A stretch of 22,295 bases of DNA from a plasmid, in the sequence record NZ_LR134444.1; one strand, written 5' to 3'. The position numbers and the translations under genes were made by a program. The notes beneath the pieces are model-generated. The model was not told the DNA's origin and made no database searches. It worked only from the letters and a program-made list of their open reading frames with translations. The first letter of the stretch is position 1, and each line of letters starts with the position of its first letter. Below are positions 1 to 22,295 of the stretch, in pieces.

Positions 1-525
1 CTGCGCGCCCGCATCACCGAGGCGCAGCGCGCCGCGGTCGACGCCTTCGACGCCGCCTCCGCGGGCCGCGACACCGGCCTCGCCGTCCCCATGTCGGCCG
101 TCGACACCAGCTCCGTCGGCGCGCTGCGGTTCCACGACGGCGTCGTCACCCTGCCGCCCGAGGTGCGCGAGACCTCCGGCGAGTTCACCATCGACCCCGC
201 CCGCCTCGTCGGCCGGGAGGCGATCGACTGGGACGCGCTCGCCGCCGCCGTCAACGAGGCCGTCGGCACATCCGACGGTGCGACCCTCACCGACGTTCTC
301 GCCGCCATCGACGCGCCCCGCGCAGGCGACGTGGTCGGCGTCTGGTCGCTCGGCGCGCGGTACGGCACCGTCGATGAGGACCGCCTGGTCACCGTCGTCG
401 CGCACACCCAGCGCGGGCCCCGCGAGATGACGGTGCCGCACGTCGCGTTCGCCGCCGCGCTCCCGCCCCTGACCCCCGCCTCGGCCGCGCCCGAGCCCAC
501 CACGCTCTTCGAGCAGGAGGCCTGA
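1..525 (+). CDS. 3' portion (174 codons) of a gene that begins upstream of the window. By position in a tightly coupled three-gene SMC-like module it is the candidate JetA/MksF-like (kleisin-type, DUF3375-class) subunit
   Basis: Frame 1 is open from nt 1 with no stop until TGA 523-525. That stop lies 1 nt before the ATG of the next gene. The assignment rests on operon context with the downstream JetB-like and JetC-like genes, not on a recognised motif. Confidence 0.4.
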   Translation: MRARITEAQRAAVDAFDAASAGRDTGLAVPMSAVDTSSVGALRFHDGVVTLPPEVRETSGEFTIDPARLVGREAIDWDALAAAVNEAVGTSDGATLTDVLAAIDAPRAGDVVGVWSLGARYGTVDEDRLVTVVAHTQRGPREMTVPHVAFAAALPPLTPASAAPEPTTLFEQEA

Positions 526-526
526 C

Positions 527-1324
527 ATGACCGACGAGACGCAGCTCGACGACACGCTGGACGTACCCGCCGACGAGGGCCTGCCAGAGATCGACCTCGC
601 CGACTTCAGCATCGCCGACGACGAGGCCGTGAAGTCGCTCCGCGGCGCCGACACCGCGCCGCGGTTCGACGGCGACACCTCCGCCCTGCCGAACTCGGTC
701 TGCTACGCGCTACAGGAACTGATCGCGGCGCCGCACGTCTCGTCGCGGTCGAAGAACTGGGCGGTGATCGAGGCCGAGGAGACGCTGCTGCGCAGCCGGC
801 TCTCCGAACTGAACCTCCTGCTGGAGATCAACCGCGAGACCAAGCACGCCTTCACCCGCCAGGTCAGCGAGAACGACCCGCGGCAGCGGAATCTGCTGCG
901 CGCGCAGAGCCTCTCGCTCGCCGGGTCGGTGCTGGCGCTGTTCCTGCGCCTCAAGCACCTGTCCAGCCCGGACGAGACCGCGGTCGTGGAGCGGCAGGAG
1001 ATGATCGACCACCTGCTGACCTTCCGACCCGCGCGCGACACCGACGAGGCGGGCTTCGTGAAGAAGGCCGACGCGGCGATCAACCAGCTGGAGACCCGCC
1101 GCCTGATCCGCCGAGTCGGCACCAGCGACCGGTACGCCGTGCACTCGGTGATCGCCTCCCTGCTCACCCCCGAGCAGGTGGACCTGTACACCGCCGCGTA
1201 CCGCGACCTGGCCAGCACCGATCAGGACCTGGGCGAGGCGGCGGCCCCCGTCGACGGAGCAGAAGAGCAGGACGGCGAGGACAGCACCGTCGAACCCGAG
1301 AACGAGACGCAGGAGCAGCAGTGA
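527..1324 (+). CDS. JetB/MksE-like (KITE-type, DUF4194-class) subunit of a Wadjet/MksBEF-like SMC module; 265 aa, acidic C-terminal tail
   Basis: ATG 527 has a GGAGG about 9 nt upstream. The stop TGA 1322-1324 overlaps the GTG start of the large SMC-like gene (GTGA). Size, acidity and position immediately 5' of the JetC-like gene fit MksE/JetB. No catalytic motifs are expected for this family. Confidence 0.5.
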   Translation: MTDETQLDDTLDVPADEGLPEIDLADFSIADDEAVKSLRGADTAPRFDGDTSALPNSVCYALQELIAAPHVSSRSKNWAVIEAEETLLRSRLSELNLLLEINRETKHAFTRQVSENDPRQRNLLRAQSLSLAGSVLALFLRLKHLSSPDETAVVERQEMIDHLLTFRPARDTDEAGFVKKADAAINQLETRRLIRRVGTSDRYAVHSVIASLLTPEQVDLYTAAYRDLASTDQDLGEAAAPVDGAEEQDGEDSTVEPENETQEQQ

Positions 1325-4300
1325 CCCGCAAGCATCTCGGCCAGTACCGCCTGACCCGCCTGCAGGTGGTCAACTGGGGCACGTTCGACGGCTACAAGGA
1401 CTTCCCCATCGACGAGCGGGGCGTGATCCTCACCGGCCCGTCGGGCTCGGGCAAGAGCTCGCTGATGGACGCGCATTCGGTGGTGCTGCTGCCCACGTAC
1501 GACCAGTCCTTCAACGCCTCCGCCGACATGACTGCCAAGGGCGCCAAGCGCGCCGCCCGCTCCATGGCGGACTACGTCCGCGGCGCGTGGTCGGTCAACG
1601 ACGACGAGCACCAGCAGTCCAAGGTGCAGTACCTGCGCGGCGATTCGGCCACGTGGTCGGCGGTCGCGGCGACCTACGACAACGGCGCGGGCAACGTCAC
1701 GACGGCCGTCGCCGTGAAGTGGTTTCCGGGCAGCGGCACCGACGGCGCCTCGCTCAAGTCCTGGTACCAGATCCACTCCGGCGCTTTCGATCTCCTGGAC
1801 CTGCAGGAGTGGGCGACCGCCGGCTTCGACACCCGGGGCTGGCGCGCGCGGCACAGTGGCGTCGAGTCCTTCGACACCCAGGCCGCCTACCAGGACGCGC
1901 TGCGCCGCCGGGTCGGCATCGGCACCTCCAGCGCCGCGCTGGCGCTGCTCGGCAAGGCCAAGGCGATGAAGAACGTCGGCGACCTCGACGCCTTCATCCG
2001 CACCTACATGCTGGACCGGCCGCAGACCTACGCCCGCGCCGAGCGCCTCGTGGAGAACTTCACCCAGCTCGACGAGGCCTACCGGGCCGCGGCCCGCGCC
2101 GAGGCGCAGGAGAAGGTGCTGCGGCCGATGCCGGAGGCCTACGAGACGTACCGCTCCGCCACCGTCGGCACGACCCGCGCCGCCGACCTGCTCGGCGCGC
2201 CCGTGCGGTCCTACCTGCGCGGGCACAAGCTGCGGCTGCTGCAGGAGCAGATGGACCGGATCGAGGGCGAGCGCGCCGGCATGGACGCGCAGATCGCCCG
2301 CTGGGAGGACAGGGCCGAGGAGCGCAAGATGCGCTACAACGACCTGCTGCACCGGCTCCGGCAGGAACAGGGCGAGGTCGGGGTGCTCGAGGCCGAGCTG
2401 CAGTCGCGCGAGCTGCAGACCCAAGCCCGCCAACGCGCGTACGAGCGGTTCGCCGCCGCCGTGGAGAAGCTGGGCGAGCGCGCGCCGGAGTCGGCGGAGG
2501 AGTTCGCCGCGCTGCGCGAGCAGGTCCCCGGCATCCGCGACCGCGCCACCGAGGCCGCCGAGGCCCTCGCCGGGCGCGTGCATTCCGCCTACACGGACGA
2601 GTCGGACGCGCGGCGCGCCGTCGAATCCGTCGACGACGAGCTGTCCGTGCTCGACCGCCGCGCCTCGCTGCTGCCGCCCGCCCTGCTCGACCAGCGCGAC
2701 GTGATCGCCCGCGCCACCGGCGTTCCCGCCGAGGACCTGCCGTACGCGGCGGAGCTGATCGACGTCGAGCCCGACGAGCAGGCGACGTGGGCCGGCGCCG
2801 CCGAGCGCGTGCTGCGGCCGCTGGCCACGACGCTGCTCGTGCCCGCCGAGCACCAGCGCGCGGTCGCCGACTACGTCAACGCGAACCGGGTGCACGGCGT
2901 GCTCACCTACCAGGTGGTCGACGGTGCCGACCCCACGCGCCCGGAACCCGGCTCCCTGGCCACCAAGCTGACCGTGGACACCGCGAGCGCGGCCGGACGG
3001 TGGCTGGCCGGCGCGGTCGCGCGCGCCGCACGGCACACGTGCGTGGACTCCCCGACGAGCTGGAGAAGCACGAGCAGGCCGTCACCGCCGAGGGCCTCGT
3101 CAAGAACGCGGGCGGCCGGTTCCGCAAGGACGACCGCCGCGCCGTCGCCGACCGCTCGCAGTGGGTGCTCGGCACCAACACCGGCAGCAAGCGCGAGGCG
3201 CTGCAGCGCCGCCGTGACGAGCTGGCCGCCGTCCACGCCAAGGCCGCCGAGGCGTCGGCGACCCTGCGCGACGACCTCGCCGAGCACAAGGCCGTCGCCG
3301 ACAGCGCGGCCGGTGTGCTCGGGTACACGTCGTGGGCCGAGCTCGACCACTGGGCGGCGAAGGCCGAGGCCGAGGAGCTGGCCGACCGGATCTCCGACGC
3401 CCGCTCCGGCAACGCCGACCTCGGGGAGCTGGAGCTGCAGGCCGACAACGCCTACGGCGAGCTGGCCGAGGCGCAGACCCGCATCGGCGCGCTGACCGAG
3501 ACCATGAACCGCGCCGGCACGGAGTTCGACGACCTGCTGGCCGAGTTCGAGAAGATCGACGCCGAGAGCGCGCCGAAGCTCGCGGAGCCCGACGAGGACT
3601 TCCTCGCCACCGCGCTGTGGCACCTGCTCACGGCCGACGAGGCGAAGCCGCGCCGGCTCACCCTCGACACCTTCGGCGAGGTCCGCGCCGACCTCCGCGC
3701 CGAGTTGGAGCGCCAGCAGGCGGCGGCCACCGCCGAACGGGACGCCGCCGAGGCCCGGATCGTCCGCACCGCGGAGCAGTTCCTGCGCGAGTGGCCGGAC
3801 GCCTCGACCGAGCTGTCCGCCGATGTGGCGTCCGCCCCGGACTTCGTGGCCGTGCACGAGAACCTCGTCGCGCACGGGCTCGCGGCGGCCACGGAGAAGT
3901 TCCGGCGGCTCATCACGACCGACGTCAGCCACTCGGTGTCGAACCTGTTCAAGGAGGTCGACGACACGCACCGGGCCATCACCCGCGGCATCGCCGACGT
4001 CAACGCGGGCCTGCGCCGGGTGGAGTTCAACGAGGGCACCTACCTGCAGATCGCCTACGCCGCCCGCCCGACGCCGGAGGCCACGGAGTTCGCGAAACTC
4101 GTCGACGACATGGTCCGCGACGCCCCCGCCGCGAAGCGGGCGGAGCCGGCGGCGATGGCCGCGCAATTCAAGCGGATCCGAGGCCTGGTGCTGCGCCTGA
4201 CCGGCGACGACCCCGAGTCGCGCCGGTGGACGGAGAACGTCCTCGACGTCCGCACGGGCTACTCCTTCTACGGCAAGGAGAACGCCGCCGGCGCTGAGCC

Positions 4301-4682
4301 GGACGCCCCCGCGGTGGTCACCTACCGCAACACCGCCACCAACTCCGGCGGCGAGCAGGAGAAGCTGGTCGCCTTCTGCCTCGCGGCGGCGCTGAGCTTC
4401 GCGCTCGGCTCACACGGGATCGACGGATCGAACGAGCCCGCCTTCGCGCCGCTCATGCTCGACGAGGCCTTCAGCAAGTCGGATGAGCGCTTCTCGGCGC
4501 AGTCGCTGCGGGCCTTCGAGCAGTTCGGCTTCCAGCTGCTCATCGCCGCCCCGATCCGCATGGTCGGCATCGTCGAGCCGTTCATCGGGCAGGTCATCCT
4601 CGTCGACAAGCAGGTCACGCCCGACGGTGCCCGCTCGGACGCCCGGTACGCGACGTTCGGCGAGCTCACCCCGTCGCGCTGA
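1321..4682 (+). pseudogene. JetC/MksB-like SMC-family ATPase (SbcC/MukB-like), about 1120 codons, interrupted by an apparent 1-nt frameshift near nt 3050 (C4 run 3050-3053)
   Basis: The N-terminus LTRLQVVNWGTFDGY...GPSGSGKSSLMDA (Walker A) reads in frame 1 (ORF 1321..3495). The C-terminus NSGGEQEKLVAF (signature-like), LMLDEAFSKSDE (Walker B/D-loop) and stop 4680-4682 read in frame 3 (ORF 1587..4682). The middle is a long Ala/Glu/Arg-rich coiled coil. The frame 1 translation is sensible up to ...AARHTCVDSP and low-complexity afterwards. The frame 3 translation is sensible only from PDELEKHEQAVTAEGLVKNAGG onwards. One extra base in tccccgacgag (giving tcc ccg gac gag) would produce a continuous protein. 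Confidence 0.7.
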
Positions 4683-4700
4683 TCCGGCCCCGGCCGTGCG

Positions 4701-5654
4701 TCAGTCGGCTGCGCCGGCGCGGTGTGCGCGCGGCGTGCGGCCGAACCGCCGGCTGAACGCCGTGCTGAAGGCGCTCGCGGAGCCGTAGCCGACGGAGTCG
4801 GCGATGAAGGAGATCCCGCGTGCGGCCCAGCGCGGATCGGTGAGCCGGTCCCGGGCGAGGTCGAGGCGCTCGCCGCGCACGGCGTCGGAGAAGGTCTCGC
4901 CCGTGCGGGAGAGCACCGCCTGGATGTGCCGGGCCGACCAGCCGACGGCCGCCGCGACCCCGGCCAGGCTGAGATCCGGCTCGGTGGCGTGCGCGCGCAC
5001 GTGGCGGAGCACCGCGGCCCGGACGTCGTCGTCGGCGGTGCCGGCACCGTCGGCCTCACCGCTCGCCGCGAGGCAGAACAGGTCCACGGCCCGGTCGCAG
5101 GCGGCGTCGAACTCGGCGGCGGTGAGCTGCTCCCGCTCATCGATCAGCGCCGCCGCCAGGTCGCGCGTGACGCGGCCCAAGCCGCGGCCGCCGCGCAGCC
5201 GTACCCCCTCCTTGGCGACCGAACCGAGCGTCCGGGAGACCCGGTGCTCGGGGATGAGCAGGGCGAGCGCCGAGGCGTCGTCGTCGTGCGCGAGCACGAA
5301 GGGCGAGTCGATGGAGACGAGCACCATCTCCCCCGGCAGCAGGGCGCCCTCCGTGACGTCGCCGCCGACGTGCAGCGCACCCTTCAGGGGCATGAACAGC
5401 TCGTAGTGGCCGCGCGGGTCGTTGCGGATGCCGCGGGCGTCGCGCCGCACGTGCTCGCGCTGGCTGGTCCAGGAGACGAGCTGGTACTCCTCGGTGCGTT
5501 GGCGCAGCACGTCGCCGCGGTAGCCGTCGCCGTCGAAGGAGATGTCGAACTCGCCGTGGACGCCGCTGCACCAGTCGCGCCACGCGCCGTGCGCGCGGGA
5601 GCCGGTCAGGCGCCGCTCGGCCCCGGTGACCAGGCCGTCGATGGTGTACGGCAC
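4701..5654 (-). CDS. AraC-family transcriptional regulator: N-terminal cupin-like AraC-binding domain and C-terminal HTH
   Basis: The C-terminal HTH region reads ...LSLAGVAAAVGWSARHIQAVL...FIADSVGYGSASAFSTAFSRRFGRTP. I prefer GTG (complement of 5652-5654) as the start over the long ORF's upstream Met, because GGAGGAG lies 6 nt upstream on the minus strand. Stop is TGA (complement of 4701-4703). The gene is convergent with jetC and divergent from the cyclase gene. Confidence 0.8.
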   Translation of the reverse strand: MPYTIDGLVTGAERRLTGSRAHGAWRDWCSGVHGEFDISFDGDGYRGDVLRQRTEEYQLVSWTSQREHVRRDARGIRNDPRGHYELFMPLKGALHVGGDVTEGALLPGEMVLVSIDSPFVLAHDDDASALALLIPEHRVSRTLGSVAKEGVRLRGGRGLGRVTRDLAAALIDEREQLTAAEFDAACDRAVDLFCLAASGEADGAGTADDDVRAAVLRHVRAHATEPDLSLAGVAAAVGWSARHIQAVLSRTGETFSDAVRGERLDLARDRLTDPRWAARGISFIADSVGYGSASAFSTAFSRRFGRTPRAHRAGAAD

Positions 5655-5749
5655 GCCCTGCTCCTCCCCTCCCGCGGCGCGTGCGCCTGCGCGAAAGAAC
5701 CGTGCGCGCGGGCGAACCTCCCGCCGTCGCGCGCTTCCTACCTTCGATT

Positions 5750-5782
5750 GTGACACGCGTCACCGCCGGGTGGGCCCGGCGG
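5750..5782. promoter_or_regulatory. Candidate regulatory elements in the araC/cyclase divergent region: the inverted repeat GTGAC-acgc-GTCAC (5750-5763), then a GC-rich hairpin CCGCCGGG-tggg-CCCGGCGG (5763-5782) in the likely 5' leader of the cyclase gene
   Basis: Both symmetries were read directly from the sequence. They lie 20-50 nt upstream of the cyclase ATG (5802) and about 100 nt upstream of the araC start. Confidence 0.3.
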
Positions 5783-5801
5783 ACCATCCGTAGGAGGACC
5801 G

Positions 5802-6767
5802 ATGACCGAACAGACCGTGACCGCGCCCGACCTCGGCGACCTGCTCGCCCAGGCACCGTCCAACTGGGGCAAGTGGGGCCCCGACGACGAGGTGGGCTCG
5901 CTCAACTACCTCGGCCCGGAGCAGGCGATCGCCGCCGCGGCGCTGGTCCGCAGCGGCAAGGTCTTCACCCTGCAGCGGCTCATCGGCGACCCGAAGGGCG
6001 ACCCCGTCTGGCCCGGCCGCAGCCCCGCGGTCCGCACGCAGATCATGGACGAGGCCAGCTGGGACGGCGCGGAGGCGCCGCAGTTCCCCGGCGGCCTGCA
6101 CTACGCCGACGACAAGATCGACGCCTTCCTGCAGGGCTCCACACAGTACGACGCCCTGGGCCACGTCTGGTACGACGGCAAACTGTGGAACGGCTACGAC
6201 GCCCGCACCACCGTCGGCGGCATGGACGTCGCCAGTGTCGAGCCGATCGCGCAACGCGGCGTCGTGGGCCGCGGCGTGCTGCTCGACATGGCGCGCTTCC
6301 GCGGCAAGGAGCACCTCGACACCGCGGAGACCTTCGACCACACCGACCTCGAGGCGTGCGCCGCCGCGCAGGGTGTGGAGCTGCGCCCGCGCGACGTGCT
6401 GCTCATCCGCACCAACTACCTGCAGCTCTTCTTCGAGCTCGGCGACGCGTTCTACGAGGGCTTCTGCGAGCCCGGTCTCCAGTACAGCCCGGAGCTGGTG
6501 CAGTGGTTCGCCGACCGGGAGATCCCGAACCTGGTGACCGACACCATCGCCAACGAGGTCACCACCGACCAGAACAACGGCGTCGCGCTCACCCTGCACT
6601 GCGCGTTGATGCGCAACCTGGGCGTCGTCTTCACCGAGATCACCGACCTCGAGGCCCTGGCCGCGGACTGCGCCGCCGACGGCGTCTACGAGTTCATGTA
6701 CACCGCCGCCCCGCTGAAGATCGCCCAGGGCAGCGGCGCGCCCGTCAACCCGGTCGTGGTGAAGTGA
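5802..6767 (+). CDS. Cyclase-family protein (PF04199-type, kynurenine formamidase-like hydrolase/cyclase fold)
   Basis: ATG 5802 has GGAGG 4 nt upstream. The N-terminal NWGKWGPDDEVGSLNYLGPEQAIAAAALVRSGKVFTL and the later TQYDALGHVWYDGKLWNGY match what I recall of the conserved blocks of this family. Stop TGA 6765-6767 overlaps the next gene's GTG. Confidence 0.75.
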   Translation: MTEQTVTAPDLGDLLAQAPSNWGKWGPDDEVGSLNYLGPEQAIAAAALVRSGKVFTLQRLIGDPKGDPVWPGRSPAVRTQIMDEASWDGAEAPQFPGGLHYADDKIDAFLQGSTQYDALGHVWYDGKLWNGYDARTTVGGMDVASVEPIAQRGVVGRGVLLDMARFRGKEHLDTAETFDHTDLEACAAAQGVELRPRDVLLIRTNYLQLFFELGDAFYEGFCEPGLQYSPELVQWFADREIPNLVTDTIANEVTTDQNNGVALTLHCALMRNLGVVFTEITDLEALAADCAADGVYEFMYTAAPLKIAQGSGAPVNPVVVK

Positions 6768-8428
6768 CCGCGGTTCCGGGAGCCGCGCAGCGGCCGTGGG
6801 CCGGCCGGTACGAGACGCTGCCCGCCGAGGTGGACATCGCCTTCGACAGCGCCCTCGCCATGTTCCGCGCGGGCGTGGCGAGCCACCCCGACCAGGCGGC
6901 GATCCGCTACTTCGACGGGGCGATCACCCGCCGCGAGCTGGACGAGCTCACGGACGCTTTGGCCGCCGGCCTGCTCGCCGAGGGCTTCGCACCCGGGGAC
7001 CGCCTGGCGCTCTACCTGCAGAACGTCCCGCAGTTCGTGATCGGCATGATCGCCGCCTGGAAGGCCGGCGGCTGCACCGTCTCGATCAACCCGATGAGCC
7101 GCGCCCGGGAGCTCGAGAACCTGCTCCTCGACTCGGGCGCGACCGCGCTGATCGCGCTCGACGACCTGTACGAGGAGATCGCGCGCGAGGTGGTCCCGGC
7201 CACCGCTGTCCGCACGGTCTTCACCACGAGCGGGCTCGACCTGCAGAGCCGCGCCGACCCGCGGCTGTTCCCCGCTCCCCGTCGCGCGACGCCCGACGGC
7301 GCGACGGACCTGCTGGAGTTCATCGCGGCGCACCGCGGCGAGGTCCCACCGCCGGTCGCTCCCGCGCCGGGCGACACCGCCTTCCTCACCTACACCTCGG
7401 GCACCACGGGCAAGCCGAAGGGCGCGATCAACACCCACCGCAACGTGGTCTTCACCGCGACGGTCTACCGGGACGCGGCGAAGTTCGCGCCCGGCCCCGA
7501 CGCGGCGGTGCTCGCGATCGCGCCCCTGTTCCACATCACCGGCCTCATCGGGCACATCGCGCTGAGCATGCTCGCCCCGATGCCGATGATCCTGGCCTAC
7601 CGCTTCGATCCCGCGGTGATGCTGGAGACGATGCGTGAGCACCGCCCCACCTGCACGATCGGCGCGGTGACCGCGTTCAACGCGCTCCTCAACCACGCGG
7701 ACTACGACCGGGACGCGCTCGCCTCCCTGACGTCCGTGTACTCGGGCGGCGCGCCGATCTCCCCGACGGCCGCGCGACGCTTCGCCGAGGCGACCGGCCG
7801 GCCCCTGCACAACGCCTACGGGCTCACCGAGACCACGAGCCCCATGACGGTCTCGCCGTACGGCGTGGAGATCCCCGTCGATCCGGACTCCGGGGCGCTG
7901 TCGGTGGGGCTGCCGGCACCGTCGACGGTGGTGCGGATCGTCGGGGACGACGGTGCGGACCTCCCGCTCGGGGAGATCGGCGAGATCGTCGCCGAGGGGC
8001 CCCAGGTGGTCGCCGGCTACTGGAACAAGCCCGAGGAGACCGCGGCCGGGATCCCCGGGGGCGCGCTGCACAGCGGCGACGTGGGCTTCATGGACGATCG
8101 CGGCTGGGTGTTCATCGTCGACCGCAAGAAGGACATGATCAACGCCTCGGGCTACAAGGTGTGGCCGCGCGAGGTCGAGGACGTGCTCGCCGAGCACCCC
8201 GCGGTCCGGGAGGCGGCCGTCGTCGGCGTGCCGGACGAGGTGCGGGGCGAGACGGTGCGCGCCTTCGTCAGCCTGATGCCGGGCGCCGACGCCTCCCCGG
8301 AGGACCTGATCGCGCACTGCCGCGAGCGCATGGCCGCCTACAAGTACCCCCGCGACGTCCGGATCGTGGAGGAGCTTCCGAAGACGGTGACCGGGAAGAT
8401 CCTGCGCCGCGAGCTGCGCGACGCCTGA
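6764..8428 (+). CDS. AMP-dependent synthetase/ligase (acyl-CoA synthetase, FadD-like)
   Basis: AMP-binding motif TYTSGTTGKPKGA, followed by YGLTETT and a C-terminal ...LPKTVTGKILRRELR. GTG 6764 overlaps the cyclase stop (GTGA). Stop is TGA 8426-8428. Confidence 0.85.
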   Translation: MTAVPGAAQRPWAGRYETLPAEVDIAFDSALAMFRAGVASHPDQAAIRYFDGAITRRELDELTDALAAGLLAEGFAPGDRLALYLQNVPQFVIGMIAAWKAGGCTVSINPMSRARELENLLLDSGATALIALDDLYEEIAREVVPATAVRTVFTTSGLDLQSRADPRLFPAPRRATPDGATDLLEFIAAHRGEVPPPVAPAPGDTAFLTYTSGTTGKPKGAINTHRNVVFTATVYRDAAKFAPGPDAAVLAIAPLFHITGLIGHIALSMLAPMPMILAYRFDPAVMLETMREHRPTCTIGAVTAFNALLNHADYDRDALASLTSVYSGGAPISPTAARRFAEATGRPLHNAYGLTETTSPMTVSPYGVEIPVDPDSGALSVGLPAPSTVVRIVGDDGADLPLGEIGEIVAEGPQVVAGYWNKPEETAAGIPGGALHSGDVGFMDDRGWVFIVDRKKDMINASGYKVWPREVEDVLAEHPAVREAAVVGVPDEVRGETVRAFVSLMPGADASPEDLIAHCRERMAAYKYPRDVRIVEELPKTVTGKILRRELRDA

Positions 8429-8436
8429 TCCCGCGC

Positions 8437-8459
8437 GGTCCGCCGCCCGGCGGCGGACC
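8437..8459 (+). terminator. GC-rich hairpin GGTCCGCCGCC-c-GGCGGCGGACC, 9 nt after the ligase stop; candidate intrinsic terminator with no U-tract
   Basis: Perfect inverted repeat read directly from the sequence (8437-8447 pairs with 8449-8459). Confidence 0.45.
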
Positions 8460-8488
8460 GGCGGCGGGCCCGGGGGCCGCGGAACTGC

Positions 8489-8501
8489 TATACAGAGCGC
8501 A
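8489..8501 (+). promoter_or_regulatory. Candidate -10 element TATACA (8489-8494) exactly 6 nt upstream of the PIG-L ATG; suggests a leaderless transcript
   Basis: A TANNNT hexamer 6 nt before ATG 8501 with no Shine-Dalgarno between them. Leaderless mRNAs of this layout are common in actinobacteria. Confidence 0.3.
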
Positions 8502-9277
8502 TGGCCTCGGTCGTCGCGCTCAACGCCCACCCGGACGACGAGACGCTGCTCGCGGGCGGCACGCTCGCGCGGTTCGCGACGGAGGGGCACCGCGTCGTGA
8601 TCGTCGTCGCCACCGACGGGATGATGCGCGGCGACGACGAACCCGAGCCGCGCCTGCGGCTCGACGAATTGTCCGCGGCCGCGGCGGAACTGGGCGTCCA
8701 CGAGGTGCGCTGGCTGGGTTACGCCGACAGCGGGCACGGTGGGGAGCTGTACCCGGACCCGCCGGGCCGGGTACGGCTCGTGCGTGCCGGGATCGAGGAG
8801 CCCGCCGAGCGGCTCGCGGCGATCCTGCACGAGGTCTCCGCCGACCTCCTGCTCGGCTCCGACGAGGCCGGCGGCTACCGGCACCGCGACCACCTCGCCG
8901 TGCACGACATCGCTCGCCGCGCCGCCGAGCTGACAGGCGTCCGGCTCGCGGAGGCCACGGCGCCGCGCGAAGCGATCCTGCGGATCCTCGCGATCGCCGT
9001 CCACCTGCGGTTCCTGCGGCCCGGGCACCTCGAGCAGGCACGCACCTGGTTCACGCCCGCGGCCGAGATCACGCACCGTGTCGACGTGCGCAGGCACGTC
9101 GCGGCCAAGCAGCGCGCGCTCGCGGCCCACCGCTCCGAGATCGCGAAAGCCGGGACCGTCGCGCGAATCCTCCGCCTGGTGCTCCGCGTCCCCGCGTGGT
9201 TGCTCGCGCCGCTGGTCGGCACCGAGTACTACCTGGAACCGGCGGGCGCCACGTCGCCGGCGGACCGCCTCCTGTGA
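8501..9277 (+). CDS. PIG-L/LmbE-family N-acetylglucosaminyl deacetylase-like hydrolase
   Basis: N-terminal LNAHPDDETLLAGGTLARF (the AHPDDE zinc-binding signature), HRVVIVVATDG, and later GYRHRDHLAVHD. Stop TGA 9275-9277. Confidence 0.85.
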   Translation: MASVVALNAHPDDETLLAGGTLARFATEGHRVVIVVATDGMMRGDDEPEPRLRLDELSAAAAELGVHEVRWLGYADSGHGGELYPDPPGRVRLVRAGIEEPAERLAAILHEVSADLLLGSDEAGGYRHRDHLAVHDIARRAAELTGVRLAEATAPREAILRILAIAVHLRFLRPGHLEQARTWFTPAAEITHRVDVRRHVAAKQRALAAHRSEIAKAGTVARILRLVLRVPAWLLAPLVGTEYYLEPAGATSPADRLL

Positions 9278-9282
9278 CCGTG

Positions 9283-9318
9283 TAGATCAAGTGATCTATA
9301 GTTAGATCATGCGATCTA
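9283..9318. promoter_or_regulatory. Two 16-bp palindromic operator-like sites, TAGATCaagtGATCTA (9283-9298) and TAGATCatgcGATCTA (9303-9318), with centres 20 bp apart; a -10-like TATAGT (9297-9302) sits between them 6 nt upstream of the TetR ATG
   Basis: Perfect dyad symmetry read directly. The second site contains the TetR start codon (ATG 9309). There is no Shine-Dalgarno, so the transcript is probably leaderless. Confidence 0.6.
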
Positions 9319-9920
9319 CGGAGACGTTCACCGAGCAGGCCCGCCGCGCCCAGATCACGGCGTGCGCCATCGACGCCATCGCGGAGCTCGGCTACGCGCA
9401 GGCCTCCGTCCGGAAGATCGCCGACCGCGCCGGCGTCGCGATGAGCGTGGTGCTCTACCACTTCGGCGACAAGGACAGCCTCATCGTCTCGGTCGTCTCC
9501 GAGTGCTACCGCACCCTGTTCGAGGCCATGGTCCCCGCCGTCGACGCGGCCCCGACGGCCGCCGGCAAGCTCGAGGCCCACATCCGCGCGCACCTCGGCT
9601 ACCTGCGGACCCACCCCGCCCATCAGGTCGCGATCACCGAGATCGGCGACGGCTTCCGCGGCAAGGGCGGCGTGCGATTGTGGGATCTGCCGGTCGACCG
9701 CGAGCACGACGAGGCCCGGACACGCGTCGAGCTCGAGGCGATCCTCCGCGGCGGCGTGGAGAGCGGCGAATTCCGCCCGCTCACCCCCGCGTCGATCGCC
9801 TCCGCCGTCCGGGGCGCGATCGGCACCGCGATGTTCAACCTCCTCGTCGACCCCGCCTTCGACCTGGACGGCTACGCCGACGACCTCGTCGACGCCTTCC
9901 TCCGCGCCTGCGCACCCTGA
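9309..9920 (+). CDS. TetR-family transcriptional regulator
   Basis: N-terminal HTH ITACAIDAIAELGYAQASVRKIADRAGVAMSVVLYHFGDKDSL, followed by an all-helical ligand-binding domain. Stop TGA 9918-9920. The GT gene starts 19 nt later. Confidence 0.85.
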   Translation: MRSTETFTEQARRAQITACAIDAIAELGYAQASVRKIADRAGVAMSVVLYHFGDKDSLIVSVVSECYRTLFEAMVPAVDAAPTAAGKLEAHIRAHLGYLRTHPAHQVAITEIGDGFRGKGGVRLWDLPVDREHDEARTRVELEAILRGGVESGEFRPLTPASIASAVRGAIGTAMFNLLVDPAFDLDGYADDLVDAFLRACAP

Positions 9921-9939
9921 CCCACGAATCGAGGCACCC

Positions 9940-11178
9940 ATGGCCCACGTCCTGATCGCCACCTACGGCTCCCGCGGCGATACCATGCCGCTGGCCGGGC
10001 TCGGCCTGCGCCTGCAGCGCGCCGGCCACGGGGTCACCATCACCACCAACACCGAGCTCGCCGCCGAGACCGCGGCCCTCGGCCTCGACGCGCGCGCCGT
10101 CGACATCGACCTCGGCGAACCGTCCGGGGAGCCCTCCCTCAAGGACGCGATGGCGCTGGTCAAGCCCGCCGGGATCCGGCAGCTGAGCCGCACCCTGCTC
10201 GGCGCCGTCGAGGACGTCCCCGCGGACGTCGTGCTCATGACGCCCTTCGCCGAACCCGCGGGCCAGGCACTCGCCGAGGCCCGTGGGGTCCCGGGGATCC
10301 CGCTGCGCCTGCAGCCGGTCTCCGCCACCCGCGCGTTCCCGCCGAGCCTCCTCGCCGCGCGGTCGGCGGGTGGCGCGCTCAACCTCACGGCGGGCCGGGC
10401 CGCCGAACGCGCCGTCGACACTCTGTACAACGGCGTCGTCGCCGACCTGCGCCGCGACCTCGGGCTCCCGCGACGCTCGGCCCGCCGACTCCGGCGCGAC
10501 CGTGCGGCGGCGCGGCAGCCCGTCCTGGGTGGCTGGTCGCCCGCCGTGCTGCCCCGCCCCGCCGATTGGCGGCCCGGGATCGACGTCACCGGCTACTGGT
10601 GGTCCCCCGAACCGGAGGGCTGGGCACCGCCGGGCGAGCTCGAGTCCTTCCTCGCCGGCGGACCGCCGCCCGTGCTCATCGGCCTCGGATCGCTCATGGT
10701 CCCGGCCGCGGAGCGGGACCGCCTCTCCGCGGTGCTCGACGATGCGCTCCGCCGTGCCGGAGTCCGCGGCATCGTCCAGTCCGGCGGCGCGGGGCTGCGC
10801 GTCCCGGACCGCGCCGACGTCCTGAACATCGGAGCCGTCCCGTACTCGTGGCTGTTCCCGCGCGTCGCCGCCGTCGTGCACTCGTGCGGCGCGGGCACGA
10901 CCGGGTCCGCCCTCCGCGCGGGCGTCCCGACGGTGCCGCTCCCCTCGCCCGGCGCGGACCAGTTCTTCTGGGCGAACCGGATCCACGCGCTGGGCGCGGC
11001 CACCGCCCCGATCCCGCGGACGAAGGTCACGGTTTCCGCCCTCGCCGACGCGATACGTGCCGCCGTGGACGACGCCGGCTACCGCGCCGCCGCCGGGGCC
11101 CTGAGCAGCGCGATCACCGCCGAGGACGGCGCATCGGCCGTGCTCGAGGCGGTGGAGCGGGCCATAACGATCTCGTAA
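9940..11178 (+). CDS. GT1-family UDP-glycosyltransferase (MGT / GT28-N-terminal-domain type, sterol or macrolide glycosyltransferase-like)
   Basis: N-terminal MAHVLIATYGSRGDTMPLAGLGLRL (GT-B fold N-domain). C-domain nucleotide-sugar motif AVVHSCGAGTTGSALRAGVPTVPLP. 412 aa. GAGG 5 nt upstream of ATG 9940. Confidence 0.85.
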   Translation: MAHVLIATYGSRGDTMPLAGLGLRLQRAGHGVTITTNTELAAETAALGLDARAVDIDLGEPSGEPSLKDAMALVKPAGIRQLSRTLLGAVEDVPADVVLMTPFAEPAGQALAEARGVPGIPLRLQPVSATRAFPPSLLAARSAGGALNLTAGRAAERAVDTLYNGVVADLRRDLGLPRRSARRLRRDRAAARQPVLGGWSPAVLPRPADWRPGIDVTGYWWSPEPEGWAPPGELESFLAGGPPPVLIGLGSLMVPAAERDRLSAVLDDALRRAGVRGIVQSGGAGLRVPDRADVLNIGAVPYSWLFPRVAAVVHSCGAGTTGSALRAGVPTVPLPSPGADQFFWANRIHALGAATAPIPRTKVTVSALADAIRAAVDDAGYRAAAGALSSAITAEDGASAVLEAVERAITIS

Positions 11179-11188
11179 CACGGCTAAC

Positions 11189-11213
11189 GGAATCCGCGTC
11201 GCGTCGCGATTCC
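11189..11213 (+). terminator. Weak hairpin (GGAATC ... GATTCC with a CGCG-rich interior) 11 nt after the GT stop
   Basis: Imperfect inverted repeat read from the sequence. Low confidence. Confidence 0.2.
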
Positions 11214-11262
11214 CTCATGTCGGCGGACATCGCCGCAGGGGAATCACAACGAGGAGGACGCG

Positions 11263-12510
11263 ATGCGGAACCCGAACCGGAGGAACCGGATCCGAAGCGC
11301 GCTGGTGCTGCCGGCGGCGCTCATCCCGATGCTGGGCCTGGTGCCCGCGGTCGCGGGGGCCGAGCCGACCACACCGGCCCCGGCACCGGTCACGACGCAG
11401 GCTCCGGCCACTACGACGACCACGCCACCGGCGCCCACGCCGACGCAGAAGCCGACGACCACCACCCCGGCCCCCACGCCGAGCACCCCGGCGACCGTCA
11501 CCCCGTCGCCGACGATCACGCTCCCGACCACGCCGCTGCCGACCACCACGACGCCGCCGCAGGGCCCGCCCGGCCGGCTCACCGTCGCCGCGGTGCAGAT
11601 CATCGACGCGAAGACGCAGGGCGTCGGCGTGCCCGGCGCGACCGTCCGGGTCCAGGGCTGCTCCGGCGGCCCGGCGGCGACGCTCTCGCACGGCGGCGCC
11701 ACGACGGTGACCGGCCCGTGCGTCCGCGCCACCGTGGTGAACGTGCCGACCAACTGGCACCTCGCCTCTCCGTCGGTGCAGACGAGGACGTCGACCTCGG
11801 GGCGTGTCGACTTCCTCTTCAGCCTGGAGCGCGGCGGGATCGTCCCGCCGACGTCGACGACGACGCCGCCGAACCGGCACGTCCGCTTCACCCTCGCCGC
11901 GCGCGATCAGGACGGCCGGGGCGTCGCCTCGGAGTACGCGGTCGCGGAGTGCGACACCTGGCGGCCGCTGGGCGGGGCGCGCACCGACAGCGCGGGCGAC
12001 GGCGGGGGCGCCTTCCCCCGCGACTGCGTCAGCGTGGTGCCCACCGCGTGGCCGTCCTCGTGCGTGCTGCTGGGCCCGAACGCCTACTCCCGCGTCGAGG
12101 GCAACGGCGTGAACCGGCTCGCCTTCCGCTTCCGCTGCGGCGTCACGATCCCACCCGGCGAGGTCGAGACCAACGGCACGCTGGTCAAGACCGACCGCGT
12201 CACCGGGGCCCCGCTCGCGGGCGCGTCCTTCGTGATCGCGCGCTGCGGCTCCGACGAGGCCGTCCGCGCCGTGACCACCGGCGAGAACGGCGTCGCCGCC
12301 TTCTCGCTGCCGTCGGGCTGCTACCGGGCCATCGAGACGGCCGCCCCGGCGGGTTACGTCCGCGACGCCGCGGCCGTCGCCTTCGAGGTACGCCTGACAC
12401 CACAGTTCCAGGTCCGGGTGACCAACTCGAAGATCGGCGCCGGCCCGGTGGTCCGCAACCCCGGAGTCCGCGTGCCGATCGCGTCCATCCCGTCCGGACG
12501 GACCGTCTGA
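11263..12510 (+). CDS. Secreted surface protein: signal peptide, Pro/Thr-rich linker, C-terminal prealbumin-like (SpaA/Cna-B-type) fold domain; no LPXTG sorting signal
   Basis: GAGGAGGA precedes ATG 11263. N-terminus MRNPNRRNRIRSALVLPAALIPMLGLVPAVAGA|EP (Sec signal). The C-terminal block TDRVTGAPLAGASFVIARCGSDE...GENGVAAFSLPSGCYRAIETAAPAGYV resembles the prealbumin-fold domains of pilins and adhesins. The protein ends ...IASIPSGRTV with no LPXTG, hydrophobic stretch or positively charged tail. Confidence 0.65.
   Translation: MRNPNRRNRIRSALVLPAALIPMLGLVPAVAGAEPTTPAPAPVTTQAPATTTTTPPAPTPTQKPTTTTPAPTPSTPATVTPSPTITLPTTPLPTTTTPPQGPPGRLTVAAVQIIDAKTQGVGVPGATVRVQGCSGGPAATLSHGGATTVTGPCVRATVVNVPTNWHLASPSVQTRTSTSGRVDFLFSLERGGIVPPTSTTTPPNRHVRFTLAARDQDGRGVASEYAVAECDTWRPLGGARTDSAGDGGGAFPRDCVSVVPTAWPSSCVLLGPNAYSRVEGNGVNRLAFRFRCGVTIPPGEVETNGTLVKTDRVTGAPLAGASFVIARCGSDEAVRAVTTGENGVAAFSLPSGCYRAIETAAPAGYVRDAAAVAFEVRLTPQFQVRVTNSKIGAGPVVRNPGVRVPIASIPSGRTV
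11368..11575 (+). repeat. Low-complexity Pro/Thr-rich coding repeat (PT linker) within the secreted-protein gene
   Basis: About 70 residues of TTPAPAPVTTQAPATTTTTPPAPTPTQKPTTTTPAPTPSTP..., encoded by reiterated ACC/CCG/ACG codons. Confidence 0.6.
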
Positions 12511-13106
12511 TGCTGCGCGGCGCACGGTCCCTCGTCGTCGCGGCCGCGGCGGTGCTCGCCCTCGCGGGGTGCGGGAGCACCGTCGAGGGGACGGCGGCGG
12601 CACCGTCGTCCAACCCGAGCGCGCAGAGCGATCTGCGGCCCCCGGTGAGCGCGACCGCGACGGAGCCGACGACGCCGGTCGCGGTCACCGTCGACGGGGC
12701 GCAGGCCCCGATCGACGCCGTCGCCACCGACTCCCAGGGCGCCCTGTACCCGCCCACCGACGTGAACCGGCTCGGCTGGTGGGTCGACTCCGCGCTCCCG
12801 GGGTCCGGCGCCGGGTCGGTCGTCGTCACCGGGCACGTGGACGACGCCCGGCAGGGCGCCGGCTACGCGAAGCGCTTCGCCGGCCTCGCCCGCGGCGACG
12901 AGGTCACCCTCACCGGCAAGGACGGGGCGGCGGTCCGGTACCGCGTCACACGCACCGCGTCCGTCGGCAAGGGCGTGCTGCCGACCGACGACCTGAACCG
13001 GCTCGACGGCCCGGAGACCCTGATCCTGGTCACCTGCGGCGGGAAGTTCATCGGCCCGCCGATGGGGTACGAGAACAACGATCTCGTCTACGCGGAGCGC
13101 GCCTGA
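12510..13106 (+). CDS. Sortase-family transpeptidase (class F-like) with lipoprotein-type signal (LALAGC)
   Basis: ATG 12510 overlaps the stop of the surface-protein gene (ATGA). Lipobox LAGCGS. Candidate catalytic His in VVVTGHVDD, Cys in TLILVTCGG (TLxTC-like) and a downstream Arg (YAERA). Confidence 0.55.
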   Translation: MLRGARSLVVAAAAVLALAGCGSTVEGTAAAPSSNPSAQSDLRPPVSATATEPTTPVAVTVDGAQAPIDAVATDSQGALYPPTDVNRLGWWVDSALPGSGAGSVVVTGHVDDARQGAGYAKRFAGLARGDEVTLTGKDGAAVRYRVTRTASVGKGVLPTDDLNRLDGPETLILVTCGGKFIGPPMGYENNDLVYAERA

Positions 13107-13131
13107 CCCGTTCGTCGCTAGGGTCGAAAGC

Positions 13132-13926
13132 ATGCGCATCGACCTGAGCGGGCGGACCGCCCTCGTGACCGGATCCACCCAGGGCATCGGCCTGGCCATC
13201 GCCGTCGGCCTCGCGCGGGCGGGAGCGCGCGTCGGCATCAACGGGCGCTCGGAGGGCCGGGTCGACGGTGCCATCGCCGCGATCCGCGAGCAGGTCCCGG
13301 GCGCCGAGCTCGTGCCCGTGGTCGCCGATGTCACCGTCGAGATCGAGGCGGAGCACGCTGTCTCCGAGCTCGGCGGGGTCGACGTCCTGGTCAACAACCT
13401 GGGTGTCTTCGGCGCCGAGGACCCGCTGGAGGTCTCCGACGACGAGTGGCGGCGCTACTTCGACGTCAACGTGCTCGCCGCGGTGCGCCTGACCCGGCTC
13501 CTACTGCCCGGGATGATGGACCGCGGCTGGGGCCGCGTGCTCAACATCGCCAGCGACTCCGCGATCGTCATCCCCGCCGAGATGATCCATTACGGGGTCT
13601 CCAAGACCGCGTTGCTCGGCGCGTCCCGCGGCTTCGCGAAGGCGGCCGCGGGCACCGGAGTCACCGTGAATTCGGTGATCGCCGGCCCGACGCACACCGG
13701 CGGCGTGGAGGACTTCGTCTACCAGCTGGTGAGCCGCGACCTACCGTGGGACGAGGCGCAGCGCGAGTTCATGCGCCTGCATCGGCCGCAGTCCCTGATC
13801 CAGCGGCTCATCGAGCCGGAGGAGATCGCCAACATGGTGGTCTACCTCAGCTCGCCGCTCGCCTCCGCCACCACCGGCGGCGCCGTGCGCGTCGACGGCG
13901 GCTACGTGGACTCGATCCTGCCCTGA
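13132..13926 (+). CDS. SDR-family NAD(P)-dependent oxidoreductase
   Basis: Rossmann motif TALVTGSTQGIGLAIA, catalytic YGVSK, and NNLG. 264 aa. Confidence 0.85.
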   Translation: MRIDLSGRTALVTGSTQGIGLAIAVGLARAGARVGINGRSEGRVDGAIAAIREQVPGAELVPVVADVTVEIEAEHAVSELGGVDVLVNNLGVFGAEDPLEVSDDEWRRYFDVNVLAAVRLTRLLLPGMMDRGWGRVLNIASDSAIVIPAEMIHYGVSKTALLGASRGFAKAAAGTGVTVNSVIAGPTHTGGVEDFVYQLVSRDLPWDEAQREFMRLHRPQSLIQRLIEPEEIANMVVYLSSPLASATTGGAVRVDGGYVDSILP

Positions 13927-13938
13927 CCGGCGGACGGC

Positions 13939-15567
<1,629 letters not shown>

Positions 15568-15669
15568 AACGGTCCAGCCTACCGTTTCCGGGGTCCGATC
15601 CTCACTTCCCTTTCCCGCGCCGTGACGCTGCTCACCCGCTGCGCCAGGGCCGGGGGCAGCGGACGGCAC

Positions 15670-16812
15670 TCAGGCCACGACCCCGCTCGGGTCGCGCACG
15701 ACGATCCGCAACGAGCGGTCGGCCTTCGCCTCGTACAGCGCGGCGTCCGCGAGCGCGACCGCCTCCGGCAGCAGGCGCGGGTCGAGCCGGGGCACCAGGA
15801 CCACTCCCACGCTCCCCGCGATGAGCGGCGCACCGTCGGACGGGGCGACCAAGCCCCGGAGATCGCCGACGATCGCGTCGACCTCGGCCCGGCTGGTGCC
15901 GGTGCCGATCACGAGGAACTCGTCGCCGCCCATCCGCGCGAGCACGGCGCTCCGCACCCCCGTGCGCAGCAGCTGCGCCGTCTGCACGAGCCGCCGGTCG
16001 CCGGCCTGGTGGCCGTGGGCGTCGTTGAACGCCTTGAAGCCGTCGAGGTCGAGCACGGCGACGGCGGACACCCGGTAGTCGTCTCCCCGGAGGCGGCGTC
16101 GCAGCTCGGTGTCCAGGCCGCGCCGGCCGTACAGCCCGGTGAGGGTGTCGTGATCGCGCTCGACGGTGACCTGGCCGAGCCCGCGGCGCCCCGCCTCGAC
16201 CACGAACTGCACCACCATCGGCAGCGCGATCGCGATGGTCGCCGCGGGCGCGACGACCGGGTACAACTCGCTGAACCCGATCCCGTCGATGCGCATGGTC
16301 ATGACGGTCGCCGCCACGATCACCGCCGCACTGAACAAGCAGTGCAGCAACAGGATCCGCCACCCCAGGAGAAAGGCGACGAGCATCGCCAGCATCCCGA
16401 AGAACATCGTCGCACCGATGCGACCGTAGCCGGACTGCGTGAGACCGCCGACCAGCAGAACGAGGTCCGCGCAGATCACGAAGACGATCGCGTCCCGCCA
16501 CGACGGTCGGCGCCGGAACAACCACCACAGACCGAGCGTCGTACCGGCTGCAGCCGCGGCGAGGTACCCCGCGGTCGCCAGGGGCGTCGCCGGACGGATC
16601 GGCAGGAACAGGGTGACCGCGGCGAGCGGCAGGATCATGAGTGCCAGGCCCGAGACCACGAGGCGCAGGGCGAGGCCACCGCCCTGGCCGATGATGCCCG
16701 ACGTGGCGAAGGCGTACTCCGCCCGGCCCGCCTCTCGCCATCCGACCCGGTCGGTGAGGGCGCGGACGATCCGACGAAGGCTGGCACCGAGCGATCGCTG
16801 GCGAGGGGTCAC
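15670..16812 (-). CDS. Membrane-bound diguanylate cyclase: 6-TM N-terminal domain plus GGDEF domain (paralog 3 of 3)
   Basis: GGDEF hallmarks RDHDTLTGLYGRRG, LDLDGFKAFNDAHGHQAGD and RMGGDEFLV. N-terminal motif GWREAGRAEYAFATS followed by about 6 hydrophobic helices. GTG start (complement of 16810-16812) lies 11 nt after the previous gene's stop. Confidence 0.8.
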   Translation of the reverse strand: MTPRQRSLGASLRRIVRALTDRVGWREAGRAEYAFATSGIIGQGGGLALRLVVSGLALMILPLAAVTLFLPIRPATPLATAGYLAAAAAGTTLGLWWLFRRRPSWRDAIVFVICADLVLLVGGLTQSGYGRIGATMFFGMLAMLVAFLLGWRILLLHCLFSAAVIVAATVMTMRIDGIGFSELYPVVAPAATIAIALPMVVQFVVEAGRRGLGQVTVERDHDTLTGLYGRRGLDTELRRRLRGDDYRVSAVAVLDLDGFKAFNDAHGHQAGDRRLVQTAQLLRTGVRSAVLARMGGDEFLVIGTGTSRAEVDAIVGDLRGLVAPSDGAPLIAGSVGVVLVPRLDPRLLPEAVALADAALYEAKADRSLRIVVRDPSGVVA

Positions 16813-16823
16813 GATCGCAAAGC

Positions 16824-17999
16824 CTAGTCGGGGCCGACGACGTCCGGCACGGTGAGATCACGAACGACGATGCGGAGCGAGCGGTCGGCCTTGGCCATGT
16901 AGAGCGCCCGATCGGCCTCGCCGATCGCGGCGGGGAGATCGGACGTCTGGATCCGCGGGCGCACGACGAGGCCGACGCTGCCGGCGATCGGGCCGCCCTC
17001 GCCCACGAGGCGACGGAGGTCTCCGATCACGACGTCGGCCTCCGTGCGGCCGAGTCGCAGCGCGACGATCACGAACTCGTCGCCGCCCATCCGGCCGATC
17101 AGGGCGCTCGACAGGCCGCTCCGGAGCAGGCTCGCGGTGTCCGCGAGGTACTGGTCACCCGCGAGATGCCCGTAGGTGTCGTTGTAGCTCTTGAAGCTGT
17201 CGAGGTCGAGGACGGCCACGACCGCGGTGTCGTGCTCACGCCGGTGGACCAGGCCCCGCAGGGTCGCCTGCAGGCCGGCGCGGCTGAACAGCCCGGTGAG
17301 GGTGTCGCGGTTGCGCTCGACGGTCACCACGCCGATCCCGCGCCGCCCGAACTCGACGATGAACTGGACGAGCATCGGCAGTGCGAAGTCGATCGTCGCG
17401 GCCGGCGCGAGGATCGCGTACAACTCCCCCATCGGGACCCCGTCGACGTGCACCGCCGCAGCGGAGCACGCGGCGATGGCGGCGAGGGAGAAGACGCAGT
17501 GCACGACCAGGACTCGCCACCCGAGCAGGAACGCGGTGAGCATCGCCAGCATGCCGAGGTAGGTGGTGCCGGCGACCTTGGCGATCCCGAACTGCGCGAG
17601 ACATCCGGTGAGCAGGCAGAGGTCGGCGAGCGCGACGAACGCCATCGCGTGCACGGCCCGGGGGTGACGCAGGCGGAGCCACCACACGCCCAGGACCGCA
17701 CTGCCGCTCGCGGAGAGAGCGAACACGATCATCGCGCCGGTGGTCTGCGGGCGAGCGGCGGAGAACAGGACCCCGATGCACAGCGGCACCATCAGTAGTG
17801 CGAGGGATCCGACCACGAACCGCAGCGCGATACCGCCGCCCTGTCCCTTGATCCAGGACGTCGCCTGCTCGTACTCCGCGCGCCCCGCGTAACGCCAGCC
17901 GGAACGGCGGGTCAGGGCCCGGTATCCGGCGCGCAGCAGCAGCGGCAGATCGACCGGTCCCCACAGCTCGCCGGACGGTCGCCGCGCGTCAGCGGCCAA
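16824..17999 (-). CDS. Membrane-bound diguanylate cyclase: 6-TM plus GGDEF (paralog 2 of 3)
   Basis: RNRDTLTGLFSRAG, LDLDSFKSYNDTYGHLAGD and RMGGDEFVIV. N-terminal GWRYAGRAEYEQATS motif. TTG start (complement of 17997-17999). Stop is TAG (complement of 16824-16826). Confidence 0.8.
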   Translation of the reverse strand: MAADARRPSGELWGPVDLPLLLRAGYRALTRRSGWRYAGRAEYEQATSWIKGQGGGIALRFVVGSLALLMVPLCIGVLFSAARPQTTGAMIVFALSASGSAVLGVWWLRLRHPRAVHAMAFVALADLCLLTGCLAQFGIAKVAGTTYLGMLAMLTAFLLGWRVLVVHCVFSLAAIAACSAAAVHVDGVPMGELYAILAPAATIDFALPMLVQFIVEFGRRGIGVVTVERNRDTLTGLFSRAGLQATLRGLVHRREHDTAVVAVLDLDSFKSYNDTYGHLAGDQYLADTASLLRSGLSSALIGRMGGDEFVIVALRLGRTEADVVIGDLRRLVGEGGPIAGSVGLVVRPRIQTSDLPAAIGEADRALYMAKADRSLRIVVRDLTVPDVVGPD

Positions 18000-18037
18000 C
18001 GCTGTTCCCGGTCGTCACGGGGGATGAGTCTACCGCG

Positions 18038-19255
18038 TCAGAACGTCCCCGGTGCCGGTGCCCGCGCGCCGTCGTGCGGCCGAGCCAGGTCCCGCACGAC
18101 GACCGCCGATGTCGCCGACCGCTTGGCCTCGTAGAGGGCTTTGTCCGCCTCCAGGGCGAGCTCCGCGAGTCGGTCCGCGTCGCGGCCGGGGGCGAGCACG
18201 ACGCCGAGGCTCGCCGCGATGCCCGCGTCCACCGGATCACCGCGTCCGTGCAGGAGCGCGCGCAGCTCGTCGACGGTCCGAGTCGCGTCGTCCGTGCCCA
18301 CGCGCACCGCGAAGACGACGAACTCGTCGCCGCCGTTCCGGCCGACGAGAAGTCGCGGGACCGCGTGTAGCCGGGCGGCCACGTCCACGAGCATCTGATC
18401 TCCCGCCGCGTGCCCGTGGCCGTCGTTGTACCGCTTGAAGCCGTCGAGGTCGAGCACACCGGCGACCAGCACGTCATCACCCGACGTGCGGTGCACGGCA
18501 CGCCGCATCGCGAGATCCATTCCGCGGCGGTTGTACACGCCGGTCAGGCTGTCGATGTACCACTCGCGGGAGACCCGGGTCAGTCCGAACCTTCCCGCCT
18601 CGACGACCACCTGGATGATCACCGGCAGGCCGACCACGGTGGTGATCGCGGGAGTCGTGTAGACGTACAGATCCATCGGCGTCCGCGCCTCCGCCAGGAT
18701 CGCGTACCCGGTGAGCCCGCCGATGAGGACGAGCGAGTACACGCAGTGAACCAGCAGGATGCGCCACCCCAGGAAGAAGGCGGCGAACATCCCCAGCATG
18801 GCGAGGTGGATGGTCCCGCAGATCCGGGCCGTGGGATCGGACAGGATCGAGACGCCGACGCCGATCAGCACATCGGCCGCGAACAGGAACCGGGTCGCTT
18901 CACGTGCCCTGGGCCACGGGCCCATGAGCCAGCGGACGCCGAGAAGGAATCCGGCGACCGCGACGGTGAGGTGGATCGACCGGGCCGGAAGGCCGTGCGG
19001 CCCCATCGGGTTGAACTGCATCACGACCGCCAGCGGCAGCATCATCATCGCCAGCGTCGCGACGGTGATCCGCAGCGCGCGCTGACCGCGGATGAAGCGG
19101 AGCGATTCGGTGGTGAACGCGTACTCCTCCGCGCCGGCCGATCGCCAGCCCTGCGGATCGAGAAGCTCCCGCCGGGCGCGCCCGATCAGCCGACGCCACG
19201 ACGTTCGGCGCCGCCCGCGCCCCGGCGGGGTCGACGGGTCAGGCTTCGCGGACAC
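18038..19255 (-). CDS. Membrane-bound diguanylate cyclase: 6-TM plus GGDEF (paralog 1 of 3)
   Basis: YIDSLTGVYNRRG, LDLDGFKRYNDGHGHAAGD and RNGGDEFVVF. N-terminal GWRSAGAEEYAFTTES motif. GTG start (complement of 19253-19255) lies 17 nt inside the 3' end of trpA. No alternative in-frame start exists before the conserved N-terminal motif. Confidence 0.75.
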   Translation of the reverse strand: MSAKPDPSTPPGRGRRRTSWRRLIGRARRELLDPQGWRSAGAEEYAFTTESLRFIRGQRALRITVATLAMMMLPLAVVMQFNPMGPHGLPARSIHLTVAVAGFLLGVRWLMGPWPRAREATRFLFAADVLIGVGVSILSDPTARICGTIHLAMLGMFAAFFLGWRILLVHCVYSLVLIGGLTGYAILAEARTPMDLYVYTTPAITTVVGLPVIIQVVVEAGRFGLTRVSREWYIDSLTGVYNRRGMDLAMRRAVHRTSGDDVLVAGVLDLDGFKRYNDGHGHAAGDQMLVDVAARLHAVPRLLVGRNGGDEFVVFAVRVGTDDATRTVDELRALLHGRGDPVDAGIAASLGVVLAPGRDADRLAELALEADKALYEAKRSATSAVVVRDLARPHDGARAPAPGTF

Positions 19256-20018
19256 CGGCGGCGAGCTCAGCGGTCAGGGCGCGGACCGCGTCCAGCGACT
19301 CCCCCGCCGCACTGACCAGCGCGGAGCCCACGATCACCGCGTCGGCGTACGCGGCGATCTCCGCGGCCTGCGCCCGGGAGCGGACGCCGAGGCCGACGCC
19401 GACGGGAATGTCGGAGACCTCGCGAATGCGTGCGACCAACTCGGGCGCGACGTTGTCGACGGCATCGCGGGCGCCGGTGACGCCCATCGTCGAGGCGGCG
19501 TAGAGGAACCCGGACGAGGCCTTGGCGGTCATCGCCAGCCGCTCGGGCGTCGACGACGGCGCGGCCAGGAAGACCTTGTCCAGGCCGTGCCGATCGGCGG
19601 CCGCGATCCACTCGTCGGCCTCCTCGGGGATGAGGTTCGGCGTGATCATGCCCCGGCCGCCGGCTGCGGCGAGGTCGCGCGCGAAGGCCTCGACGCCGTA
19701 CTTGAGCACGGGGTTCCAGTAGGCCATCACGACGGGCGCCGCACCCGCGGCGGCGACGGCCTCGGCGTAGGCGAAGATGTCGCGCACCCGGATGCCGCCG
19801 CGCAGGGCGTCGTCGGCGGCGCGCTGGATGACGGGGCCGTCCATGACGGGATCGCTGTAGGCCACACCCAGCTCCACGATGTCGGCGCCGGACTCGGCCA
19901 TGGCGACGACGGTGTCGATGCCGCCTTGCTTGGACGGGTACCCGCAGGGCAGGTACGTGACGAGGGCCGCGCGGTTCTCCGCCCGGCACTGCTCGAAGAC
20001 CGGTGCCAGTGCGCTCAC
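19239..20018 (-). CDS. trpA: Tryptophan synthase alpha chain
   Basis: 259 aa, with ...[12 protein letters not shown]...[22 protein letters not shown]...YWNPVLKYG...[14 protein letters not shown]...IPVGVGLGV, collinear with mycobacterial TrpA. GTG start (complement of 20016-20018) overlaps the trpB TGA (GTGA). GGGGGAGAA RBS. Confidence 0.9.
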
Positions 20019-21373
20019 TTGTTCTCCCCCGATCCGTTCGTCGCCGCGCCGTTCGCCTGCGCATCGCGCAGTGCGGTGTTGAGGTCGGCGCCGACCACCT
20101 TCTGCCCCACCACGTCCCCGTTCTCGTCGAGGAGGCCGAACCACTTCCCGGCGGTGTCGACGTCCTTGTCGCCGCGGCCGGAGAGGTTCACCACGATCAC
20201 CGCGCCCGGGCCGAGCTCGCGCCCGAGCCGCAGCGCGCCGGCGACGGCGTGCGCCGACTCGATCGCGGGGATGATGCCCTCGGTGCGGCACAGCAGCGCG
20301 AAGGCGTCCATCGCCTCGGCGTCGGTGACCGGCACGTACTCGGCGCGGCCCGACTCCTTGAGCTGCGCGTGCTCCGGTCCCACGCCGGGGTAGTCCAGGC
20401 CGGCGGAGATGGAGTGCGATTCGACGGTCTGGCCGTCCTCGTCCTGCAGCAGGTACGAGTACGCGCCCTGGAAGGCGCCGGGACTGCCGCCGGTGAACGT
20501 CGCGGCGTGCCTGCCGGTCTCGACCCCGTCGCCCGCGGCCTCGCACCCGACGAGGCGGACGCCCTCGTCGGCGATGAACGGGTGGAAGATCCCGATGGCG
20601 TTGGAGCCGCCGCCCACGCAGGCGACGACGCCGTCGGGGAGACGGCCCTCCGCCGCGAGGACCTGCTCGCGCGCCTCCATGCCGACGATGCGCTGCAGGT
20701 CGCGCACCATGAGCGGGAACGGGTGCGGGCCGGCGGCCGTGCCGAAGCAGTAGTAGGTGGTGTCGGCGTTGCTGACCCAGTCGCGCAGTGCCTCGTTGAT
20801 CGCGTCCTTGAGCGAGGCGGAGCCCGAGGCGACGGCGATGACCTCGGCGCCGAGGAGGCGCATCCGCGCGACGTTGAGCGCCTGCCGGTCGGTATCGACC
20901 TTGCCCATGTAGACGACGCACTCGATGCCGAGCAGCGCGCAGGCGGTCGCCGTGGCGACGCCGTGCTGCCCCGCCCCGGTCTCCGCGATCACGCGCGGCT
21001 TGCCCATCCGCTTGGCGAGCAGCACCTGCCCGAGCACGTTGTTGATCTTGTGGCTACCGGTGTGGTTGAGGTCCTCGCGCTTGAGGTAGACCTGCGCGCC
21101 GCCGGCATGCTCGTTCAGGCGCACGCACGGGTACAGCGGCGAGGGCCGCCCGGTGTACTGGCGCTGCAGGCGGTCCAGCTCGGCGAGGAACTCGCGGTCG
21201 GAGCGCACCTTCTCGAATTCTGCCGTGACCTCCTCGATCACCGCCATCAGCGCCTCGGGCACGTGCCGGCCGCCCCACGCACCCCAATGACCGGTCCCGT
21301 CGGGCTCGAAGGCCGATCGTTCGGACAGTCCGGTACTGGCTTCTGGGAGGCTCACAGGAACGATTATCCCCAC
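20015..21373 (-). CDS. trpB: Tryptophan synthase beta chain (with roughly 35-aa C-terminal extension)
   Basis: PLP-enzyme motifs [35 protein letters not shown] and [16 protein letters not shown]. The N-terminal start is ambiguous: GTG at 21373 or GTG at 21355. The C-terminus continues about 35 residues beyond the GLL position where I recall mycobacterial TrpB ending. Confidence 0.9.
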
Positions 21374-21401
21374 TCCGTCAAAGTGAAATCACGCCGACGC
21401 C

Positions 21402-21437
21402 AAACATTCCGCGAATCCCGTGGCGCGACGAATGTTT
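21402..21437. promoter_or_regulatory. Inverted repeat AAACATTC-N20-GAATGTTT in the trpB/GNAT divergent region, spanning the candidate GNAT start codons
   Basis: 8-bp perfect arms read directly (21402-21409 and 21430-21437). Function unknown; possible repressor site. Confidence 0.25.
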
Positions 21438-22157
21438 CCGGGCATGACCACCACGCTCGGCCACGTGCTCGACGATCCCGTCCGGGCCTCGCTGTACGGC
21501 GCCCACGCCCGCTTCCGGCTCGGCGACGGGGCCGTCGTCCGCTACGCGCCCGACGTGGCGCGGTTCGTCGGCCACCCGCCGCGGCCGAGCGCGGAGGACT
21601 TCGCGGCCCTGGCGCGCCTCGCCGTGCCCGGCGCGCCGCTGTCCCTGCGGGGCGTGCGCGGCCCGCTCCCCGCGGGCTGGCGGGTCGTCGACGAGATCCG
21701 GCTCGTCCAGTACGACGGTGCCGCGCTCGCCACGGCGCCCGACCCGGAGGCCGAGGTCCTCGGGCCGCAGAACGCGGACGAGATCCTGGACCTCGTCGCG
21801 CGCACCCGCCCCGGTCCGTTCGAGCGGCGCACCGTCGAGCTCGGCCTCTACCTGGGCCTGCGCGACGATTCGGGGCGCCTCATCGCGCTCGCCGGGGAGC
21901 GGCTGCGCCCTCCCGGATGGACCGAGATCAGCGCCGTCTGCACCGACCCCGAGCACCGTGGCCGGGGCCTCGCGGCGCGGCTGGTCCGCGCCGTCGGACA
22001 CCACATCCGCGCCCGGGGCGACGTCCCGTTCCTGCACACCTCCGCGGACAACACCGGCGCCCGCGGGGTCTACGAGCACCTCGGCTTCCGCCTGCGCTCC
22101 GCGCTCCCCCTGCTCCTCGTCCAGCCGCCCATCACCGATCCGACCGGAGCGTCATGA
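21420..22157 (+). CDS. GNAT-family N-acetyltransferase (FR47-like two-domain type)
   Basis: C-terminal acetyl-CoA-binding motif HRGRGLAARLVRAV...GARGVYEHLGFR. Start ambiguous: GTG 21420, ATG 21432 or ATG 21444. Stop TGA 22155-22157 overlaps the next ATG. Confidence 0.75.
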   Translation: MARRMFPGMTTTLGHVLDDPVRASLYGAHARFRLGDGAVVRYAPDVARFVGHPPRPSAEDFAALARLAVPGAPLSLRGVRGPLPAGWRVVDEIRLVQYDGAALATAPDPEAEVLGPQNADEILDLVARTRPGPFERRTVELGLYLGLRDDSGRLIALAGERLRPPGWTEISAVCTDPEHRGRGLAARLVRAVGHHIRARGDVPFLHTSADNTGARGVYEHLGFRLRSALPLLLVQPPITDPTGAS

Positions 22158-22295
22158 CCCTCGCCCTCACTCGGCCGCAACCCGCCGACACCGATCCCGA
22201 GCTCGCCCGCCTCGCCGCACTCCCGGTCCGGCGCCGCGTCCAGTGGGGGCGCTGGCTCGCCGTCGCGGTCGCCGTCGTCCTCGTCGCGCAACTCG
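22154..22295 (+). CDS. 5' part of a gene running off the window end; hydrophobic N-terminus (putative membrane protein, possibly a transporter permease)
   Basis: ATG 22154 overlaps the GNAT stop (ATGA). Translation MTLALTRPQPADTDPELARLAALPVRRRVQWGRWLAVAVAVVLVAQL has no stop through 22295. Confidence 0.3.
   Translation, partial: MTLALTRPQPADTDPELARLAALPVRRRVQWGRWLAVAVAVVLVAQL

Follow-up and report, generated by a model that had tools for sequence, protein, structure and literature searches.

What does a Wadjet-like operon do when its nuclease gene is absent? The question arises from NZ_LR134444.1, a Tsukamurella tyrosinosolvens entry that is filed as a "plasmid" and that we analysed over its whole length of 22,295 nt (hereafter, the window). 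We consider it rather probable (roughly 0.6) that its first genes represent an intact, selectively maintained JetABC system of the MksBEF type, a derivative of type I Wadjet that functions in the absence of the JetD Toprim nuclease.

A sequence-only reading had assigned these genes to a translationally coupled JetA-JetB-JetC module, and both the layout and the assignments hold. The record begins within jetA (mksF, the kleisin gene), whose 3′ 174 codons occupy positions 1-525 of the plus strand and end in a TGA at 523-525. The encoded part matches Pfam DUF3375 (E=3.7e-20) and positions 329-502 of the 502-position PADLOC JetA1 profile (E=1.6e-95). The missing part is found in five conspecific chromosomes, where full-length JetA has 502 aa. 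The KITE subunit gene jetB (mksE; 527-1324, plus strand) starts 1 nt past the jetA stop, with a GGAGG at 516-520. It encodes an acidic protein of 265 aa, identical in 16 contigs, that matches Pfam DUF4194 (E=5.8e-31) and MksE (5.8e-06) as well as PADLOC JetB1 (E=5.1e-83). The SMC ATPase gene jetC (mksB; 1321-4682, plus strand) has a GTG start at 1321 that overlaps the jetB stop (GTGA), and a TGA stop at 4680-4682. It spans 3362 nt in two frames here; the true gene, as seen in orthologues from other assemblies, has 3363 nt and encodes 1120 aa, in keeping with the approximately 1120 codons previously estimated.

The two halves of JetC match positions 12-580 (E=1.2e-178) and 583-1098 (E=1.7e-141) of the PADLOC JetC1 profile PDLC00518, for a sum of ~1065 bits. 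The protein also has Pfam AAA_29 and SbcC_Walker_B matches, a Walker A motif (GPSGSGKS), a signature motif (SGGEQEKL) and a Walker B motif (LMLDEAF). All three subunits have the same lengths as in JetD-linked relatives, with no added domain. jetA, jetB and jetC are genuine type I Jet genes. The Pfam name of the C-terminal match, "SbcC/RAD50-like Walker B", and a weak MukB N-terminal match (25.4 bits) could be taken to mean that this assignment is wrong, and that the ATPase is the SbcC of an SbcCD nuclease or belongs to MukBEF proper. Such an identity is extremely improbable, given that the partner proteins are of the DUF3375 (JetA) and DUF4194 (JetB) families rather than SbcD, MukF or MukE, that the JetC1 match is full-length, and that the solved PDB relatives are JetC chains only (8dk2 and 8as8). 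SbcCD/Rad50-Mre11 was rejected on the basis of these partners and because the neighbourhood gene tables list no metallophosphatase. MukBEF was rejected because the MukB match covers only 70 residues and no Pfam MukE or MukF match was found; with so marginal a similarity, the module is not a member of MukBEF.

The frameshift in jetC had been seen, together with the missing jetD, as a sign of a decaying or repurposed system. It is indeed present in the record, where it results from a C4 run at 3050-3053 (plus strand), but every other assembly has C5 at this site. Alignment of the window to eight other contigs that span the run gives a single gap at the run every time, and jetC is intact (1120 aa) in all eight. 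Compared with GCA_900104775.1, a second T. tyrosinosolvens assembly, the window has 0 mismatches and 2 one-base homopolymer gaps over 22,295 nt. The other gap is a G4 run at 11238-11241 (plus strand; G5 elsewhere), which is intergenic and upstream of a SpaA-type pilin gene. This second undercall supports an assembly error as the source of the jetC frameshift, and the alignments indicate that the frameshift is almost certainly a sequencing or assembly error at a homopolymer. The matching contig in GCA_900104775.1 is chromosomal, has a length of 4.9 Mb and is colinear with the window, and we found no terminal overlap at the ends of the 22,295-nt record. It is likely that the record is a chromosomal fragment that was misfiled as a plasmid, with jetC split by the homopolymer error.

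Selection on the genes bears on the same suggestion of decay. Within Tsukamurella, dN/dS is 0.07-0.10 for jetC, 0.11-0.17 for jetA and 0.07-0.19 for jetB. None of the values exceeds those of neighbouring genes, and dS is similar. Throughout the genus, jetA, jetB and jetC evolve under purifying selection. JetC is intact in about 15 other Tsukamurella species, and its ATPase motifs are invariant in 15 homologues. One could still suppose that the loss of jetD left a useless remnant and that the frameshift is a first step of pseudogenisation, since the frameshift does exist in NZ_LR134444.1 and the complete genome of Tsukamurella sp. PLM1 has a net −1 indel in jetC. Given that homopolymer undercalls are the sole kind of difference over the window, that the gene is intact elsewhere and that dN/dS is low for all three genes, this is very unlikely, and the suggestion of decay is not borne out.

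The absence of jetD is itself well supported at the locus. A JetD profile that we built from 18 sequences and ran unfiltered on all frames of the window found no match. Likewise, no jetD occurs in the 10-kb flanks of the module in conspecific chromosomes, upstream of jetA included, or at or beside any Tsukamurella locus, and the regions around the Williamsia, Phytoactinopolyspora, Actinocatenispora, Virgisporangium and Mycolicibacterium loci have none either. In total, none was found within 6-10 kb of any of 73 JetD-less loci; these searches cover the loci with their 6-10 kb flanks. As a positive control, the JetD of Nocardia uniformis matches both Pfam domains, DUF3322 and JetD_C. Complete JetABCD operons are present in actinobacterial relatives at 40-48% JetC identity, and in 19 loci of this tier a true JetD gene lies 3′ of jetC.

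The canonical type I slot for jetD is reduced in the window to a spacer of 18 nt (4683-4700), in which no terminator-like hairpin was found. As previously noted, a convergent AraC-family regulator gene follows (4701-5756, minus strand), which is outside the SMC module. Its orthologue in a conspecific chromosome has Pfam AraC_binding_2 and HTH_18 matches. In the T. tyrosinosolvens subgroup, this gene heads an AraC-cyclase-AMP-ligase cassette inserted between jetC and a PIG-L gene; most other Tsukamurella species have the PIG-L gene directly 3′ of jetC.

The three-gene arrangement is stable. jetABC without jetD is kept in at least 16 Tsukamurella species-level genomes, where its position is conserved between DUF218 or GDPD genes on one side and the PIG-L gene on the other. 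It also occurs in 22 loci of a sister clade in Williamsia and in several other actinobacterial lineages. Tsukamurella and Williamsia form a JetD-less clade with 100% support, and share a stable mksF-mksE-mksB (jetA-jetB-jetC) operon without mksG/jetD, as in MksBEF-type systems. The JetD-less lineages within the JetD-containing clade are monophyletic in 0/100 replicates, and the tree has 2-4 changes of JetD state. Its outgroup is a JetD-less Mycolicibacterium clade with 33-35% JetC identity to Tsukamurella.

The module resembles type I Wadjet (JetABCD of E. coli GF4-3 and P. aeruginosa PA14, MksBEFG of C. glutamicum, EptABCD of M. smegmatis) in its gene order and translational coupling, and consists of the same families, i.e., DUF3375, DUF4194 and a JetC-type SMC ATPase; JetA1, JetB1 and JetC1 are the best PADLOC matches of the Tsukamurella proteins. 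It differs in the lack of jetD in the operon or flanks and in the N-terminus of JetB. The acidic N-terminal tail of Tsukamurella JetB lacks an F-x-x-[VIL]-F motif that JetD-linked relatives have at residues 7-13. Of the JetD-encoding loci, 16/16 have this motif, against 0/73 JetD-less loci from six lineages, including 0/27 Tsukamurella loci. The N-terminus of type I JetB is reported to carry an "IFDR" helix that binds the aCAP of JetD (PMC10586767; 10.1101/2025.03.10.642339; 10.1101/2023.11.03.565488). F-x-x-[VIL]-F stands at the site of this published JetD-docking helix, and its position and composition suggest that it corresponds to the IFDR motif. In the comparison with JetB from the PDB, the N-terminus lies outside the alignment. 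Without jetD in the operon and without the JetB motif, the module's own gene set cannot perform the extrusion followed by cleavage that characterizes Wadjet. A nuclease encoded elsewhere in the genome is also unlikely, because the motif of all JetD-encoding relatives is lost. Of the three readings originally offered, a nuclease-less MksBEF-type system and a Wadjet system that lost JetD amount to the same, supported outcome.

The module might nonetheless be immune. In this case, JetABC would sense small circular DNA through complete loop extrusion, as Wadjet does, and then restrict it without cutting, by compaction, silencing or mis-segregation (cf. Smc5/6), or via an unlinked nuclease, i.e., a jetD or other effector encoded elsewhere. 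We regard this as unlikely, although it is the most serious of the alternatives. The best-scoring models for all three proteins are those of a type I Wadjet defence system, and the jetD searches, which cover the loci, leave room for an unlinked jetD. However, in every tested system plasmids are restricted only when JetD with its catalytic glutamate is present (10.1101/2022.10.04.510915; PMC10123090), the loss of the JetB motif in all JetD-less lineages counts against JetD acting in trans, and the 73 JetD-less loci are without JetD in their 6-10 kb flanks. No candidate effector is conserved beside jetABC, and the AlkZ-like and ExoIII neighbours are accidents of synteny. Five Tsukamurella genomes have a BREX system immediately 5′ of jetA, in at least two variants. 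This marks a hotspot that resembles a defence island and hints at a role in defence. The spread of the module over Actinobacteria is patchy, its chromosomal context differs between Tsukamurella and Williamsia, and the Williamsia cassette appears to be inserted into a conserved Gordoniaceae neighbourhood. These properties suit an accessory, mobile module and, like the BREX insertions, speak against a condensin-like function. JetABC also diverges faster than aconitase, with 74% versus 92% amino-acid identity between distant Tsukamurella species, which is a further point against our main reading. By contrast, the stable position, vertical inheritance and strong purifying selection within Tsukamurella argue against the immune alternative.

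A nuclease-free JetABC of the MksBEF type, our preferred reading, could work as follows, judging from published JetABC, MukBEF and MksBEF. JetC dimers would be bridged by JetA and JetB dimers and joined via the JetA N-termini, and the complex would load onto DNA and extrude loops in an ATP-driven manner. Without the nuclease and its docking site, it would compact or organize DNA rather than cut it. A condensin-like role in the organization or segregation of the chromosome or of large replicons is the most likely one by analogy, yet it is also the least certain step.

Two systems offer parallels for such a role. MksBEF of P. aeruginosa is considered a JetABCD derivative that lacks JetD through loss and has the chromosome as its target (PMC10586767; 10.1101/2025.03.10.642339). 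It likewise consists of a kleisin, a KITE protein and an SMC protein without MksG/JetD, but it occurs in a different phylum, and the likeness noted here is one of gene set. In M. smegmatis, MksB is encoded with MksEF in an operon without MksG and reportedly follows the replisome and acts as a condensin (PMC11329512). This JetD-less mksFEB-type operon belongs to the same order as Tsukamurella, Mycobacteriales. In Mycolicibacterium and Gordonia, jetABC without jetD forms a widespread clade. M. smegmatis is absent among the best 120 matches, and its MksB is at most a candidate member of this clade. MukBEF of Enterobacteria is expected to share the architecture of dimer-of-dimers SMC, kleisin and KITE proteins, also without a nuclease, and has been proposed to stem from a Wadjet-like ancestor (10.1101/2022.10.04.510915).

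Tentatively, with somewhat less than even odds, type I Wadjet has turned into nuclease-free JetABC repeatedly in Actinobacteria, with the JetB F-x-x-[VIL]-F motif lost along with jetD each time. The lineages in question are Tsukamurella with Williamsia, Phytoactinopolyspora, Actinocatenispora, Virgisporangium and Mycolicibacterium/Gordonia. A bolder version holds that the JetD-less complexes might still restrict plasmids without cutting them.

From its sequence, the locus is best read as a working and presumably unexceptional representative of the known nuclease-free (MksBEF-like) class. Defence-system finders would label such a locus "incomplete Wadjet", and what is called in this way in Mycobacteriales can be a stable three-gene system under selection and not debris. 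The perfect co-occurrence of the JetB motif and jetD over independent lineages makes the motif a cheap predictor of nuclease dependence. If the motif is the JetD-docking helix, it would be a simple sequence marker by which Jet/Mks systems that depend on the nuclease can be told from those that do not. Specialists, who have already proposed that MksBEF arose through loss of JetD, will not find our results surprising. The pairs of JetD-encoding and JetD-less systems at 45-48% JetC identity would, on the same condition, be natural material for studying the proposed origin of MksBEF/MukBEF condensins by domestication of Wadjet. More generally, such closely related pairs with and without the nuclease lend themselves to studying how immune SMC complexes turn into chromosome-organizing ones.

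The jetABC operon in the window most probably (roughly 0.85) encodes an intact complex that is independent of the nuclease JetD. The window has a G+C content of about 72%, and its plus strand carries three tightly packed genes in the order jetA-jetB-jetC. The jetA reading frame (1-525, TGA at 523-525; Pfam DUF3375, E=3.7e-20; PADLOC JetA1, E=1.6e-95) is open from nucleotide 1. Because the match covers JetA1 profile positions 329-502 of 502, this is the last third of a kleisin gene, truncated where the record begins. The jetB gene (527-1324), preceded by GGAGG, starts 1 nt past the jetA stop and encodes an acidic protein of 265 aa (DUF4194, E=5.8e-31; PADLOC JetB1, E=5.1e-83). The GTG start codon of jetC at 1321 overlaps the jetB stop (GTGA), and the gene runs for 3362 nt in two frames to a TGA at 4680-4682. 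Frame A matches positions 12-580 of the PADLOC JetC1 profile PDLC00518 (E=1.2e-178) and frame B positions 583-1098 (E=1.7e-141), with the Pfam domains AAA_29 at the N terminus and SbcC_Walker_B at the C terminus. The solved relatives of JetC in the PDB are all JetC chains, from P. aeruginosa and E. coli. These profile matches and coordinates bear out in every detail the three-gene arrangement that was proposed from the sequence alone, and the alternative that the genes have some identity other than Jet is effectively excluded. JetA, JetB and JetC carry no fused extra domain, and their lengths are those of JetD-linked relatives. The convergent AraC-family gene described after jetC is also present (4701-5756, minus strand), ending 18 nt past the jetC stop. 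A consensus scan of the spacer between the two genes found neither a terminator nor a promoter.

The frameshifted, 724-aa JetC of the window is represented by a single public protein, VEH88559.1, from the 22,295-nt plasmid-labelled NCBI record of Tsukamurella tyrosinosolvens. The window is this record in its entirety, which also carries protein VEH88558. An identical JetB occurs on a 4.9-Mb contig of T. tyrosinosolvens GCA_900104775.1 and on 15 other contigs. Aligned with GCA_900104775.1 over its full length, the window has 0 mismatches and differs by just two gaps, each a one-base homopolymer deletion. One (C5 to C4, 3050-3053) is the jetC frameshift; C5 and an intact JetC of 1120 aa are found in 8/8 other contigs that cover this site. 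The other (G5 to G4, 11238-11241) is intergenic, about 20 nt upstream of a SpaA-type pilin gene, and all other assemblies have G5. An assembly error is the simplest reading of the frameshift. The record begins in the middle of jetA, is colinear with the 4.9-Mb T. tyrosinosolvens chromosomal contig, has no head-to-tail terminal overlap that would indicate circularity, and has no match in PLSDB. It is probably a leftover chromosomal fragment, poorly polished and misfiled as a plasmid. The style of the accession suggests that the same strain was assembled from long reads for a reference collection and that the record derives from this assembly. In the "complete genome" assembly of Tsukamurella sp. 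PLM1, jetC has a net -1 indel relative to T. tyrosinosolvens (at about 7616 of comparison locus L042), which may be a real frameshift or another assembly error.

The sequence-only reading had suggested a decaying or repurposed system. Decay did not hold up. In pairwise Nei-Gojobori comparisons within Tsukamurella, whose genome is GC-rich, dN/dS is 0.07-0.10 for jetC, 0.11-0.17 for jetA and 0.07-0.19 for jetB. Values for neighboring genes are 0.08-0.18 (DUF218), 0.13-0.22 (GDPD), 0.08-0.30 (PIG-L) and 0.08-0.24 (TetR), such that jetC is the most strongly constrained gene in the neighborhood; dS of jetABC is similar to that of the neighboring genes. The ATPase motifs are invariant across 15 homologues. 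Moreover, the operon keeps its place throughout the genus, with aconitase-TetR-DUF218 on one side and PIG-L-TetR-glycosyltransferase on the other. A cassette of AraC, cyclase (PF04199) and AMP-dependent ligase genes (4701-8428 in the window) is an insertion between jetC and the PIG-L gene, and is found only in the subgroup of T. tyrosinosolvens, hominis, M9C and conjunctivitidis (loci L015, L016, L018, L020-L022, L042, L043 and L046). In most other Tsukamurella species, the PIG-L gene directly follows jetC. The locus is not a decaying system, and the explanation that it is the remnant of a Wadjet system is so improbable that it is effectively excluded.

The absence of jetD after jetC was confirmed with a profile built from 18 true JetDs adjoining related JetCs. 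As a control, the JetD of Nocardia uniformis matches Pfam DUF3322 (E=1.5e-32) and JetD_C (E=3.6e-31). Run without filters on every ORF in the window and in 93 loci retrieved for comparison, the profile recovers 19 known JetDs at E < 1e-46 and gives no other match below E=0.03, and none in the window. Because only the 19 known JetDs are found, jetD is absent from the Tsukamurella loci and from the other loci classed as JetD-less. These comprise 16 species-representative Tsukamurella loci, among them T. soli and sp. 8F (75% JetC identity); 22 loci of Williamsia, Jongsikchunia and Gordonia jinhuaensis (60-63% JetC identity); those of Phytoactinopolyspora, Actinocatenispora and Virgisporangium (46-48%); and those of a Mycolicibacterium/Gordonia clade (33-35%). 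In 19 loci at 40-48% identity (Nocardia, Amycolatopsis, Lentzea, Actinoplanes, Nocardiopsis and others), jetD overlaps the end of jetC. The possibility raised earlier that a nuclease gene lies upstream of jetA was also checked: conspecific chromosomes have no jetD within 10 kb on either side of the operon. Their upstream flank is a divergent GDPD gene or, in one strain, BREX, and AraC lies downstream.

A short N-terminal helix of type I JetB ("IFDR") sits on the aCAP domain of JetD (PMC10586767; 10.1101/2025.03.10.642339; 10.1101/2023.11.03.565488). JetB starts with M-x(5-7)-F-x-x-[VIL]-F in 16/16 JetD-encoding actinobacterial loci that have a JetB, as in MSDTTDPTFTDVFGED and MTGPPDPSFAAIFDEE. 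Upstream of the conserved PRFDGD anchor, F-x-x-[VIL]-F occurs in 0/73 JetD-less loci, and the Tsukamurella JetB N terminus reads MTDETQLDDTLDVPADEGLPEIDLADFSI. We infer that F-x-x-[VIL]-F is the equivalent of IFDR. A look-up of solved JetB in the PDB gave no match in a single-sequence search, and with a profile the alignment to PA14 JetB began at residue 39 (E=0.1), past the N-terminal helix.

A scan of genome contigs for JetC found 345 loci. In a neighbor-joining tree of 57 JetC sequences (100 bootstraps), Tsukamurella and Williamsia form a JetD-less clade with support 100. The JetD-containing clade has support 99, and the JetD-less members inside it never group together (0/100). Parsimony requires 2-4 changes of JetD state on this tree. 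The motif and the nuclease gene thus appear to have been lost together several times, which argues that the JetD-less JetABC complexes no longer use any JetD, linked or unlinked. We dropped a second candidate marker of JetD dependence, E. coli JetC F919, which inserts into the JetD aCAP pocket. PDB alignments place it at AAKRAEP in Tsukamurella JetC, and it is uninformative because this JetC position varies even between actinobacterial loci that encode JetD. Compared with all other actinobacterial JetCs, those of Tsukamurella and Williamsia have a one-residue insertion in the "larynx" loop aligned with F919 (AAKRAEP, window ~4270-4290).

Two genes beside jetC were considered as replacement effectors and rejected. 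An AlkZ-like DNA glycosylase gene (PF06224, E=3.2e-74) lies 4 nt past jetC in 22/22 loci of Williamsia, Jongsikchunia and G. jinhuaensis (13422-14522 in L012, and 21 other Williamsia-clade loci). PADLOC has no match for this protein. In Gordonia insulae and G. amarae, its orthologues directly follow msrA in the same neighborhood (sodA-msrA-alkZ-S49 peptidase-GDPD-ferritin), without jetABC. Therefore, jetABC was inserted next to a gene that was already in place, and the two are neighbors because of where the insertion occurred, not because they share a function. In the JetD-less Mycolicibacterium outgroup clade, the end of jetC overlaps with an ExoIII (XthA-like) gene (L077 9336-10112, L078 and L087). 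Because it is confined to these 3 loci and absent at the clade's other loci, it is local synteny.

The main alternative is a role in defense, either without cutting or through an unlinked effector. It is supported by the cassette-like insertion in Williamsia and by the BREX systems that five Tsukamurella genomes carry directly upstream of jetA. There, divergent from jetA, BREX (BrxA, BrxB, PglX-like methyltransferase and PglZ) replaces GDPD/DUF218 (L002 1-8000, L018, L042, L043 and L046). Since at least two BrxB variants occur at this site, it behaves as an insertion hotspot of the defense-island kind. The joint loss of motif and jetD argues against an unlinked JetD as the effector, and we consider a defense role rather unlikely. 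A condensin-like role is, by analogy, the one toward which we lean.

By homology with JetABC, MukBEF and MksBEF (10.1101/2022.10.04.510915; PMC10586767), the Tsukamurella complex would contain two JetC dimers that JetA closes and JetB dimers bind, joined via the JetA N termini. It would load on DNA and extrude loops with ATP. Because JetD and the putative docking motif are lacking, it would be unable to cleave. The locus probably works like type I Wadjet and descends from it, but is without two features that define this family, namely jetD and the putative docking motif of JetB. By operational criteria it counts as a nuclease-free complex of the MksBEF type; orthology to the characterized P. 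aeruginosa and M. smegmatis complexes is not established. P. aeruginosa MksBEF is cited as a JetABCD derivative that lost JetD (PMC10586767; 10.1101/2025.03.10.642339), and an MksBEF of M. smegmatis, likewise without JetD, is reported to follow the replisome (PMC11329512). A search meant to link M. smegmatis MksB to the Mycolicibacterium JetD-less clade gave only other species among its best 120 matches.

Our literature search turned up nothing specific to Tsukamurella Wadjet or to JetABC that naturally lacks JetD, and no description of recurrent JetD loss with JetB motif loss. It is a defensible reading that JetD loss recurred in Actinobacteria, with loss of the JetB motif as its diagnostic. 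If true, recurrent JetD loss yields matched pairs for testing the hypothesis of Wadjet-to-condensin domestication.

Some additional observations concern public records and the rest of the window. A jetABC-alkZ locus titled Kitasatospora arboriphila (L034, NZ_JNYV01000002.1) is nearly identical to that of Williamsia muralis, and a JetB resembling that of Tsukamurella strandjordii (protein P0253) is named Nocardiopsis tropica by one source. Both records are likely mislabelled or contaminated. In the window, the SpaA-type pilin gene (11263-12510) is followed by a sortase gene, forming a small Gram-positive pilus cluster (11263-13106) in a mycolic-acid actinobacterium. Three tandem paralogous genes for GGDEF-domain proteins (diguanylate cyclases) of 380-405 aa adjoin an ABC-F ATPase gene at 15670-19273 on the minus strand.
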